The notes: generated by a model from the sequence alone, not told the origin. Positions 1-64,000 are shown, counted from the first letter of the stretch. The stretch: 64,000 nucleotides of DNA from Actinomycetota bacterium (GCA_035536315.1 DATLOJ010000157.1:617-64616), one strand, 5' to 3'. Program-made: numbers and translations.

Positions 1-1278
1 TTTGAATCGAAGAAGGCCCTCGATGAATATCTCCAGCGCCTTGAAGAGGCCGATCGTCGCGATCATCGCAAGCTCGGGCGGGAGCTGGAGCTGTTCATGA
101 CCAGCCAGGAGATCGGGTCGGGTTTGCCTCTATGGCTCCCCAACGGTTCCACTGTCAGACGGCTGCTCGAGGAATACGTTGTGGAAGAGGAAAGAAAGGC
201 CGGTTACCAGCACGTCTATACACCGCATCTCGGAAAGAGAGAACTGTACGAGACTTCCGGGCACTGGCAACACTACCGGGACACGATGTTTCCGCCCATA
301 GCTCTGGAGCATGAGGAGCTCGTCCTGCGTCCAATGAACTGCCCCCACCACATCGTGATTTACCAATCTCGAGTCCGAAGCTATCGCGAGCTTCCCCTGC
401 GGTTGGCAGAGTTCGGCACGATGTATCGATTCGAGAGGTCTGGTGTCGTCAGTGGCTTGAGCAGAGTCAGGGCGATGAATCTGAACGACGCCCACATCTT
501 TTGCACTGCGGATCAAATAAAGGATGAATTTACCTCGGTCGTCAGAATGGTGGAGAGGACGTACGAAGTGCTCGGGATTACGGAGTACAGATATCGCGTT
601 TCACTTCGTGACCCCGGCGACAAGGAAAAGTACGTAGACAACGACGAAATGTGGGAGCTCGGCGAGCGCGTCCTGCACGAGGTAATGGACGGTCTCAACG
701 TTGACTATTTCGACGCCCCCGGTGAGGCCGCCTTTTACGGCCCCAAGCTCGATATCCAGCTAACCGACCTCCGCGGCCACGAGGAAACGATCTCAACCGT
801 TCAACTGGACTTCCATCTTCCGGACCGGTTCGGTCTCGAGTACAAGGGCGAGGATGGGCAGGCGCACAGACCGGTGATGATTCACAGAGGTGTGATCGGA
901 ACCCACGAGAGGATGATGGCCTACCTCATCGAGCTCTACGCGGGGGCCTTCCCAACCTGGCTCGCGCCTATCCAGGTAGCAGTCATTCCGATCGCCGAAA
1001 GGCACAGCGAGTACGCCGGGGAAGTCGCGACCGCCCTGGAGAACGAGGGGGTCAGGGTCGAGGTCGATTCATCGAACGAAACCCTTGGGAACCGTGTCCG
1101 CAAGGCCAACAACGCAAAGATCCCATACATGTTGATCGTCGGTGACAACGAGATGGAAGCCCGGTCTCTGTCGGTCAGGCGCAGGGGTTCCCGCGAGGAG
1201 CGAAGAGGTGTTCCCATAGGCGACTTCCTCAGTGAAATAGCGGACGAGGTTTCCGAAAAGACTCTGGACCCGTCGTAG
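1..1278 (+). CDS. thrS: threonyl-tRNA synthetase, 3' portion (5' end outside window)
   Basis: Frame 1 is open from nt 1 (FESKKALDEYL...). Class II aaRS core and C-terminal anticodon-binding region are present (RPMNCPHH, FGTMYRFE). The gene sits at the head of the conserved thrS–HIT–pgsA cluster. Confidence 0.93.
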   Translation, partial: FESKKALDEYLQRLEEADRRDHRKLGRELELFMTSQEIGSGLPLWLPNGSTVRRLLEEYVVEEERKAGYQHVYTPHLGKRELYETSGHWQHYRDTMFPPIALEHEELVLRPMNCPHHIVIYQSRVRSYRELPLRLAEFGTMYRFERSGVVSGLSRVRAMNLNDAHIFCTADQIKDEFTSVVRMVERTYEVLGITEYRYRVSLRDPGDKEKYVDNDEMWELGERVLHEVMDGLNVDYFDAPGEAAFYGPKLDIQLTDLRGHEETISTVQLDFHLPDRFGLEYKGEDGQAHRPVMIHRGVIGTHERMMAYLIELYAGAFPTWLAPIQVAVIPIAERHSEYAGEVATALENEGVRVEVDSSNETLGNRVRKANNAKIPYMLIVGDNEMEARSLSVRRRGSREERRGVPIGDFLSEIADEVSEKTLDPS

Positions 1279-1291
1279 TGGGTCTCGGAGT

Positions 1292-1792
1292 GTGAACCGG
1301 CTCTTTCGAGAACGGATGGAATACATAGGGGGACCACCTCAGGACGGCTGCTTCCTGTGCGACGCGGCAACCTCGGAAGATGAGAATGCATCGCTCGTCG
1401 TAATGAAGACGGACCTGTGCGTGGTGATGATGAACAAGTACCCGTACAACTCAGGCCACCTGTTGGTGGCTCCTCTCCGCCACGTGGCGTCGCTTGCCGA
1501 ACTAACCTCTGATGAATCGGCGGACGTGTTGCGGCTGGTCACCGTGGCCACAGCAACTCTCGAGGCCGAGATGAAGGCCGAAGGCTTCAATATCGGCGCA
1601 AACCTGGGTTCGGTGGCCGGGGCCGGCGTCCCAGATCACATCCACTTCCACGTGGTCCCTCGCTGGGCGGGTGACACTAACTTCATGCCGGTGCTGGCCG
1701 ACTCGAAAGTGATCCCTGAGGACCTTACAAAAACCAGGGAGAGACTGAGCGTGTCTTTGGCGCGCCTTGTTGGCAAGGAAGGCCTTACTTAG
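1292..1792 (+). CDS. HIT-family (histidine triad) hydrolase
   Basis: 166 aa with the histidine-triad motif HIHFHVVPR. It sits directly after thrS, as in actinobacterial synteny. Confidence 0.85.
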   Translation: MNRLFRERMEYIGGPPQDGCFLCDAATSEDENASLVVMKTDLCVVMMNKYPYNSGHLLVAPLRHVASLAELTSDESADVLRLVTVATATLEAEMKAEGFNIGANLGSVAGAGVPDHIHFHVVPRWAGDTNFMPVLADSKVIPEDLTKTRERLSVSLARLVGKEGLT

Positions 1793-3884
1793 AGGCCTTT
1801 GCTTCCTGCGCCTCGGCAACTATCCGGTCGGCCAGGTGCGCTGGGACCTCTTCGTAATGTGAGTAAGTGCTGCTGAACGTCCCCTGGCCCCCGGTCATCG
1901 AACGCAGGTCGATCGCGTAACGCGCGATCTCGGACATCGGTACCTTGGCCTTGATCAGCTGCCTTGCCCCAACGGCATCGGTTCCCTGAATCCTTCCGCG
2001 TTTGGAGTTGAGATCTCCCATAACGTCCCCGAGGTGGCCCTCGGGAACGAGAACCGTCAGGTCCATGATCGGCTCCAACAGAACCACCCCCGCGTTTGCG
2101 GCGGCATCCCGAAAGCCGAGTGAGCCGGCAATCTGGAAGGCCATGTCGGAAGAGTCGACCGCGTGGTACTTACCGTCGACCAGGGTGACTTTGACGTCTA
2201 CGACCGGGTAGCCCGCAAACACGCCGTCCGACATTGCTTTGTCTATCCCCTTCTGAACAGATCCTATGAACTGGCTGGGGATCGCTCCTCCGAAGATTTT
2301 GTCTATGAACTCGAAACCCTCGCCTCTTGGTTTGGGTTCGATCTCGAGATTGCAAACGCCGTACTGTCCATGTCCCCCACTTTGTTTCACATGGCGTCCG
2401 ATTCCCTTGCCGGGGCCGGCAATCGTCTCTCGGTAAGGGATCCTCAAGGGGAGCTCTTCTACCTCTACGCCGAACTTCCTCTTCAAACGCTCGATGGTCA
2501 CTTCGAGGTGCGTCTCACCCGTTCCCCACAGAAGTGTCTGATGGGTCTCCGGATTCCTTTCGACGAATAGCGACTTGTCCTCTTCTTGGATTCGATTGAG
2601 GCCCGTCATGAGCTTGTCTTCGTCGCCCTTGGTCTTCGGTGCGATGGCTTTGGCCAGCGACCGGTCGGTCTCTTCGAGCGGTGGGTACACAATTGGATTG
2701 GCCTTGTCCGCGAACGTGTCGCCGGTGTGTGTATGGGCCAGTTTGGCTACGCCGGCGATGTCACCTGCGGGGACCTCCGAAAGCGCTTCCTGCGCCTTGC
2801 CTCGCAGGGTGAACAGTTGAGCGACTCGCTCGTCGGACCCGTTGGAAGCGTTGTGAATTGTGGAGTCCGGCCTGAGCCTCCCCGAGATCACCCTGAATAG
2901 AGAAATCCTGCCCACGTAAGGGTCCGAGATTGTCTTGAACACAAACGCCGAAAATGGATCTTCCGGTGTTTGGTTGCGTAGCACTTCTTCTTCTGACTTC
3001 GGCTTCGTGCCGACCGCGGGGCCACGTTCGAACGGCGCCGGACCCATTTCCACGATTACGTCCGCCAGCCTGTCAATGCCCACTCGCTTCGTGGACGAGC
3101 CCACGAGTACGGGAAAGACTGAGCCGCTGAGCAGCCCTTGATGAAGGCCGGTCGAGACTTCCTTCTCAGTCAGCTCTTCGCCGGCCAGATACTTCTCGAG
3201 GAGAGCATCGTCGGATTCCGCGACCGAGTCCAGGATTTTGGTGTGAAGTTGGTGGGTCTCGGTTAGCAGAGCCTCGTCCATCTCCTCTTCACTGACGGTG
3301 CCTGTCTCGTCATACCGATAGGCCTTCTCCTCGAGGATGTCGGCGATCCCGTGAAAGTCATGTTCTTCACCGAGTGGAAGGTCGACCGGGGCGAACCCAC
3401 CGCCAAGCCTCTCGGACAGCTGTTCGAGAACCTTGTGAAAATCCGCGCGTTCTCTGTCCAGCTTGTTCACGAATGCAATCCTGGGGATGCCCAGCCGGCC
3501 GGCGTAATCCCAGAGAATTTCATGCTGAACCTGTACGCCATCCACCGCGGAGACGACCATTACGCCGAGGTCGGCGACCCGGATGGCTGCCATTGCATCG
3601 CCTTGAAAATCCGCATAGCCGGGGGAGTCCAGAATGTTGAGCTTGTGGCCCTTCCATTCGACGGGAGCCATCGAAAGGGAGATCGAGAGAGTCTTTTTGA
3701 TCTCTTCCGGTTCGAAGTCGGAAACGGTGTTCCCCTCGGATATGGAGCCCATTCGGGTCGTTGCTTTGGCGACGTGGAGAAGGGACTCCAGCAGGGTGGT
3801 TTTACCGGCCCCGTGCTGGCCGAAAAGGACGACGTTGCGGATCTTTTCCGGGGGGTAGTTGTTCACGTTCTGGGCGGCGGACAT
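1785..3884 (-). CDS. EF-G-like translational GTPase (EF-G paralogue, fusA2-type)
   Basis: The N-terminal G domain has the P-loop GQHGAGKTT and an NKLD motif, followed by the EF-G domain II–V architecture over about 700 aa. Start is taken at the internal Met (MSAAQN...). The gene overlaps the HIT gene convergently by 8 nt. Confidence 0.85.
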   Translation of the reverse strand: MSAAQNVNNYPPEKIRNVVLFGQHGAGKTTLLESLLHVAKATTRMGSISEGNTVSDFEPEEIKKTLSISLSMAPVEWKGHKLNILDSPGYADFQGDAMAAIRVADLGVMVVSAVDGVQVQHEILWDYAGRLGIPRIAFVNKLDRERADFHKVLEQLSERLGGGFAPVDLPLGEEHDFHGIADILEEKAYRYDETGTVSEEEMDEALLTETHQLHTKILDSVAESDDALLEKYLAGEELTEKEVSTGLHQGLLSGSVFPVLVGSSTKRVGIDRLADVIVEMGPAPFERGPAVGTKPKSEEEVLRNQTPEDPFSAFVFKTISDPYVGRISLFRVISGRLRPDSTIHNASNGSDERVAQLFTLRGKAQEALSEVPAGDIAGVAKLAHTHTGDTFADKANPIVYPPLEETDRSLAKAIAPKTKGDEDKLMTGLNRIQEEDKSLFVERNPETHQTLLWGTGETHLEVTIERLKRKFGVEVEELPLRIPYRETIAGPGKGIGRHVKQSGGHGQYGVCNLEIEPKPRGEGFEFIDKIFGGAIPSQFIGSVQKGIDKAMSDGVFAGYPVVDVKVTLVDGKYHAVDSSDMAFQIAGSLGFRDAAANAGVVLLEPIMDLTVLVPEGHLGDVMGDLNSKRGRIQGTDAVGARQLIKAKVPMSEIARYAIDLRSMTGGQGTFSSTYSHYEEVPAHLADRIVAEAQEAKASK

Positions 3885-3963
3885 TAGCACATGGGTCGGA
3901 CCGCGGGAGAATGCACACACAAACTCAAGAGATCTCGAGAAGGGCCTGCGCGTGCTGACGAAG

Positions 3964-4575
3964 ATGCTGAGAGGAGCGGTTCAAAAATTGACTCTTCCCC
4001 TCGGCCGCGGGCTGGCGGGGGCAGGTATCACGCCCAACATGGTTACCTTCGTCGGGTTTGCAGTGGTGGTCATCGCATGCGTCTTCATAGTGATGGGAAG
4101 CCAGCTGGTTGCCGGACTGATTCTCACGGCGGGCGGGCTGCTGGACGCTGTCGACGGAGCCGTCGCGCGGGGATCGGGAAAGATCACAAAGTTCGGCGCA
4201 TTCTTCGATTCCACCCTCGACCGCCTTTCAGATGCACTGATGGTTGGATCGGTCGCGTGGTTCTTTGCTACGTCCTCCGTCTCGGCCGTGCCTGAGTGGG
4301 CGGCGGCGTGGGCAACGAACGAGGTTGCCGCTGCTGCTGCCGGAGCGGCCCTGGTCTTCGGATTCATGACTTCCTACATAAGGGCCCGGGCAGAAGGTCT
4401 CGGTTTCAGCTGCGAGGTTGGAATTGCCGAGCGCACGGAGCGCGTTGTGCTGGTCGCGGCGGGACTGATTTTGAACCTGCTGTTCCCCGCAATCATCATT
4501 CTGGCGATCCTGAGCGCGTTTACTGCGGCGCATCGATTCATCCATGTGCGCAATCAAGCGGCTGGAGCGGGATGA
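3964..4575 (+). CDS. pgsA: CDP-alcohol phosphatidyltransferase (phosphatidylinositol-phosphate synthase-like)
   Basis: Carries the CDP-OH phosphotransferase motif DAVDGAVAR...G..FDSTLDR and several transmembrane segments. Start is moved to the ATG at 3964, downstream of the longer ORF. The stop overlaps the next gene start as ATGA. Confidence 0.85.
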   Translation: MLRGAVQKLTLPLGRGLAGAGITPNMVTFVGFAVVVIACVFIVMGSQLVAGLILTAGGLLDAVDGAVARGSGKITKFGAFFDSTLDRLSDALMVGSVAWFFATSSVSAVPEWAAAWATNEVAAAAAGAALVFGFMTSYIRARAEGLGFSCEVGIAERTERVVLVAAGLILNLLFPAIIILAILSAFTAAHRFIHVRNQAAGAG

Positions 4576-5504
4576 GCCGCTCGAGCCCGTTCGCCGAGGG
4601 ACTTGGTCCGGCAGCCGTTTACTTCGCCTTCAGGGCGGGCGCATTCGTCGCAGAGGCGCTTCCCCCCCGAGTGGCGTCCGCGCTTGCGAGGGCGGGGGGA
4701 TTGCTTGCGCACCGCATTGCTCGGAAAAAGCGGGCTGTGGTCGCCCGGAACTACGCGCGGGTTACCGGGGAGGGGCCGCACATACGAGCCCTGGTGAAGG
4801 AGGGTTTTGTGTCGTACGCGCAGTACTGGCTGGAAACCTTTCGACTGGGCAGGTATTCAGTAGCGGAACTCCACTCCATGGTGGCGATCGATGAAGCGTC
4901 CCTTGCAGCAATCAACGACGCATTCGCTGCTGATCGCGGCGTCGTCCTGGCGACGGGTCACATCGGCTTCTACGACCTGGGCGTCGCCTGGATCGGAACA
5001 ATGGGCTGGCCGTTCACAACGGTTGCGGAAGTACTGAAGCCGAGGGCCTTGTTCGAGTGGTTCGCTGAAATCAGGCAGAACAGGGGCATGGGGGTCATTC
5101 CGGCAAAACCCGGGCTTCAGGCAAGGGGAAAGCTGAGGACGTTGATCGAAAGCAAGGAAGGCGTGGCTTTGCTCGCCGACAGGGATCTTGGAAGAAGAGG
5201 GATTTGGGGTGAATTCTTCGGTGAGAAGACCACCTTCCCAGCTGGCCCGGCCATCCTTGTTTCACAAACCAAAGCATCGCTGCTGGTCGGGGCAATTGTG
5301 CGGGAAGGTGCAGGTTTCAGAGTGATATTCCGTCCGGCGGAGATTGAGTTCACAGGCGTCGAATCAGATGATCTCTCGCTTGTTGTCGACGCTATTGCGA
5401 AAGGGTTGGAGCAAATCATCTGCAGTTATCCGGAGCAGTGGCATTTGTTTTCCACCAACTGGCCTTCTGACGAACCGCACCTTTCGCCCCGCGGACGCGG
5501 ATGA
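4572..5504 (+). CDS. lysophospholipid/lipid A-type acyltransferase (HtrB/LpxL family; PIM acyltransferase-like)
   Basis: About 310 aa with an LPLAT fold. It lies between pgsA and pimA, as Rv2611c does in mycobacteria. ATGA overlaps couple it to both neighbours. Start is taken at M93 of the long ORF (MSRSSPF...). Confidence 0.75.
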   Translation: MSRSSPFAEGLGPAAVYFAFRAGAFVAEALPPRVASALARAGGLLAHRIARKKRAVVARNYARVTGEGPHIRALVKEGFVSYAQYWLETFRLGRYSVAELHSMVAIDEASLAAINDAFAADRGVVLATGHIGFYDLGVAWIGTMGWPFTTVAEVLKPRALFEWFAEIRQNRGMGVIPAKPGLQARGKLRTLIESKEGVALLADRDLGRRGIWGEFFGEKTTFPAGPAILVSQTKASLLVGAIVREGAGFRVIFRPAEIEFTGVESDDLSLVVDAIAKGLEQIICSYPEQWHLFSTNWPSDEPHLSPRGRG

Positions 5505-6577
5505 AGGTCGCGCTCGTCTGCCCGTACGACTGGTCGTATCCAGGCGGCGTCCGAAGTCACATCTCTGGCTTGGCGGCTGCATTGACGACACTCGGTGTCG
5601 ATGTGACGATCATCGCCCCATCGAGCAGGCCGGAGACCGGAATCGTGCGCGCCGGTTCAACTTTCGGCGTTCGAGCAAATGGGTCTACTGCTCGAATCTC
5701 ATTCTCGCCGTCCTCAAAGCGGAAGGTGCGATCTGTTATCGAAAACGGGGGGTACGACCTCGTGCACGTTCACGAACCTTTGATACCGAGCGTCTCTCTA
5801 CTCGCACTCAATGCATCGCCCGTCCCATGTGTCGGGACCTTCCATACAAGCCGTGCTTCGAGCATTGGGTACAGGCTTGCAGGCCCTGTGCTCAGGAGAG
5901 CGGCTTCGAGGCTCAGGGGGCGCATCGCGGTTTCCGAGAGCGCAAAAGACTTTGCCGCCAAGTACTTTCCGAGCGACTACACGATCATTCCCAACGGGCT
6001 CGATACCAGGCGATTTCGAGAGGCCCCGAGGGCGCGCGAGCTGGAAGACTTACGGCCCCTGGTCTTGTTCGTGGGGCGGGGAGAGCCGCGCAAGGGCCTT
6101 CCGGTTCTGCTGAAGGCAATGGAAGACCTGCGCCAGACGATGGATGTGCGTTTGGTTACGGTTGGTCCCACCGTTTCACGCCGGGATCCCTGGATCACTT
6201 CGATGACCCGTGTCTCGGACGAGCGCCTTCCTTCCATTTACCGGTCCGCAGATGTCTTTTGCGCTCCATCCCTTGGAGGCGAGTCGTTTGGGATTGTGCT
6301 GGCCGAGGCCATGGCCGCTGAGGTTCCTGTGGTTTGCTCGGACCTGCCGGGCTACCGCGAGGCAGCCGGGGAGGCTGCGCTGTACTGCACGCCGGGAGAC
6401 CCGGATCAGCTGCGTGTTCGCCTGGCGGAAGCGCTGGATCCCGTGAAACGCAAGGAGATGATCGAAGAGGGCATCCATCGATCCAAGCAGCTCGACTGGT
6501 CCGGTTTGAGCGCCCGGATATCTCTTATGTATTCCAGGGCACTATCATCGGCACAGCACCTCGAGAAGGGGGAGTAA
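5501..6577 (+). CDS. pimA: GT4 glycosyltransferase (phosphatidylinositol mannosyltransferase PimA-like)
   Basis: 358 aa with the GT4 fold and an EX7E-type C-terminal region (GESFGIVLAEAMAAEVPVV). It takes the position of mycobacterial pimA. Confidence 0.8.
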   Translation: MKVALVCPYDWSYPGGVRSHISGLAAALTTLGVDVTIIAPSSRPETGIVRAGSTFGVRANGSTARISFSPSSKRKVRSVIENGGYDLVHVHEPLIPSVSLLALNASPVPCVGTFHTSRASSIGYRLAGPVLRRAASRLRGRIAVSESAKDFAAKYFPSDYTIIPNGLDTRRFREAPRARELEDLRPLVLFVGRGEPRKGLPVLLKAMEDLRQTMDVRLVTVGPTVSRRDPWITSMTRVSDERLPSIYRSADVFCAPSLGGESFGIVLAEAMAAEVPVVCSDLPGYREAAGEAALYCTPGDPDQLRVRLAEALDPVKRKEMIEEGIHRSKQLDWSGLSARISLMYSRALSSAQHLEKGE

Positions 6578-6580
6578 AAG

Positions 6581-7138
6581 TTGGAACTTGGCCTTGGTCT
6601 AATCCTGGCAGTCGTCGGTGGCGCAGTCGTTCTCTGGGTCATTGCCACGTACAACCGCATGCGTGTCATCTCGAACCGAGTCGACAACGCATGGAGTCAG
6701 GTCGACGTGCAGCTCAAGAGACGCTACGACCTCATCCCAAACCTGGTTAATACGGTCAAGGGGTACGCGGCTCACGAGCGCGAAACTCTTGAAAACGTAA
6801 CCAAAGCAAGAGCTATGGGAATCGAAGCGAAAAGCGTTCCCGAGCAAGCACAGGCAGAGAACATGCTGACTCAAGCTCTACGACAGATCTTTGCGGTAGC
6901 GGAGGCATACCCTGATCTGAAAGCCAACCAGAACTTCCTGGCGCTCCAAGAGGAGCTGACTGCCACCGAGGGCCGGATTGCGTTCGCCCGCCAGTTTTAC
7001 AACGACACTGTTTTGAAGTTCAACAATACGATTCAGATATTTCCGAACGTATTGGTTGCGGGGATCTTTGGTTTCAAGAAAAAGGATTACTTCGAGATAG
7101 ACGAGGGATCACGGGGGCCGGTAGCAGTCGAGTTCTAG
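6581..7138 (+). CDS. lemA: LemA family protein
   Basis: 185 aa with an N-terminal transmembrane helix followed by the LemA conserved region (YNRMRV..NAWSQVDVQLKRRYDLIPNLV). Confidence 0.85.
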   Translation: MELGLGLILAVVGGAVVLWVIATYNRMRVISNRVDNAWSQVDVQLKRRYDLIPNLVNTVKGYAAHERETLENVTKARAMGIEAKSVPEQAQAENMLTQALRQIFAVAEAYPDLKANQNFLALQEELTATEGRIAFARQFYNDTVLKFNNTIQIFPNVLVAGIFGFKKKDYFEIDEGSRGPVAVEF

Positions 7139-7177
7139 TAGCGCACTGAAGTACCCCCGACTGGAATCTCAAGTCTC

Positions 7178-8065
7178 ATGTACGAGCAGATAGCCGCAAA
7201 CAAATGGCGCTCGGCCCTGCTGATCATCGGTTTCATCATTGTTGTCAGCGGTACCGGCTGGCTCTTTGGAGAGGCATCGGGGGCCGGACCTTTCGGCCTC
7301 GTCCTGGCCGTCTTGGTCTCGACGGCGATTGCCTGGACGAGTTACTGGTATTCGGACCGGATCGTATTGAAGATGAGCAAGGCGAGGCCCGCCAATCTGA
7401 CAGAACACGCCCGTCTGGTGAACATCGTCGAAGGCCTTTCCATTGCCGGAGGCATTCCTGTTCCGAGGGTGTATGTGGTCGACGATGCTGCGCCGAATGC
7501 ATTTGCGACGGGAAGGGACCCCGAGCATGCCGCGATCGCGGTCACGACCGGTCTGATTGAAAAGATGAACAGGGTCGAGCTCGAGGGGGTCATCGCACAC
7601 GAGATGGCCCACATCATGAACCGGGACATACTCGTCTCGACAATTGCCGTGGTGCTTGCGGGCGTTGTCACACTTCTTTCCGATTGGATGCTTAGAGGCT
7701 TCTGGAGAATCGGGGGCCGCGGCCGGCGTGAGCTCGGTCTGATGATCGGCTTGATCGGGCTGGTGGTAGCGATCATCGCTCCCATAGTCGCCCAGCTCAT
7801 GAAGCTGGCGATTTCCCGGAAGCGCGAGTCGCTCGCCGACGCCAGCGGAGTGAAACTGACTCGTTACCCTCCTGGATTGATTGCGGCCCTGAAGAAGCTT
7901 CAGGGGGATTCGACGGTGGTCAGGACCTCGAGCAGAGCAACCGCTCACCTTTGGATTGAATCTCCTCTCGACCGGCAAGGTGGCGGCGCGGCGTCGTGGC
8001 TGAACCGCTTGTTCAACACCCATCCTCCGATTGAGGAGCGAATCCGAGAGCTGGAGGAGCTCTAA
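7178..8065 (+). CDS. htpX: M48 zinc metalloprotease HtpX-like
   Basis: HEMAHIMNRD (HExxH) plus several transmembrane segments. Adjacent to lemA. Confidence 0.85.
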   Translation: MYEQIAANKWRSALLIIGFIIVVSGTGWLFGEASGAGPFGLVLAVLVSTAIAWTSYWYSDRIVLKMSKARPANLTEHARLVNIVEGLSIAGGIPVPRVYVVDDAAPNAFATGRDPEHAAIAVTTGLIEKMNRVELEGVIAHEMAHIMNRDILVSTIAVVLAGVVTLLSDWMLRGFWRIGGRGRRELGLMIGLIGLVVAIIAPIVAQLMKLAISRKRESLADASGVKLTRYPPGLIAALKKLQGDSTVVRTSSRATAHLWIESPLDRQGGGAASWLNRLFNTHPPIEERIRELEEL

Positions 8066-9159
8066 TGAACCAGGGGTCCGTGCTAACCTCGATCTCAATG
8101 CGCCGTCTTGCCGTCCTGCTGTTTCTCGTGCTGTTTGCGGCGGGGTGCAACTCAGGGAAGTCGTCCGACAACCCCCGCGCGACCAAGACGACACCTCCGC
8201 CCGGCCCGGTTTACTGCCCGCTCACGGGGGCCGAGACCACCCGGGACTTCGATCTGGACCGGCCGGCTCTCGGAGTCAAGGTGGAGAACTCCACGGCATC
8301 GCGGCCTCAGGCCGGCCTCGAGGGAGCAGACATCGTGTACGAAGAGCTCGCGGAGGGTGGGATCACTCGCTTCCTGGCGATCTACCACTGCAGCGATGCA
8401 GATCCCGTAGGGCCCATTCGCAGCGCCCGGCTGGTCGATCCGGACATCATGCTGGAGTACCAGCCCGCACTTCTCGCCTTCTCCGGCGCCAATGCGGAGG
8501 TCAAGAAGAAAGTCGCGGAAACTCGAGGCATCACCGGGCTGCGGCACGGCGATCACGGCGACGCGTTTTACCGTGACAAGGGCAGGAAGGCTCCAAGCAA
8601 CCTTTTCAGCACGACGGAAGACCTGCGTGGCCTTGCCGACCTGCGAGGCAGGCCGCAGACCGGGCTGCAGTTTCAAAAGCCGGGTGCAACGCCCCCGGCC
8701 CCCAACCCCACGCAGTCGAAACCTGGTTCTCCTGCTCCGCCGCCGCCCGCCGATCCGGGGGCCGGGGCTACGGTGTCGTTCTCCTTCTCAGGGTCCTCCA
8801 CCAGCAAGTACACATTCGATGCTGCGACCGGCTCCTACCTGCGATCCCACGGCGACACGCCGCATGTGAACGTAAAGGGTGACCAGCTCCGCGCAGTGAA
8901 CGTCGTGATCCTCAAGGTCAAGGTGACTGCCGGCACTCTCAAAGACGCGGCGGGCAACACCTCGCCCGAGATCGCGGTTGTGGGCGAGGGAGAGGCGATA
9001 GTCGTCAGAGGGGGCGCTTCATACACCGGCACTTGGAAGAGGCCCGACCTTCAGTCGAAAACGACGATAACGGACGCTTCGGGCGCCCCAATCCTCATGC
9101 TGCCGGGGAGCACCTGGATACATCTGCTTCCTCAGGAGAGGCCCGTCACGCTGGGCTGA
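8065..9159 (+). CDS. DUF3048-family lipoprotein
   Basis: Signal peptide with lipobox (LFAAGC). A DUF3048-like N domain (CPLTG..., KVENS..QAGL..ADIVYEE) is followed by a Pro-rich linker and a C-terminal domain. Confidence 0.65.
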   Translation: MNQGSVLTSISMRRLAVLLFLVLFAAGCNSGKSSDNPRATKTTPPPGPVYCPLTGAETTRDFDLDRPALGVKVENSTASRPQAGLEGADIVYEELAEGGITRFLAIYHCSDADPVGPIRSARLVDPDIMLEYQPALLAFSGANAEVKKKVAETRGITGLRHGDHGDAFYRDKGRKAPSNLFSTTEDLRGLADLRGRPQTGLQFQKPGATPPAPNPTQSKPGSPAPPPPADPGAGATVSFSFSGSSTSKYTFDAATGSYLRSHGDTPHVNVKGDQLRAVNVVILKVKVTAGTLKDAAGNTSPEIAVVGEGEAIVVRGGASYTGTWKRPDLQSKTTITDASGAPILMLPGSTWIHLLPQERPVTLG

Positions 9160-9175
9160 AGCGACCGGCTTTAGG

Positions 9176-10291
9176 TCACTGGTAAACAGGGTTGAGCTTG
9201 AAGATCGAGGAGCCACTGGCGAGGTAAACGATCCCATCTGGGTCGACTGCCACGTCAAGGTTGCATCCCGCTTCCGTCAAAGGCTCATCCACTCCGAGAG
9301 TGCCGTCGTCGGAAATCGGCAGTGTGTGCAGAACGCCATCATCGAACGAGCAAAACAAAAGCCGGTTGTTCAGGCCTTCGAGCGGGGAGTTCCTGACGAC
9401 GGCGATTCCGCTCATTCCGTGAGAGTCGTTGCCCGAATCCCAAATGGGATCTATGAACTTTCCCCCGCTCGGGCCGAAAGAGTCGGGATGTCCGTAGTTG
9501 CCACCCGCCGTGATCAAGTTCACCTCGTCGAAGGTAGCGGGTCCGTTTTCGACCGCGAACAGCTTCCCCGTGAGCTCGTCGAAGGCAAGCCCAAAAGGGT
9601 TTCGAAAGCCGACTGCGTACGCGGAGGATCCTGGGAACGGGTTGTCCGGCGGAACCTGTCCGTCTGGAGACAACCGAAGAATCTTGCCCACCGGTGATGA
9701 GGGGTCCTGCGCGAGCTCCGGCCGTTGGGTGTCGCCGACTCCGACGTAGAGCATCCCGTCCGGCCCAAAGGCCATGCGGCCGGCAACGTGTTTGTCCTGA
9801 GACCCGGGAATCGCGTCGAAGACTGTGGTCTGGCCTTCTGCTTTGCCGCCCGACTCCACCAAAGAGACAATCCTGTTGGATTCCGCCCCTCCGTCCGGTT
9901 TTCGTACCGTGTAGTAGACGAACAGGCGGTGGTTCTGGGCGAACTGCGGATCGAGCGCCAGGCCGACGACTCCAAACTCGCCGGTCGTTGATGCGTCGAA
10001 CTCTGCGACAGGTTCTGCCAGAAGAACCCCATCTGCGCCAATAACTCTTACAGCGCCGGCTTTCGCCTCGGCGAAGAAGATCCGTCCGTCCGGTGCGAAC
10101 TGCAACGCGAGAGGAAGGTTCAGCCCCTTTGCGATCTCCTGGACTTCGAATCGCGCTGTTGAAGCCAGTGCGCTTACGGAAGGCGACGCTGCGAGCGGGC
10201 TTGGACGATTTTCAGTGTTCTGTTGTTGCTGTGTGCAAGCGCATAGCGCCACCGCAATAAGAAGAAGGGTGCGTGCGCGGGAACGATTCAT
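9176..10291 (-). CDS. PQQ-dependent glucose/sorbosone dehydrogenase-like beta-propeller protein (secreted/lipoprotein)
   Basis: N-terminal signal (LLLIAVALCAC) followed by the SGL/GSDH-family repeat pattern. Confidence 0.7.
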   Translation of the reverse strand: MNRSRARTLLLIAVALCACTQQQQNTENRPSPLAASPSVSALASTARFEVQEIAKGLNLPLALQFAPDGRIFFAEAKAGAVRVIGADGVLLAEPVAEFDASTTGEFGVVGLALDPQFAQNHRLFVYYTVRKPDGGAESNRIVSLVESGGKAEGQTTVFDAIPGSQDKHVAGRMAFGPDGMLYVGVGDTQRPELAQDPSSPVGKILRLSPDGQVPPDNPFPGSSAYAVGFRNPFGLAFDELTGKLFAVENGPATFDEVNLITAGGNYGHPDSFGPSGGKFIDPIWDSGNDSHGMSGIAVVRNSPLEGLNNRLLFCSFDDGVLHTLPISDDGTLGVDEPLTEAGCNLDVAVDPDGIVYLASGSSIFKLNPVYQ

Positions 10292-10422
10292 GGCCGGCGG
10301 ATCATGCTCGATTGTGAGTTCGACGGCAACGGCTCCAATAGTTGTTTTGTCTCAGGGCGCCCGTGTTCAGGCCAAGTACAATCGAAATGTCTTTTCACCA
10401 AATTCAATCCAAGGGGAATGCT

Positions 10423-11307
10423 ATGGCTGAAACAGGAACTGCTCGAGTAAAGCGCGGGCTTGCCGAAATGCTAAAGGGCGGCGTCATCATGGACGTCACC
10501 ACCGCGGAAGAGGCGGTCATCGCGGAAGAGGCCGGGGCGGTTGCCGTAATGGCTCTGGAGCGTGTGCCTGCCGACATCCGAAGGGACGGCGGGGTCGCCC
10601 GAATGGCCGATCCGAAAAAGGTCGCGGAGATCATGGAGGCAGTGACCATCCCCGTCATGGCGAAGGCCCGCATCGGGCACTTCGCCGAAGCTCAGATATT
10701 GCAATCTCTGGGCGTCGACTACATCGATGAGTCGGAGGTTCTCACACCCGCAGATGAAAGCTTCCACATCGACAAATGGGGTTTTACGGTTCCATTTGTT
10801 TGTGGCGCAACCAACATGGGCGAGGCCCTTCGCCGAATTGGTGAGGGGGCTGCGATGATTCGCTCGAAGGGCGAGGCGGGCACCGGCAACATAGTGGAAG
10901 CGGTGAGGCACCTGCGCTCGATCATGGGAGAAGTAAGGCGCCTCCACGCCGTGCCTCCAGAAGAGCTGATGACTGCCGCCAAGCAGATCGGGGCTCCTAT
11001 CGAACTTATTAGGGAAGTAGCAGAAAAGGGACGCCTGCCCGTTGTTTTGTTTTGTGCCGGAGGAATCGCGACACCCGCAGATGCTGCTCTGGTCATGCAG
11101 CTGGGGGCCCAGGGAGTCTTCGTCGGATCAGGGATCTTCAAGAGCGAAGATCCGGCCCCCCGAGCCAGGGCAATGGTCGAAGCCACCACGTACTTCAACG
11201 ACCCGGACGTGCTTGCCAAGATATCGAGCGGACTCGGCGAGCCCATGCGCGGGCTCGACCTTCGTGATATCCCCGCCGAGGAAAGATTGGCGTCGCGCGG
11301 ATGGTGA
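10423..11307 (+). CDS. pdxS: pyridoxal 5'-phosphate synthase lyase subunit
   Basis: Highly conserved PdxS sequence ([35 protein letters not shown]). Start is moved to the ATG at 10423, which has an AAGGGG ribosome-binding site. Confidence 0.95.
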
Positions 11308-11879
11308 ACAAGCTCATCGGCGTTCTTGCGCTGCAAGGGGATTTTGCCGAGCACGTCGGACTTCTGCGGTCATGCGGATACAGATGCCAAGAAGTAAGAA
11401 ACATTCACGACCTCGATGCTTCAGACGCCCTCGTCATTCCGGGCGGCGAGTCAACGGCAATCATCAAGCTGATTGACCGCTGGGCACTCAGGGAGCCACT
11501 CGTGAAAAGGATCGAATCGGGGATGCCGGTCTTTGGGACCTGCGCGGGGGCCATCATCCTGGCCCGCGCATCTTCGGATGGAGAGGCCCCCCTGGGTGTG
11601 CTCGACATATCGGTGACGCGCAACGCTTATGGGAGACAGACGGAATCGTTCGAGGCCGAGGTCGCTTCCCCGCATTTCGACGGCGCGCTGAAGGGTGCCT
11701 TCATCAGGGCGCCGGTCATAACGGATGTCCCTCCTCAGGTCGAGGTGCTGGCGGAGTACGGCGGTGATCCCGTCCTCGTCCGAAAGGACCACCTTCTTGC
11801 CTCCACGTTCCACCCAGAGATCGCCGGTGAGACGCGGGTGCACCGCTTCTTCCTCGAGGTCGTGTGTTCGTCGAACTGA
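11301..11879 (+). CDS. pdxT: PLP synthase glutaminase subunit
   Basis: Class I glutamine amidotransferase with GTCAG at the catalytic Cys. Overlaps the pdxS stop. Confidence 0.93.
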
Positions 11880-11886
11880 CGTCCTG

Positions 11887-12636
11887 ATGTCCGGCCATTC
11901 GAAGTGGGCGACCACAAAACACAAGAAAGCCCTGGTCGATTCTCGGCGGGGTAAGCAGTTTGCAAAGGCTCTTCGAATGATCGAAGTCGCCGCCAGGGAG
12001 GGCGGGGGGAACCCAGCGTCCAACCCAACTCTGGGCGACGCAATCTCCCGCGCAAGGGATGTGAGCGTTCCGAACGACACCATCGAAAGAGCCGTCAAGA
12101 GAGGTACCGGCGAGCTCGAAGGGGTGAAGTACGAAACCCTTACTTACGAGGGGTACGCCACGGGAGGCGTGGCGGTCATGGCCCTGGTGATGACCGACAA
12201 CAGAAACCGGGCAGCCGCCGAAGTTCGGAAGATATTTACCAAGAACGGCGGCTCTCTCGGCGACCCCGGCTCGGTCGCGTGGGTGTTCCACAAGAAGGGA
12301 GTCGTTCTGGTTCCCGCCGAAGCGGCATCGGAAGACGACCTGCTTGCAATAGCAACCGAAGGCGGCGCAGAGGATCTGAACAGGGAGGGCGATTCCTGGG
12401 AGATCACATCTTCCCCGGAGACGCTGGCGAAGCTTAGATCCGCGATAGAGGCAGCAGGACTTCCCATCGAGAATTCACAGCTCACTATGCAGCCCTCGAC
12501 GACGGTCGCGGTTCCGGCGGAAGATGCCGCGAAGGTGCTCCGGCTCCTCGAGGAGCTCGAGGATTCAGACGACGTCCAAGAGGTCTACTCGAACTTCGAC
12601 ATTCCCGACGAGGTCCTTGCCGGCCTGACCTCCTGA
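11887..12636 (+). CDS. yebC: YebC/PmpR family DNA-binding regulator
   Basis: N-terminus MSGHSKWATTKHKK is diagnostic. The gene precedes ruvCAB, as is typical. Confidence 0.93.
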   Translation: MSGHSKWATTKHKKALVDSRRGKQFAKALRMIEVAAREGGGNPASNPTLGDAISRARDVSVPNDTIERAVKRGTGELEGVKYETLTYEGYATGGVAVMALVMTDNRNRAAAEVRKIFTKNGGSLGDPGSVAWVFHKKGVVLVPAEAASEDDLLAIATEGGAEDLNREGDSWEITSSPETLAKLRSAIEAAGLPIENSQLTMQPSTTVAVPAEDAAKVLRLLEELEDSDDVQEVYSNFDIPDEVLAGLTS

Positions 12637-12732
12637 ACCCCGCCCCCCCCGGCGGGAGTGTCAAATCCCTCAATGCGTCACCGCCGCTGGCTATCATCGA
12701 CAAACACTTGTTCGATTTGCAGGAGGGAACGC

Positions 12733-13230
12733 GTGGGAACCACGGTTATAGGGATTGACCCGGGTCTAACCCGCATGGGTTTTGCCGTCGTCAGGCAGGA
12801 CGGCTCATCCCTGCGCTCGATTGACTGCGGAGCGATCACCACGGCAGCCGAGCTCCCACTGGAGTCGAGACTCGACCGGCTCTTCACCTGCCTTACCGTG
12901 CTCATGACTGAGCACGCCCCTCATGCAATCGCGGTCGAGCGGGTCTTTCTCAACAAGAATGCTCTAAGCGCCATCGGCTCCATACAGGCCAGCGGAATTG
13001 CGCTTCTTGCGGCCGCGCGATGCGGTGCTCCGGTGACCGTGTACAGCCCCGCTCAGGTCAAGCAAGCAGTCGTGGGAACCGGGTCGGCGTCAAAGGATCA
13101 GGTGAGGTACATGGTCGAACGGATCGCTCCGGGGGCAAAACCTGCTTCGCCAGATGCCGCCGATGCCATCGCTATTGCAATAACCCACCTTGCACTTAGG
13201 CGGCACATGGCTCTGGAGGAAGTCAGATGA
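12733..13230 (+). CDS. ruvC: Holliday junction resolvase RuvC
   Basis: IGIDPGLTRMGFAV catalytic N-terminus. A GTG start is preceded by an AGGAGGG ribosome-binding site. Confidence 0.9.
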   Translation: MGTTVIGIDPGLTRMGFAVVRQDGSSLRSIDCGAITTAAELPLESRLDRLFTCLTVLMTEHAPHAIAVERVFLNKNALSAIGSIQASGIALLAAARCGAPVTVYSPAQVKQAVVGTGSASKDQVRYMVERIAPGAKPASPDAADAIAIAITHLALRRHMALEEVR

Positions 13231-13793
13231 TCACCTCTCTTTCCGGAACCATCATGTCGGTCGGAACAACGGGGGCCGAGGTGGATGTGAACGGCGTCGG
13301 CTATTGGGTGTATTTGCCCGGCAACTTCCTTGCGTCGGTCACTGTCGGCCAGACCGTGCGGATGCCGGTGCATCTGGTTGTGCGCGAAGACTCCATGACC
13401 CTCTACGGTTTTGCGGACTCTTCGCAGCGCGAGACCTTCAGAGCCTTGATAGGCACGAATGGGGTCGGACCAAAGCTCGCCCTATCCATACTCTCCGTTC
13501 TTTCCCCCGAGTCGTTGAGGAGAGCCGTGACGACCGGCGACCATGCCCAGCTGACATCAGTGCCCGGGATCGGAAAGCGCGTTGCAGAGCGAATTGTCGT
13601 GGAGCTCAAAGAAAAGCTGGGCCCGTCGATAGAGCTCGCATCCTCTTCGAGCGCGGTGGGGGAGGCCCGTGAAGCACTGCTCGGCCTCGGATACACCCCC
13701 GCCGAAGTCAGAGACGCGCTCGCGGCCTGCGAGGAGACGGAAGCTGTCGAGAACATCGTGAAGTCCGCCTTGAAGGAGCTTGCCAAAGTATGA
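13227..13793 (+). CDS. ruvA: Holliday junction helicase subunit RuvA
   Basis: OB fold, HhH motifs and C-terminal domain; ATGA overlap with ruvC. Confidence 0.93.
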
Positions 13794-14800
13794 GAGAGGA
13801 AAGGGTTTTGGCCCCCCTGCCCGAAAGCGAAGACATCGAAGCGGAGTCCAGTCTTCGGCCGAAGCGGCTCGATGAATTCGTTGGGCAGAGCTCGACCAAA
13901 GAGCATCTTTCGATCATTCTCGACGCGGCGCGGGCTCGTGGAGAGTCTGCGGACCACCTGCTTCTCGCCGGCAGCCCCGGACTTGGGAAAACGACCCTTG
14001 CCCACATTGTGGCCAACGAGCTCGGCGCGGCCCTGAAGATCACTTCCGGCCCCGCGCTGGAGCGGGCCGGAGACCTCGCGGCGATTCTCACCAACTTGGA
14101 GCCCAATGAAGTGCTGTTTATCGACGAGATTCACAGGCTCTCGAGGCCGGTGGAAGAGGTGCTCTATCCCGCTATGGAAGATTTCAGGCTGGACCTTGTG
14201 ATTGGGAAGGGACCCGCGGCCCGGTCCATAAGGCTGGAGCTTCCCGATTTCACATTGATCGGAGCCACGACTCGAACCGGCCTGCTTACGTCACCGCTGC
14301 GCGACAGATTTGGGTTCGTAGGACGGCTCGACTTCTATGAACCGGAGGAGCTCGTCGCGATTGTTATTCGGTCCGCGTCTATTCTCGGGATAGTCCTCGA
14401 GGAGCCCGCTGCAAGAGAAATCGCCTTGAGATCGCGTGGGACTCCCCGAGTTGCAAACCGCTTGCTCAGACGGGTGAGGGACTTTTCAGAGGTTCGAGCG
14501 AAGGGAAAGATCACTCTTGATGTTGCATCGGATGCCTTGACGCTGTTTGAGGTGGACATGGCCGGACTGGACAAGGTCGACAACGCAATCCTTACGACCC
14601 TTGTCAGGAAATTCCGGGGAAAGCCGGTAGGTCTTGGCACATTGGCAGCGTCTGTGGGAGAGGAGCCGGATACGGTGGAAGATGTCTACGAGCCTTACCT
14701 GCTTAGAAAAGGACTCATAGCCAGGACGCCTCGCGGGCGAGTAGCCACAGCGGCGGCCTTCGAGCACCTTGGCCTGGTGGACGTGGAGCGGCTGCTTTGA
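13790..14800 (+). CDS. ruvB: Holliday junction helicase RuvB
   Basis: AAA+ motifs [11 protein letters not shown] (Walker A) and LFIDEIHR. Confidence 0.96.
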
Positions 14801-15015
14801 TCGGTTCTCTCGGCAGAGTGTTTGTTGCTCTTGGCCTGTGCCTCTTGATCGCCGGCGGTCTGATGATTCTGCTCGGTAAGAGCGGCCTCCAATCAATGCC
14901 CGGCGATCTTTCGTTCGGCCGTGGAAACTGGCGCGTTTTCGTCCCCATCGGCACTTCGATTGTCCTTTCGATAATTCTGACGCTCATTCTCTGGATGTTC
15001 AGCGCGCGCCGTTGA
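14797..15015 (+). CDS. DUF2905 small membrane protein
   Basis: 72 aa with two transmembrane helices and the [21 protein letters not shown] core. TTGA overlap with ruvB. Confidence 0.7.
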
Positions 15016-15105
15016 GGCCCACTTAGACGCTCGCCAAGCCCGCTCTCAAAAACGCTTAACCCAGGTTGTGGTTAGGCTTGGCCGCCCACCAATCAAGGAG
15101 ACTCA

Positions 15106-15414
15106 ATGAACGCGACCAACCTCATAACACTGGCCGTCATGGTTGGTGTCTTTTATCTACTACTCATAAGACCCCAACAAAGGCGTCTGAAGCAGCACCA
15201 GTCACTGGTCTCTGGCCTGCAGGTCGGTGACGAGGTCGTTACCGTGGGAGGCCTCTACGGATTCATTCAACGCCAGGACGACTCGACAGTTTGGCTGGAG
15301 ATTGCCGACGGGGTGGTTGCCCGATATTCGAAGCAGGCAATAAGCCGCACGATCACCGCAATCGAAGAGGATGAGCCCGAGGGGGAGGAACTACCCCCGG
15401 CTACAGAATCCTGA
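15106..15414 (+). CDS. yajC: preprotein translocase subunit YajC
   Basis: Single transmembrane helix plus the conserved LIRPQQRR..LQVGDEVVTVGGLYG. AAGGAG ribosome-binding site upstream. Confidence 0.9.
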   Translation: MNATNLITLAVMVGVFYLLLIRPQQRRLKQHQSLVSGLQVGDEVVTVGGLYGFIQRQDDSTVWLEIADGVVARYSKQAISRTITAIEEDEPEGEELPPATES

Positions 15415-15444
15415 TTCAACTAGCGGCTATTAAGGTCTGAAATC

Positions 15445-17964
15445 GTGAGGAAGACCAGTCGTCACATCACCTCGATCGTCATCGTCCTTGTGGCGGTCGC
15501 CGTGCTTTCAGGTGTGATTCTTGTGACCGAGCTCGAGCCCAAGCTCGGCCTGGATTTGCGTGGGGGCCTGGCGTTAACCCTGACCGCTCCCGCGGGAACC
15601 AGGGATGACGTTCTGGACAAAACCGTGGAAGTCCTGCGCGCCCGGGTCGACGCACTCGGAGTGGCCGAGCCCGACATATCCAGGGAAGGGTCGACCAACG
15701 TCCTGATTCAGGTGCCCGGAACTTCAGACAGGGCCAGACTTCTCGACCTTATTGGGAGAACGGCCCAGCTTCAGTTCCGCCAGGTCAAACAAGTGATCCC
15801 CGAGGGAGATCCCGCCTTTGTTACCGGGACGGTTGTACCGAGCGAAGACCCGGCTGCCGAGGCGATCCTGCCGGACGCCGAGGGGTCGACACAGTTCCGG
15901 CTTGGGCCGGTGGAGCTGACCGGGGCCGGCGTGCAAAGGGCTTCCGCCATCGTGGACACGGGTGCGGTCGGCGGCGGCTGGAGAGTCGATGTCGAGTTCG
16001 ACAAGACGGGCGCTGACAAGTGGAAGGAGTTCACCGGAAGGCTTGCATGTCTTCAGGGTCCCGAGCGTCAGATCGCGATCATTCTCGATGACAGGGTCGA
16101 GTCTTCACCCCAGGTGGGTGAAGAAGTCCAGTGCAACGACGGCCTGACCGACACCGTGATTACGGGAGGGTTCACCGAGAAGGAAGCGAAGGACCTTGCA
16201 CTCGTTTTGACGACGGGTGCCTTGCCGGTGAAGCTCGAAAGGTCGGAGGTCAGGACGGTGAGCCCCACCCTTGGAAGCGATTCACTGAGGGCCGGCCTGC
16301 TCGGTGGGGCGCTGGGACTGGCTCTTGTTCTTCTCTACGTCCTCATTTACTACCGGACTCTCGGTCTTCAGACCTGGCTGGGTCTGCTGGCATTTTCTTC
16401 ACTCATCTACTCATTGATCGTCCTGTTCGGAGCGTGGATTGGCTGGAACCTGACGCTGGCCGGCATTGCCGGTCTGATGGTTTCCGTAGGGGTTGCCACT
16501 GACTCGTACATCGTGTTCTTCGAGCGAGTGAAGGAGGAGGTGCATGAGGGTAGGAGCCTTCCGGCTTCCGTAGACAGGGGCTTCAAGCACGCATGGCGCA
16601 CCATGCGTACCGCCAACACGGTGACGATCCTTGCTGCGGTAGTGCTGTACTTTCTGGCAGTCGGGCCGGTCAGAGGATTCGCCCTTGCTCTTGGGATGGC
16701 GACGCTCTTGGACCTGGCCGTCACATACGCGCTCACGTGGCCTCTCGCGGCACTACTCGCAAGAAGTCGATTCTTCGCCGAGGGTCGCTTCATCGGAATG
16801 AGGCGTGCCCTTGAAGGAAAGAAGTCCGACGACGGAAAGACGAGCGTTCTTACAAAGATCTACCGCAGCGAGTTCAACATCGACTTCATCGGGAAGCGCA
16901 AGCTTTGGATGTTGATCTCAGGAGTCCTCGTTTCGATCTCCGTCCTGGCCCTAATACCAGGACTCAGGGGTTTGACCTATGGGATCGATTTCAAAGGAGG
17001 GACCCTCCTGCGCTCTCCGCGCGATACATCCGTTTCGATTCCGGAGATGAGAGAGGCCCTTAGCATCGCGGGCGTCGAGAACCCCGTTGTGCAGGTAGTC
17101 GGAGACTTCAAGGGCCGCTCCGAGTTTCAGATCCAGTCGGAAGAGCTGGAAGGTGCCGAGCTCGACAAGACCATTGCTGCGGTCGCATCCGCGAACAAGG
17201 TCGACGAGAACCAGGTCGACACGGAGTCCGTCGGGCAGAAGTGGGGGCAGCAGATCACGACGAAAGCGCTTCGCGGCCTGGCCATCTTCATCCTTCTGGT
17301 CATCCTCTACATGTCCTGGCGGCTCGAGCCGAAAATGGCTCTTGCCGGCATCATGGCCCTTCTGCACGATCTGCTTCTGACGGCGGGGGTATACGCGATC
17401 GTCGGCTTCGAGGTGACTCCGGCCACGGTAATCGCGACTCTGACGATTCTTGGTTACTCCCTTTACGACACGGTGGTCGTCTTTGACAAGATCCGAGAGA
17501 ACCAGGCATTGCCGGCCTATGCGAAGAAGTCATTCGCGGAGATATCCAACGCGTCGACCAACCAGGTCTTCATGCGTTCGATAAACACTTCGCTAACCGT
17601 CCTTCTGCCGGTCGGCAGCCTCCTGTTTGTCAGCAGCTTCCTGCTGGGAGCGGAGACCTTGAAGGACCTTTCACTCGCGTTGTTCGTCGGCGTTGCGGCA
17701 AGCACCTACTCTTCGGTGTTCGTGGCGACTCCTCTTCTCTCGTTCTGGAAAGAGAAGGAATCGCGATACGCGGGGCTTCGGCCACGAATGAAGAGCCAAA
17801 CGGTGCCGCTGAAAGCAACACCAGCGCCCGTGACTGCCCAGGGAGAGGGAGCAGCTGCCGCACCGGCAGCGTCAAGGCCCAAGGGGCCGACGACCGGCGA
17901 CCACGTAGTTCGGGCACAGCGCAAGAAACAGAGTCGAAGCAAGAGGAAGAAAAAACGCCGTTAG
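15445..17964 (+). CDS. secDF: fused protein-export membrane protein SecDF
   Basis: 839 aa containing both the SecD and SecF periplasmic and transmembrane halves in one ORF. The C-terminus is a K/R-rich tail (RKKQSRSKRKKKRR). Confidence 0.9.
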   Translation: MRKTSRHITSIVIVLVAVAVLSGVILVTELEPKLGLDLRGGLALTLTAPAGTRDDVLDKTVEVLRARVDALGVAEPDISREGSTNVLIQVPGTSDRARLLDLIGRTAQLQFRQVKQVIPEGDPAFVTGTVVPSEDPAAEAILPDAEGSTQFRLGPVELTGAGVQRASAIVDTGAVGGGWRVDVEFDKTGADKWKEFTGRLACLQGPERQIAIILDDRVESSPQVGEEVQCNDGLTDTVITGGFTEKEAKDLALVLTTGALPVKLERSEVRTVSPTLGSDSLRAGLLGGALGLALVLLYVLIYYRTLGLQTWLGLLAFSSLIYSLIVLFGAWIGWNLTLAGIAGLMVSVGVATDSYIVFFERVKEEVHEGRSLPASVDRGFKHAWRTMRTANTVTILAAVVLYFLAVGPVRGFALALGMATLLDLAVTYALTWPLAALLARSRFFAEGRFIGMRRALEGKKSDDGKTSVLTKIYRSEFNIDFIGKRKLWMLISGVLVSISVLALIPGLRGLTYGIDFKGGTLLRSPRDTSVSIPEMREALSIAGVENPVVQVVGDFKGRSEFQIQSEELEGAELDKTIAAVASANKVDENQVDTESVGQKWGQQITTKALRGLAIFILLVILYMSWRLEPKMALAGIMALLHDLLLTAGVYAIVGFEVTPATVIATLTILGYSLYDTVVVFDKIRENQALPAYAKKSFAEISNASTNQVFMRSINTSLTVLLPVGSLLFVSSFLLGAETLKDLSLALFVGVAASTYSSVFVATPLLSFWKEKESRYAGLRPRMKSQTVPLKATPAPVTAQGEGAAAAPAASRPKGPTTGDHVVRAQRKKQSRSKRKKKRR

Positions 17965-17992
17965 GCCGGCGACCCACCCTGAAACAAAAGAC

Positions 17993-19078
17993 CTACTGGA
18001 CCGGCGATCTCCGTGAATCCTGATTCAATCGCTGGAGAATTTGGGCTTCAGCGGCTAAGAACGCGCTGACCACATCAGGGTCGAACTGCGAACCCGAGTG
18101 ACGAGTGATCTCGTCCATTGCAACCTCCACCGGCAGTCCCTTGCGATATGGGCGGTCGCTTGTCATCGCATCGAACGCATCGGCTACTGCGAAGACGCGG
18201 GCTCCGACAGGGACGTCTTCCCCGGCGAGCCTGTTCGGGTAGCCTTCGCCGTCCCACCGCTCATGGTGAGCCATGACCACGTTGATCGCGTGCGGGTGCA
18301 GGAACCTGGCAGGTTCCAGAATCTTCGATCCCATGACCGGATGCTGCTTCATGATTGCCCACTCGCTCTCGTCAAGAGGCCCCGGCTTCATCAGGATCTG
18401 TTCTGGGATGCCGATCTTTCCAACATCGTGTAGCAGAAAGCCGAACACTATGGATTCCTCTTCCAGTAGCTCTGGAAGGAAGGATCTGGCGATAATCGTT
18501 GCGTAGTCTTGAACGCGTTTCGCATGGTTGCCCGTCTGGTCGTCCTTGGTCTCCAAGGCGGCGGCGAGCGACTGAACGGTGGATAGATAGCTTGTGTGCA
18601 GCTCTTCGGCCCTCTGTTCTGCATGCCGATAAAGTCGTCCCAGCTCCGTCATGACGGCCGACGTCAGGTCTCTGGATAGAACCGACTGCCCCTTTGCTGC
18701 CCATTGAAGTGCTTCGACGAAATCATCCGCGGCGATCCCCTTGAGCAGATATCCAAACGCGCCGGCAGCGATCATCTCGGTAATGAACTTTGGTTCTTCG
18801 TGGGTTGTCCAAGCGATGACTCGCATTTCCGGATAGCGGTCCGCAATAATCCTTGTGGCCATTATTCCGCTCAGGCCCGGCATGTCGACATCCATCAGTA
18901 CGAGGTTCGGCTGGCAAGTGCCGATCATCTCCAAAGCCTCCGGTCCTCCGGCGGCCTCGCCAACTAGCTCGAAGTCGGGGTGTGGTTCAAGGATCTCGCG
19001 CACAAGAACGCGGAACTGCGGGACATCGTCCACGACCAGCACTCGAACTTTGACAGGACTCTGTTCAGGCAAGACCAT
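17993..19078 (-). CDS. response regulator with receiver and HD-GYP phosphodiesterase domains (RpfG-like)
   Basis: REC domain (VLVVDD, phospho-acceptor context LVLMDVDMPG) followed by an HD-GYP domain (HDVGK...HHERWDGEGYP). Confidence 0.85.
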   Translation of the reverse strand: MVLPEQSPVKVRVLVVDDVPQFRVLVREILEPHPDFELVGEAAGGPEALEMIGTCQPNLVLMDVDMPGLSGIMATRIIADRYPEMRVIAWTTHEEPKFITEMIAAGAFGYLLKGIAADDFVEALQWAAKGQSVLSRDLTSAVMTELGRLYRHAEQRAEELHTSYLSTVQSLAAALETKDDQTGNHAKRVQDYATIIARSFLPELLEEESIVFGFLLHDVGKIGIPEQILMKPGPLDESEWAIMKQHPVMGSKILEPARFLHPHAINVVMAHHERWDGEGYPNRLAGEDVPVGARVFAVADAFDAMTSDRPYRKGLPVEVAMDEITRHSGSQFDPDVVSAFLAAEAQILQRLNQDSRRSPVQ

Positions 19079-19186
19079 TCAATGTCTTTCTCTCAACTGA
19101 TCTTTTGCCACACCGACCCTTAACTATAAGACCGGTAGCCAATGCTAGGCGTGCTTTAATGGATGACCTTCTCCGCTAGGAACTTC

Positions 19187-21451
19187 ATGGCAGAGCCGAC
19201 CAAACCCGTAGACATCCAGCCGTCTCCAGCGACGGCTCCAACGGAGCGGGCCCGAACGGGTGGTCCAACACCCCCCTCGAGACGTGGGAAGGGGGTCCTT
19301 GCCCGGTTAAAGCCTTCATTTCAGGCAGTTCCGCCCCGAGTCGAGGAGATCATCAAGACGGTAAGGGCCCACCATGTCAAGGCAGATGGCAGACAGATCG
19401 CAGCTGCTTACGCGACCGCCGAGGAGGTTCACCAGGGACAGTTTCGGAAGTCTGGGGAGCCGTTCATCAATCACCCCATTGCCGTCGCCAAAATCATCGC
19501 CGACCTTGAGATGGATCCGACCACGGTGATAGCCGGGTTCCTTCACGACTCAGTCGAGGACACGGAACTGTCAATTGAAAGTCTGAGGGGATCGTTTGGC
19601 GACGAGGTCGCCGAAATCATCGATGGGCTGACCAAAATCGAAAAGATTCCGTTCAGGTCCCAGGAGCAGGAGAGAGCGAGAAACCTCAGAAAGATGATCC
19701 TTGCGATGGCAAGAGATCCAAGGGTGATCGTTGTCAAGCTCGCCGACAGGCTTCACAACATGCGAACTCTCGAGGCCCTCGAGCCTGCAAGGCGTGAGTT
19801 GATCGCAACCGACACTCTGGAGATTTACGCCCCGCTTGCTCACAGGCTGGGAATGCAGCAGATCAAAGTCGAGCTCGAGGACCTCGCGTTCAAGACCCTC
19901 TACCCAAAGAGGTACGACGAAATAGAGCAGATGGTTGCGCTCCGATTGGAGGAACGAGAGAAGTACCTCTCGGCGGTTATCTCTGCCGTTTCCTCGAGGC
20001 TTCGAGATGTGAAGGTGAAGGCGGAGGTTAACGGTCGCCAGAAGCACCTCTACTCCATCTACGAAAAGATGATCGGAAGGGGAAGAGAGTTCGACGAGAT
20101 ATTCGATCTCGTCGGAGTGCGAATCATTGTGGATAGTGAAAAGGACTGTTATGCCGCGCTGGGCGCGATCCACTCGCTATGGACCCCTTTGCCGGATCGC
20201 TTCAAGGACTACATAGCGACTCCCAAGTTCAATATCTACCAGTCGCTGCACACCACAGTCATCGGGCCGGAGGGCAAGCCCCTCGAGGTGCAAATCCGAA
20301 CCAAGGAGATGCACTTGACGGCCGAGCTGGGAATTGCAGCTCACTGGTCGTACAAGGAAGACCCCCGGGGCCGCGCGTGGATGCGAAGGATGGTGGATCT
20401 TCAGCAAACAGAGGACGACTCTGAGTTCCTCGCGGGTCTCCGAATGGACCTGTACTCCGATGAAGTTTTTGTTTTCACACCCCAGGGGGACATAGTCGAG
20501 CTTCCACAAGATTCGACTCCCATTGATTTCGCTTATTCGATTCATACCGAGGTTGGTCACGCGTGCATCGGCGCCCGCGTAGATGGACGGCTCGTTCCTT
20601 TGGCGCGCCAGCTCGCATCAGGCGAGACCGTCGAAGTCCTTACGTCCAACACTCCAGCGGGACCAAGCAGGGACTGGCTTGATGTCGTTGTCACACCCCG
20701 AGCTAAAAGCAAGATCAAACAATGGTTCACGAAAGAGCGGAAGGAGGAGGCCCTGGCCGAAGGCAGGGATGCTTTGGCCAAGGCCTGCCGAAAGGTGGGA
20801 ATCCCACTGCTGAACGAATCGACTATGAACTCGGTCGCCGAGGAGTTGCACCTTTCAGGTAAGGAGGGACTGCTTCTTGCCATCGGCGAAGGAAGAGTTG
20901 CCGCGCAAACAGTGGTCCAGCGCCTGCTTCGGGAAGAGTCCGGTGAAGAAGAAGCCGAGCTTGCTGCTCCGAGGGTTCGCACGAAACCGGCAACGGTACA
21001 GGGGGTGGTTGTTGAGGGGGTAGACGACGTATGGGTAAAGCTGGCGCGATGCTGCATGCCGGTTCCGGGCGATCGAATCGTAGGGTTCGTCACGAGGGGG
21101 CGCGGGGTATCGGTGCACCTGGACGACTGCCCGAACATCGCGGCGATCGGCGAAGAGGATGAACGCCGGCTTCTGCCGGTGAAGTGGGATGCTCTGACTG
21201 CCGGTTCGTTTCCGGTTCAGATACAGATCGAAGCTTTGGACCGACCAAAGTTGCTTCGTGACGTAACAACCGTCGTGTCGGACCTCGGAGTCAACATCTC
21301 GTCCGCAAGCAGCCAGGTCGGCCGGGGGATTGCCGCTCTTCAGTTCACCTTTGAAATATCCAACCCGTCACAACTCCAGTCGATACTCAAGGCGGTAAGA
21401 CGAGTCGACAGCGTTTACGACGCGTATCGCATAACTCCACGGCCGCGTTAG
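19187..21451 (+). CDS. rel: bifunctional (p)ppGpp synthetase/hydrolase Rel
   Basis: HD hydrolase, RelA/SpoT synthetase, TGS and ACT domains are all present. Start could alternatively be 19163. Confidence 0.95.
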   Translation: MAEPTKPVDIQPSPATAPTERARTGGPTPPSRRGKGVLARLKPSFQAVPPRVEEIIKTVRAHHVKADGRQIAAAYATAEEVHQGQFRKSGEPFINHPIAVAKIIADLEMDPTTVIAGFLHDSVEDTELSIESLRGSFGDEVAEIIDGLTKIEKIPFRSQEQERARNLRKMILAMARDPRVIVVKLADRLHNMRTLEALEPARRELIATDTLEIYAPLAHRLGMQQIKVELEDLAFKTLYPKRYDEIEQMVALRLEEREKYLSAVISAVSSRLRDVKVKAEVNGRQKHLYSIYEKMIGRGREFDEIFDLVGVRIIVDSEKDCYAALGAIHSLWTPLPDRFKDYIATPKFNIYQSLHTTVIGPEGKPLEVQIRTKEMHLTAELGIAAHWSYKEDPRGRAWMRRMVDLQQTEDDSEFLAGLRMDLYSDEVFVFTPQGDIVELPQDSTPIDFAYSIHTEVGHACIGARVDGRLVPLARQLASGETVEVLTSNTPAGPSRDWLDVVVTPRAKSKIKQWFTKERKEEALAEGRDALAKACRKVGIPLLNESTMNSVAEELHLSGKEGLLLAIGEGRVAAQTVVQRLLREESGEEEAELAAPRVRTKPATVQGVVVEGVDDVWVKLARCCMPVPGDRIVGFVTRGRGVSVHLDDCPNIAAIGEEDERRLLPVKWDALTAGSFPVQIQIEALDRPKLLRDVTTVVSDLGVNISSASSQVGRGIAALQFTFEISNPSQLQSILKAVRRVDSVYDAYRITPRPR

Positions 21452-21895
21452 TTGCGGGTCCTTCTTCAACGAGTTTCCGCCTGTCGCGTCGCGGTCGATG
21501 GTGCCACCGTGGGTTCAATCGGGCCGGGACTACTGGCCCTGGTTGGAGTTGCCGGACCCGACACCAAGGGGGTGGCCGATTCTCTCGCGGCCAAGCTCGC
21601 GAATCTGCGCATCTTCAGTGACTCGACAGGAAAGATGAACAGGTCGGTGATCGACGCCGGAGGGGGGGTGATGGTGGTTTCTCAGTTCACGCTGATCGCG
21701 GACCTTAGCCGTGGCCGGAGACCGTATTTCGGAGAAGCGGCTCCGCCCGAGCATGCGCGGATGATCATCGATCACATGGTCGAGAGCCTCGAATCCCAAG
21801 GGTTGACCGTCGCCACCGGAGAGTTTGGTGCGCACATGCAGATATCAATTGACGCGGATGGGCCTGTGACCATTCTTCTAGACTCGAACACATGA
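21452..21895 (+). CDS. dtd: D-aminoacyl-tRNA deacylase
   Basis: 147 aa with SQFTL and the C-terminal GPVT motif. TTG start immediately follows the rel stop. Confidence 0.9.
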   Translation: MRVLLQRVSACRVAVDGATVGSIGPGLLALVGVAGPDTKGVADSLAAKLANLRIFSDSTGKMNRSVIDAGGGVMVVSQFTLIADLSRGRRPYFGEAAPPEHARMIIDHMVESLESQGLTVATGEFGAHMQISIDADGPVTILLDSNT

Positions 21896-23139
21896 ACCGC
21901 ATCCAAAGGCCCAAGGGGACTACCGACACCATTCCGCCGCACTCCCGGCAGATTGAACGCGTGGTCGAGAGAGCCCTGACCGAATTCCGCCTCTACGGAT
22001 ACCACCGGATAGACACCCCGGTGTATGAGCACACGGATCTGTTCGAGAGGGGTCTGGACGAGGGAAGCGACATTGTCACGAAGGAGATGTACACCTTCGA
22101 GGACAAGGGGGGCCGCTCTGTCACGCTTCGGCCGGACATGACTGCTCCTGTGATGCGAGCGGTGCTCGAGAACGGGATGGACAAAGGAAGTCTTCCTTTG
22201 AAGCTCTACTACCACGTCCCTGTGTTCCGCCACGAGAAGCCACAGTCGGGACGTTTCAGGCAGTTCTGGCAGGTGGGGGTTGAGGCCCTGGGCCCGTCGG
22301 GTCCGTCCATCGATGCGGAAGTCGTGAAACTGGCCTCCGACTCAATCCTTGCCGCCGGCGTGCCCGACGCAGTTCTCAGGCTGAACACCATTGGCCACCC
22401 CGAATGCCGTGAGGCTTACATTCCGAGACTACGCGCGTTTCTCGAGAACCATCGCTCTGAACTGTGCGAGGACTGCGCAAGAAAAATCGACCGCAACCCA
22501 CTTCGCACTTTTGACTGCAAAGTCGAAAGCGACAGAGCGCTCATGGAAAATGCGCCGCTGATTACGGAATTCATCTGTGATGAATGCAGGTCGCACTTCG
22601 AGGATTTAAAAGCCATGCTCGACTCTCTGTCTGTTCCCTTCGAGCTGGATCCGACACTCGTACGCGGGTTGGACTACTACTCGAGGACAACCTTTGAGTT
22701 CGTTAGTCCACGATTGGGAGCGCAAAGCTCGGTTGGTGCAGGGGGCCGGTACGACTACCTCGGGGAGTTGATCGGAGGCGTCAGTCTTCCTGGAGTCGGA
22801 TTTGGACTCGGCATCGAAAGGCTCCTTATGGCCGCCGACCTCAGAGAGCCAGCGCCCGTAAGAGAGCTCGTATTCGTTGTCGCGACGGCCGGACTTCGCC
22901 GGGATGCCCTCAAGCTTGCGGCCCGGCTTCGGTCGCAGGGCATACCAAGTGACGTCGACCACATGGAAAGAAGCGTCAAGGCACAATTTCGTTCGGCAGC
23001 GCGGGCTGGGGCAACGAAGGTCATTGTTATGGGGGAGAGGGAAGCTGCAGTTGGGAGGTTCACGGTCAAGGACATGGCATCCGGTGAAGAGGTGGAAGTG
23101 GGAGCGGACCATTTGATGACGGCACTGGCGCCGCAGTGA
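21892..23139 (+). CDS. hisS: histidyl-tRNA synthetase
   Basis: Class II motifs and the HisRS signature; ATGA overlap with dtd. Confidence 0.95.
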   Translation: MNRIQRPKGTTDTIPPHSRQIERVVERALTEFRLYGYHRIDTPVYEHTDLFERGLDEGSDIVTKEMYTFEDKGGRSVTLRPDMTAPVMRAVLENGMDKGSLPLKLYYHVPVFRHEKPQSGRFRQFWQVGVEALGPSGPSIDAEVVKLASDSILAAGVPDAVLRLNTIGHPECREAYIPRLRAFLENHRSELCEDCARKIDRNPLRTFDCKVESDRALMENAPLITEFICDECRSHFEDLKAMLDSLSVPFELDPTLVRGLDYYSRTTFEFVSPRLGAQSSVGAGGRYDYLGELIGGVSLPGVGFGLGIERLLMAADLREPAPVRELVFVVATAGLRRDALKLAARLRSQGIPSDVDHMERSVKAQFRSAARAGATKVIVMGEREAAVGRFTVKDMASGEEVEVGADHLMTALAPQ

Positions 23140-24920
23140 AGCGTACCCACTACTGCGGAGATGTCCGGGCCTCCGACTCCGGCAAGACGATCGAACTCAG
23201 AGGCTGGGTCCACAAGAGGCGAGATCATGGGGGAGTCATCTTCATCGACCTCCGGGACAGACAGGGACTGATCCAGCTTGTCATCCACCCGGATAAGCAG
23301 CCGGATGCTTACGCGATGGCGGAGAAGCTCCGCTCAGAATTCGTCGTGCGAGTTTCGGGAGCAGTGAAGTCCAGGCTGAAAGATGCCGTAAACCCAAATC
23401 TGGAAACGGGTGAGGTCGAGATTGACGTGGCTGAAATCGAAATCCTCTCCACATCGGAGACTCCGCCATTCGCGATCGACGACAGGGCCGGGGTCAACGA
23501 AGAAACGCGGCTTCGGTACCGCTATCTCGACCTGCGCCGGCCTGAGATGGTCCGGGTCCTGAGGCTGCGCCATCAAACGATCTCGGCTATCAGGGAGTTC
23601 TTCGATGCCGAGGGGTTCCTCGAGGTGGAGACTCCCTTGCTCACAAAGCCGACACCGGAGGGTGCCCACGATTTTCTGGTCCCCACACGACTGCATCCCG
23701 GAAAGTTTTTGGCGCTGCCCCAGTCGCCACAGCTGTTCAAGCAGTTATTGATGATTGGCGGCGTTGATCGTTACTACCAAATAGCCCGCTGCTTCAGGGA
23801 CGAAGACCCCCGGGCCGACCGGCATCAAGATTTCACTCAGCTCGACATGGAGATGTCGTTCGTCACACAGGAGGACGTGCTGGATGTTGGCGAGAGGATG
23901 TTCAAGCACGTGTGGAAGACGACGCTTGGGGTCGATCTCGAACCCTTCGAGCGCATCCGATACCAGGACGCTATGGATCGCTTCGGTTCGGACAGGCCTG
24001 ACCTGAGGTTCGGCGTTGAGATCGCCGACGTGTCGAACGTCTTCTCCGGTACCCAGGTTCAGGTCTTTCGGTCCGCCCTGGACAAAGGTGGAGTCGCCAA
24101 AGCCATCGCAGTCCCCAGCGGGGCGGGGCGCTCGCGCAAAGAGATCGAGAGCCTTGTTGCAATTGGCCGCAGCTTCGGCGCGGGGGGTGTTGCTTGGATT
24201 GCGTTGAGGAGCGAAGGGATTGCATCGCCTCTGGAGAAGTTCCTGACGGAGGAAGAGATCCTGGGAGTGCGCGAGGCCACTGGAGCCGGCGAGGGCGACT
24301 TGTTGCTCATCGTTTGTGACAAGCCTTCGGTGGCGGCTCCGGCCTTGGGCGGAATAAGACTTGCGGTTGCCGATCAGCTGGGGTTGCGAGCCGAGACGGA
24401 GCCTACGGATCCTGCCCACTGGAAGTTCGCGTGGATCCTCGATTTTCCTCTGGTGGAATGGAGCGAGCAAGAAGAGCGCTGGGATGCTGTGCACCATCCC
24501 TTCACGGCTCCTCGTCCCGAGGACGAGGACCTGCTTGTCACCGATCCCGGCAAGGTGCGCGCACAGCAGTATGACTTGATGGTGAACGGCTGGGAGCTAG
24601 GTGGGGGGAGCATCCGAATCCACAGCGGCGAGCTGCAGAAGCGAATCTTCGACCTGATCGGCTTGGACGAGGACACGATCAGCCGCCGGTTCGGGTGGTT
24701 CCTGGACGCCTTCAAGTACGGAGTGCCTCCGCACGGTGGAATCGCTCCTGGCATCGACCGGATCGTCGCCAAGCTCGCCGGTAAGGAAACGATTCGGGAT
24801 GTGATCGCGTTTCCCAAGACCGGCTCCTACCTGGATGCACTTACGGGAGCTCCGTACGAGGTAGACGAGGAGCAGCTTCAAGCCCTGCATTTGGAAGTCG
24901 TCCATCCAGATGAGGAGTAG
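23136..24920 (+). CDS. aspS: aspartyl-tRNA synthetase
   Basis: OB-fold N domain, class II core (QLFKQLLM, FRDED) and GAD insertion. Confidence 0.96.
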   Translation: MKRTHYCGDVRASDSGKTIELRGWVHKRRDHGGVIFIDLRDRQGLIQLVIHPDKQPDAYAMAEKLRSEFVVRVSGAVKSRLKDAVNPNLETGEVEIDVAEIEILSTSETPPFAIDDRAGVNEETRLRYRYLDLRRPEMVRVLRLRHQTISAIREFFDAEGFLEVETPLLTKPTPEGAHDFLVPTRLHPGKFLALPQSPQLFKQLLMIGGVDRYYQIARCFRDEDPRADRHQDFTQLDMEMSFVTQEDVLDVGERMFKHVWKTTLGVDLEPFERIRYQDAMDRFGSDRPDLRFGVEIADVSNVFSGTQVQVFRSALDKGGVAKAIAVPSGAGRSRKEIESLVAIGRSFGAGGVAWIALRSEGIASPLEKFLTEEEILGVREATGAGEGDLLLIVCDKPSVAAPALGGIRLAVADQLGLRAETEPTDPAHWKFAWILDFPLVEWSEQEERWDAVHHPFTAPRPEDEDLLVTDPGKVRAQQYDLMVNGWELGGGSIRIHSGELQKRIFDLIGLDEDTISRRFGWFLDAFKYGVPPHGGIAPGIDRIVAKLAGKETIRDVIAFPKTGSYLDALTGAPYEVDEEQLQALHLEVVHPDEE

Positions 24921-26262
24921 CAAAGAAGGAGACAGCCTCTTTACCAACGCGCTGGAGGAGCACTTCGACGAATTCGCTCCGCTCGCAGCACGGATGCGCC
25001 CGCAGACCCTCGACGACTTTGTCGGTCAGCGTCACATGGTAGGACCGGGCAGCCCGCTGCGCTCTTTGATTGAGGCCGACAAGATGACCTCAGTGATTCT
25101 GTGGGGGCCGCCTGGATCGGGCAAGACGACTCTTGCTCACATAGTCGCGAAGGCGACCAAGTCGCGTTACGCGGAGCTATCAGCAGTGAACGCCACAGTT
25201 GCAGAGGTAAGAAAGAACATCGCCGACGCCAAAGACGCACTTGCGGCAACTGGCAGAAGGACCTTGTTGTTCATAGACGAGATACACCGATTCAACAAGG
25301 GACAGCAGGATGCGTTGCTCCCTGCCGTGGAAAATCGCTGGGTTGTTCTGATCGGAGCGACCACTGAGAACCCGTTCTTCGAAGTGAATTCTCCTTTGCT
25401 GTCGAGAAGCATGCTTTTTCGTCTCGAGAAGCTAACGCCTGAGGACATCAGGTCGATCGTCATGAGGACAATCGAGGATGAGGAGCGAGGACTTGGGAAG
25501 AGCGGAATAAAACTCGAGGAGGACGCCGTCGGCCACATCGTTCAAACGAGCGGAGGGGACGCGCGCTCGGCCCTTAATGCTTTGGAGGTTTGTGTTGCTG
25601 CAGCAACCGCCTCCGGCTCTTCCGTCGTAACCCTCGCCACTGCGGAGGAGACGCTGCAGCGCAGGCGCGTCGTCTACGACAAGAAGGGCGACGCCCATTA
25701 CGACGTCATCTCGGCTTTCATCAAGAGCATGCGGGGGTCGGATCCTGACGCCGCGCTGTACTGGCTCGCGGTGATGCTGGAGGCCGGCGAAGATCCGCGC
25801 TTCATTGCTCGCCGGATCGTCATTTTCGCCTCGGAGGATGTTGGCAATGCCGATCCGATGGCTCTGGTCGTGAGCGTCGCGGCGTTCCACGCGCTCGAGT
25901 TTGTAGGCCTTCCCGAGGCTCACCTGAACCTGGCGCAAGCTGTGACCTATGTGGCCTCGGCACCCAAGTCGAACGCGTCAACTCTTGCGATAGGAAGAGC
26001 TGCAGACGACGTCAAGGCTGCAGCCGCCCTGGAGGTACCGGTTCATCTGAGAGGGTCGCACCCGCATCAGCCCGCCAAGATGGGCAGAGGGAAGCCTTAT
26101 CTGTACCCCCATGACTTTCCGGATGCATGGGTGGATCAGAGCTACAGACCCGAAGATGCGGACCATCGCATTTACTACGCGCCCACCGATCACGGCGCTG
26201 AGATGGCGATCAAACAGCGGCTCGACGACCTGCGGTCTCGAAGGAGTCCAACGAAAAAGTAG
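24910..26262 (+). CDS. rarA: replication-associated recombination protein A (AAA ATPase)
   Basis: GPPGSGKTTLA, the FIDEIHRFNK motif and the MgsA C-terminal domain. Confidence 0.93.
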   Translation: MRSSKEGDSLFTNALEEHFDEFAPLAARMRPQTLDDFVGQRHMVGPGSPLRSLIEADKMTSVILWGPPGSGKTTLAHIVAKATKSRYAELSAVNATVAEVRKNIADAKDALAATGRRTLLFIDEIHRFNKGQQDALLPAVENRWVVLIGATTENPFFEVNSPLLSRSMLFRLEKLTPEDIRSIVMRTIEDEERGLGKSGIKLEEDAVGHIVQTSGGDARSALNALEVCVAAATASGSSVVTLATAEETLQRRRVVYDKKGDAHYDVISAFIKSMRGSDPDAALYWLAVMLEAGEDPRFIARRIVIFASEDVGNADPMALVVSVAAFHALEFVGLPEAHLNLAQAVTYVASAPKSNASTLAIGRAADDVKAAAALEVPVHLRGSHPHQPAKMGRGKPYLYPHDFPDAWVDQSYRPEDADHRIYYAPTDHGAEMAIKQRLDDLRSRRSPTKK

Positions 26263-26274
26263 CGGTAAGGTTCT

Positions 26275-28926
26275 GTGATGGATAGCGCCCTTCTTCGCAA
26301 GACGTATCTCGACTTCTTCGCCGAAAGGCAACACGAGGTCGTTTCTTCCGCGTCCCTTGTCCCCGACGACCCAGGCCTGCTCCTGACCATTGCGGGGATG
26401 GTGCCTTTCAAGCCTTACCTCTCTGGCGAGAGGCCCCCTCCTTTTGACCGCGCCGCGTCAAGTCAGAAGTGCTTTCGTGAAGTGGATATCGATCAGGTTG
26501 GACGCAACCGCCGGACTCTGACCTTCTTCGAGATGCTCGGCAACTGGTCTTTTGGCGACTACTTCAAGAAGGAAGCTTGTGTCTGGGCCTGGGAGTTCAT
26601 GACGGAGTCGTTGGGGCTTGATGGGGAGCGGTTGAGGTTCACCGTTTTCGAGACCGACGACGAAGCTGCCGACATTTGGGCGGATGAAGTCGGCGTACCC
26701 CGAGACAGGATCATTCGCCGCTCGCGCGAGCACGGCAATTTCTGGGATATGGGCGTTGCCGGGCCGGCGGGACCATGCTCCGAGCTTCTCTACGACCTGG
26801 GGCCTGGCTTTGGCGAGGAGTTCATCGGGGGCGAGATCGACGACGAGCGTTATCTCGAGTGCTGGAACCTTGTCTTCATGCAGTACCTCATCGACGACGA
26901 CCTCCAGATCACCGGGGAGCTTCCGAACCGAAACGTCGACACGGGTATGGGTCTGGAACGCATGGCTCTTGTCCTCCAGAACGTCACGAGCGTGTTCGAG
27001 ATCGACACTCTCGCCTCGCTCATGCATGCAGCTCAGGGGCTGAGCGGGAGAGTGTACGGGAGGGACGATAAACACGACGTCGCTCTCCGAGTACTTGCCG
27101 AGCACTCCAGGTCGATGACCTTTTTGATCTCCGACGGCGTCGTGCCCGGGAATGTCGGCCGTGGGTATGTACTCAGAAGGCTGATCAGAAGGGCCGTCAG
27201 GTACGCCCGACTCCTCGGCGTGGAAAAGTCCATCATTCCCGATCTTGTCGACATCACAATCGCAACGTATGCGCCCGCATACCCCGATCTCGAGTCGAAC
27301 CGGCAATTGATTCAAAGAGTCATCGAGAAGGAGGAGAACAGGTTCGCTGTGACTCTTCGCTATGGAATGGGGCTGCTGGATCAGGAGATTGCACAAGCCA
27401 AGGACAAAGGCTCGAGCTCGCTCTCAGGCGATTCAATCTTTCGTCTCCACGACACTTACGGCTTCCCGTTTGACCTGGCGGCTGAGATCGCTGCAGACGA
27501 GGGCCTTACAGTCAGTCGCGACGACTTCGACGCGTTGATGCGCGAGCAGAAGGAACGGGCCAGGGCCGCTCGTGGAAAGCCCGCGCCGGGAGAGCGCGGG
27601 GAGTTGCAGACGATAGTCCAAGAACTCGGCTCGACCGATTTCGTTGGTCACGAGACCCTGATCAGCGAAGGGACGGTCGCAGCGGTCCTGAGCGGTTCAT
27701 CCGCGGTAACAGCCCTCGAGGAGGGAGCGGAGGGCGAGCTCGTTCTGGACAGGACGGCCTTCTATGCGGAGGCCGGGGGCCAGGTGGGAGATCGTGGGGA
27801 GATTCGGACCCCGACGGGAAGATTTTTGGTGGAAGACACGCAATGGGGCGTTCCCGGCCTGATCATTCACCGCGGAAGGGTCGTGTCTGGGTCGGTAGAG
27901 CGCGGTCAGATTGCATCAGGCCAGGTCGACGCCAAGCTCCGGGCGCAGGTGCGCGAAGCACACACGGCAACGCACTTGCTGCATTGGGCTCTGAGGGATC
28001 TTTTGGGAGATCACGTGAGACAGCAGGGGTCGCTCGTAGAGCCGGGACGGTTGCGATTCGACTTCTCTCATCTGGAAGCGGTCGCTGCCGATCAGATCGA
28101 GCAGTTAGAGGAAGAGATGAACTCGCGCGTCATCACTGATGATCCAGTTCACGCCTTCTGGACGACTTACGACTACGCGGTTGAGCTGGGGGCGATGGCG
28201 CTCTTCGGAGAAAAGTACGGAGAGCATGTGAGGGTCGTCGAGGTTGGCGACTATTCGAAGGAGCTCTGCGGTGGAACTCATGTCTCTCGCAGCGGCCAGG
28301 TGGGTGTGATCAAGCTCATCCATGAAGGATCGGTCGCGGCGGGGACAAGACGTGTCGAGGCCGTAACGGGAATGGGGGGCCTGAACTACCTCAAGAGTCA
28401 GGCGGCTCTTCTCTCGAGAGTCGCAGAGCTCCTCAAGACCAATCCGGACAGGGTGCTGGAAAAACTTCAGAAAGTGCTGGCCACATTGGCGGATCTCGAA
28501 CGCGGAGTCGCGCAGCAGGAGGAGGCGGGTCTCAAGCAAGAGGTGGCTCGGATCATCGGTTCCGAAGAGCTCGAGAGGTTGCAGGGAGCAGCCCTTTATG
28601 TGCTGCGACGGGACGCTCTCACCCAGGATCGCCTTCGAAAGTTTGCCCTCGCGGTGCGAGAGGGAATCGGATCGGGAGCTGTGATCATAGGCGGCCTTCA
28701 TGATGGCAAGGCGAACGTAGTGGCAGCCGTTTCTGATGACCTGGTAAAGAGAGGACTCTCATCGCGGGAGCTCGTTAGCAACGCGGGACTCGTTATTGGA
28801 GGCGGCGGCGGCGGAAACGAACGCCTGGCCGTAGCTGGAGGCCCCAAGGCAATCGCGATCGACGAAGCTATCGGCGTTGCCGCGGCCAGGGCGCGTGAGG
28901 CCCTCGGGTCGCTTCCACCGATTTGA
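26275..28926 (+). CDS. alaS: alanyl-tRNA synthetase
   Basis: 883 aa covering the catalytic, editing (HTATHLLHWAL...CGGTH) and C-terminal DHHA1 domains. Confidence 0.97.
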   Translation: MMDSALLRKTYLDFFAERQHEVVSSASLVPDDPGLLLTIAGMVPFKPYLSGERPPPFDRAASSQKCFREVDIDQVGRNRRTLTFFEMLGNWSFGDYFKKEACVWAWEFMTESLGLDGERLRFTVFETDDEAADIWADEVGVPRDRIIRRSREHGNFWDMGVAGPAGPCSELLYDLGPGFGEEFIGGEIDDERYLECWNLVFMQYLIDDDLQITGELPNRNVDTGMGLERMALVLQNVTSVFEIDTLASLMHAAQGLSGRVYGRDDKHDVALRVLAEHSRSMTFLISDGVVPGNVGRGYVLRRLIRRAVRYARLLGVEKSIIPDLVDITIATYAPAYPDLESNRQLIQRVIEKEENRFAVTLRYGMGLLDQEIAQAKDKGSSSLSGDSIFRLHDTYGFPFDLAAEIAADEGLTVSRDDFDALMREQKERARAARGKPAPGERGELQTIVQELGSTDFVGHETLISEGTVAAVLSGSSAVTALEEGAEGELVLDRTAFYAEAGGQVGDRGEIRTPTGRFLVEDTQWGVPGLIIHRGRVVSGSVERGQIASGQVDAKLRAQVREAHTATHLLHWALRDLLGDHVRQQGSLVEPGRLRFDFSHLEAVAADQIEQLEEEMNSRVITDDPVHAFWTTYDYAVELGAMALFGEKYGEHVRVVEVGDYSKELCGGTHVSRSGQVGVIKLIHEGSVAAGTRRVEAVTGMGGLNYLKSQAALLSRVAELLKTNPDRVLEKLQKVLATLADLERGVAQQEEAGLKQEVARIIGSEELERLQGAALYVLRRDALTQDRLRKFALAVREGIGSGAVIIGGLHDGKANVVAAVSDDLVKRGLSSRELVSNAGLVIGGGGGGNERLAVAGGPKAIAIDEAIGVAAARAREALGSLPPI

Positions 28927-28937
28927 TGGGCGCGGTT

Positions 28938-29339
28938 ATGGCCATCGATCCTGGGGCCAAGCGAATAGGGATTGCGATCTCAGACCCGGAGGGGACTGTT
29001 GCCGTCCCCTTGGAAGTGATCCCCAACGACGCCACGGCAATGGATCGCATAAGGGGTGCGGCAGAAAGAATCAACGCGGAGGTGGTTGTCGTGGGCCTGC
29101 CGGTGAGACTGGACGGCAAGGAGGGGGCCGAAGCCGAATCCGCCAGAGCCTTCGCGTCGGCCGTTTTCGAAAGTTTGGGTATTCCGGTCCACATGCTGGA
29201 CGAGCGATTGAGCTCGAAACAGGTTTCGCGCGCAATGAGCCGCGGGGGGATTAACTCGCGACGCCAAAGGGGGAAGCTTGATGGTGTGGCTGCAGCAATG
29301 CTGCTGCAGTCGTATCTGGACTCGAGGAAGAAGCAATGA
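28938..29339 (+). CDS. ruvX: Holliday-junction resolvase-like RNase YqgF/RuvX
   Basis: MAIDPGAKRIGIAISD N-terminus; an alternative start at 28926 is possible. Confidence 0.88.
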   Translation: MAIDPGAKRIGIAISDPEGTVAVPLEVIPNDATAMDRIRGAAERINAEVVVVGLPVRLDGKEGAEAESARAFASAVFESLGIPVHMLDERLSSKQVSRAMSRGGINSRRQRGKLDGVAAAMLLQSYLDSRKKQ

Positions 29340-30334
29340 GAAAGCTCTTGACTCTTGGTGTTGTTCTGCTGCTGCTGGCCGGCTCGGCGGCTGTTGGATA
29401 CGGATGGATCTACGACAAAGGCACACCATCCGGACGGCCCGTTCAGATAACCGTCAACCCTGGAGACTCTGGAGGAGCGATCGCACAAGAGCTCGAAGAC
29501 AAGGGCGTCGTCGAATCCGGGCTCGCCTTTCGGGTCTTCGTGCGTATCACGGGGGCGAATACAGATCTCAAAGCCGGCAAGTACACCCTTCGGACGGGTA
29601 TGCCTTTCTCGGAGTTGCTGGAGGTTCTTAGAAAGGGGCCGCAGGAGAAATTCATTCGCCTAACAATCCCCGAGGGTTTGAATCTCGAGCAGATCGCGGG
29701 CGTGGTCGGAGAGAAGACTCACATTCCGGCCCCCGACTTCCTCGCGGCAGCAACGCCCCAAACCGTCAGGCCCTCTCCGCTGCCGCCCGACTCGGTGAAC
29801 CTGGAGGGGTTTCTTTACCCAGCCACTTATTTTGTCTCTGAAGAGGAAACGCCAACTGGTCTGGTCACACGGATGGTCGAGGAGTTCGAGGAGCGGGCAG
29901 CCGAGGCGGGCTTGGGAAAGGATGGCCTCGACAGGACCCCCTACGAGTACGTGATCATCGCCTCGATGATCGAAGAGGAGGCCAAAGCGAACGAAGAACG
30001 AGGAAAGATCTCCTCGGTCATACACAACAGGCTCGAGCGTGGAATTCCACTCGGAATCGACGCAACCATTCAGTATGCGGTCAAGAAGTACGGAGGCGAG
30101 CCCCTCACTCGATCTGATCTCGAGATCGACTCTCCCTACAACAGCCGCACCAGGACGGGGCTGCCTCCCACTCCCATAGCAAGTCCGCGACTTGCATCTA
30201 TCAAGGCAGCTATAGAGCCTGAGTCGACGAACCTCCTCTATTACGTTCTTGCTCCCGACTGCGTCCATCATGTGTTCACCGCCGACTACAGCGAGTTCGA
30301 GGCGGCCAAGCAGAGAGCACCCGATAACTGCTGA
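29336..30334 (+). CDS. mltG: endolytic murein transglycosylase MltG (YceG-like)
   Basis: N-terminal transmembrane helix plus the YceG domain; ATGA overlap with ruvX. Confidence 0.9.
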   Translation: MRKLLTLGVVLLLLAGSAAVGYGWIYDKGTPSGRPVQITVNPGDSGGAIAQELEDKGVVESGLAFRVFVRITGANTDLKAGKYTLRTGMPFSELLEVLRKGPQEKFIRLTIPEGLNLEQIAGVVGEKTHIPAPDFLAAATPQTVRPSPLPPDSVNLEGFLYPATYFVSEEETPTGLVTRMVEEFEERAAEAGLGKDGLDRTPYEYVIIASMIEEEAKANEERGKISSVIHNRLERGIPLGIDATIQYAVKKYGGEPLTRSDLEIDSPYNSRTRTGLPPTPIASPRLASIKAAIEPESTNLLYYVLAPDCVHHVFTADYSEFEAAKQRAPDNC

Positions 30335-30378
30335 ACGAAACGGTTCAAACGACCGGCGAAACCAGGGTTGCCGGGATC

Positions 30379-31191
30379 GTGGGCGGCGAGAGCCAGGTGG
30401 CTGCGAGCCTTTCGCCGGTGATTCACAACGCCGCGTTCCGCGCTCTCGAGTTGAACTGGATTTACGTACCCTTCCCCGTGTTACCCGGGCAGGTCCTTTC
30501 TGCTATCGAGGGTCTCGCCCGTGCGGGGGTCCGGGGGCTCAACGTCACGACGCCGCACAAAACCCATGCGGCGGGGGCTGCGACGACGATGTCTGCGGAG
30601 GCCGCCCAGGCGAAGGCGGTCAACACCCTAGTCATGGACGGCGACTCGATCGGTGCTGACAACACGGACGGCCGCGGTCTCATTCAATTCATCGAAGGGG
30701 ACCTGGGTTGGAGCCCGCGCGACAAAAGTGTCCTGATCCTCGGAACCGGGGGAGCAGCGCGCTCTGCTGCGGTTTCGCTCGCGGGGGCCGGGACTTCTGG
30801 GGTTGCGCTGGTTTCGAGGACCAGCGTCGGAGCCCGGACGGTGACGGAGTCGCTCGATTTGCCGTCGGTCAAGGGTCAGACGGGAGTCTCGAGAGACGAC
30901 CTCGCGACTGCAGATTTGGTGATAAACGCGACTCCAGTGGGCGCCGGAGGCGAGTCACTCCACCTGGAGATGGCAGGTCTGAAGAAGGGGGCCGTGGTAG
31001 TTGACCTCGTCTACCAGCGGGCGGTGACCCCGCTTCTCGAAGAAGCACGCAGGCTGGGTTACGAGGCTCATAACGGGCTGGGAATGTTGCTCCATCAGGC
31101 CGCCCTCTCATTTGAAATATGGACCGCTGTCCGCCCTCCCCTGGAATTGATGTCGGCCGCGGCGGTTTCCCACCTGGCCAGGAGTGGTTGA
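30379..31191 (+). CDS. aroE: shikimate dehydrogenase
   Basis: SLSPVIHNAAF and a GTGGAARS NADP-binding motif. The true start is probably upstream of the first canonical GTG (see findings). Confidence 0.88.
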   Translation: MGGESQVAASLSPVIHNAAFRALELNWIYVPFPVLPGQVLSAIEGLARAGVRGLNVTTPHKTHAAGAATTMSAEAAQAKAVNTLVMDGDSIGADNTDGRGLIQFIEGDLGWSPRDKSVLILGTGGAARSAAVSLAGAGTSGVALVSRTSVGARTVTESLDLPSVKGQTGVSRDDLATADLVINATPVGAGGESLHLEMAGLKKGAVVVDLVYQRAVTPLLEEARRLGYEAHNGLGMLLHQAALSFEIWTAVRPPLELMSAAAVSHLARSG

Positions 31192-31328
31192 GGCCCGGGC
31201 GGGCGCAGGCGCTCAAGCATGTCCACTGCCCTGCCGAAAATGAAACAAACCGGTCGCCTCGTCCTAGACTTGGAGCGGCGCAATCGTCACGCCCGAAGGC
31301 CTGACCAGATTCGTAGGAGGTAGCAACC

Positions 31329-31865
31329 ATGTCGATAACAAGAGCCGACGGATTGGCGCTAACGCTCGAAGAGTTCCTGAGACAGTGCCCAGACGTGGAT
31401 GCCGCAGCCGTTATTAGCTCTGACGGCCTGCCAATGGCATCGGCCCTACCCAGCCACATCCATGAGGATCGCTTGGGGGCGATGGCCGCAGCCATGCTTT
31501 CCCTGGGCGACCGGGCTGCCGAAACTTTGGGCCGCGGGCGTCTGAAGCAAGTATTTGTCGAGGGTTCAAATGGGTACGTCTTCCTGATGGCGGCGGGGCC
31601 GGCGGTCTTGTGTGCAATCACTCAGAAGAAGGCCAAGATCGGTTTGGTGATTTACGAGATGCAAACGACGGCATCCGTAGTAGGCAACATCCTCATGGAA
31701 GGGGAGGTGCGTGCCGTGCAGACAAACGCCGCCCCCGTCTCGCCGGCGCCACAGCCCGCTGCGGTCGAGGCGTCCCCGGTCGTGCCCGAGCCCAGAGCGG
31801 AGGCTTCGTCGAAGCCGGCAGATCTGCCCGCCGGCGTCACCTGGGACGACTACCAGGAGAGTTGA
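31329..31865 (+). CDS. Roadblock/LC7 (MglB/CvnB-like) domain protein
   Basis: About 120-aa Roadblock/LC7 core (AAAVISSDGLPMAS....GAMAAAMLSLGDRAAE...GYVFLMAAGP) followed by a Pro/Ala-rich tail. AGGAGG ribosome-binding site 10 nt upstream. Confidence 0.75.
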   Translation: MSITRADGLALTLEEFLRQCPDVDAAAVISSDGLPMASALPSHIHEDRLGAMAAAMLSLGDRAAETLGRGRLKQVFVEGSNGYVFLMAAGPAVLCAITQKKAKIGLVIYEMQTTASVVGNILMEGEVRAVQTNAAPVSPAPQPAAVEASPVVPEPRAEASSKPADLPAGVTWDDYQES

Positions 31866-31925
31866 GGCCAACAAGTGGACCTTAAGCGAATTATGCGTCG
31901 ACCTACTTCTGCGGAGGCCCACTAG

Positions 31926-32858
31926 ATGACCGCGCTCTCAGGATCGCTCGACGTTTTTGCCCTCCCGGACGTCTTGCGTCTGGTGGCTCAAAACAGGGTG
32001 ACCGGCGCGCTTCACGTTAACCGGGATAGCGGCGACGGCGTAATCTATTTCACCAACGGAACCGTTCAATTTGCCGACTCATCCCTGACGCACGACTTGC
32101 TCGGCCAGCGGCTCGTCGGTGCAAAGGTTCTCTCACAGAATCAGCTTCTCAAGGTCCTCGACGAACAAAAGCGCAGCGGGGGAGCCTTGCACGAGCTTCT
32201 CATCGAGAAGAAGTTGCTGAACGACGAAACTCTGAACGCCCATCTCAGGGAGCAGGCCGAGGAGGCGATCTATTCCCTCCTGCAGTGGGACGTTGGTAGC
32301 TTCAACGTCGAGCCCGGAGAGGAGCTCGAGCAGGACATTGGAATGGCCGTTTCGGTGGACAACCTGCTTATGGAATCCTCGAGGAGGCTGGAAGAGTGGG
32401 AGGTCATTCGCCGAAAGATTCCAGCTGTGGAGGCTGTCGTCGTGATGGCCGCAGACCCCCCCGACGAGTCTTCCGACATCAACATCAAACCGGATGAGTG
32501 GAAGCTGCTCGTAATCGTCGACGGCTCACGCTCGGTCAGGGATATCTCGCTCGCAGCCGGCCGGTCCGAGTTCGACACGTGCAAGGTTCTGTACGGACTT
32601 GTGACCGCGGGTCTGGTCAAGGTCATCGGCGATTACGCCCCCGCTGAAGAGGAGCCGTCCAAAGAGGAGAAAGATCCGGCCCCCGTGAAGCCCGACGAAC
32701 GCCGTTCGGAACGGCGGGTAGCCGCCCCGAACGGGAAGCCAACGCGCGCGGCCGAGCCCGTACAGGAATCCGACGAGGGAGCCGAAGCAGCTCATGCGGA
32801 AGCATCAATTTCCAAGGAGGTACTGCAGCGCCTGATTGCAGGCGTGAGGGACCTGTAA
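31926..32858 (+). CDS. PATAN/DUF4388 domain protein
   Basis: N-terminal G.LDVFALPDVLRLVAQNRVTGALHV...GVIYFTNGTVQFAD and C-terminal DEWKLLVIVDGSRSVRDISLAAGRSEFDTCKVLYGLVTAGLV halves match the DUF4388/PATAN pattern. An acidic low-complexity tail follows. Confidence 0.7.
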   Translation: MTALSGSLDVFALPDVLRLVAQNRVTGALHVNRDSGDGVIYFTNGTVQFADSSLTHDLLGQRLVGAKVLSQNQLLKVLDEQKRSGGALHELLIEKKLLNDETLNAHLREQAEEAIYSLLQWDVGSFNVEPGEELEQDIGMAVSVDNLLMESSRRLEEWEVIRRKIPAVEAVVVMAADPPDESSDINIKPDEWKLLVIVDGSRSVRDISLAAGRSEFDTCKVLYGLVTAGLVKVIGDYAPAEEEPSKEEKDPAPVKPDERRSERRVAAPNGKPTRAAEPVQESDEGAEAAHAEASISKEVLQRLIAGVRDL

Positions 32859-32862
32859 GCCT

Positions 32863-33411
32863 TTGGCCACCGTCAAGGTGGTCGTTACCGGTCCGTTCGC
32901 AGCCGGGAAGACGACCTTCATTCGAACCGTATCCGAGATCGCGGTCATCTCTACCGAGCGCAATGTCACGGATCACAGCGCCGAGAAAAAGGGAAGAACC
33001 ACGGTGGCGATGGACTTCGGAAGAATCACTATCGATGAGTCGCTGGTCCTTTATCTATTCGGAACCCCCGGCCAGGAGAGGTTCGATTTTATGTGGGAGA
33101 TCTTGTCCGAGGGCATGCTTGGGTTCATCCTGCTGCTGGACCCGGTGGACAAGGAATCCTTTGAGGATGCGCGGAAAATATTGAACGCCTTTCTGGGGTA
33201 CGGGGATGTTCCTTTTGTCGTCGCCGTCAACAAGCATGACGACGACGAAGCTGGTGCGGCGATTGCCCGGGCCGAGTTGGCTCTTGCGGACTCAGTACCC
33301 ATCGTCCCGGTGGACGCGCGCGACCTCGAGAGCGTCAAAGGGGTCCTGCTCGAGCTGCTGTTGTTGGTTGTGAAGACAAGGGAAAATCAGCAGGTTCTGA
33401 GTCCCGGCTAA
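32863..33411 (+). CDS. small Ras-like GTPase, MglA/CvnD-like (ATP/GTP-binding protein family)
   Basis: G1 GPFAAGKTT, G3 LFGTPGQERF and G4 NKHD motifs. Strong similarity to the Streptomyces conservon CvnD core (TTVAMDFGRIT..LVLYLFGTPGQ.RF.FMW). TTG start. Confidence 0.8.
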   Translation: MATVKVVVTGPFAAGKTTFIRTVSEIAVISTERNVTDHSAEKKGRTTVAMDFGRITIDESLVLYLFGTPGQERFDFMWEILSEGMLGFILLLDPVDKESFEDARKILNAFLGYGDVPFVVAVNKHDDDEAGAAIARAELALADSVPIVPVDARDLESVKGVLLELLLLVVKTRENQQVLSPG

Positions 33412-33413
33412 AT

Positions 33414-33665
33414 ATGGGTTTCTTCAGCCGCCTCTTTCGAGGAAAGAAAAAGAACAGAGCCCCCGGCTGGAATTGGGCCCTGGGTTCGGGGGTTCACCTT
33501 GCTCCGCCTCCACCGCCACCCCTGAAAGCCGACGACAACGACACCGACTGGCCCGCAGGGCGGGTCGTTTTGGGGTTTGAGAACGGGACCCTTCATTCCC
33601 TCGAGGAAAGCAACAGGCTCGTTGCCGATTTTGTGAAGGCAGCAGATCGAATATTCAGCCCGTAA
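33414..33665 (+). CDS. hypothetical small protein (basic N-terminus, poly-Pro, acidic C-terminus)
   Basis: 83-aa ORF starting 3 nt after the GTPase stop (MGFFSRLFRGKKKNR...PPPPPP...). No recognisable family; ribosome-binding site is weak. Confidence 0.35.
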   Translation: MGFFSRLFRGKKKNRAPGWNWALGSGVHLAPPPPPPLKADDNDTDWPAGRVVLGFENGTLHSLEESNRLVADFVKAADRIFSP

Positions 33666-33722
33666 AGGCGTAGGAGCGTGTCTGCGCTGGAGTTATAGTC
33701 GTTAGGTGACGGGGACGGTCAG

Positions 33723-35405
33723 GTGAACGAACAAGCAAACCGAGGATTCGGCGACCTCCTTCTAGACGAGGGACTCATCTCGGGCGACCACCTTGGCGAG
33801 GCCGAAGAGGAGGCCAGGTCCACAGGCAAGTCCCTCGGCAGGGTTCTGATCGACAAGGGATTCATCACCGAGGCCCAGGTCTTTGCCGTTCTGGCGAGAG
33901 CCACAGGCTTTGAATTCGTTGAACTCGCGGAAATCACCATCGATCCGACCGCCACCACCTTGATTCCTGAGAGTCAGGCGCGGCGCTACAAGGCGCTTCC
34001 TATCGGCTTCGACAACGGCAAGCTCGTTGTGGCAATGGACGACCCCAACAACGTCTTTGCCATAGACGACATCCGCACGATGACCGGTAAAGAGATCAAG
34101 CCAGTAGTTGCCACGGGCCAGGACATCCTGGCGGCCATAGGGCGGATGCAGCGCCTGGACACATCTGTCGAAGCGATGGGCGATGGTGGCGGGGACTTTC
34201 TCCTGGACGATGAGGAGATCGGTGGGAGCGCAGAGGATGGGGGAGACGCACCGGTCGTCCGCCTGGTGAACCAGGTCATCACCCAGTCCGTAAATGACAG
34301 GGCTTCCGACATCCACTTCGAGCCGCAGGAGCGGGACCTGCGGGTGCGTCAAAGGATCGATGGAGTTCTCCACGAGCTCGGTCGCTTTCCGCGTAACATC
34401 CAGGCCGGGGTCGTCTCGCGACTCAAGATCATGGCCGACATCGACATCGCAGAGCGGCGGATCCCTCAGGACGGCCGCATCAGCCTGTCCGTCCAGGGAA
34501 AGTCGATCGACCTGCGAGTGGCAACGCTGCCGACTGTTTACGGAGAAAAAATCGTTCTCAGGATTCTGGATAAGTCGAGCGTTTTGCTGAAGCTGGAGGA
34601 CCTCGGGTTTTCGCAGCACAACTTCAGGCTCTACGAGGGCGCGTACACCAAGCCCTACGGAATGATCCTCGTCACAGGTCCAACTGGCTCCGGAAAATCC
34701 ACGACGCTTTACGCCACCCTCAACATCCTTAATCAGGAGGATAGGAACATCATCACGGTAGAAGACCCGGTTGAATACAGACTCGCCGGGATCAACCAGA
34801 TCCAGACGAACCCGAAGGCCGGCCTAACGTTCTCGTCTGCTCTGAGATCGATCTTGCGTGCGGACCCGGACACCGTCCTGATCGGTGAGATCAGGGACAA
34901 GGAGACGGCCCAGATTGCGGTCGAGGCCGCTCTTACCGGCCACCTCGTTCTTTCGACGCTGCACACCAACGATGCACCCGGCGCCGTCAGCCGTCTGATT
35001 GAAATGGGAATCGAGCCCTTTCTGGTTGCATCGGCTGTCGATGCCGTCCTTGCCCAAAGACTTGCCCGCCGGTTGTGTGAGAAATGTAAGGACGCATATA
35101 CGCCAACGCGTGAGGCTCTGAAGGAAAACAAATTCCATATTGGCGAAGACGAGGAGATTCCTACGCTGTTTCGTCCAAAAGGCTGTCCCAAGTGCAGCAA
35201 GACCGGGTACAGAGGCCGGATGGCGGTCCACGAGGTAATGCCTATGTCGGAAGACCTCGAAATGCTAACGGTGGAAAGAAAGTCGAGTGACGAGATCCGC
35301 CGGCTTGCTATTCAGCAGGGGATGATCGATCTGCGCGGAGACGGTATGCACAAAGTCCGTCTGGGACATACCTCTCTGGAGGAAATTCAAAGAGTCATCA
35401 TCTGA
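33723..35405 (+). CDS. pilB: type IV pilus assembly ATPase PilB (GspE family)
   Basis: GSPII_E N domain, Walker A GPTGSGKST, Asp/His boxes, and tetracysteine Zn motif (CEKC...CPKC). Confidence 0.93.
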   Translation: MNEQANRGFGDLLLDEGLISGDHLGEAEEEARSTGKSLGRVLIDKGFITEAQVFAVLARATGFEFVELAEITIDPTATTLIPESQARRYKALPIGFDNGKLVVAMDDPNNVFAIDDIRTMTGKEIKPVVATGQDILAAIGRMQRLDTSVEAMGDGGGDFLLDDEEIGGSAEDGGDAPVVRLVNQVITQSVNDRASDIHFEPQERDLRVRQRIDGVLHELGRFPRNIQAGVVSRLKIMADIDIAERRIPQDGRISLSVQGKSIDLRVATLPTVYGEKIVLRILDKSSVLLKLEDLGFSQHNFRLYEGAYTKPYGMILVTGPTGSGKSTTLYATLNILNQEDRNIITVEDPVEYRLAGINQIQTNPKAGLTFSSALRSILRADPDTVLIGEIRDKETAQIAVEAALTGHLVLSTLHTNDAPGAVSRLIEMGIEPFLVASAVDAVLAQRLARRLCEKCKDAYTPTREALKENKFHIGEDEEIPTLFRPKGCPKCSKTGYRGRMAVHEVMPMSEDLEMLTVERKSSDEIRRLAIQQGMIDLRGDGMHKVRLGHTSLEEIQRVII

Positions 35406-35434
35406 TTGTTCCCAACGGCCCCCCACCCCGTACA

Positions 35435-36553
35435 ATGCCCGCTCTGGAACACAACATGAGCACCGAACCCGCCCAGCCCGCCCACGTCCCCGACGCGCGC
35501 ATGATTTCTCTTCTCGAGGAGGTGGTCAGCCGCAAGGGGAGTGACCTGCACCTGACGCCTGGAATTCCTCCGGTGGTTCGCGTCCATGGGCGTCTTGTCC
35601 GACTTCAGGAGAGTGGACCCCTTGAGACCACGGAGCTGAGGTCGATGCTTTATTCAATTCTCAGCCAGCGCCAGATCGACACATTCGAAGAGGAGCTGGA
35701 GCTGGACTTTTCATTCTCGCTCCCAGGGAAAGCCAGGTTCAGGGCCAACGTCTTTTACCAGCGCGACTCGGTTGGGGGGGCCTTCAGGCTCATCCCTGCC
35801 GAGATCAAAAGCATTCAGGAGCTAGGGCTTCCGTCCCAAATCGCCGACTTTACGGAGATGAACCGAGGTCTTGTCTTAGTGACTGGGCCGACGGGCCAGG
35901 GAAAAACGACAACCCTTGCAACCATGATCGGCATGATCAATCAAAACAGAGATACGCACATTGTCACGATCGAGGACCCCATCGAGTTTGTGCACGACCA
36001 CAAGATGTCGGTCGTGAATCAAAGAGAGGTAGGCACCGACACCCATTCGTTTTCAGAGGCGTTGCGACGTGCCCTGAGACAGGACCCCGACGTGATCCTG
36101 GTGGGAGAGATGCGAGATCTCGAAACCATCTCAACTGCACTGACCGCGGCGGAGACCGGCCACCTGGTGTTTGCGACCCTGCACACCCAGGACGCGGCAC
36201 AGACCGTCGACCGAGTTATTGACGTCTTTCCGCCCCAACAACAGGAGCAGGTGCGAGTGCAGCTGGCCGGAAGCCTCCAGGGAGTAGTCGTGCAGTACCT
36301 GCTTCCATTGACGCAAGGAGGGGGCCGCGTGCCGGCGGTGGAGATTATGTTTGCTACCCCCGCCATCCGTAACCTCATCAGGGAAGGCAAGAGTCACCAG
36401 ATCAACTCCGCGCTCCAGGCAGGGGGGCGCCATGGGATGCAGACGATGGATCAGGCGCTGGCCGATCTGTACCGGAGCCGCAAGATCTCGTTCGAGACGG
36501 CCATGGAACGGGCCTCGGATTCTGAAACCCTGAAGCAGCTTCTGGGCAAGTAA
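35435..36553 (+). CDS. pilT: twitching-motility retraction ATPase PilT
   Basis: GPTGQGKTTT Walker A and the PilT-specific AIRNLIREGK motif; 372 aa. Confidence 0.93.
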   Translation: MPALEHNMSTEPAQPAHVPDARMISLLEEVVSRKGSDLHLTPGIPPVVRVHGRLVRLQESGPLETTELRSMLYSILSQRQIDTFEEELELDFSFSLPGKARFRANVFYQRDSVGGAFRLIPAEIKSIQELGLPSQIADFTEMNRGLVLVTGPTGQGKTTTLATMIGMINQNRDTHIVTIEDPIEFVHDHKMSVVNQREVGTDTHSFSEALRRALRQDPDVILVGEMRDLETISTALTAAETGHLVFATLHTQDAAQTVDRVIDVFPPQQQEQVRVQLAGSLQGVVVQYLLPLTQGGGRVPAVEIMFATPAIRNLIREGKSHQINSALQAGGRHGMQTMDQALADLYRSRKISFETAMERASDSETLKQLLGK

Positions 36554-36561
36554 TTCCCGCC

Positions 36562-37353
36562 GTGCCCCTCGAGTCGGTGGCGATCGCAGCAGCGACTTTC
36601 ATCTGCGGCGCTGTATTCGGAAGCTTTGCCAATGTCGTAATACACAGGCTCCCTCGAGGGGAACCGCTGGCCAGGCCTCCGTCAAGATGTCCCGGCTGCG
36701 GCAAGAATCTCAAGTGGTGGGAAAACGTTCCGCTCGCTTCTTACCTCGCGTTACGAGGCCGCTGCTCCGCTTGCGGCGTGCGGATCTCGCTGCGCTATCC
36801 GCTCGTTGAGGCCCTGTGCGGTGGTCTCTGGGCTTTGACCGCGATCACGATCGGCCTGACCCCATACCTCGCGGCCCTTCTGGCCATGGCCACTACGCTC
36901 ACAATCCTTACCTTCATCGATCTCGAGCATCGACGACTGCCAAACAAGGTTCTCGGCCCCGCATCGATAATCGCCGTTGCCTGCCTCCTCGTTGCCTCAC
37001 TTGTCACTGGGGAGCCTTCCAGGCTTCTTGATGCGGCTATTGGGGCCGCGGCGTACGGGGGGCCGTTGTTTTTACTCGCTCTGGCCGTTCCGAGGGGAAT
37101 GGGGGGAGGGGACGTAAAGCTTGGCGCTTACATTGGGCTGAATTTAGCCTGGGGCTCGCTGGGAAACGTGGCCGTTGCGGCCTTTGTGGCCGTCCTTGCT
37201 GGGGGAGTTGTCTCCTTGATCCTTATGGCGTCCGGGACCCGGGGCCGCAAGGACGCGATCCCGTTCGGGCCCTTCATGGCGCTTGGCGCCGTCGTCGGCG
37301 CCCTTTGGGGCCCACGTCTGCTGGACATCTGGCTGGCGACCGCCGGCTTCTAA
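36562..37353 (+). CDS. pilD: prepilin peptidase (A24 family) PilD
   Basis: N-terminal CPGCG...CSACG Zn-binding pair, several transmembrane segments, and catalytic Asp context (GGGDVKL). Confidence 0.9.
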   Translation: MPLESVAIAAATFICGAVFGSFANVVIHRLPRGEPLARPPSRCPGCGKNLKWWENVPLASYLALRGRCSACGVRISLRYPLVEALCGGLWALTAITIGLTPYLAALLAMATTLTILTFIDLEHRRLPNKVLGPASIIAVACLLVASLVTGEPSRLLDAAIGAAAYGGPLFLLALAVPRGMGGGDVKLGAYIGLNLAWGSLGNVAVAAFVAVLAGGVVSLILMASGTRGRKDAIPFGPFMALGAVVGALWGPRLLDIWLATAGF

Positions 37354-37474
37354 AACACTCCGCGAAATCCCCGTTACTAATGTTGACTTCTGTTAACTTT
37401 GGGCCAGTATTGGCACATTAGGTACGTGAAGCAACGGGAGCGCACTACTGAGACCCCAGGTGCATGTGGGGTAG

Positions 37475-37503
37475 TTGACTGCCTGTGTGACTCTTGTTAG
37501 CTT
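37475..37503 (+). promoter_or_regulatory. sigma-70-like promoter candidate for the HTH–pilMNO transcript
   Basis: TTGACT, then a 17-nt spacer, then TAGCTT. A second TTGACT lies at 37383. An ACCCCA/TGGGGT hairpin (37453–37472) sits just upstream. Confidence 0.4.
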
Positions 37504-37565
37504 CCGTAAACCCCTGTGGCGCATCGTCACCGGGCGGAGCTGAGAACGGGAGCGCGAAGTTGAGC

Positions 37566-37775
37566 ATGGAGGCTGGGATTCGTCCCGTCCGGGTCAATGG
37601 TGACGTTCTGCTGACTGTGGCGGAAGTGGCCTCACTGATGCGCGTCTCGAACATGACGGTTTACAGGCTCATCAAGTCCGAGCAACTAAAGGCCTTGAAG
37701 GTCGGCAAGAACTACCGAATCAGGGAGTCGGACATCGAGACATATCTCAACGACCGCTCAGTGGGGGGACCGTAA
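37566..37775 (+). CDS. small HTH DNA-binding protein (excisionase/MerR-like, BldC-like architecture)
   Basis: LLTVAEVASLMRVSNMTVYRLIKSEQLKALKVGKNYRIRESDIETYL matches an HTH_17/Xis-type domain. The stop overlaps the pilM start as TAATG. The upstream portion of the longer ORF (from 37494) has no ribosome-binding site. Confidence 0.65.
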   Translation: MEAGIRPVRVNGDVLLTVAEVASLMRVSNMTVYRLIKSEQLKALKVGKNYRIRESDIETYLNDRSVGGP

Positions 37776-38872
37776 TGGCTCGGGCCAAGGACTCAGTTGG
37801 ACTTGATATCGGAACGAGCGGCGTAAGGGCTGCTCACCTCTCGTTCGGCCGGGTTCCTTACTCCCTCCAAAATTTCGGCCAGGTTGCCCTGCCTCCGGGG
37901 GCCGTCCGAGAAGGTGAGATCGCGGACTCGGCGACCGTGGCGCAGGCGCTCAGCGAGCTTTGGAAGCGGGGAGCTATCAAGAAGAAGACGGTCAGCCTTG
38001 GAATATCAAACGGCCGGGTCGTGGCTCGGCCAATTCAGTTTCCCGCAATGACCGAGGACGAACTTCGAAACGCGCTCCAGTTTCAGGCTCAGGAGTACAT
38101 CCCATTTCCAGTTGAAGACGCGGTGGTCGACTTTCAAATCGTCGATGAGTTCGTCGGCGACAACAACGAGAGAGTAATGCAGATATATCTGGTGGCCGGC
38201 CACAAGGAAATGATCAGCACGTTCGTCGAGACGATCGAGCGAGCGGGGCTGAGGCTCGATTCAATTGACTTCATTCCTATGGGGCTCATTCGATCCCTGG
38301 GAGAAACGGCCGATTCCATGGAGCGAAGGGCCGGCGTCGGAGAGGCCATCATCGACATCGGTGCGGGAGTCACGAACGTCGTCGTTCACGAGGGGGGAAT
38401 CCCTCGCTTTGCGCGCGTGCTGGCCACCGGAGGACACGCTCTGACCGACGCACTCTCTGCCGGAATGGGAATTCCCTTTGAGGAGGCGGAGGCAATCAAG
38501 CAGCGCCTCGGCCTTCGCCCACCTGGTCCCGCTGCAGAAGTCCCGGGGGCCCAGGGAGACGATCTTGCAATCCAAATCCTCGAAAATCGGGCGGGAGCGT
38601 TCGTGGATGAAGTTCGCGGCTCCATCGATTACTTTCTGGCCCAGCCCGAGTCCATCCAGATCTCGAGACTCGTGCTCAGCGGAGGGGGATCGAAGCTAGT
38701 CAACTTGGGCGCCCGTCTGTCCGCAGGACTGCGAGGCCTCCCGGTAGAGCAGGGGAGAGCGCTTCAGCGCATCACCGTCCAGAAGTTTGGTTTGACCGAT
38801 GAACAAATTGGTGAGGCCGAGCCCCTTATGGGAGCTTCCGTTGGCGTTGCCCTGGGGGCCGCATGGCAGTAA
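37775..38872 (+). CDS. pilM: type IV pilus assembly protein PilM (actin-like ATPase)
   Basis: VGLDIGTSGVRAA N-terminus and the FtsA/actin fold pattern; 365 aa. Confidence 0.9.
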   Translation: MARAKDSVGLDIGTSGVRAAHLSFGRVPYSLQNFGQVALPPGAVREGEIADSATVAQALSELWKRGAIKKKTVSLGISNGRVVARPIQFPAMTEDELRNALQFQAQEYIPFPVEDAVVDFQIVDEFVGDNNERVMQIYLVAGHKEMISTFVETIERAGLRLDSIDFIPMGLIRSLGETADSMERRAGVGEAIIDIGAGVTNVVVHEGGIPRFARVLATGGHALTDALSAGMGIPFEEAEAIKQRLGLRPPGPAAEVPGAQGDDLAIQILENRAGAFVDEVRGSIDYFLAQPESIQISRLVLSGGGSKLVNLGARLSAGLRGLPVEQGRALQRITVQKFGLTDEQIGEAEPLMGASVGVALGAAWQ

Positions 38873-39510
38873 GACGAATAAACCTCCTTCCCCCAGAGAT
38901 TGCAGTCAGAAGGCGCGTCCAGCGCCAGACGTTCGGACTGGGCGCGGGTTTCCTCGTCCTGCTTTTGATCCTTGGAGCCATCTGGGTCTTCAGGCAAGGC
39001 CAGCTTCACGACCAGGAGGATCGCAAGGCAGTCGCGGAAGCAGAGGCGAGGTCATTGCAAACCAAAGTAGACGCCCTTGCCGAGTTCAGCGAGCTAGACA
39101 AAACAGTGAAGGACAAGAAGGCAACACTCGCTGCTGCCATGGCCGGCGACGTTGCTTGGTCGCGTTTGATGGTCGAGCTCTCGATGATCATTCCCGGCGA
39201 CAGCTGGCTTCTGTCGATGGCCGGGACGTCAGCACCTCCGACTGCCCCCGCTGCGGGAGCGGCCCCAGCGCCGGCAGGAGCTCAAGCCGCATCGCTTGGA
39301 ACTCTCAACTTCACAGCAGTCACGTTCGACTTTCCGGGCGTTGCCAAATGGATCACGAGGCTCCAGGAGCTCCCCAGTCTTCAGACGATCTGGGTTCCCT
39401 CTGCATCGACGGCCCTCATCGGTGAGCGCGACGTCGTCAACTATTCGAGTACCGCTGAACTGTCGAGCGACTCGGCCAGCGGGAGATACCAGCCGGCGGC
39501 CGCGCGATGA
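38863..39510 (+). CDS. pilN: type IV pilus assembly protein PilN
   Basis: INLLP motif, a single transmembrane helix and a coiled-coil region. Confidence 0.85.
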   Translation: MAVRRINLLPPEIAVRRRVQRQTFGLGAGFLVLLLILGAIWVFRQGQLHDQEDRKAVAEAEARSLQTKVDALAEFSELDKTVKDKKATLAAAMAGDVAWSRLMVELSMIIPGDSWLLSMAGTSAPPTAPAAGAAPAPAGAQAASLGTLNFTAVTFDFPGVAKWITRLQELPSLQTIWVPSASTALIGERDVVNYSSTAELSSDSASGRYQPAAAR

Positions 39511-40094
39511 GACGAAATTTCTTGATATTCGTGCTGGTGGTGATAGTCACCGCGGTTCTGTACTTCTTCTTCGTGTTCAGCCCGCAGAGCGAGCGGATCA
39601 AAGAGGCGTCGGAATCTGCGGACGCTGCTGAGACCAAGGTGAGCAGGCTCACGCTCGAGCTAAGGCGGCTACAGGCGCTGCAGAAGGATGCGCCCCGCCT
39701 TCGTCAGGAGGCGCAGGTCCTGGATAGCGCGATGCCGAACGATCCACAGCTTGCTCAGTTTCTCTTGATGGTTCAGGAGCAGGCCGATGCTTCGGGCATC
39801 GATTGGACTTCGGTCAACCCCGCGCCCCCCATCGCCGGGCCGCAGCCGAACGTGAGCGAGATCACGATCGCGCTGAACGTCAGTGGAGGGTACTTCCAGG
39901 TCCAGGACTTCCTCGTAAGGCTCGAGACCCTTTCACGCGCTCTGAAGATCGACACCCTGAGTCTGACCCCGCTTCCTGCGACGGAAGGTGCCTCAGCTGG
40001 AGGTTCGCCGGAGCTGATTACCAGCCTCACCATGAAGATGTTCGTCTCGTCGATTTCAGCCGCGCCGGCAACAACGGCCGCAGCGGGAACTTAG
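39507..40094 (+). CDS. pilO: type IV pilus assembly protein PilO
   Basis: Transmembrane helix, coiled-coil and PilO C-domain; ATGA overlap with pilN. Confidence 0.8.
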   Translation: MRRNFLIFVLVVIVTAVLYFFFVFSPQSERIKEASESADAAETKVSRLTLELRRLQALQKDAPRLRQEAQVLDSAMPNDPQLAQFLLMVQEQADASGIDWTSVNPAPPIAGPQPNVSEITIALNVSGGYFQVQDFLVRLETLSRALKIDTLSLTPLPATEGASAGGSPELITSLTMKMFVSSISAAPATTAAAGT

Positions 40095-40108
40095 ACAAGG
40101 AGCTTTTG

Positions 40109-40726
40109 GTGGCAACCGAAGAAGCAGTAGTCGAAGAGAGACAAGGCCTGAACCCGGCGGTAGTTGCCGCGCTCGTCGTGGGCGGGCTTTTGCTTCTCGG
40201 ACTCTTCTTCTGGTTTGTCGCCAGACCATTCCTGTTTCCCCAGCCTGCTGAAGAGCCACGCGTGCCTGCCCCGAAGAGGCAGGCCGTGAACCCCAGTCCC
40301 AGCCCGGCAGCGGCCGCGGAGCAGCCTCCAGCAGAGACCTTCGAGGTCTTTGAATCGAAGGATCCATTCCGTCCCCTTGTCGTCGTGCCCGTAGCTGCGG
40401 GGGCCGGAAGCGGTTCTACGACATCAGGTGCAACCGGTGGAGGTACAACTGGGACCACAACCGGTGGGAACACGCCCGCCGCAGGGAACGGTGCTGCGGG
40501 GGGAGCCGCGCCAACGGGCGGACAGCGGGTCAGTCTGATCGATGTGTTCACCGACGACGGCACTAAGAAAGCTCAGATCAAGGTCGGGAGCACGGTCTAC
40601 ACGGTCGCGGTCGGCGAGACGTTCGCCCAGAACTACAAGCTCGTTTCCGTATCGGGGGACTGCGCGACGCTGCTGCACGGAGACAACAAGTTCACCCTCT
40701 GCGAGGGCGAAGAGGTAATTAAGTAG
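40109..40726 (+). CDS. membrane-anchored hypothetical protein, possible PilP-like T4P accessory component
   Basis: GTG start 6 nt after an AAGGAG ribosome-binding site. It has one transmembrane helix, a Pro/Ala-rich linker, a Gly/Thr-rich low-complexity linker, and a C-terminal beta-rich domain of about 70 aa. It lies directly after pilO. Confidence 0.5.
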   Translation: MATEEAVVEERQGLNPAVVAALVVGGLLLLGLFFWFVARPFLFPQPAEEPRVPAPKRQAVNPSPSPAAAAEQPPAETFEVFESKDPFRPLVVVPVAAGAGSGSTTSGATGGGTTGTTTGGNTPAAGNGAAGGAAPTGGQRVSLIDVFTDDGTKKAQIKVGSTVYTVAVGETFAQNYKLVSVSGDCATLLHGDNKFTLCEGEEVIK

Positions 40727-41044
40727 GGGCTTCGCTTACTCAGCCATGACGGCGGCCCGTCGGCCCTCCCTAGCTCAATTTCGCCTGCCTGCCCAAGGGA
40801 AATTGGGTCGGGCGGCGAAGCCCAGCCCGGCCTGGCGACACCCTGGCGGTCTTGCGCTCGGGCCGCCGATCTCTACAACGCTTAGGTACGCGCAAAGTCG
40901 CCTGTCCGGTCTGACTCCGCCGCCCTACGTTCCTCGCCATGAGCGGCTCCACAAGCGCTACAGAACAAGTCACCGCCGCCCTGCCTGAGTTCTCTCGGCT
41001 TGGCGCTGGAAGTGGGTTGGGGGCGGGGGATTTACCATGCGGGG

Positions 41045-42193
41045 GTGAGGTTTCTTACTGCTGGGGAGTCGCATGGGCCTGCGCTTTCTTTGATTGTTGA
41101 GGGGCTTCCTTCGGGATTGGCGCTTTCTAGGGAGTTCATAGGGCGGGAGCTTGCTCGTCGGCGGCTCGGGTTTGGCAGGGGGCCTCGCATGAAGATCGAG
41201 GCCGACGAGCTCGAGATTCTGAGTGGGGTGCGGTTCGGCAGAACTCTGGGGAGCCCGGTGTCCATGTTGATTCGCAATTCAGAGTGGGCAAAATGGGAAC
41301 GGGTCATGTCCGCGGAAGGTAAGCCTGCTGGAAACCCGCTCACCGAGCCGCGGCCTGGACACGCCGACCTTGCAGGGATGTTGAAGTACGACTTCGACGA
41401 CGCACGCAACGTGCTCGAACGGGCAAGTGCTCGAGAAACCGCGGCCAGAACTGCAGCGGGGGCTACGGCCAAGACACTGCTTGGGGAGCTCGGGGTTCAG
41501 GTTGTCTCTCACGTGGTGGCCATCGGCCCGGTCGCGTCGGACTCGGATCGCAGACCCTCCCCGGACGATTTGGATGCCGTCGACTCGAGCCCTGTCCGGT
41601 GTTTCGATCCAGCGGTTGAGGGGGCGATGATCGCCGAGATCGAAAAGTGCTTCGAGGAGGGCGATTCGCTTGGAGGAGTGTTCGAGGTGATCGCTTACGG
41701 CGTCCCTTCCGGCCTCGGTTCATACGTTCACTACGACCGCAAACTCGATGGCGTGCTCGGGGGAGCCTTCATGTCCATTCCAGGGATCAAGGCGGTCGCG
41801 ATTGGTGACGGCCTGAAGGTCGCCAGACAGCGCGGAACTCAAGCGCATGACGAGATCTATCTCGAGGACGGCCGGTTCGTTAGGAAGACCGATCATGCCG
41901 GGGGTCTCGAAGGAGGCGTGACCATCGGCGGATCGGTTCGCGTGCGGGCTTCGATGAAGCCCCTGTCCACGTTGAAGCAACCTCTGAAGACCGTAGACAC
42001 TCGGACCGGAAAACCGGCCGAGGCTTTCAGGGAGAGGACCGACGTCTGCTCTGTGCCAGCCGCCGCGGTCGTAGGGGAAGCGATGATGGCATGGGTCCTG
42101 GCTGATGCAGCAGCCGACAAGTTCGGCGGGGACACGGTCGGGGACATGAAGGCGGCGCTTTCGACCTTTTTGCGGCGCACCCATCGCGGGTGA
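41045..42193 (+). CDS. aroC: chorismate synthase
   Basis: RFLTAGESHG N-terminus with a GTG start; conserved along the full length. Confidence 0.93.
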   Translation: MRFLTAGESHGPALSLIVEGLPSGLALSREFIGRELARRRLGFGRGPRMKIEADELEILSGVRFGRTLGSPVSMLIRNSEWAKWERVMSAEGKPAGNPLTEPRPGHADLAGMLKYDFDDARNVLERASARETAARTAAGATAKTLLGELGVQVVSHVVAIGPVASDSDRRPSPDDLDAVDSSPVRCFDPAVEGAMIAEIEKCFEEGDSLGGVFEVIAYGVPSGLGSYVHYDRKLDGVLGGAFMSIPGIKAVAIGDGLKVARQRGTQAHDEIYLEDGRFVRKTDHAGGLEGGVTIGGSVRVRASMKPLSTLKQPLKTVDTRTGKPAEAFRERTDVCSVPAAAVVGEAMMAWVLADAAADKFGGDTVGDMKAALSTFLRRTHRG

Positions 42194-42708
42194 AGATAGC
42201 TCCGGCCGGTACCGTCGCTCTCATCGGGCCCATGGGTGCGGGCAAGAGCGAAGTTGGGGCCCTGCTCGCCCGAATGAGCCATAGACCGTTCATCGATACC
42301 GATCGTGCCGTTGAAGCGGCGGCTGGGATGTCGATCGCACAGATATTCCAGAGCAGGGGGGAGAAAGAATTCAGGCGAATCGAAGAAGAGGTCGTCAAAG
42401 AGTCTGCTTTGCGAAAGGGGGCGGTCATAGCCTGTGGAGGCGGCGCCGTTGAATCAGCTTCGGCGATGTCCGCCCTCGCCAGGAGCGGAGCGATCGTTTA
42501 CCTGCGTATAGATGCAACCAGCGCTGCGGCTCGCCTTGGCTCCGGGGAAGGACGACCCTTGCTCGGAGGTGGCGAAGTCGAACAAAAGCTCACGAAGCTC
42601 ATTCAGGAAAGGTCGGGGCGTTATGAGGAGCTTGCCGATCTGACGGTGGATGCGAACGGCCCACCACAACAGGTCGCCGAGTCGATCACCGAAGGGCTCG
42701 CCCTATGA
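42190..42708 (+). CDS. aroK: shikimate kinase
   Basis: GPMGAGKS P-loop; 172 aa. Confidence 0.92.
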   Translation: MKIAPAGTVALIGPMGAGKSEVGALLARMSHRPFIDTDRAVEAAAGMSIAQIFQSRGEKEFRRIEEEVVKESALRKGAVIACGGGAVESASAMSALARSGAIVYLRIDATSAAARLGSGEGRPLLGGGEVEQKLTKLIQERSGRYEELADLTVDANGPPQQVAESITEGLAL

Positions 42709-43772
42709 AGGCTCATCGAGTTGAGCTGGGCGCCGACTCATATCAGGTCGTGGTTGGTACCGACATCCTTGACGCAATTCCGGAGATTCTTCCTTCCGGC
42801 CCTATAAACAGGATCGCGATTGTCGAGGACGCCGGAGTACCGGAGCCGGCAAGAGACGCGCTCGAGAACGTGATGGGCGAGATCGCCGAGGTGCGCAGGA
42901 TTGCCGTGCCGGGTGGAGAGCAAGTCAAGTCGCTGGCCTCGGTTGAGAAGGTTCTCGAGATGCTCGCCCAATGGCCTCTCAGAAGGTCGGATCTGGTTGT
43001 TGGTTTTGGGGGAGGGGCCACTACCGACCTTGCGGGATTCGTTGCTTCCGTTTACCAGCGGGGAGTGAAGGTCTGCCACGTGCCGACCACTCTTCTGGGA
43101 CAGGTGGATGCAGCGATCGGCGGCAAGACAGCAGTGAACCTTGCGGGCAAGAATATGACAGGTACTTTTCACCAGCCGTGCCTGGTGATTTGCGACGTGG
43201 CAACAACTCGTTCGCTTTCTGAAGACCACCTGCGCTCGGGTCTTGCTGAGGTGATCAAGTACGGGCTGTGTTTCGACTCCGCTTTGCTCAGTCTTCTCCG
43301 CGACGACGCTTTGAACGCGTTCCAAAAGGATCCGGAGGCGATGGTGTCCGCTTGCGTTCGTATAAAGGCCGAGATAGTGGCGATCGACACGTTCGATAAA
43401 TCTGTTCGCCGGCATCTCAACTACGGACACACCCTTGGTCATGCACTGGAACTGGCAACCGGTTTCGAGGAGCTAATGCACGGTGAGGCCATCTCGATAG
43501 GAATGACGTTTGCCGCGGAGATGTCCCTGGGCATGGGTCTGTTGAGCGACGAGGAAGTGAATCTTCACCGGCAGATCATTTCGGGAGCAGGGCTTCCGGT
43601 TTCGACGAACGTTACCCCCGAAACGGTCATACCCCTTCTCACCAGGGACAAGAAATTTCGTGACGACCAGGCGTGGGTGTTGCTGGAAGGTTTGCAGCGT
43701 CCTTTCGTCAAGATAGGCGTACCCCAGGACGCTGTGCTTGCGGCTTATGCGAAGGTCTCGCATGATGGGTGA
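42705..43772 (+). CDS. aroB: 3-dehydroquinate synthase
   Basis: GGG.TDLAGF, NAD and metal-binding motifs. Confidence 0.94.
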   Translation: MKAHRVELGADSYQVVVGTDILDAIPEILPSGPINRIAIVEDAGVPEPARDALENVMGEIAEVRRIAVPGGEQVKSLASVEKVLEMLAQWPLRRSDLVVGFGGGATTDLAGFVASVYQRGVKVCHVPTTLLGQVDAAIGGKTAVNLAGKNMTGTFHQPCLVICDVATTRSLSEDHLRSGLAEVIKYGLCFDSALLSLLRDDALNAFQKDPEAMVSACVRIKAEIVAIDTFDKSVRRHLNYGHTLGHALELATGFEELMHGEAISIGMTFAAEMSLGMGLLSDEEVNLHRQIISGAGLPVSTNVTPETVIPLLTRDKKFRDDQAWVLLEGLQRPFVKIGVPQDAVLAAYAKVSHDG

Positions 43773-43778
43773 CCTGCA

Positions 43779-44222
43779 ATGACAAAGATATTTGTGATCA
43801 ACGGACCCAACCTCAACCTTCTAGGCGATCGGGAGCCGGAGGTTTATGGAACCACGACCCTCAAGGAAATCGAGCAGCTGTGCCGGGACGTTGCCAGGGA
43901 GGCGGGGGCCGAGGTCGACTTCAGGCAAACCAACGACGAAGGAACCTTCATCGACTGGCTTCACGAAGCGCGGCAGTCTGCGGATGCCGTTGTACTTAAC
44001 CCCGCCGCCTTTACGCATCACTCGTATGCTGTTGCGGAAGCAGTTTCGGCCCTCGACGTTCCAGTGGTCGAGGTTCACTTGTCCAACATTTACTCGCGTG
44101 AGGAGTGGCGAAGAAGGTCCGTCGTCTCTCCCGTAGCAACGGCGGTTGTGGCCGGCCTTGGTGCACGCGGGTATACGGTGGCCGTCGCGGCCGCGTGTGA
44201 GCTGGCTGAAGGAAAGGGTTAA
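43779..44222 (+). CDS. aroQ: type II 3-dehydroquinate dehydratase
   Basis: INGPNLNLLG N-terminus; 147 aa. Confidence 0.94.
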   Translation: MTKIFVINGPNLNLLGDREPEVYGTTTLKEIEQLCRDVAREAGAEVDFRQTNDEGTFIDWLHEARQSADAVVLNPAAFTHHSYAVAEAVSALDVPVVEVHLSNIYSREEWRRRSVVSPVATAVVAGLGARGYTVAVAAACELAEGKG

Positions 44223-44226
44223 CCAC

Positions 44227-45330
44227 ATGGATTACCAGGCAAGGCTCGAATGGCTTTCGAAAAAGCTCGCGGAACAAGAGGCGGACGGCATGATCGTTGG
44301 GGGATTCACCTCTATCGAGCGGTCTCGCATTCCGAACGTTGAATACCTTTGCGGCTTTACGGGTTCTGAAGGAACCGTTATTGCCGGACCGCAGGGAGCT
44401 TTCCTAATAACCGACGGCCGTTACACGATCCAGGCTGCCAACGAGGTAAAGGGTGCAGAGGTTCGCATCTTCGAGACGTCCGCCGACCGGCCGGAGCTAC
44501 TCCAGAGATCGGCAAGCGATGCTGGGATAACCAGGGCGGCATTTGAGTCGGGCATCGTTTCGGTCGATGGCCTGAATGATTTGAAGGGTTACCTACCCGA
44601 GGTCGAGCTCGTGCCCGTCAAGGATGTTGTCGAAGAACTGAGGCAGGTCAAGCAGCCGGAAGAGATCGAATTGATCAGGGAAGCCGCAAAGATGGCGGAC
44701 GCTGCCTTCGAGTGGATCGTCGGAAAAGTCGAGGTTGGAAAGACAGAACGCGATTTGGCCCTTGATCTCGAGATGTACATCCGGCGCAACGGAGCCGAAG
44801 CGGTTTCCTTCGATTCGATTGTGGCTGCTGCAGAGCGAAGCGCGCTGCCGCACGCCGACCCAACCAACCGCGAGGTCGAGAAGGGGCACTTTCTTCTATT
44901 GGACTTCGGTTGCCTCTTCAAGGGCTACTGCTCTGACCTAACGAGAACTGTCGCTGTGGGTCCTGTGGACGACAGACATCACCAGGTGTACGAAGCGGTG
45001 CTTGCCTCGAACGAGGCGGGAATAGCCGCAGTGAAGCCGGGGGCCGGCGGTCACGATGTCGACGCGGCTGCCAGAGGTGTCCTTGAAGAGGCAGGCTTCG
45101 GCGATGCCTTCGCGCACGGACTCGGGCATGCCGTAGGCCTCGAGGTGCACGAGTCGCCTCGCCTTACTCGTGGATCTGAGGACGTCCTTATCGCCGGCAA
45201 CGTCGTCACGATCGAACCCGGTGCCTACTTCGAGGGCTGGGGCGGTGTCCGGATCGAGGACCTGGTTCTTGTCACGCAGAATGGAGCAGATGTACTCAGC
45301 TCCGCGCCCAAAGACCTCATCCAGCTCTAA
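44227..45330 (+). CDS. pepQ: Xaa-Pro aminopeptidase/dipeptidase (M24B)
   Basis: Creatinase-like N domain plus M24 metal ligands (HGLGH..GLEVHE). Start is taken at the ATG at 44227, which has a ribosome-binding site. Confidence 0.88.
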   Translation: MDYQARLEWLSKKLAEQEADGMIVGGFTSIERSRIPNVEYLCGFTGSEGTVIAGPQGAFLITDGRYTIQAANEVKGAEVRIFETSADRPELLQRSASDAGITRAAFESGIVSVDGLNDLKGYLPEVELVPVKDVVEELRQVKQPEEIELIREAAKMADAAFEWIVGKVEVGKTERDLALDLEMYIRRNGAEAVSFDSIVAAAERSALPHADPTNREVEKGHFLLLDFGCLFKGYCSDLTRTVAVGPVDDRHHQVYEAVLASNEAGIAAVKPGAGGHDVDAAARGVLEEAGFGDAFAHGLGHAVGLEVHESPRLTRGSEDVLIAGNVVTIEPGAYFEGWGGVRIEDLVLVTQNGADVLSSAPKDLIQL

Positions 45331-45342
45331 CCGGAAATCGAC

Positions 45343-45903
45343 GTGATCTCGACCAACGACATGCGGCCAGGAATGACGCTAGATCTGAACGGCGACTTGT
45401 TCACCATCGTTCATTACCAGCACCACAAACCCGGTAAGGGCGGCGCGATGGTGCGCACGAAGTTGAAAAACGTCAAGACGGGGGCGGTGATCGACCGCAC
45501 CTTCCGGGCCGACGAGAAGCTGGAGCTGGCCCACCTCGATAAGAGATCGATGCAGTACCTGTACGCAGACGACTCAGGTTTTGTCTTCATGGACAACGAG
45601 ACGTACGAGCAGATTCACATCGACCGAGACTTTGTGGCAGAGGCGGCAGGTTTTATCAAAGAAGGTATGTCCGTCCAGATCCCCATGTATCAATCGAGCC
45701 CGATTGGGATCGATCTCCCGGTTACCGTCGATCTGGTGGTCACCCAGACCGAGCCCGGCCTCCAAGGAGACCGGAGCACCGCAGGAACAAAGCCCGCGAC
45801 GGTCGAAACAGGCGCTACGGTTCAGGTCCCGATCTTCGTAACAACCGGAGAAACCATCAGGATCGACACAAGGACGGGCAGCTACGTAACGCGGGTCCGG
45901 TAG
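45343..45903 (+). CDS. efp: elongation factor P
   Basis: KPGKGGA loop; 186 aa; GTG start. Confidence 0.95.
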   Translation: MISTNDMRPGMTLDLNGDLFTIVHYQHHKPGKGGAMVRTKLKNVKTGAVIDRTFRADEKLELAHLDKRSMQYLYADDSGFVFMDNETYEQIHIDRDFVAEAAGFIKEGMSVQIPMYQSSPIGIDLPVTVDLVVTQTEPGLQGDRSTAGTKPATVETGATVQVPIFVTTGETIRIDTRTGSYVTRVR

Positions 45904-46307
45904 TGGCAAAGCGGCGGGGGTCTCGCAAGCTCGCGCTGGACGTCCTCTACGAAAGTGAAATTTCGGGAATTCCTTCCACCGATATTCTTGCCAGGTACGC
46001 GGGTAACCCCGCTTACGAGTACGCAGCCTTGCTGGTAAGCGGGGTGGAAGAGAACAAGGAGAGAATTGACGAAATCATCACCGAGAATGCAAAGGACTGG
46101 GCCCTTGACCGAATGCCCCCGATCGACTTGAACCTCCTTCGCATCTCGATATTCGAGCTTTTATTTTGTTCCGACATTCCCCCGGCAGTCGCTATGAACG
46201 AGGCGGTGGAGCTTGCCGGCATCTACTCGACGGATGACTCTGGCAGGTTCATCAACGGGGTTCTCGCTGAGATCGATCGACAGAGCGGGAAAGATCGAGC
46301 CGTTTGA
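45903..46307 (+). CDS. nusB: transcription antitermination factor NusB
   Basis: 134-aa NusB fold (ALDVLYESEISG...). Confidence 0.93.
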   Translation: MAKRRGSRKLALDVLYESEISGIPSTDILARYAGNPAYEYAALLVSGVEENKERIDEIITENAKDWALDRMPPIDLNLLRISIFELLFCSDIPPAVAMNEAVELAGIYSTDDSGRFINGVLAEIDRQSGKDRAV

Positions 46308-46383
46308 TTCAAATCCCGCGTAATTTCTTGCGGGTGAATAGCAGGGCTGTTACAGTGAAACCGCTTCCCCTCAACCTTTAATT

Positions 46384-46402
46384 CCTGGTCCAGAGAGGCC
46401 AG
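46384..46402 (+). promoter_or_regulatory. PyrR-binding RNA loop (pyr operon leader)
   Basis: CCTGG-UCCAGAGAGG-CCAG matches the PyrR binding-loop consensus (UCCAGAGAGGCU class). It lies immediately 5' of an AAAGGAGA ribosome-binding site. Confidence 0.7.
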
Positions 46403-46417
46403 AAAGGAGAGCTTCAC

Positions 46418-46480
46418 ATGGGATTGAACGTTGCCGCACCCCGAAGGTGCGGCTTTTTCTTTGCTTGCGATCTGTCTTGA
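46418..46480 (+). CDS. putative 20-aa leader peptide of the pyr operon
   Basis: ATG 7 nt after AAAGGAGA; translates as [20 protein letters not shown]. It runs through the terminator hairpin, and its TGA stop overlaps the pyrR TTG start (TTGA). Confidence 0.35.
46433..46462 (+). terminator. intrinsic terminator / pyr attenuator hairpin
   Basis: Stem GCCGCACC, loop CCGAA, stem GGTGCGGC, followed by TTTTTCTTT. Confidence 0.8.
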
Positions 46481-47025
46481 ACCAACATAGCGATACCGCC
46501 AAAGCTGTTCTCGAGGCCCCCGATATCGCCAGGGCCCTCAAGCGGATTGCTCACGAAATTCTCGAACGAAACAAGGGGTCGGAAGGCCTCGCCCTGGTGG
46601 GAATTCACAAAAGGGGAGTTCCCCTCGCGGAGCGACTCGGAAGAGAGATCGAGAGAATCGAGGGCAAGCCGGCCCTTGTCGGCGCTCTGGACGTCTCGTT
46701 CTACCGGGACGACGTGGGGATCAGGCGGCCACAGGAGGTCGAGACGACGTCGTTCGGCTTCGACATCACAAACATGACAGTTGTCCTTGTCGACGACGTT
46801 CTCTACACGGGAAGAACCGTCAGGGCTGCCATCGACGCTCTGGTCGATTTCGGGCGTCCAAAGGCCGTTCAGCTGGCGGTGTTGGTCGATCGAGGCCATC
46901 GCGAGCTGCCGATCCGGCCCGACTTCGTCGGCAAGAACCTTCCCACCTCTTCAGAAGAGGACGTAAAAGTATTGCTCGAGGAGACAGACGGCAGTGATGC
47001 CGTTCTCATAGGGGTGTCCCAATGA
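46477..47025 (+). CDS. pyrR: bifunctional pyrimidine operon regulator / uracil phosphoribosyltransferase PyrR
   Basis: PRTase motif [13 protein letters not shown] and the PyrR N-terminal pattern. Start is placed at the TTG after the attenuator terminator; the longer ORF start at 46447 lies inside the hairpin. Confidence 0.88.
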
Positions 47026-47951
47026 TCAAACATCTACTGTCGATTGATCAGCTTTCCGTCGCGCAAATCGAAGAAGTCCTGAGGATCGCCGAGTCCTTCA
47101 GAGAAGTGGGCACCAGGAGGATCAAGAAAGTCCCCACGCTCAGGGGGCGAACGGTTTGCAACTTGTTCTTCGAGCCTTCGACGCGAACTCGTATCTCTTT
47201 CGAGATAGCAGCAAAGAGGTTGTCGGCAGATGTCATCAATTTCACCGCAGACTCCCGGACCTCAGTATCCAAGGGAGAGTCTTTCAAGGACACTGCTCTC
47301 ACGCTGCAAGCCATGGGAATGGACGCGATCGTCATTCGGCACTCTTCATCCGGTGCCCCTCAAAGACTTTCGAAATGGGTGGCAGCCAGTGTGATCAATG
47401 CGGGAGACGGAGCTCACGAGCATCCAACCCAGGCGCTTTTGGACCTTTACTCCATTAGAGAGCGCTTCCCCAGCTTCGAGGGTCTCAGGATTGCAATCGT
47501 TGGGGATGTCCTGCACTCACGGGTGGCTCGCTCGAACATAAAGGCATTCACTAAGATGGGGGCCCAGGTCACCGTTGTTGGCCCGCCCACCCTTATCCCC
47601 GCTTCCGCCGAGAGTTGGGGAGCCGATGTTTCATGGTCGCTCGACGAGGTCCTTCCCAAGCTCGACGTCGTTTATCTGCTGAGGGTGCAAAAAGAACGGC
47701 AAAACGAGCAACTGTTTCCAACCATTAGAGAGTACGCGTCGGTGTGGGGGATGGACCGCAGAAGGGCTGAGCAACTGAAGCCAGAGGCTCTGATCATGCA
47801 TCCCGGTCCAATCAACCGGGGAGTCGAGATCGGCTCGGACCTGGCCGACCTGTCCAGATCGATCATCACCGACCAGGTCACCAACGGGATCGCAGTGCGC
47901 ATGTCTTTGCTCTATCTGATGCTCGGCGAGGGTTCGGAGGAGGGCTCATGA
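47022..47951 (+). CDS. pyrB: aspartate carbamoyltransferase catalytic subunit
   Basis: STRTR and HPGP motifs; 309 aa. Confidence 0.95.
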
Positions 47952-49261
47952 AGCTTCTGGTCAAGGGAGGGCTCGTTGTGGATCCGGCCTCCAATACTGA
48001 GACGACGGCCGACATCCTTGTTGAAGATGGTCGGATCGCCGAGGTTGGGATCGATTTGTCCGCAAAAGGAGCCACGGTTATCGACGCCGACGGGGCGGTA
48101 GTTGCGCCTGGATTTGTCGATCTGCACGTCCATCTGAGAGAGCCCGGCAGGGAAGACGAAGAGACGATCGAAACGGGTTCGCGAGCAGCAGCCGCCGGAG
48201 GGTTCACCTGCATAGTTGCCATGCCAAACACCGATCCCGTTTGCGACAACGCCTCCGTGGCCGAGAAGGTGGCATCCCGCGGACGAATGGTCGGGCTGAC
48301 GGATGTGATTCCGGCAGGGTCGCTGACCAAGGACCTCGAAGGCAAGCACATGAGCCCAATTGCAGAGATGGTTCGGTCGAGCGCGCGAGTGCGGATGTTC
48401 ACCGACGACGGCAAGGGTGTCGCAGACTCACGCCTGCTCAGAAGGGCTATGGAATATATCCGTGGCTTCGACGGTGTTTGCGCCGAACACTGCGAAGACG
48501 CATCCCTCTCGGAGGGTGGGCAGATGAACGAAGGCGAGTTTTCGGATCTTTTGGGCCTCAAAGGCATTCCTGCTGAGGCGGAGGAGGTAGCGCTGTCTCG
48601 TGACCTTGCCCTTGCTAGGCTCACCGGAGTCAGGTTCCACGCGTTGCACGTGTCCACGGCAGGATCGGTCGAGCTGATACGGGCGGCAAAAAAAGCGGGA
48701 GTTCGAGTGACCGCAGAAGCGGCCCCTCACCACATAGGCCTGACCGATTCCGAGCTGCTGTCGTTCGATCCGGTGTTCAAGGTGAACCCCCCCCTGAGAT
48801 CTCAAGCAGACGTTGAGGCGGTCAAGGCCGGTCTTGCCGATGGAACCATCGACGCAATTGCAACCGATCACGCGCCGCATTCACCAGAAGAGAAGGAGGC
48901 CGAGTTCGAGCTTGCTCCCTCGGGAATGCTCGGCCTGGAGACGGCGCTTGCGGTTGCAATCACAGAGCTCGTGAAGCCGGGCGTGATTCCGCTGAGAAAG
49001 CTGGTCGAGTTGATGTCGGTTGCTCCGGCGCGAATTATCGACTCGCCGGAGCAGGGGGGTCCGATTGCAGCCGGGAGCGCGGCGAACCTCGTGGTGTTCG
49101 ACCCCACCGCCGAGTGGACGGTCGAGCCAGAACAGATGCGCTCAATGTCTCGAAACACCCCATGGGCAGGCAGGACCCTTACCGGAAGGATCATTGCGAC
49201 CATCTACAAAGGAGCGGTCACGTTCGAATCCGGCAAGGTGTTGGAAGAGGTGGTCTCTTGA
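47948..49261 (+). CDS. pyrC: dihydroorotase
   Basis: DLHVHLREPG metal-binding motif and amidohydrolase fold. Confidence 0.93.
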   Translation: MKLLVKGGLVVDPASNTETTADILVEDGRIAEVGIDLSAKGATVIDADGAVVAPGFVDLHVHLREPGREDEETIETGSRAAAAGGFTCIVAMPNTDPVCDNASVAEKVASRGRMVGLTDVIPAGSLTKDLEGKHMSPIAEMVRSSARVRMFTDDGKGVADSRLLRRAMEYIRGFDGVCAEHCEDASLSEGGQMNEGEFSDLLGLKGIPAEAEEVALSRDLALARLTGVRFHALHVSTAGSVELIRAAKKAGVRVTAEAAPHHIGLTDSELLSFDPVFKVNPPLRSQADVEAVKAGLADGTIDAIATDHAPHSPEEKEAEFELAPSGMLGLETALAVAITELVKPGVIPLRKLVELMSVAPARIIDSPEQGGPIAAGSAANLVVFDPTAEWTVEPEQMRSMSRNTPWAGRTLTGRIIATIYKGAVTFESGKVLEEVVS

Positions 49262-50409
49262 AAGAAGCCCTTCTTGTGCTGGAAGACGGAGCGGTCTTTC
49301 GAGGTGAGGCGTTCGGGGCCCCGCTCGACGCAAGTGGCGAGGTCGTCTTCAACACTTCGATGAGTGGATACCAAGAGGTGCTGACCGATCCTTCATACGA
49401 CGGGCAGATAGTCGTGATGACCTATCCCCACATCGGCAACTACGGAGTGAACGAAGAAGACGTCGAGAGCTCGAAAATTCGGGTTTCCGGGTTTGTTACT
49501 CGGGACATCCCGGCCCGCTGGTCCTCCTGGAGAGGAAGGCTTGGCATATCCGACTACCTTGCCGAGGAAGGGATCGCCGGGATCACCGAGATCGACACGC
49601 GAAGGCTTACTCGCCACATCAGAGACAAGGGTGCAATGCGGGGCGTCATCTCATCGGCGGGACAAGAACAAGAGGCGCTGATCGCCAAGGCGCGAGCGAC
49701 CCAACAGATGCAGGGGGCCGACCACGTGCTCGACGTAACTACGAACGCGCCTTACGAGTGGCCCTCCACCGACCAGGCCCGTTTTCACGTGGCGGCCTAC
49801 GACTTCGGCATCAAACACAACATCCTTCGTCTTCTAAGCGCCCACGGCTGCAGGGTGACCGTCTACCCCGCAACGACTCCAGCGGAAGCGATTCTCGAGA
49901 CCGCTCCCGACGGAGTTTTCCTCTCGAACGGCCCCGGGGACCCAGAGGCAGTTGGATACGGCATTGACGCGACTGCCAAGCTCCTCGGACAGGTGCCCGT
50001 CTTTGGAATATGTCTGGGGCATCAGCTTCTGGCCATCGCCGCGGGGCTGAAGACATTCAAGCTCCCGTTTGGGCACAGAGGCATCAATCACCCGGTCGTT
50101 CGTGTCGCAGACGGAGCAATTGAAATCACCACTCAGAATCACGGATTCGCGGTAAATCCGGAGCCGTTCGGGTTCGAGGCACCAGATGCTCCAGGACGGC
50201 CGATCTCCCCGGGCCACACTGCCGAAACTCGCCTGGGGCCGGCCCAGCTGACGCATGTGAACCTGAACGACTACACGGTCGAGGGTCTCAGACTTACGGA
50301 GGTTCCGGCGTTCTCCGTCCAATACCATCCGGAGTCAGGGCCCGGCCCCCACGACGCGAGGTACCTGTTTTCGGAGTTCAACGATTTGATGGAACGAGCC
50401 AAGGGCTAA
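49258..50409 (+). CDS. carA: carbamoyl-phosphate synthase small (glutaminase) subunit
   Basis: LKEALLVLEDG N-terminus with a TTG start overlapping the pyrC stop as TTGA. GATase catalytic GICLGHQ. Confidence 0.93.
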   Translation: MKEALLVLEDGAVFRGEAFGAPLDASGEVVFNTSMSGYQEVLTDPSYDGQIVVMTYPHIGNYGVNEEDVESSKIRVSGFVTRDIPARWSSWRGRLGISDYLAEEGIAGITEIDTRRLTRHIRDKGAMRGVISSAGQEQEALIAKARATQQMQGADHVLDVTTNAPYEWPSTDQARFHVAAYDFGIKHNILRLLSAHGCRVTVYPATTPAEAILETAPDGVFLSNGPGDPEAVGYGIDATAKLLGQVPVFGICLGHQLLAIAAGLKTFKLPFGHRGINHPVVRVADGAIEITTQNHGFAVNPEPFGFEAPDAPGRPISPGHTAETRLGPAQLTHVNLNDYTVEGLRLTEVPAFSVQYHPESGPGPHDARYLFSEFNDLMERAKG

Positions 50410-50433
50410 GCCCTCAAAGGAAAGAGGAAGCAC

Positions 50434-50550
50434 ATGGGAAGAGGAGACCGGCCGCAGACGCGCTGGAAGAAAGACAGGCAGGAGAAGAAGAAAGGCCGCG
50501 AGAAGAAGAAGGCGACGGCCAAAGGGAAAACCCGCAAAGGAGCCAAGTAG
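50434..50550 (+). CDS. hypothetical 38-aa hyperbasic peptide
   Basis: ATG 4 nt after a GGAAAGAGGAAG ribosome-binding site. Translates as MGRGDRPQTRWKKDRQEKKKGREKKKATAKGKTRKGAK. Sits in the 143-nt carA–carB spacer; no known family. Confidence 0.25.
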   Translation: MGRGDRPQTRWKKDRQEKKKGREKKKATAKGKTRKGAK

Positions 50551-50553
50551 AAG

Positions 50554-53500
50554 TTGCCGAAACGCGCTGACATCAACACGGTTCTGATCATCGGATCGGG
50601 GCCGATTGTGATTGGGCAGGCTTGTGAGTTTGACTATTCCGGAACTCAGGCGTGCAAGGTGCTGAGGGAGGAGGGGTTGAAGGTGATCCTTCTCAACTCC
50701 AACCCGGCAACGATCATGACCGACCCCGAGCTCACGGACCGGACTTACGTCGAGCCCATTACGCAGGACGTTCTCGAGCGCATCATCGCCAAGGAACGTC
50801 CCGACGCGTGCCTTCCTACCCTCGGTGGCCAAACGGCCCTGAACGCGGCCGTAAAGCTTTCTGAGTCAGGGATTCTGGAGGCGTACGGAGTGGAGCTGCT
50901 CGGCGCGGACATAAAGGCCATTCGTATGGCAGAGGATCGAAGACTGTTTCGTCAGGCAATGCTCGACATCGGAGTGGACCTGCCACGCTCCGGATTCGCC
51001 TACTCGATTGACGAAGCTCTGCGAGTCGGAGAGGAGATCGGACTCCCGGTGGTCGTGCGCGCGTCGTTCACGCTCGGCGGGGGCGGCTCGGGAATAGCAC
51101 GAACCAAACAGGACCTTGTCAGGATTGCCACCGAGGGGCTGGAGCTGTCTCCAATCGCCGAAGTCTTGATCGAAGAGTCGGTCGAGGGTTGGAAAGAGTT
51201 TGAGCTCGAAGTAATGCGCGACCGCAAGGACAACTTCGTCGTCGTTTGCTCTATAGAGAACGTCGATCCCATGGGTGTCCATACCGGAGATTCGGTAACC
51301 GTCGCTCCGGCTCAGACTCTCACCGATCCCGAGTACCAGACGATGCGGGACGTTGCAGCAAAAGTGATCAGGAAGATCGGAGTCGAAACCGGAGGATCGA
51401 ACATTCAATTCGCCGTCAACCCCAAAGACGGCCGGCTCGTAGTGATCGAGATGAACCCCCGGGTCAGCCGGTCCTCGGCCCTTGCCTCGAAAGCCACCGG
51501 CTTCCCAATTGCCAAGATCGCAGCAAAGCTTGCGATCGGCTACACGCTGGACGAAATCCCGAACGACATAACCCGTAAGACACCGGCATCGTTCGAGCCC
51601 TCCATCGACTACGTGGTCGTCAAGGCTCCCCGGTGGACGTTCGAGAAATTTCCCGACGCAGACCGTGTGCTGGGAACGACAATGAAGTCGGTCGGAGAGG
51701 TGATGGCCATCGGCCGCACCTTCCCAGAGGCGCTGCAGAAAGCCATGCGGTCGCTGGAGATCGGCCTCACGGGGCTCGAAAGCGACGGGTGGCCAACGCG
51801 TGACAGATCAAGGCCAGGCGATCTGATGGAGCAGCTGCGAACCCCAACCGAGGACAGGCTCCTAATCGTTGGCGAAGCCCTCGAGAGTGGCTTTGGCGTA
51901 GAGGAGATCAGCAGCGCCTCGGGCATGGATCCGTGGTTCATCTCCCAAATTGCATTAATAGTCGAAATGCGAGACGAGCTGAGAACGGGGCCGCTGGACA
52001 GGCCGTTGATGCGAAGGGCCAAGAGGTTCGGATTCTCGGACGCCCAGATCGCAGTGCTCTCCGGCAGAGACGAAGCGTCGATCAGAAAGATCAGAAAGGA
52101 CTCCGGCCTTCTTCCAACCTACAAAACAGTAGACACATGTGCAGCGGAGTTCGAAGCCTTTACGCCGTACTTCTACTCAACATACGAAGACGAGGACGAG
52201 GGGTTTACTTCAGACAAACGGCGAATCGTGATCCTTGGTTCGGGGCCTAACCGCATTGGACAGGGAATCGAGTTCGATTACTGCTGTGTCCACGCCGCAA
52301 TGGCAGTCAGGGAGGCGGGGCACGACGCGATCATGATCAACTGCAACCCCGAGACGGTCTCCACCGACTACGACATCTCTACCCGCCTTTACTTCGAGCC
52401 CCTCACTTTCGAGGATGTTATGAACGTCATCGACAGGGAACAGCCGGACGGCGTCATAGTCGCCCTTGGGGGACAAACCCCACTCAAGCTGGCAGTGTCC
52501 CTGGAGCAGGCCGGCGTTCCAATAATCGGCACCTCGCCGGATTCGATCGACGCCGCGGAGGATCGGAGCCGATTCACACAGCTCCTGGAGAAGCTCGAGA
52601 TTCTCCAGGCCCCCGGCGCGACAGCCTCATCCGCTGAGGAAGCTGTCGCCGTGGCCCACAGGGTGGGATATCCCGTGCTTGTGAGGCCCTCTTACGTCCT
52701 GGGTGGAAGGGCGATGGAGATTGTCTATAACGATGAGATGTTGAGCAGATACATTCGCTCTGCAGTAGAGGTATCTCCAGCCCATCCCGTTTTGATCGAC
52801 AGGTTTCTCGAAGGCGCTATCGAAGTCGATGTAGACGCGGTGTGTGACGGTACCGACGTTTACATCGGCGGGATCATGGAGCACATCGAGGAGGCTGGTA
52901 TCCATTCAGGCGACTCGGCCTGCGTGCTTCCTCCGTTCTCCATCGGCAAGTCCAAGTCGCGCAAGATTGCCGAAGCAACCGAGCTCCTAGCCCGTTCCCT
53001 GGGGGTCATAGGCCTGATCAACGTTCAGTTTGCGGTCAAGGACGAGGACGTGTACTGCATCGAGGTCAACCCTCGAGCCTCCAGAACCGTCCCATTCGTC
53101 GGCAAGGTCACCGGAATCCCCCTTGCGAAACTCGCGGTAAGGGTGATGCTCGGAGAGAAGCTGGAGGACATCGAAATCCTTCCAGCCAGGCCGGCAGAAG
53201 GGCCGTGGTGGGGAATAGACCAGCTGGATCACGTCGGCGTGAAGGAAGCGGTTCTTCCGTTCGCTCGCTTTCCGGGTGTCGACACCATCCTCGGCCCGGA
53301 AATGAAATCGACCGGGGAAGTCATGGGCATCGACACAGATCTGGGAGCTGCATTCTCAAAGTCCCAGGCGGCGGGAGGCTGGGCGCTTCCGGACAAGGGA
53401 GCGGTTTTCGTATCTGTGGCAGACCGTGACAAAAGAGCGATTGTCTTTCCTGCCAAACGCCTGTCCGATCTTGGCTTCGAGATTCTCGCAACTGAGGGAA

Positions 53501-53790
53501 CCGCGGATGTCCTGGAAAGGGCAGGAGTTGCTGTAAGGCAGGTCAGGAAGCATTCATCCGGGTCGCCGAGCGTCGTCGATCAGATTGCGGCCGGCGAGAT
53601 CGACCTCGTTATCAATACGCCGTTCGGAAGGGGTGCTCGTTCGGACGGCTACTACATCCGCACCGCAGCCGTCGCTAAAGGGATTCCGTGTATCACAACG
53701 CTTGCCGGTATCCAGGCTACGGTGCAGGGAATCGAGTCGGCACGGCGCGGAGGACTCGAAGTGAAGTGTCTGCAGGAGTACCTGCATTGA
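50554..53790 (+). CDS. carB: carbamoyl-phosphate synthase large subunit
   Basis: 1078 aa with two ATP-grasp halves, oligomerisation and MGS-like domains. TTG start ([30 protein letters not shown]). Confidence 0.97.
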
Positions 53791-54632
53791 TTCAGCAGAC
53801 TTGCGAAGTCCTTAGCTATAAGAAGCTAAGCGAGGAGTATCACCTGATCTCCATCGTTTCGCCCGAGATTGCAGAGGCCGCGAAACCGGGGCAGTTCCTC
53901 GGCCTGCGGCCACCAGCGGGACGCAGCTTCATTCTTCGAAGGCCGTTTTCCATCTACCGGGTAAACAGGCGCGGTGACTGGGCAACCACAATCGAAGTGG
54001 TGTTCGACATCCGGGGGGCCGGAACGGCGGAGCTTGCCTCGCTCCGCCCACACGACACCATCGATGTAATAGGGCCCGCGGGAAAACCGTTCGCGATCCC
54101 GAAGAAGCAGCATTCCTGCCTACTGGTCGGGGGAGGGGTGGGGGCGGTTCCGTTGTTCTTTCTTGGAGATGAGCTGAGGGCATCCGGCAAGCAGGTCGAC
54201 GTGCTTTGGGGTGCGGCGACTGCATCGAGGTTGGTAAGTCCCATCGACGCGAAGCGTCTCGGCTCGATGACTGCTTTTGCCACCGACGACGGGTCTGAGG
54301 GCCATCACGGGCTTGTCACTGAACTGCTACCCGACATGATCAAACGATGCGGGACCGAAGTGATCTATGCGTGCGGTCCTCACGCGATGCTGGCTGCAGT
54401 GACGAGGATTGGCCTCCAACACGGGATCCCTGTTCAAGTTGCTATGGAAGAGCTGATGGGATGCGGAGTTGGAATCTGCATGACCTGCGTTCAGCCGATT
54501 TGGAACAAAGACGGTACATCCGTGACATATCAAAGAACGTGCGTCGACGGTCCTGTTTTCAACGGAGCGAGAGTGGCATGGGACGCCTTCGTGCCGAACT
54601 CGCCACGAGTGTCCGTGCCCGAAGGCAACTGA
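53787..54632 (+). CDS. pyrK: dihydroorotate dehydrogenase electron-transfer subunit
   Basis: FAD/NAD-binding ferredoxin-reductase fold and C-terminal [2Fe-2S] cysteines (CGVGICMTC). TTG start overlaps the carB stop as TTGA. Confidence 0.85.
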
Positions 54633-55564
54633 TGAGCGAGCAAAAAGTCGACCTTTCCGTCGACCTCGGAGGATTCAAGCTCAAGAACCCAGTTGTCACA
54701 GCTTCAGGATGCTTTGCCTCGGGCAGGGAGGCTGCGGAGTTCATGGATCTCAAGGAGCTTGGCGCCGTTGTGGTCAAGTCCATGACGATTGACCCGTGGC
54801 CGGGCAAGCCAACGCCAAGAATGGCGGAAACCCCGTCGGGAATGCTCAACGCAATCGGCCTTCAGAACAAGGGAGTGGACCATTTTCTTGCGGTGGACCT
54901 TCCCTGGCTGGTGTCGACCAAGGTCCCCGTTATTGCGAGCATCGCCGGGAACACCGTTCAGGAGTTCATGCTCGTTGCTGAGAAACTGAGGCGGGCTCCC
55001 GCCGTGGTGGCCGTTGAGGTGAACATCTCCTGTCCCAACCTCGAAGACCGAAACAACATGTTTGCCCACGACGCGAAAGCAACAGCCTCTGTGATTTCGG
55101 CAGTAACGCGGATGGTCGACAAACCAGTCTTTGCCAAACTCTCACCCAATGTGACCAGCATCCCATCGATAGCAGAGGCAGCGCTCGACGCGGGTGCACG
55201 CGGCATCTCGCTGATAAACACGGTGATGGGAATGGCCATCGACATCGACACCCACCAGCCCAAACTTGCCGGAGTTGTGGGTGGACTGTCGGGGCCGGCT
55301 ATCAAGCCGATCGCGGTGAGGGCCGTGTTCGATGTCCATCGGGCCTTTCCGCACGTTCCGATAATTGGAATGGGCGGCATCATGGATGCCAAAGACGCGA
55401 TCGAGTTCATCCTCGCCGGCGCGACCGCGGTTGCCGTCGGCACTGCCAACTTCATCAACCCTGCGGTGGGAGGGGAAATCTCCAGGGGGATCGAGAGCTT
55501 CTTGAGAACTCGCGGTTTCCGAAGCGTGGCTGCGATTCGAGGCCAGGTGAAGATCGAAGGATGA
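54632..55564 (+). CDS. pyrD: dihydroorotate dehydrogenase (class 1B) catalytic subunit
   Basis: NPVVTASGCF and SISCPN motifs; TGATG overlap with pyrK. Confidence 0.93.
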   Translation: MSEQKVDLSVDLGGFKLKNPVVTASGCFASGREAAEFMDLKELGAVVVKSMTIDPWPGKPTPRMAETPSGMLNAIGLQNKGVDHFLAVDLPWLVSTKVPVIASIAGNTVQEFMLVAEKLRRAPAVVAVEVNISCPNLEDRNNMFAHDAKATASVISAVTRMVDKPVFAKLSPNVTSIPSIAEAALDAGARGISLINTVMGMAIDIDTHQPKLAGVVGGLSGPAIKPIAVRAVFDVHRAFPHVPIIGMGGIMDAKDAIEFILAGATAVAVGTANFINPAVGGEISRGIESFLRTRGFRSVAAIRGQVKIEG

Positions 55565-56247
55565 CCGCAGGCATCATCGTCGCACTCGACGATCCGGACA
55601 TCGAAGTTTCGTCGCGGTTGGCTAAGGACCTCGGCCCCCAGGTCGCGGCATTAAAGGTTGGCCTCACGTCCTGGAGCGCCCATGGCCCAGAATCTGTAAA
55701 GGCGATCCAGCCCTACGGCCGCGTCTTTTACGATGCCAAGCTCCACGACATCCCGCACCAGGTCGGTGGGGCCGCCGCGCAGCTCACTAAGCTCGGGGTA
55801 TGGATGTTCACACTCCATGCGTCGGGCGGGAAGCAGATGATCGAGGCCGCGACGAGAGCTGCGTCGGAGGCCGATTCGTCCCCGATTGTGGCCGCGGTAA
55901 CCGTCCTCACGAGCATCTCGTCCGCAGATCTCGAGAATGTTGGGCAGGGCAGGGACACGTCCTCGCAGGTCCTGCGGCTTGCGGAAGTCGCGCTCTTGGC
56001 GGGGGCCGGGGCTTTGGTCTGCTCCCCGTTCGAGATCGAGGTTCTGCGTCAAACCTTTGGAGACGAACCGATCCTTGTAGTACCGGGAATAAGAGACGTG
56101 GAAGGGGGAGACGACCAGGCCAGAACCATGACCGCCTCCCAGGCCTCCAAAGCTGGGGCCAACTATCTGGTCGTAGGACGGCCAATCACCCAGGCCCCCA
56201 AACCCGTGGCTGCGCTGGGCAAAGTACTCGAGGCGGTGGGGGGCTGA
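55561..56247 (+). CDS. pyrF: orotidine-5'-phosphate decarboxylase
   Basis: IVALD...DAKLHDIP catalytic motifs. Confidence 0.92.
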   Translation: MTAGIIVALDDPDIEVSSRLAKDLGPQVAALKVGLTSWSAHGPESVKAIQPYGRVFYDAKLHDIPHQVGGAAAQLTKLGVWMFTLHASGGKQMIEAATRAASEADSSPIVAAVTVLTSISSADLENVGQGRDTSSQVLRLAEVALLAGAGALVCSPFEIEVLRQTFGDEPILVVPGIRDVEGGDDQARTMTASQASKAGANYLVVGRPITQAPKPVAALGKVLEAVGG

Positions 56248-56807
56248 AGCAGCAGGAGGTTCTTGATCTTCTCGAGAGGGTGGGAGCCATAACGAACGGG
56301 CATTTCGTACTCTCGTCGGGAAGGCACTCGGATCTGTACGCGGAGAAGTTTCGCGCGCTGGAGAGGCCGGAGGTAGCTCGAACTCTCGGAGCAGAAATCG
56401 CATCGAAGTTCGACGGGTCGACAATTGACGTCGTGCTTGCGCCGGCAGTCGGGGCGATTGTCCTCGGTTCATACGTTGCATTGGCGCTGGGAGCTCGCTC
56501 GATCTTTGCGGAGAGAAAAGATGGGGAGATGACACTGCGCCGCGGCTTCGAGATAAAGCCGGGTGAACGCGTCCTGGTAGTAGAGGACGTCATAACTACA
56601 GGTGGCTCCGTAAAGGAGGTAATCGATCTGGTTCCGCACGAGCAGCTGGTTGGCGTCGGACTTCTCCTCGACCGATCGGGAGGCGCCGACCTCGGTGCAC
56701 GTACCGAGTGCCTGGCGAAGCTCGACGCCGAGTCATGGGAGCCTGAAAACTGCCCCCTTTGCCGCGAGGGCGGAACCCCTCAGTCACCGGGCAGTCATTT
56801 CCTGTAG
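56244..56807 (+). CDS. pyrE: orotate phosphoribosyltransferase
   Basis: PRTase motif VLVVEDVITTGGS. Start is uncertain: either a CTG overlapping the pyrF stop or the GTG at 56280. Confidence 0.85.
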   Translation: MKQQEVLDLLERVGAITNGHFVLSSGRHSDLYAEKFRALERPEVARTLGAEIASKFDGSTIDVVLAPAVGAIVLGSYVALALGARSIFAERKDGEMTLRRGFEIKPGERVLVVEDVITTGGSVKEVIDLVPHEQLVGVGLLLDRSGGADLGARTECLAKLDAESWEPENCPLCREGGTPQSPGSHFL

Positions 56808-56808
56808 C

Positions 56809-56837
56809 TTGGCCCAGAACCGCGCCAGGCCTATAAT
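56809..56837 (+). promoter_or_regulatory. strong sigma-A-type promoter candidate upstream of mihF
   Basis: TTGGCC, then 17 nt, then a perfect TATAAT. It shares the GCCTATAATC core with the metK promoter. Confidence 0.5.
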
Positions 56838-56872
56838 CCGCCCGTTTCCGGCCGGGCCAACAAGGAGAAGAC

Positions 56873-57190
56873 TTGCCGCTTCCTCCACCTCTTAGCCCAG
56901 AACAAAGAACTCAGGCCTTGGCAAAGGCCGCGGAGGCGAGGCGCCAGCGAGCAGAGATAAAAGAGGCCCTCAAAGCAGGAAGGACGCAGTTTGCCGATCT
57001 GCTTGGACGGGTCTCTGACGAAGTTGTTGGGAAAATGAAAGTGAGCTCGGTGTTGGAGTCAGTCCCGGGCGTCGGAAAAGTGAGAGCTAGAAAGATCATG
57101 CAACGGCTGGATATCTCGGAGTCACGCAGGTTACGAGGTCTTGGCCTCAAGCAGCGTGAAGCCCTGTTAAAAGAATTCAGCGAGAGATAG
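56873..57190 (+). CDS. mihF: integration host factor (actinobacterial mIHF)
   Basis: 105 aa. LSPEQRTQALAKAAEARRQRAEIKEAL N-terminus, and the position between the pyr operon and gmk, match mIHF. TTG start 5 nt after AAGGAGA. Confidence 0.85.
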   Translation: MPLPPPLSPEQRTQALAKAAEARRQRAEIKEALKAGRTQFADLLGRVSDEVVGKMKVSSVLESVPGVGKVRARKIMQRLDISESRRLRGLGLKQREALLKEFSER

Positions 57191-57750
57191 ACAGGACGCT
57201 CTACATCATCTCCGGACCCTCGGGGGCCGGCAAAGGCACAATCGTCAAGGAAGTCCTCGCGCGCCGTCCGGAAATAAAGCTTGCAGTTTCGGCCACCACC
57301 AGGCCCGCCCGGAGCATGGAAAGGAGTGGAGTCGACTACCACTTCATATCCGAGCGTGAGTTCAAGAGCATGCGGGACAGAGGGGAGTTCCTCGAGTGGG
57401 CGGAGGTTCACGGGAACTTTTATGGCACTCCCAAGCAGCAGATCGATGAGCATTTGGCAGAAGGCAACGACGTGATTCTGGAGATCGACGTCCAGGGTGC
57501 TGCCCAGGTCAAGGGCAGAATGCCCGAAGCCGGACTCATATTTATCGAAGCGCCTTCGATAGAGATCCTTCATCGCAGGCTCTCCGAAAGAGGCACCGAA
57601 CCGTCAGAGGAGGTCTCCCGAAGAATTGCCGACGCCTACGACGAAATCAGGCAGAAGCACCAGTTCGATGGTGTGGTCGTCAACGTAGATCTGCCGGTGG
57701 CGGTCCAAGAGGTGTTACTTTTGATGGACAAGATAAAGGAGAAAACGTGA
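57187..57750 (+). CDS. gmk: guanylate kinase (start codon unresolved)
   Basis: P-loop SGPSGAGKGT and the gmk core run in a frame open from 57160. There is no ATG, GTG or TTG upstream of the P-loop; the first canonical start is at 57316. Confidence 0.8.
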   Translation: MDRTLYIISGPSGAGKGTIVKEVLARRPEIKLAVSATTRPARSMERSGVDYHFISEREFKSMRDRGEFLEWAEVHGNFYGTPKQQIDEHLAEGNDVILEIDVQGAAQVKGRMPEAGLIFIEAPSIEILHRRLSERGTEPSEEVSRRIADAYDEIRQKHQFDGVVVNVDLPVAVQEVLLLMDKIKEKT

Positions 57751-58001
57751 TTTACCCCAAGATCGAGGGCCTTAGCGAGAAGGTGGACAGTCGCTACACC
57801 CTCGTGATTCTGGCGGCTAAGCGGGCTCGTCAGATCAACTCGTACTACTCACAGCTGGGCGAGGGCATCCGAGATTTCGTGCCCCCACAGATCTCCAGGC
57901 TGGGCGAGAACGCCAAAGCACTGTCGATCGCCCTCGAAGAGATCGCAGAGGGCAAGTTCGGTTTCGACCGTCCACCTGAGGTCGAAGACCGAGTCAAGTA
58001 A
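57747..58001 (+). CDS. rpoZ: DNA-directed RNA polymerase subunit omega
   Basis: 84 aa (YTLVILAAKRARQIN); GTGA overlap with gmk. Confidence 0.92.
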   Translation: MIYPKIEGLSEKVDSRYTLVILAAKRARQINSYYSQLGEGIRDFVPPQISRLGENAKALSIALEEIAEGKFGFDRPPEVEDRVK

Positions 58002-58017
58002 AGCCGAAGGGCCTCGG

Positions 58018-59226
58018 TTGAACCTTTCCGGCGTCGCCGGTAAACAAATTGCCCTCGGAGTCTGCGGGGGGATAGCCGCTTACAAGGTTGTCGAAGTCGC
58101 GCGGGGACTAACTCAGGCCGGCGCCGACGTCCGTGTGGTGATGACTCCTTCTGCTTTGAACTTCGTCGGAGCCATCACCTTTTCAACCCTTACTTCAAAC
58201 CCGGTCAGGACCGAGCTGTTCCCGGCCACGGCGCCCACCGAGATTCCTCACACTGACCTTGGTCGGACCTCCGATATCGTCGTGATCGCGCCGGCGACCG
58301 CAAAGGTCATTGCAAAGTACGCCCAGGGAATATCAGACGATTTGATGACGGCGCTTCTTCTTTCGGCCCGGTGTCCGATCGTCATGGCCCCCGCGATGCA
58401 TACGGAGATGTGGGAAGACGAAGCCACCGTGCGCAACATCGAGATCCTCACGGGCAGGGGTGTCCGCTTCGTTGGGCCCAACACCGGAGCGCTGGCAGGG
58501 CCGGACGTCGGCCCGGGGAGGCTGGCCGACCCTTCTGAAATCCTGGAAGTGGTCGCGGACGAGCTGTCGCGGACCGAGGACTTTTCAGGAGTTCGGGTTC
58601 TGGTGACGGCCGGTGGGACGAGGGAGCCAATCGACGCAGTGCGGTTCATCGGTAACCGCTCCTCGGGAAAGATGGGCTACGCCCTTGCTTACGAAGGGTT
58701 GCGGCGAGGAGCGAAGGTGACTCTCGTTACCGCGCCCACTTCTTTGGTGCCCCCTGCCGCGGCCGAGGTTGTCTCGGTCACGACCGCATCCGAGATGAAG
58801 AACGCGGTGGAGGCATATGCGGCGGACTCGGACGTGATCATCATGAACGCAGCGGTATCGGACTTTAGGCCGGAGGCTTCCTCGGCCGAGAAGTTGAAGA
58901 AATCGGAAGGGACGCCTGAAATCAAACTGGAACCCACGGACGACATTCTCGAGGCGGTCGGCAAAGCCAAACGCGCCGGCCAGATTGTTGTGGGTTTTGC
59001 AGCCGAGACCTCCAACCTCGAGGAGTACGCGAGGGCCAAGCTGAGTTCGAAGAACGCGGACTTGATTGTTGCGAACTACGTGGGACGCGAGGGAACTGGT
59101 TTCGAGAGTGAAGAAAACGAGGCCCTTGTCGTCGGCGCCGGAGGAGATCCCGTGACGCTGCCGCGCATGAGTAAGCGGATGATGGCCCGCAAGGTCATGG
59201 ATTTGGTCAGGCCCCTGCTGAAATAA
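58018..59226 (+). CDS. coaBC: bifunctional phosphopantothenoylcysteine decarboxylase / phosphopantothenate-cysteine ligase
   Basis: N-terminal flavoprotein domain plus C-terminal DFP/CoaB domain; 402 aa. Confidence 0.93.
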   Translation: MNLSGVAGKQIALGVCGGIAAYKVVEVARGLTQAGADVRVVMTPSALNFVGAITFSTLTSNPVRTELFPATAPTEIPHTDLGRTSDIVVIAPATAKVIAKYAQGISDDLMTALLLSARCPIVMAPAMHTEMWEDEATVRNIEILTGRGVRFVGPNTGALAGPDVGPGRLADPSEILEVVADELSRTEDFSGVRVLVTAGGTREPIDAVRFIGNRSSGKMGYALAYEGLRRGAKVTLVTAPTSLVPPAAAEVVSVTTASEMKNAVEAYAADSDVIIMNAAVSDFRPEASSAEKLKKSEGTPEIKLEPTDDILEAVGKAKRAGQIVVGFAAETSNLEEYARAKLSSKNADLIVANYVGREGTGFESEENEALVVGAGGDPVTLPRMSKRMMARKVMDLVRPLLK

Positions 59227-59229
59227 GCC

Positions 59230-59259
59230 TGACCCGGCCCCCTGCGCGGCGCCTATAAT
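59230..59259 (+). promoter_or_regulatory. sigma-A-type promoter candidate upstream of metK
   Basis: CTGACC, then an approximately 18-nt spacer, then a perfect TATAAT at 59254–59259. The GCCTATAATC core is shared with the mihF promoter. Confidence 0.45.
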
Positions 59260-59298
59260 CGTCCTTTCCACTCTTGAATTTCCCAAAAGGAGCACTCC

Positions 59299-60507
59299 AT
59301 GGCCAGGCGCTATCTCTTCACATCTGAATCGGTCACCGAAGGTCATCCCGACAAGCTGGCCGATCGGATCAGCGACGCAATCCTCGACGAGATCCTCGAC
59401 GACGACCCGGAAGGAAGGGTCGCTTGTGAAACCCTCGTCACAACCGGCCTTGCCATCGTCGCCGGTGAAATAACCACAACGACTTACATCGAAATCCCCA
59501 AGATCGTTCGCCGTACCGTCAATGAGGTTGGATACACGAACGGCAGGTTTGGATTCGATGGGGACACCTGTGGTGTGCAGGTATCCATTCAGCCTCAGTC
59601 CCCTGACATCGCCCAGGGCGTGGTACATGCATTCGAGGAGCGAACGGGAGAGGTTTCGGACGACCTTGACCGCGTGGGAGCCGGCGACCAGGGAATGATG
59701 TTCGGATTCGCAACCAAAGAGGGCGACCTCGATACCGAGCTCATGCCAACGCCGATATGGCTGGCGCATCTGCTGGCCCACCGGCTGGCAGAGGAGCGAA
59801 AGAGCGGCCGAATGCCTTACCTGGGTCCCGACGGCAAAACTCAGGTTTCGATCATTTATGAAGGACTCAAGCCCGTTGGCATCGACACCATCCTTATCTC
59901 CTCGCAGCACCAGCCCGAGGTTGATATCGACACGCTCCTGAAGCCCGACCTTCTCGAGTACGTGGTCAAGCCGATGGTTCCGGAGGCACTCTGGTCTGAC
60001 GACATCCGCTTCCTCGTCAACCCGACCGGCCGGTTCGAAATCGGTGGCCCGCAGGCCGACACGGGGCTCACGGGCCGCAAGATTATCGTCGACTCATACG
60101 GCGGCATGTGCAGCCAGGGAGGGGGCTGCTTCTCCGGTAAGGACCCCACCAAGGTCGACAGGTCGGCCGCATACTTTGCTCGCTACGTTGCGAAGAACCT
60201 CGTTGCATCGGGGGTCGTCGACAGATGTGAAGTGCGAATCGCTTACGCGATCGGTGTGTCTCATCCCGTCTCCATCAACATCGACGACAAGGGAACGGCC
60301 AAGGTCGACCCCAACAAGCTGGAGTCGTTTGTCTCCGAGTACTTCGATTTCAGACCTGCGGCGATTATCAAGAACCTCGACCTCAAGCGCCCCATCTACA
60401 AAGCGACCAGCGCATACGGTCACTTCGGCAGGCCGGACAAGGAAAACTTCACCTGGGAGCGGACCGACAAAGCGGAGGACATCGAAAAGCTCGCGGCATC
60501 GCTGTAG
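59299..60507 (+). CDS. metK: S-adenosylmethionine synthetase
   Basis: GHPDK, GAGDQG and GGGAFSGKD motifs; AAAGGAG ribosome-binding site upstream. Confidence 0.97.
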
Positions 60508-60535
60508 GCCATAAGGCCACAACTGAAGCACCGGG

Positions 60536-62182
60536 GTGACGCTCCAGGCTGAGGTAATCGTCGACGTCCCAATTTGGAGTCTGGACCGCCCTTTGTCCTA
60601 TGAGGTCCCCGACAAGCTTGCAGGCGCCCTGACGCTGGGCTCGATCGTCCGCGTTCCCCTCAAGAACAGAAGAGTCAGGGGCTGGGTGGTCGGCGTGGGG
60701 GACAGGGACGAGTCGAAGGCTCTCCCGATTTTTGCGGCCAGCGGGAGGGGGCCCGTCTTCGACAGCGCTCTTCTGGATGCGATGAAGGGGCTTGCGCGTA
60801 GATATGTGCGGCCTTTGGCGGAGTTCTTATCGCTTCTGACACCTGCAAGGTTGGGCCGGCCTGTAAAGCTCAAGCCGCCGGCAAATTACCCGAAGAAAGA
60901 GGGGTCCGGGTTTCTGGTCAGGCCCGGTAGCGAGGATCCTCTCGATCGGTACGTCGAGCTGGTCCAGAGCGCTCTGGCGGATGGAAGGTCCGCAATCGTC
61001 GCGGTGCCAGAGGTCAGGGACGGTTCCCGAGTTGTCAGCGCGCTCGCTGCTCACTTTGGCGATGAGGCAGCGGTCGTGCACAGCGGTATCGACCCGGCGC
61101 AAAGATCTGCCGAGCTTTGGAAGATTGCTGCCGGCGAGCGCAGAGTGGTCCTCGGGGGCAGGGCCTCGCTTTTTGTGCCGCCGCTTCCTTCACCAACAAT
61201 CATCCTTCACCTCGAAGAAGACCCCTCCTTCAAGGAACAGCGAGCGCCTTACTACGACGCAAGAGTCGTGGCTGAAATGCGATCGCGTTTTTGTGGCGGC
61301 CCCTTTTATCTAGTGTCGCCTACTCCTTCTCTGCGTTCGATGGCGCAGGTCGAAACCTCTCTGCAACTGATGGAGCCTCCCCGTGAACGCGTGCGAGAGT
61401 CGTGGCCCATAGTCGAGACGGTTGCGCCGTCCAAAACGGGAATGCCACGCAGGTCAATCGCGGCATTGATCGAAGGGAATAGAAAGGGAGGAAAGAGTCT
61501 CATCGTTCTGCCTCGAAGTGAGTCGACCAGGGCAGGACCCGGAGTCGAGCAAACCATGCGGTTCGTAAGCAGGGTCATCCCGAACGCGCATATCGCCAGG
61601 GCCGACCGCGCAGGCCTCGAGTCTTCCTCAGGCGGCCTCACCGAAGCATTGAAGGCCGACATTGTCATCGGAACCGAAGCGATGCTGGCCGACATCGAAC
61701 ACCCTTCCTTTGCGGTTGCAGTGGCCCTCGACATCGACCTGTACCTCACTCGCCCCCAGGGCAGGGCCGTCGAGGAAGCTTTTGCGTCGTTGTGGCGGCT
61801 CGGGTCGATGGCCACGGGGACGGACGGCAGGGGCAGATTCCTGCTCGAGACGGCTACTCCGGAGCATCACGTGCCGCAGGCCTTGGTCCGGGGGGATTAC
61901 AAGTTCTTTGCACGCCATGAGCTGGAAGCTCGCAGGGCCGTCGGGGCGCCGCCCCACACCCACCTCATCCGAGTAATGACGGCAGCTGTAGCCAGCCAGC
62001 CCGTCTCCGAGGAGCTGCGGTCCTTACCCGATGTTGACGTAATTGGACCGGCCGACTCCGAACGAGGGGCAGAGATTCTCCTAAAGACACGCGACCTGAA
62101 ATCACTATTGGACGGGTTGGGTACCATCGTAAGAAGCAGCAGCCACCGAATTTCAGTTGAAGTCGATCCCAGGGATTGGTGA
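60536..62182 (+). CDS. priA: primosomal protein N' (PriA) homologue with degenerate helicase/Zn-finger motifs
   Basis: N-terminal 3'-DNA-binding domain pattern (VIVDVP...LSYEVP...GSIVRVPL..R...GWVVGV) and the position after metK and before def–fmt match PriA. It has no GxGKT Walker A and no CxxC pairs. Confidence 0.7.
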   Translation: MTLQAEVIVDVPIWSLDRPLSYEVPDKLAGALTLGSIVRVPLKNRRVRGWVVGVGDRDESKALPIFAASGRGPVFDSALLDAMKGLARRYVRPLAEFLSLLTPARLGRPVKLKPPANYPKKEGSGFLVRPGSEDPLDRYVELVQSALADGRSAIVAVPEVRDGSRVVSALAAHFGDEAAVVHSGIDPAQRSAELWKIAAGERRVVLGGRASLFVPPLPSPTIILHLEEDPSFKEQRAPYYDARVVAEMRSRFCGGPFYLVSPTPSLRSMAQVETSLQLMEPPRERVRESWPIVETVAPSKTGMPRRSIAALIEGNRKGGKSLIVLPRSESTRAGPGVEQTMRFVSRVIPNAHIARADRAGLESSSGGLTEALKADIVIGTEAMLADIEHPSFAVAVALDIDLYLTRPQGRAVEEAFASLWRLGSMATGTDGRGRFLLETATPEHHVPQALVRGDYKFFARHELEARRAVGAPPHTHLIRVMTAAVASQPVSEELRSLPDVDVIGPADSERGAEILLKTRDLKSLLDGLGTIVRSSSHRISVEVDPRDW

Positions 62183-62185
62183 GAG

Positions 62186-62704
62186 ATGGCCGTGTTTCCA
62201 ATACGACAGTTCGGCGACCCGGTTCTAAGAACGCCCGCCGCCGAGGTGAATCATGTCGACGACAGCATCAGAAAGCTGATATCCGACATGCGTGATTCGA
62301 TGCGAGCCACTGGAATTGGCGTCGGACTCGCGGCACCGCAGATCGGTGTATCGCGCAGAGTGATCGTCTGGGACTACCAGGAGTCGAAAGGAGCCCTGAT
62401 CAACCCGCGCATCACGGCACGTCGCGGAGAGGTCGAGGATCTCGAATCATGTCTGTCGCTCCCCGGCCTTGCTTTTCCAGTTGTCCGGGCCGAATGGGTC
62501 ACGGCGGAGGGGCTGGACGAGGAAGGACGGCCTATCGAGGTCGAGGAGGAGGACATGGTTGCAAGGATCCTCCAGCATGAGACAGACCACATCGACGGTG
62601 TTCTCTTTATCGATCGCCTGACGACAGAGCATCAGAAGGAAGCCAAGAGTTTGTTGATCGAGCAGTCCATGGGAGGCGCCGCCCGTCCTGCGCCCGCTAT
62701 GTAG
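62186..62704 (+). CDS. def: peptide deformylase
   Basis: GVGLAAPQIG, EGCLS-like (ESCLSLPG) and QHETDHIDG motifs. Confidence 0.93.
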   Translation: MAVFPIRQFGDPVLRTPAAEVNHVDDSIRKLISDMRDSMRATGIGVGLAAPQIGVSRRVIVWDYQESKGALINPRITARRGEVEDLESCLSLPGLAFPVVRAEWVTAEGLDEEGRPIEVEEEDMVARILQHETDHIDGVLFIDRLTTEHQKEAKSLLIEQSMGGAARPAPAM

Positions 62705-62710
62705 GCTAGT

Positions 62711-63643
62711 TTGAGAATCGTTTTCTTCGGAACTCCAGATGTAGCGGTCCGTTCGCTAGACGAGCTCATGCAATCCGCACATGAGGTGATCGCCGTTGTG
62801 ACGGCCCCCGATCGCCCGAAAGGCAGGGGCTTGGAGGTCGCTAGAACCCCGGTCAAGAGATACGCCACCGAAGCAGGCATCGCCGTGCTGCAGCCAGCTT
62901 CGCTGAAAGACGACGCCACGGCGGAATCTCTCTCCGCCCTGAATGCCGACGCATTCGTCGTTGTGGCCTACGGACGGATCCTTCCTCCTGCGATCTTGCA
63001 AATCCCTCACCGCGGCTGCCTGAACGTTCACTACTCTCTTCTTCCCCGACTTCGGGGAGCGGCTCCCGTCCAATACGCCCTGATCGAGGGAATGACATTG
63101 ACCGGAGTGACCGTCATGCAAATGGACGAGGGGCTCGACACTGGTCCCATCTATGCGCAAATGGAAGAGCCCATCCTCGAGGAGGACGATGCCGGAACGC
63201 TGGGGGCGCGCCTTGCAGACAAGGGGGCGGTCCTCCTCGTTCAGGTTCTGGACCGCATTGAGAGCGATAGCGTCGATCCACATCCTCAGGTCCAGGCCGG
63301 GGTATCACTGGCACCCAAGATCAAATCTGAAGACGCACGTATTCGCTGGAGTGACGATGCCGTAATGATTCGAAACAGGGTTAGAGCGTTCAACCCGGCC
63401 CCCGGTGCGTGGACAATGACGTCGTCGGGCACAAGACTCAAGGTGTGGCAGGTTGAAGTTTCCAACGATGTTTCTACGGAGACCCCCGGCACCATCGATG
63501 TCATCACACCTGAAGTACTCGTCGTCGATACAGGTGGTGACCGAATACTCCTGGAAGAGCTTCAGCCGGAAGGGGGCCGGAGAATGAGCCCATCCGAATA
63601 CATTCGAGGCTACCGGCCCACGACGGGGGAGGTGCTCCAATGA
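62711..63643 (+). CDS. fmt: methionyl-tRNA formyltransferase
   Basis: Formyltransferase N domain (IVFFGTP, the HxSLLP motif as NVHYSLLPRLRG) and C-terminal domain. TTG start. Confidence 0.93.
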   Translation: MRIVFFGTPDVAVRSLDELMQSAHEVIAVVTAPDRPKGRGLEVARTPVKRYATEAGIAVLQPASLKDDATAESLSALNADAFVVVAYGRILPPAILQIPHRGCLNVHYSLLPRLRGAAPVQYALIEGMTLTGVTVMQMDEGLDTGPIYAQMEEPILEEDDAGTLGARLADKGAVLLVQVLDRIESDSVDPHPQVQAGVSLAPKIKSEDARIRWSDDAVMIRNRVRAFNPAPGAWTMTSSGTRLKVWQVEVSNDVSTETPGTIDVITPEVLVVDTGGDRILLEELQPEGGRRMSPSEYIRGYRPTTGEVLQ

Positions 63644-64000
63644 GGAGTCTTGAGCTCGCCCCCTCGATACTCGCGGCAGACTTCTCCCGGCTCGGCGAAC
63701 ATCTCAAGGAAGTCGAAGACCTGTGCGGCCGCATCCACGTGGACGTCATGGACGGCCACTTCGTCCCCAACCTGTCGATGGGTCCTCAAGTCGTGGAGAG
63801 CCTTCGCCCGGTGACTGGCCTTCCGATCGAGGTTCACCTCATGGTGGAGAAGCCGGAGAACTTCGCCGAGCCATTCATAAAGGCGGGTGCAAACAGAATC
63901 GTCTTTCACCAAGAAGTAGTAGAAAGGCCGGCAAATCTCGCAGAGCGCATTCAGTCACTCGGTGCATCTGCGGGTGTGGCTATAAATCCCAAAACGGAGT
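63640..64000 (+). CDS. rpe: ribulose-phosphate 3-epimerase, 5' portion (3' end outside window)
   Basis: LAPSILAADF...HVDVMDGHFVPN signature; ATGA overlap with fmt. Confidence 0.9.
   Translation, partial: MRSLELAPSILAADFSRLGEHLKEVEDLCGRIHVDVMDGHFVPNLSMGPQVVESLRPVTGLPIEVHLMVEKPENFAEPFIKAGANRIVFHQEVVERPANLAERIQSLGASAGVAINPKTE

Follow-up and report, generated by a model that had tools for sequence, protein, structure and literature searches.

Results

Genes and features at the locus

The window, i.e. the whole stretch of 64,000 nucleotides from an Actinomycetota bacterium that was analyzed here, contains four consecutive genes for a Roadblock/LC7 protein, a PATAN (DUF4388) protein, a small GTPase of the Ras superfamily and a protein of 83 amino acids (aa), which are followed by type IV pilus (T4P) genes (Table 1). 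All four open reading frames that had been claimed in an earlier note on this DNA were found on the plus strand at the coordinates given there, and Pfam profile searches bore out its three family assignments (Robl_LC7, DUF4388/PATAN and ATP_bind_1).

Table 1 Features of the GTPase module and the adjoining pilus genes, with coordinates counted from the first nucleotide of the window.
Feature	Coordinates	Strand	Evidence
aroE-Robl spacer, 137 nt	31192..31328	+	sequence read
Robl / PATAN / GTPase / 83-aa ORF block	31329-33665	+	open reading frames
Roadblock/LC7 (MglB/CvnB-like) protein, 178 aa	31329..31865	+	Pfam PF03259 Robl_LC7, E=2.8e-18, 65.9 bits (cutoff 23)
PATAN adaptor protein, 310 aa	31926..32858	+	Pfam PF14332 DUF4388, E=4.9e-30, 104.5 bits (cutoff 25), residues 5-159
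Alpha-clip insertion, residues 57-120, four-helix MshEN/PilB N-terminal-like fold	32094..32285	+	
Winged-helix domain, residues 186-236, CvnC/DUF742-like	32481..32633	+	
Conserved C-terminal amphipathic helix ISKEVLQRLIAGVRDL	32805..32855	+	family alignment A1
Small Ras-superfamily GTPase, MglA family group 2-5 type, 182 aa	32863..33411	+	Pfam ATP_bind_1 E=1.6e-18, Ras E=1.8e-8; TIGR00231 42.1 bits
83-aa protein, fourth module gene	33414..33665	+	positional homologues; GC3 0.64
PilB-type extension ATPase with MshEN N-terminal domain	33723..35405	+	PF00437 7e-141, PF05157 6e-23, TIGR02538 646 bits, NF053729 51.7 bits
PilT-type retraction ATPase	35435..36553	+	TIGR01420 487.7 bits (cutoff 319.1)
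Prepilin peptidase PilD	36562..37353	+	PF06750 5e-33, PF01478 4e-14
Small HTH_17 DNA-binding protein, immediately 5' of pilM, boundary common	37494..37775	+	PF12728 2e-15
pilM	37775-38872	+	PilM_2 2.6e-40
pilN	38863-39510	+	position/synteny, 62% identity to L011; no Pfam match
pilO	39507-40094	+	PilO 1.2e-10

The genes are arranged in the order Robl-PATAN-GTPase-83-aa ORF-pilB-pilT-pilD-(HTH)-pilM-pilN-pilO with an operon-like spacing, the gaps amounting to 60 nt between the Roadblock and PATAN genes, 4 nt between the PATAN and GTPase genes, 2 nt between the GTPase gene and the 83-aa ORF, 57 nt between the latter and pilB, 29 nt between pilB and pilT and 8 nt between pilT and pilD; no convincing terminator was found between these genes. 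Upstream of the module lie alaS, ruvX, mltG and aroE, and the pil genes are followed by aroC-aroK-aroB. The spacer between aroE and the Roadblock gene ends with a strong Shine-Dalgarno sequence (AGGAGG), which is located 7 nt before the ATG, and from its sequence it is likely to represent the putative promoter site of the module; a scan of these 137 nt for the sigma-70 consensus detected no promoter. The window is found, in identical form, in the public record "MAG TPA: Actinomycetota bacterium", to which the proteins HVE77152.1 and HVE77153.1 belong.

The type IVa machinery in the window includes PilB, PilT, PilD, PilM, PilN and PilO, with pilN being assigned by position and synteny only. A tblastn search for PilC or a pilin across the 64-kb window gave no match; in three relatives (L001, L003 and L005), pilC and pilin genes are located between pilT and pilD. 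The respective genes may be located elsewhere in the genome, and since none lies within the 64 kb, a functional pilus of this organism is only predicted. The HTH_17 protein is 76-81% identical to proteins at the same position in L001, L011 and L013, and its true start is probably located downstream of position 37494, because relatives encode about 67 aa.

The 83-aa ORF had been regarded as an orphan, but it turned out to be a member of a conserved family with positional homologues in most of the related loci. We defined this family by position and a common three-part layout, which begins with a basic amphipathic helix at the N-terminus (GFFSRLFRGKKK), continues with a poly-Pro spacer and closes with a beta/alpha module at the C-terminus (RVVLGFENGTLHSL...FVKAADRIF), and which recurs at 14 related loci; a homologue is absent from L009, L013 and L032. 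Neither Pfam nor NCBIfam gave a match for the ORF and four of its positional homologues.

The Roadblock protein and the GTPase

The Robl domain spans residues 12-120 of the Roadblock protein, which includes an Asp-Gly pair (SSDGLP), and is followed by a Pro/Ala-rich tail with a Trp motif (VTW). Most orthologues end in [VI][ST]xW[QEH], preceded by a variable linker. Among PDB sequences, the protein matched 7f8m (4.9e-19), Rv3364c/MfpD (6.6e-12) and CvnB5 (7e-12). Its gene is located 1 kb upstream of the GTPase gene in the same orientation, and a Roadblock gene was found at 26 of the 32 testable loci.

Indeed, the GTPase carries the motifs that the earlier note had quoted (G1 GPFAAGKTT, G3 FGTPGQ and G4 NKHD). 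The P-loop GPFAAGKT (residues 10-17) fits GxxxxGK[ST], G3 comprises residues 66-71, G2 reads RTTVAMDFG with T46-T47, and G5 is DAR. According to an alignment with CvnD and references of groups 3 and 5, these motifs agree with MglA groups 2-5 as defined in PMC4316618, and since GTPGQ is combined with Thr-Thr in G2, the protein has no intrinsic arginine finger. The description of the GTPase as near-identical to MglA was thus mistaken: the features of group 1 MglA/SofG, i.e. an arginine finger beside the G2 Thr and TVPGQ, are lacking, and a phmmer comparison with MglA of Thermus thermophilus (3t12) reached only E=2.8e-4. In a neighbor-joining (NJ) tree, which was built with few references, only two of them from group 5, and without the Acidothermus sequence, the module GTPases formed one clade (84% bootstrap) that was sister to CvnD (87%), while a grouping with the Thermus/Deinococcus group 5 proteins obtained only 9%.

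Architecture of the PATAN protein

In the PATAN protein, a PATAN core carrying the alpha-clip insertion is followed by a winged helix, from which a disordered acidic/Pro linker leads to a conserved C-terminal helix. In an AF2 model (pLDDT 78), the insertion is helical at residues 59-119 and residues 237-293 are disordered. The alpha-clip consists of four helices from two tandem 24-residue repeats, as in the MshEN fold.

The C-terminal helix, in which L303, I304, G306, V307 and L310 are invariant in alignment A1, is carried by at least 98 of the 150 top-ranking cluster representatives. It is coupled to the GTPase gene, being found in all 25 PATAN proteins whose gene is followed by one and in none of the five others (Fisher p=7e-6). 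Based on the sequence, it is probably the element that engages the GTPase.

This helix (ISKEVLQRLIAGVRDL) corresponds to the C-terminus of CvnC, LLExVLxGLRxL. When the disordered linker was deleted in silico to test the collinearity of the terminal helix, hhalign aligned the PATAN tail with CvnC end-to-end (probability 89-94%, P ~2e-7), with scores of 39-44 compared to a maximum of 15-19 for shuffled columns; with the natural long linker kept, only the winged helix was aligned (P=0.004). When ORFs were ranked with a CvnC HMM, the PATAN ORFs in their natural full length came out ahead of about 6,660 decoys from the same loci. However, the similarity is in part a generic winged-helix likeness and lies below Pfam significance, the tail reaching E=0.017-0.09 with DUF742 and at best 15.4 bits, on the linker-deleted construct, against a cutoff of 27. 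A search with a Streptomyces CvnC protein returned only orthologues with 84-97% identity and thus did not add depth to the DUF742 profile. The statement that DUF742 is absent and replaced by PATAN is too simple: the PATAN protein resembles CvnC in its C-terminal half, and its gene occupies the position of cvnC.

Conservation of the gene neighborhood

Co-occurrence with pilB and pilT in relatives, a test that had been set beforehand, was strongly borne out. Among the related loci that contain the GTPase gene and at least 4.5 kb of downstream sequence, pilB adjoins the module in 19 out of 20. Coriobacteriia, Nitriliruptorales and Gaiellaceae are among the Actinomycetota MAGs from which these loci stem, and the order Robl-PATAN-GTPase-(small)-pilB-pilT recurs where the proteins are only 40-65% identical to those of the window. 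The three best GTPase homologues that were checked all sit in the same module. In relatives, the genes called upstream are alaS-RuvX-YceG-aroE; in L001 the surroundings differ and yebC precedes the module. In L008, a locus from the Coriobacteriia, a pilB gene is located on each side of the module and PilT is not encoded beside it. L010 keeps the module with no pil genes downstream, and L035 shows PATAN-pilB-pilT-pilC without Roadblock or GTPase, so that the GTPase is dispensable for the link between PATAN and the pilus in at least one lineage.

No CvnA kinase adjoins the module, in line with what the note had claimed; aroE is located upstream of the Roadblock gene, also in relatives. Canonical cvnA or cvnC genes just beyond the module were rejected, since the 8 kb on each side contain only housekeeping and pil genes. 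DUF4388 homologues from Acidobacteriota and Planctomycetota were likewise rejected as the same module because no GTPase, Roadblock or pil gene is nearby and the terminal helix is missing, and the same applies to the actinobacterial paralogues L033, L036 and L039.

Discussion

Proposed function and alternatives

By its gene order, the module belongs to the MglB>PATAN>MglA class ("MglA group 5"), and within the Actinomycetota it is probably closest to the CvnB-CvnC-CvnD core, in a kinase-free form. With respect to its function, we favor, with modest confidence, a four-gene small-GTPase switch in a deep-branching actinobacterium, which is co-transcribed with the T4P motor and acts on it. The GTPase would cycle between GTP and GDP with the catalytic Gln in GTPGQ and without an intrinsic arginine finger, and the Roadblock dimer would accelerate GTP hydrolysis, similar to MglB and MfpD. 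The PATAN protein could engage the GTPase through its winged helix and its invariant C-terminal helix, like CvnC/MfpC, acting either as exchange factor or as effector handle; MfpD (CvnB) is a GAP and MfpC (CvnC) a GEF for MfpB (PMC13343842, PMC13015309). The PATAN domain, with its alpha-clip resembling the PilB N-terminus, may bind PilB and/or PilC at their N-terminal region, as in cyanobacteria, where the PATAN domain of PixE was shown by experiment to bind the N-terminal domains of PilB1 and PilC (bioRxiv 10.1101/2021.06.11.447907). If this is the case, the nucleotide state would decide if the extension motor engages the pilus platform, or at which place. Finally, the 83-aa protein might tether the complex to the membrane through its basic amphipathic helix. 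All contacts between the proteins, their roles as GAP and GEF and the kind of output, be it polarity or on/off gating, are inferred by analogy with these systems.

It could also be c-di-GMP, bound by the MshEN-like alpha-clip, which decides on PilB engagement, with the GTPase only modulating or localizing this step. In many PATAN family members motif II agrees with the relaxed MshEN pattern, and in six loci both motifs do so; in addition, the PATAN-GTPase pair of Thermus brockianus is flanked by EAL, HD-GYP and GAF genes, and the window itself encodes an intact REC-HD-GYP phosphodiesterase (17993-19078). However, both 24-residue motifs of the window protein are degenerate (motif I: Leu at position 1, Gly10 to Lys; motif II: RLG to ALH, Gly10 to Lys), its NF053729 score of 37.7 is under the cutoff of 38, the family consensus of motif I lacks the Arg, the N-terminus of the window PilB fails the relaxed c-di-GMP pattern too, and a literature search gave no PATAN alpha-clip demonstrated to bind c-di-GMP. 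As both of its motifs fail, we rejected the window PATAN protein as a c-di-GMP receptor, and we regard a c-di-GMP-driven decision as unlikely.

Equally improbable in our view is a polarity oscillator as in Myxococcus, in which the GTP-bound GTPase would mark the piliated pole and the Roadblock protein the opposite one, and PilB and PilT would be sorted between poles rather than gated. There is precedent in Myxococcus and Thermus, where MglA and MglB set T4P polarity, and in SofG, which sorts PilB and PilT (PMC4316618); both ATPases are encoded immediately downstream of the module, and the terminal Trp motif of the Roadblock protein and the amphipathic helix of the 83-aa protein are possible localization determinants. 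The GTPase, however, is not of group 1, as judged from the missing arginine finger and GTPGQ instead of TVPGQ, and no RomR/RomX, SgmX or Frz-like genes were found in the window region examined around the module. Moreover, since Coriobacteriia carry two PilB and no PilT beside the module, sorting of PilB and PilT cannot be its general function.

Very unlikely is a conservon-like regulator of development, envelope or metabolism, with a transcriptional output via the PATAN winged helix or HTH_17 and a merely historical adjacency to pil genes: it would fit the sister position of the GTPases to CvnD, given that conservons control development, antibiotic production and gyrase rather than pili (PMC4316618, PMC13343842), the winged helix as such, the arrangement in L010 and the original prediction of PATAN as DNA-binding, against which the authors of bioRxiv 10.1101/2021.06.11.447907 argued, but it is contradicted by the persistence of pilB next to divergent modules with differing flanks, the insertion between two pilB paralogues in Coriobacteriia, a predicted recognition helix (FDTCKVLYGLVTAG) nearly without basic residues and the PilB/PilC-binding output that the same study established for PATAN by experiment.

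MglA group 5/PATAN triads and conservons are widespread G-protein systems with largely obscure outputs, and the near-obligatory link to pilB and pilT offers a first concrete and testable output for the triad class, namely the pilus extension motor. The locus also provides a rationale for how PATAN couples upstream signals to PilB/PilC outside cyanobacteria, and for the little-studied T4P of deep-branching Actinomycetota (Coriobacteriia, Nitriliruptoria, Thermoleophilia-like) it supplies a set of regulator plus machine. The short C-terminal helix of the PATAN protein, as a probable GTPase-binding element, also matters for the Mfp and Cvn systems, which are tractable.

To our knowledge, CvnC has so far been seen as an invention of actinobacteria only. 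The CvnC-like tail suggests a hint at the origin of the conservon GEF, and we tentatively put forward, as a possible but doubtful scenario, that the pilus-linked module is sister or ancestral to the conservon, that CvnC derived from the winged-helix and terminal-helix tail of the PATAN adaptor, and that the GTPase directly gates PilB via the alpha-clip as a mimic of the PilB N-terminus, in which case the module would represent a kinase-free G-protein switch hard-wired to T4P in monoderm bacteria.

Comparison with known systems

The association of PATAN with MglB was reportedly first noted by Makarova et al. in 2006. MglB>PATAN>MglA triads from Aquificae and Chloroflexi have been listed under MglA Group 5, and the same list includes one actinobacterium, Acidothermus cellulolyticus with Acel_1323 (Wuichet & Sogaard-Andersen 2014, Table S2); the view that actinobacterial Roadblock-GTPase pairs occur only in conservons, as stated in the earlier note, is thus wrong. 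The window shares the three families and their order with these triads, along with GTPGQ in G3, a G2 with Thr where group 1 has the Arg finger, and an NKxD G4, with NKHD fitting [NT]KxD. In Thermus and Deinococcus, too, the PATAN partners of group 5 contain a winged helix and end in an amphipathic helix. In contrast, the window-type GTPases group with CvnD and not with Thermus/Deinococcus group 5 in the NJ tree with its two group 5 references, and they carry the DAR G5 that was ascribed to groups 2 and 3 (Wuichet & Sogaard-Andersen 2014). A fourth conserved gene and the near-obligatory pilB-pilT link, neither of which is mentioned by these authors, further distinguish the module; group 5 neighborhoods were described to "vary widely" (Wuichet & Sogaard-Andersen 2014), and the PATAN-GTPase pairs of Thermus and Deinococcus do not adjoin pil genes.

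Conservons (AGPS; CvnA-D, Mfp) are actinobacterial and show the identical order of Roadblock protein, middle protein and GTPase. The window Roadblock protein reaches about 1e-11 with CvnB5 and MfpD, and in the profile-profile comparison the winged helix and C-terminal helix of the middle protein align with CvnC. In contrast to the conservon, the module is without a CvnA histidine kinase; the window GTPase has NKHD and no insertion, where CvnD has NxFD in G4 and about 11 additional residues between G1 and G2, and only the DAR G5 is common to both. Compared to CvnC, the middle protein adds the N-terminal PATAN domain with the alpha-clip and a long disordered linker, and it misses the DUF742 threshold. 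The genomic partners are P450, GAF or MfpA accessory genes in conservons and the pilus motor in the window.

The group 1 MglA-MglB systems of Myxococcus and Thermus resemble the window in combining a Ras-like GTPase and a Roadblock protein with a functional tie to the T4P ATPases, and two PATAN proteins were among the candidates in a study of MglA-dependent T4aP regulation in M. xanthus (PMC11580455). They differ in that MglA has an intrinsic arginine finger and TVPGQ, where the window GTPase has Thr-Thr and GTPGQ, and in that MglA and MglB are not encoded with pilB/pilT but act with RomR/RomX and SgmX as partners.

The MshEN c-di-GMP receptor domains of MshE, PilB and PilF are located N-terminal to the ATPase and display a ligand-contacting pattern of Arg, Gly and Gln, whereas the alpha-clip sits inside another domain and the window PATAN protein lacks this pattern. 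The PATAN domain with its alpha-clip insertion is shared with the cyanobacterial PatA-type regulators (PATAN-REC: PixE, PixG, LsiR); there, however, a chemotaxis-like system provides the input through a phosphorylatable REC domain, while in the window this place is taken by a CvnC-like winged helix and helix, coupled to a small GTPase.

Gene content of the module and its surroundings

The four ORFs that the earlier note had read from the sequence as a Roadblock, a PATAN, a GTPase and an orphan gene are present as described, and three of them were placed by Pfam in the corresponding families (see the table). The window has a GC content of about 0.60 and is identical in sequence to a public Actinomycetota MAG that includes the proteins HVE77152.1 and HVE77153.1. 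Within the block running from the Roadblock gene, which is preceded by a strong Shine-Dalgarno sequence, through pilD, successive spacers measure 60, 4, 2, 57, 29 and 8 nt, and no convincing terminator was found inside it. Neither a histidine kinase nor a stand-alone DUF742 gene was found near the module. No pilC or pilin gene was found across the entire 64-kb window, from which it follows that the platform and pilin genes are located elsewhere or lost.

Features of the locus, in window coordinates
Feature	Position	Strand	Assignment or remark
REC-HD-GYP response regulator gene	17993-19078	-	between secDF and relA
Conserved housekeeping backbone around the module		+	hisS, aspS, rarA, alaS, ruvX, mltG, aroE, module, pil genes, aroC, aroK, aroB
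Roadblock gene	31329-31865	+	Pfam Robl_LC7, E=2.8e-18
PATAN gene	31926-32858	+	Pfam DUF4388/PATAN, E=4.9e-30
GTPase gene	32863-33411	+	Pfam ATP_bind_1, 1.6e-18; Ras, 1.8e-8
Fourth module gene (83-aa ORF)	33414-33665	+	
pilB	starts 33723	+	MshEN N-terminal domain
pilT	starts 35435	+	
pilD	starts 36562	+	next downstream, small HTH_17 gene
HTH_17 gene	37494-37775	+	between pilD and pilM; stop overlaps pilM start
pilM, pilN, pilO			3' of the HTH_17 gene
Membrane-anchored Gly/Thr-rich protein gene	40097-40726	+	after pilO

Conservation of the module and its linkage to pil genes

The arrangement is strongly conserved. Scanning a single genome for each GTDB species returned 31 further loci, almost all of them from Actinomycetota MAGs, and the window proteins were mapped onto all loci, with counts restricted to those that were testable. 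The Roadblock protein was found in 26 of 32 testable loci and the GTPase in 23 of 29. The association with a type IV pilus motor proposed in the earlier note proved robust: pilB lies within 5 kb in 19 of the 20 loci in which the GTPase is present and the downstream sequence extends for at least 4.5 kb. PATAN orthologues with 45-59% identity occur in the same block of Roadblock, PATAN, GTPase, small ORF, pilB and pilT, which in one locus (L001) is preceded by yebC instead of aroE. The best three GTPase homologues examined, from a Coriobacteriia contig, a Nitriliruptorales MAG and another Actinomycetota MAG (59-64% identity), all lie inside the same module.

There are exceptions: one locus (L010) has kept the module and is missing the pil genes, another (L035) reads aroE-PATAN-pilB-pilT-pilC without Roadblock or GTPase, a third (L013) has only a Roadblock remnant, and several PATAN paralogues are located elsewhere. 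An exhaustive phmmer search with the PATAN protein returned 314 cluster representatives (clustering at 50% identity) with E<=1e-30, rising to 4,491 with E<=1e-10; the family is therefore not rare. At a Coriobacteriia locus (L008, 1728-9277), the module sits between two PilB paralogues and PilT is missing; its PATAN protein is 583 aa long, and the place of the fourth gene is taken by one whose 312-aa product has a transmembrane helix at its N-terminus and contains Pro-Glu repeats.

The GTPase is of the MglA group 2-5 type

The GTPase has a complete set of motifs (G1 GPFAAGKT, G2 Thr-Thr, G3 GTPGQ, G4 NKHD, G5 DAR). MglA groups 2-5 are defined by GTPGQ and by a Thr replacing the intrinsic arginine finger (PMC4316618). 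The MglA proteins of Myxococcus and Thermus belong to group 1, whereas the window GTPase is not of this type, and its match to T. thermophilus MglA at only E=2.8e-4 is consistent with a position outside group 1. Compared with Streptomyces CvnD, taken from conservons on five Streptomyces plasmids, it is 35-44% identical and shares the DAR motif, but the CvnD insertion of about 11 residues that separates G1 from G2 is absent, and its G4 reads NKHD in place of NxFD. In a neighbour-joining tree, the module GTPases form a clade (84% bootstrap) that is sister to CvnD (87%), and this grouping is apart from the group 5 proteins of Thermus and Deinococcus. Because reference sampling was thin, we take the tree as an indication that CvnD may be the sister group.

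The PATAN protein carries an MshEN-like insertion

Based on the family alignment and an AF2 model (pLDDT 78), the PATAN protein consists of five parts: a beta/alpha PATAN core; a four-helix insertion (residues 57-120), known as the 'alpha-clip' (Makarova et al. 2006); a winged helix (residues 186-236); a disordered acidic/Pro linker whose length varies widely; and an invariant C-terminal helix, [ST]KxxLxRLIxGV[KR]xL. The alpha-clip sequence matches the N-termini of PilB and MshE (1.7e-9 and 1.8e-7, respectively). Neither repeat of the window PATAN protein matches the relaxed MshEN ligand motif (PMC5013675), and the window PilB likewise fails it; many PATAN orthologues match in repeat II, and in six loci both repeats match. 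Given the failure of the motif in the window protein, c-di-GMP binding by it appears unlikely.

The REC-HD-GYP response regulator encoded in the window has intact HD and HHERWDGEGYP motifs and is probably a c-di-GMP phosphodiesterase, which implies that the organism has c-di-GMP signalling despite the degenerate-looking MshEN-like motifs of its PATAN and PilB proteins. On the Thermus brockianus plasmid pTbrSNM4-1b (L043, 5348-6519), a PATAN gene and a GTPase gene, paired but lacking a Roadblock gene, lie amid c-di-GMP turnover genes (GAF-domain protein, protoglobin, EAL, HD-GYP), a hint that some group 5 PATAN/GTPase systems could be wired to c-di-GMP signalling and not directly to pil genes.

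The PATAN tail is probably related to CvnC

In conservons, CvnC (DUF742) occupies the same slot between the Roadblock and GTPase genes as the PATAN gene, and in it, too, a winged helix precedes a C-terminal helix (LLExVLxGLRxL). Pfam DUF742 matched the PATAN tail below significance, at best with E=0.017 for a linker-deleted construct. When a profile of 27 PATAN tails with the linker deleted was compared with a profile of 8 CvnC sequences, the probability was 89-94% (P ~2e-7), in an alignment spanning the winged-helix start to the final residue of both, and the score of 39-44 compares with 15-19 at most in 150 column shuffles. Against a background of some 6,660 ORFs, taken in six frames from every locus, CvnC proteins came first after self-hits with the PATAN-tail HMM, and PATAN proteins, natural full-length ORFs among them, were top-ranked with the CvnC HMM. 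The terminal helix is present in 25 of 25 PATAN genes directly preceding a GTPase gene vs 0 of 5 others (Fisher p=7e-6, computed without allowing for phylogeny). Since generic similarity between winged helices accounts for some of the signal, we regard the relationship as probable, not proven.

Upstream of a group 3 GTPase on the Ralstonia solanacearum megaplasmid (L049, 3611-3985), a gene encodes the 'DUF' protein of group 3 MglA systems, which also looks like a winged helix with a short amphipathic C-terminal helix (…SLITRLWSRLS…); from this layout, group 2-5 GTPases may all share a CvnC-like adaptor as partner.

Roadblock protein and fourth gene

The Asp-Gly pair that is characteristic of MglB partners in groups 2-5 is present in the Roadblock protein, which matches CvnB5 and MfpD at ~1e-11. 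It shares with most of its orthologues a Pro-rich tail containing a Trp motif; in most orthologues the motif is terminal ([VI][ST]xW[QEH]). The 83-aa ORF, without a match in Pfam and NCBIfam, belongs to a positionally conserved family, whose members have a basic amphipathic helix at the N-terminus (GFFSRLFRGKKK), linked by a poly-proline spacer to a C-terminal module with the pattern VxLxFxDGS...DP...F/Y[LV]xxA. In three loci (L020, L023, L030), the small ORF between the GTPase gene and pilB encodes this module tandemly duplicated in one polypeptide (VxLxFxDGS…Y[LV]xxN[LI]L). PATAN paralogues without an adjacent GTPase often terminate in a GFFGRFRK-type motif, much like the helix of the fourth protein, and we speculate that the two might share a role such as membrane tethering.

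The downstream pil cluster

The HTH_17 gene encodes a DNA-binding protein of the MerR/excisionase type, BldC-like in size, which is the best conserved at the locus (76-81% identity in L001, L011 and L013, compared with 50-70% for pil proteins) and may regulate transcription of the pilMNO portion of the cluster. Directly after pilT follows pilD in the window (36553-37353) as in L011, L013 and L032; in other relatives this interval is occupied by pilC and one or two pilin genes, in some cases with a Wzy_C gene as well (compared: L001 15158-19856, L003 14961-17341, L005 15079-19470). The product of the gene after pilO has a single transmembrane helix and a long low-complexity stretch rich in Gly, Thr and Ala, and its C-terminal beta-rich domain looks conserved (…RVSLIDVFTDDGTKKAQIKVGSTVYTVAVGETF…). 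It had no credible match in Pfam; in a monoderm type IV pilus it could be a PilP-like or a pilus-associated component.

Proposed mechanism and comparison with known systems

Most likely, the module is a kinase-free G-protein switch. We infer contacts in which the Roadblock protein would act as GAP for the GTPase, the PATAN tail would engage the GTPase as a GEF-like element, and the PATAN adaptor would couple its nucleotide state to the extension motor. In mycobacteria, the CvnD homologue MfpB has MfpD (CvnB) as GAP and MfpC (CvnC) as GEF (PMC13343842, PMC13015309), and in cyanobacterial regulators PATAN domains bind the N-terminal domains of PilB1 and PilC (bioRxiv 10.1101/2021.06.11.447907).

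According to citing papers, an association of PATAN with MglB was noted in 2006. In Table S2 of Wuichet & Sogaard-Andersen 2014 (PMC4316618), MglB>PATAN>MglA recurs as a neighbourhood of 'MglA Group 5', with triads listed in Aquificae, Roseiflexus and one actinobacterium (Acidothermus cellulolyticus, Acel_1323); the main text describes group 5 members as just 'occasionally' near PATAN genes. The module belongs to a class that is already catalogued, though uncharacterised, and is not a new kind of system. In the full-text literature covered, which lay largely outside subscription journals, we found no link between the triad and type IV pili in Actinomycetota, no experimental characterisation of a group 5 triad and no paper relating CvnC to PATAN proteins. 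What is new compared with these systems is that the triad is near-obligatorily fused into an operon with pilB-pilT across deep Actinomycetota, that it comes with a fourth gene, that the alpha-clip has the MshEN fold but a decayed ligand motif, and that the tail is probably CvnC-like, with a terminal helix that tracks the presence of the GTPase gene.

Follow-up and report, generated by a model that had tools for sequence, protein, structure and literature searches.

A type IVa pilus gene cluster between aroE and aroC of an Actinomycetota bacterium without the pilC and pilin genes of related clusters

We analyzed a stretch of 64,000 nucleotides from an Actinomycetota bacterium (GCA_035536315.1, DATLOJ010000157.1:617-64616), here called the window. 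Positions 33723-40726 contain pilB, pilT, pilD, pilM, a gene in the position of pilN, pilO and a gene for a PilP-fold protein, all co-oriented on the + strand. As reported in the preliminary description, these genes lie between aroE and aroC–aroK–aroB–aroQ, and all of them were confirmed at the coordinates below. The pil unit begins farther upstream, at 31329, with genes that code for a Roadblock protein, a PATAN protein, a small Ras-like GTPase and a small conserved protein. These four co-oriented genes upstream of pilB (31329-33665) had been missed, as had a small HTH_17 gene between pilD and pilM (37575-37775). The remainder of the 64 kb reads as housekeeping genes. The features are as follows.

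30379..31191, + strand: aroE (shikimate dehydrogenase), upstream flank (Shikimate_dh_N 1.5e-20, SDH_C)
31329..31865, + strand: Roadblock/LC7 protein, MglB/CvnB-like (PF03259 2.8e-18)
31926..32858, + strand: PATAN (DUF4388/PatA_N) protein with an embedded MshE-type c-di-GMP motif at residues 59-110 (PF14332 4.9e-30)
32863..33411, + strand: small Ras-superfamily GTPase, MglA/CvnD-like (ATP_bind_1 1.6e-18, Ras 1.8e-8)
33414..33665, + strand: conserved small protein with zero Pfam matches, function unassigned by Pfam (homologues at the equivalent position in L171 and L003)
33723..35405, + strand: PilB extension ATPase with N-terminal MshEN c-di-GMP motif (T2SSE 7e-141, MshEN)
35435..36553, + strand: PilT retraction ATPase (TIGR01420, 487.7 bits against a cutoff of 319.1; AIRNLIREGK motif)
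36554..36561, no strand: pilT/pilD junction of 8 bp, the site of pilC, pilins and a Wzy_C gene (the cassette) in relatives (sequence, synteny)
36562..37353, + strand: PilD prepilin peptidase (A24_N_bact 5e-33, Peptidase_A24 4e-14)
37575..37775, + strand: predicted small DNA-binding protein of the HTH_17/excisionase family (PF12728 2.1e-15, TIGR01764 1.1e-16)
37775..38872, + strand: PilM (PF11104 2.6e-40; TIGR01175, 196.7 bits against 133)
38863..39510, + strand: PilN, by position, topology and INLLP motif (Pfam match sub-threshold)
39507..40094, + strand: PilO (PF04350 1.2e-10)
40109..40726, + strand: PilP-fold protein, with a TM helix, a disordered Pro/Ala/Gly/Thr linker and a C-terminal beta domain (AlphaFold, Foldseek)
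41000..44222, + strand: aroC-aroK-aroB-aroQ, downstream flank

A spacer of 273 bp separates the stop of the PilP-like gene from the start of the aroC ORF, and it would be longer if aroC starts later; the true start of aroC is probably later than 41000.

The locus contains components of a type IVa pilus (T4aP), with a PilB-type ATPase, PilT, a prepilin peptidase, and PilM and PilO above threshold, the PilM-PilN-PilO alignment complex being specific to T4aP (PMC6916266). The best NCBIfam model for PilB is the type IV-A PilB, with 646 bits, just below the equivalog cutoff of 675.65. Its translation has the Walker A, Asp box, Walker B, His box and tetracysteine motifs, and the MshE-type tandem 24-residue c-di-GMP motif (51.7 bits against a cutoff of 38) makes it a predicted receptor. 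PilD has an N-terminal Cys-rich domain with CxxC...CxxC and both catalytic Asp motifs, DLEHRRLPN and GGGDVKL. All the ORFs are intact, and PilB, PilT and PilD have intact catalytic motifs. For the protein in the pilN position, all Pfam families are below threshold (PF05137, E = 0.11); it is 54-61% identical to its counterpart at this position in relatives, with an N-terminal INLLP motif and a single TM segment. The HTH_17 ORF is open from 37494, which leaves the start of the gene uncertain; its stop codon overlaps with the start codon of pilM at 37775, and the gene is kept between pilD and pilM in relatives. The presence of PilT in a Gram-positive-type envelope had been regarded as notable in itself, which does not stand: pilT was reported in Gram-positive pil operons in 2011 (PMC3244431), and retraction powered by PilT in monoderms is the subject of a review (PMC6916266).

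Among the upstream genes, the Roadblock protein has PDB relatives that include Robl_LC7 proteins and CvnB5, and its orthologues are found upstream of pilB in L003, L006 and L171. This Roadblock/LC7 partner (PF03259) adjoins the small Ras-like GTPase (ATP_bind_1, Ras), as in the MglA/MglB switch. The GTPase reaches 42.1 bits with the small_GTP model (cutoff 42.5) and aligns over its full length with MglA of T. thermophilus (E 2.8e-4), with Rab and Arf proteins scoring better. The c-di-GMP motif of the PATAN protein is borderline in the window (37.7 bits against a cutoff of 38) and scores 46.5-53.4 bits in five orthologues; at least 28 of 66 loci have a PATAN gene between aroE and pilB. The protein of 33414-33665 is homologous to the same-position gene in L171 (E 3.4e-9) and L003 (E 4e-6). 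A Roadblock protein, a Ras-like GTPase and a PATAN protein beside T4P motor genes resemble MglA/MglB, the CvnB/CvnD conservons and the PATAN-PilB regulators (PMC4316618; 10.1101/2021.06.11.447907). MglA/MglB genes are known neighbors of PATAN genes (PMC4316618), and PATAN regulators bind the T4P motor in Synechocystis (10.1101/2021.06.11.447907). The order Robl-X-GTPase is that of cvnB-cvnC-cvnD; unlike the conservons, however, the module in the window has neither a CvnA kinase nor DUF742. The PATAN protein also differs from known PATAN regulators, with an MshE-type c-di-GMP motif instead of a receiver domain. Judging by these families, the pilus machine may be controlled by c-di-GMP, through PilB and the PATAN protein, and by a GTPase switch, which would set its activity or placement.

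The last gene of the cluster starts at a GTG at 40109, behind an AAGGAG site, and ends at 40726. Its protein has zero Pfam matches and a PDB profile search found nothing, but the PilP-like character proposed in the preliminary description is borne out by the predicted structure. The AlphaFold (AF2) model has a TM helix at residues 16-42 and a C-terminal domain with pLDDT of about 98, for which the top 12 Foldseek hits in the PDB are PilP, GspC-HR and GspB (probability 1.0, target-normalised TM 0.47-0.77, rmsd 2.1-3.8 A), with E-values of only 8e-3 to 0.1. The protein shares with this periplasmic beta domain the fold, the position after pilO, a DPF motif before the domain and a membrane anchor. 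It differs from PilP in having a TM helix instead of a lipoprotein signal, a cluster without a secretin partner and no sequence-level match: the window protein does not match PF04351, which is hit by two of the 66 members of the family (E 0.23), and T2SSB matches six of the 66 at 4e-4. The family has 912 representative homologues, all annotated as "hypothetical".

The absence of pilA, PilC and a secretin from the window, already pointed out before, was confirmed. A six-frame pattern scan of the 64 kb for the class III signal (G|FTLIE) gave nothing in a real ORF. The PilC, pilins, minor pilins and Wzy_C proteins of relatives had a best E of 0.08 by tblastn against the window, where the PilC of L003 (T2SSF domain) reached 4.7. 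No secretin is present in the window or the pil cluster. The preliminary description had also missed that the organism has a second, independent assembly from Logan (L001, run SRR8544467), with the identical pilT/pilD junction and the same order pilT-pilD-HTH-pilM. As the source is a MAG, a pilC-pilin segment dropped during assembly or binning has to be considered; this is hardly credible, since the junction recurs in L001 and the cassette-less layout is found in four other assemblies from different projects.

From 160 related loci scanned, the best 80 chosen via PilC and the best 80 via PilT, 153 were informative (about 70 of them from the PilT-selected scan). In 151 of these, pilT is followed by pilC, then by the pilins and the Wzy_C gene, and then by pilD. 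In L003, L006 and L007, the same 12 orthologues occur in the same order, with 50-78% identity to the window proteins, and pilC, N_methyl pilins and Wzy_C are placed exactly between pilT and pilD. The cluster in the window is a reduced derivative of a complete one. It is not built up from a PilD-only locus, as the supposed elaborated ancestral locus would be. The idea of an insertion into the shikimate operon does not hold either. We found alaS, ruvX, mltG or aroE upstream of the pil cluster in 70 of 82 informative loci from Acidimicrobiia, Actinomycetes and Gaiellaceae, alaS-ruvX-mltG-aroE-pil-aroC being the common layout in Actinomycetota MAGs. A recent horizontal insertion of the pil block, which has nothing in its favor beyond the gene order itself, is extremely unlikely given these shared flanks, a GC content and skew equal to those of the flanks, and the hofMNOPQ-aroK-aroB order of E. 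coli.

Four other genomes are cassette-less (L005, L169, L170 and L171), and L170 also lacks pilT and the regulators. Only some 8-14 bp separate pilT from pilD in the window, L005, L169 and L171. All cassette-less loci belong to one lineage with 100% bootstrap, which also includes the pilC-positive L003 and L010. The four with pilT are grouped at 54%, which is weak support for cassette-less monophyly; the PilB tree also shows them as a single clade.

The remaining genes seem to be in use, because dN/dS in cassette-less relatives (0.06-0.11) is as low as in aroC. Between L005 and L169, both cassette-less and with dS of 0.7-1.5, the values are 0.067 for PilB, 0.057 for PilT, 0.108 for PilD, 0.083 for PilM, 0.094 for PilN, 0.082 for PilO, 0.082 for the PilP-like protein and 0.127 for the PATAN protein, against 0.079 for aroC, 0.20 for aroK and 0.15 for aroB; these are values of the relatives, and comparisons with the window lineage are saturated at synonymous sites. 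In deep cassette-less pairs, conservation of the pil proteins exceeds that of aroB, aroK and aroE (PilB with 72-73% identity, aroB with 42-47%). The deletion of the cassette could have inactivated the system and left the rest drifting to the PilD-only state of Corynebacteriales. A reduction series can indeed be drawn from complete clusters to the cassette-less window and the also pilT-less L170, and it would be completed by mycobacteria and corynebacteria, where only PilD is known from the interval between aroE and aroC. However, a decaying remnant is very unlikely considering the selection on these genes, their conservation and the intact ORFs with catalytic motifs.

The minimal set for T4aP assembly comprises PilD, pilin, PilF/B, PilG/C and PilM, N, O and P (PMC10191384). 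Six of these eight are at the locus, and the two missing are exactly genes of the cassette. We consider it likely that an ancestral Actinomycetota T4aP cluster at its usual aroE–aroC site was the starting state, that the pilC/pilin block was excised, and that the rest was kept by selection, with platform and prepilins likely elsewhere. The central cassette (the pilC platform, major and minor pilins and a Wzy_C/PglL-type pilin glycosylation gene) would have been removed from between pilT and pilD, leaving PilB, PilT, PilD, PilM-PilN-PilO with their membrane-anchored PilP-fold partner, the HTH regulator and the upstream control module. The strong purifying selection, as seen in relatives, indicates that the residual set is functional, which favors a platform and pilins encoded elsewhere; most likely, the pilus is still assembled and retracted with components from another locus.

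Alternatively, the loss could be real, and the retained set, without PilC or T4a pilins, could work with a foreign partner (e.g. a Tad platform and Flp pilins) or in a pilus-free role. In favor of this, the strong purifying selection persists, PilC is beside pilT in all 151 loci that have it, and no orphan or relocated pilC was seen among the scanned loci. None of the best 120 PilC homologues (identity of at least 65%) has an accession within the ranges of the NCBI genomes that lack the cassette, and the further reduction of L170 points the same way. On the other hand, a platform protein is part of every type IV filament machine described (PMC10191384), and the N-terminal domain and catalytic motifs retained by PilD suggest that its substrates are T4a prepilins. 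Moreover, the negative evidence is weak, as the scans cover the best 80 loci each, the listed PilC homologues go down to 65% identity and no further, and the genomes are MAGs. We regard true loss as unlikely, and a motor and alignment complex maintained by selection with borrowed platform and pilins, or in a pilus-free role, with no dedicated PilC or T4a pilins in the whole genome, as somewhat more unlikely still.

The zoospore type IV pili of Actinoplanes missouriensis are reportedly the experimentally studied actinobacterial case (Kimura and coworkers, 2019, cited in PMC11522434). The window cluster is a new gene-order variant of a known T4aP system. It resembles the complete Actinomycetota clusters (L003, L006, L007, L009-L168) in orthologues, order, aroE/aroC flanks, a PATAN gene before pilB and a PilP-fold gene at the end, but it lacks pilC, the pilins and the Wzy_C gene between pilT and pilD. 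In Corynebacteriales only the peptidase is known from the aroE–aroC slot, while the window keeps the motors and the alignment complex there. The T4aP of monoderm Firmicutes (Streptococcus sanguinis, Clostridium perfringens and C. difficile) likewise have clustered PilB, PilT, PilD and PilM/N/O and no secretin (PMC6916266, PMC3244431). Their clusters, however, include pilC and pilins and are reported to lack PilP (PMC6916266, PMC3244431), whereas the window has a PilP-fold protein and neither pilC nor pilins. The proteobacterial pilMNOPQ-aroK-aroB arrangement (hofMNOPQ-aroK-aroB in E. coli) also has alignment genes ending in a PilP-type gene directly upstream of shikimate genes, and such genomes have pilB, pilC, pilD and pilA at other loci. 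In contrast, the window has no secretin, has aroC before aroK, and carries pilB, pilT and pilD in the same block.

These results indicate that the link between pilus and shikimate genes is an old, phylum-wide neighborhood and not a local insertion. Actinomycetota are generally counted among the monoderms, whose T4aP is expected to lack PilP (PMC6916266), yet their T4aP clusters regularly encode a PilP-fold protein, which has so far gone unannotated. PilB, in turn, has a conserved neighbor in a PATAN protein with a c-di-GMP motif. We suggest a plausible reduction series that starts from the complete T4aP cluster and would end in the PilD-only state of mycobacteria and corynebacteria, with the prepilin peptidase alone. 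The uncultured lineage of the window has a motor that is otherwise intact and under selection but no longer coupled to platform and pilin genes. A split locus would be ordinary, while a machine without a platform, if true, would be remarkable.

The GC content is ~59% across the 64 kb of the window, with no compositional break, and the housekeeping genes keep an order typical for actinobacteria. The left part is a + strand run of thrS, a PIM acyltransferase gene, a pimA-like GT gene, pdxS, yebC, ruvCAB, yajC, secDF, relA, hisS, aspS, rarA, alaS, ruvX, mltG and aroE, and aroC, aroK, aroB, aroQ, pepP, efp, nusB, pyr genes, gmk, rpoZ, coaBC, metK, priA, def and fmt lie 3' of the pil block. An Rfam search of the whole 64 kb returned no family at gathering score, with no tRNA, riboswitch or leader detected. 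Every pil gene listed in the preliminary description was found in place by domain or profile matches, motifs and orthology. The main features are:

From 31329: four tightly spaced genes 5' of pilB, in the same orientation, among them those for a Roadblock/LC7 protein, a PATAN (DUF4388) protein (31926-32858) and a GTPase
33723-40726: pil block, from pilB to the PilP-like gene
37494-37775: HTH_17/excisionase-type gene between pilD and pilM, its stop overlapping the pilM start codon
40109-40726: PilP-like gene, with a GTG start preceded by an AAGGAG site
40727-40999: non-coding spacer before aroC

PilB (HVE77154.1) matches T2SSE (7e-141) and MshEN; among NCBIfam models the top one, type IV-A PilB, gives 646 bits, slightly below the cutoff of 675.65, and the closest PilB relatives are only ~75% identical. 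PilT reaches 487.7 bits with TIGR01420 and has the AIRNLIREGK motif, PilD contains two A24 domains, the CxxC pairs and both Asp motifs, and PilM and PilO score over threshold. For the gene in the pilN position the PilN match is sub-threshold (E 0.11); it has an INLLP motif and one TM segment, and is orthologous to the gene at the same position in relatives.

The PilP-like protein had no Pfam match, and a sequence-profile search of PDB gave nothing. Its AlphaFold model (66 homologues) starts with a TM helix, by which the protein would be anchored in the membrane, followed by a disordered linker; its C-terminal part is a beta domain (pLDDT ~98). Each of the best 12 PDB structure matches of this domain belongs to PilP, GspB or the HR domain of GspC, with probability 1.0, target-normalised TM of 0.47-0.77 and E-values of only 8e-3 to 0.1. 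The earlier guess of PilP is therefore valid for the fold, as predicted, and not for the sequence family. The PilP-fold family comprises 912 representative homologues; each member with a source name (among homologues P0244-P0503) is labelled "hypothetical protein", and a precomputed Pfam domain (T2SSB) is present in only 2 of 120 listed homologues. Two of the homologues, P0417 and P0418, share 84-94% identity with the protein of the window. The phylum is generally regarded as monoderm. The absence of PilP from monoderms has been described as "logical" (PMC6916266).

Since the four genes before pilB are tightly spaced and co-oriented, the unit starts at 31329 and not at 33723. These genes had been overlooked, as had the HTH_17 gene, which shows weak similarity to BldC and MamR and is kept at the same spot in complete clusters and in those lacking the cassette of pilC, pilin genes and a Wzy_C gene. 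A small conserved protein is encoded between the GTPase gene and pilB (window 33414-33665; in related loci, L171 9602-9997, L006 6606-7055 and L003 9777-9977), with an N-terminal FSRxFR...PGWNW, a C-terminal GKVVLxF...FVKAADRMMRP and a middle part of variable length.

The c-di-GMP motifs and the PATAN, Roadblock and GTPase neighbours suggest that the pilus machine is likely controlled through them. The MshE-type c-di-GMP motif of PilB scores 51.7 bits (cutoff 38). That inside the PATAN domain (residues 59-110) scores 37.7 bits, 0.3 below the NCBIfam cutoff, while the orthologues in L003, L005, L006, L169 and L171 exceed it (46.5-53.4 bits). Many clusters carry a PATAN gene in the aroE-pilB interval, and a few have the complete Roadblock-PATAN-GTPase triple. 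The Robl-X-GTPase order is shared with cvnB-cvnC-cvnD of the actinobacterial conservons. The GTPase, no more than a candidate for the MglA family, aligns over its full length with T. thermophilus MglA (E 2.8e-4), and Rab and Arf score better. In Synechocystis the PilB motor is bound by PATAN regulators (10.1101/2021.06.11.447907); PATAN genes are known to have MglA/MglB genes beside them, and in Myxococcus the pilus motors are positioned by MglA and SofG (PMC4316618). An HD-GYP response regulator (17993-19078, - strand), read from HHERWDGEGYP and likely a c-di-GMP phosphodiesterase, is encoded 15 kb away from the c-di-GMP-motif proteins of the cluster.

The absence of a pilin and PilC from the window, stated in the preliminary description, is confirmed: the class III signal pattern did not occur within any real ORF in six frames, and tblastn with the PilC, 2 pilins, Wzy_C and 3 minor pilins of relatives gave a best E of 0.08. 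Only 8 bp separate the pilT stop from the pilD start. The independent Logan contig L001 (run SRR8544467) repeats the pilT-pilD-HTH-pilM order, so the missing cassette is not an assembly artefact. The minimal published assembly set of type IVa pili consists of PilD, pilin, PilB, PilC, PilM, N, O and P (PMC10191384); the window holds 6 of these 8, and the two absent are exactly cassette genes.

Complete clusters with the same order as the window were found in L003, L006 and L007, where the interval between pilT and pilD is occupied by pilC, a Wzy_C (O-antigen-ligase-like) gene and one or several N_methyl pilins bearing the canonical signal KGFTLIELMVV; the L006 cassette has additional minor pilins. 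The Wzy_C gene adjoins the pilins, presumably serving PglL/TfpO-type pilin O-glycosylation, and is absent from the window, as are the pilins:

L003 16276-17607, opposite strand (-), Wzy_C gene
L006 12606-14534, opposite strand (-), Wzy_C gene
L007 2638-4275, opposite strand (-), Wzy_C gene

Further genes lie in or beside some clusters: a toxin-antitoxin-like pair of 90 and 126 aa between pilC and the pilins (L003 14182-14831), named by reading the sequences, with no Pfam match; an AbiEii gene (Pfam), probably paired with an AbiEi gene (L007 8554-10328), and a 242-aa membrane protein gene (L170 15725-16453), both between the PilP-like gene and aroC. In the window this interval is an unusually long spacer (273 bp to the aroC ORF, longer if aroC starts later) compared with ~35-45 bp in L005, L169 and L171; Rfam gave no match in it.

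Two scans were made, keeping the best 80 loci each: the first covered species-representative genomes, with PilC as the selecting protein (PilC+PilM chimera query), and the second covered JGI metagenomes, with PilT as the selecting protein. All 80 loci kept in the first are ordinary pilT-pilC clusters, and across both scans pilT is followed by pilC in 151 of 153 informative loci. In L058 and L072, PilC lies at the contig edge with no recognised neighbours. Where enough upstream sequence was available, alaS, ruvX, mltG or aroE was found 5' of pilB in 70 of 82 loci. These layouts, together with the taxa in the record titles (Acidimicrobiia, Actinomycetes, Gaiellaceae) and hofMNOPQ-aroK-aroB of E. 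coli K-12, indicate that the pil-aro neighbourhood is old and widespread; the machinery was not, as had been proposed, inserted into the shikimate operon. Nor is the locus an elaborated one: with complete clusters in relatives, the change is a reduction from such a cluster, not the elaboration of a PilD-only locus. The cluster has insertion hot spots, and the whole block is able to move within the lineage, since the complete cluster of L003 (1-21680) is located 3' of pdxS-pdxT-yebC and not of aroE.

The cassette is absent from four more genomes. L005, L169 and L171 have a layout identical to the window, and the pilT-pilD junction in these three and the window is ~8-14 bp; L170 (GCA_050996495.1, 10001-16453) has pilB-pilD-pilM-N-O-PilP-like, without pilT, the PATAN/GTPase module, pilC or pilins. 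The cassette-less form is thus a lineage feature. In a PilB NJ tree the cassette-less loci with pilT form one clade, and in a five-protein NJ tree all cassette-less loci group at 100% with the pilC-positive L003 and L010. A single ancestral loss of the cassette is the simplest reading; repeated loss is conceivable, the bootstrap joining the four loci with pilT being 54% and falling to 7% (20/300) when L170 is added.

The deletion could have left a decaying remnant, which we consider highly improbable. Between L005 and L169 dN/dS is low for the pil genes:

dN/dS between the cassette-less relatives L005 and L169 (dS 0.7-1.5)
PilB, 0.067
PilT, 0.057
PilD, 0.108
PilM, 0.083
PilN, 0.094
PilO, 0.082
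PilP-like, 0.082
PATAN, 0.127
aroC, 0.079
aroK, 0.20
aroB, 0.15

Moreover, PilB is better conserved than aroB in deep cassette-less pairs (identity of 72-73% vs 42-47%), and the window keeps every catalytic motif intact. Decay is therefore rejected, and the remaining pil genes appear, from these relatives, to be in use.

No orphan pilC locus occurred among the loci kept in the two scans. Linking PilC to cassette-less NCBI genomes by neighbouring accessions worked for a positive control (PilB MGH2706195.1, PilC MGH2706197.1), and among the best 120 homologues no PilC was near HVE77154, MCA1838833, MFN2609650, MGI8426943, MGI9194218, HVF12132, MEO7803151, MEO7817809 or HLF69991; the evidence is weak, as the listing covers just the 120 top matches, with at least 65% identity. 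Scattered pil loci are known in many bacteria. A 2019 study reportedly describes type IV pili on Actinoplanes zoospores. According to a review, the Actinobacteria pili so far studied are Tad-type (PMC6916266). A PilT in a Gram-positive-type envelope, thought remarkable at first, is no novelty: Gram-positive pil operons were known to contain pilT by 2011 at the latest (PMC3244431) and monoderm pilus retraction is already reviewed (PMC6916266). The preliminary description holds as an observation and in part as an interpretation. The system is of a known kind and its gene order is new; by parsimony, much the most likely explanation is a split locus, with the platform and the pilins encoded elsewhere in the genome.
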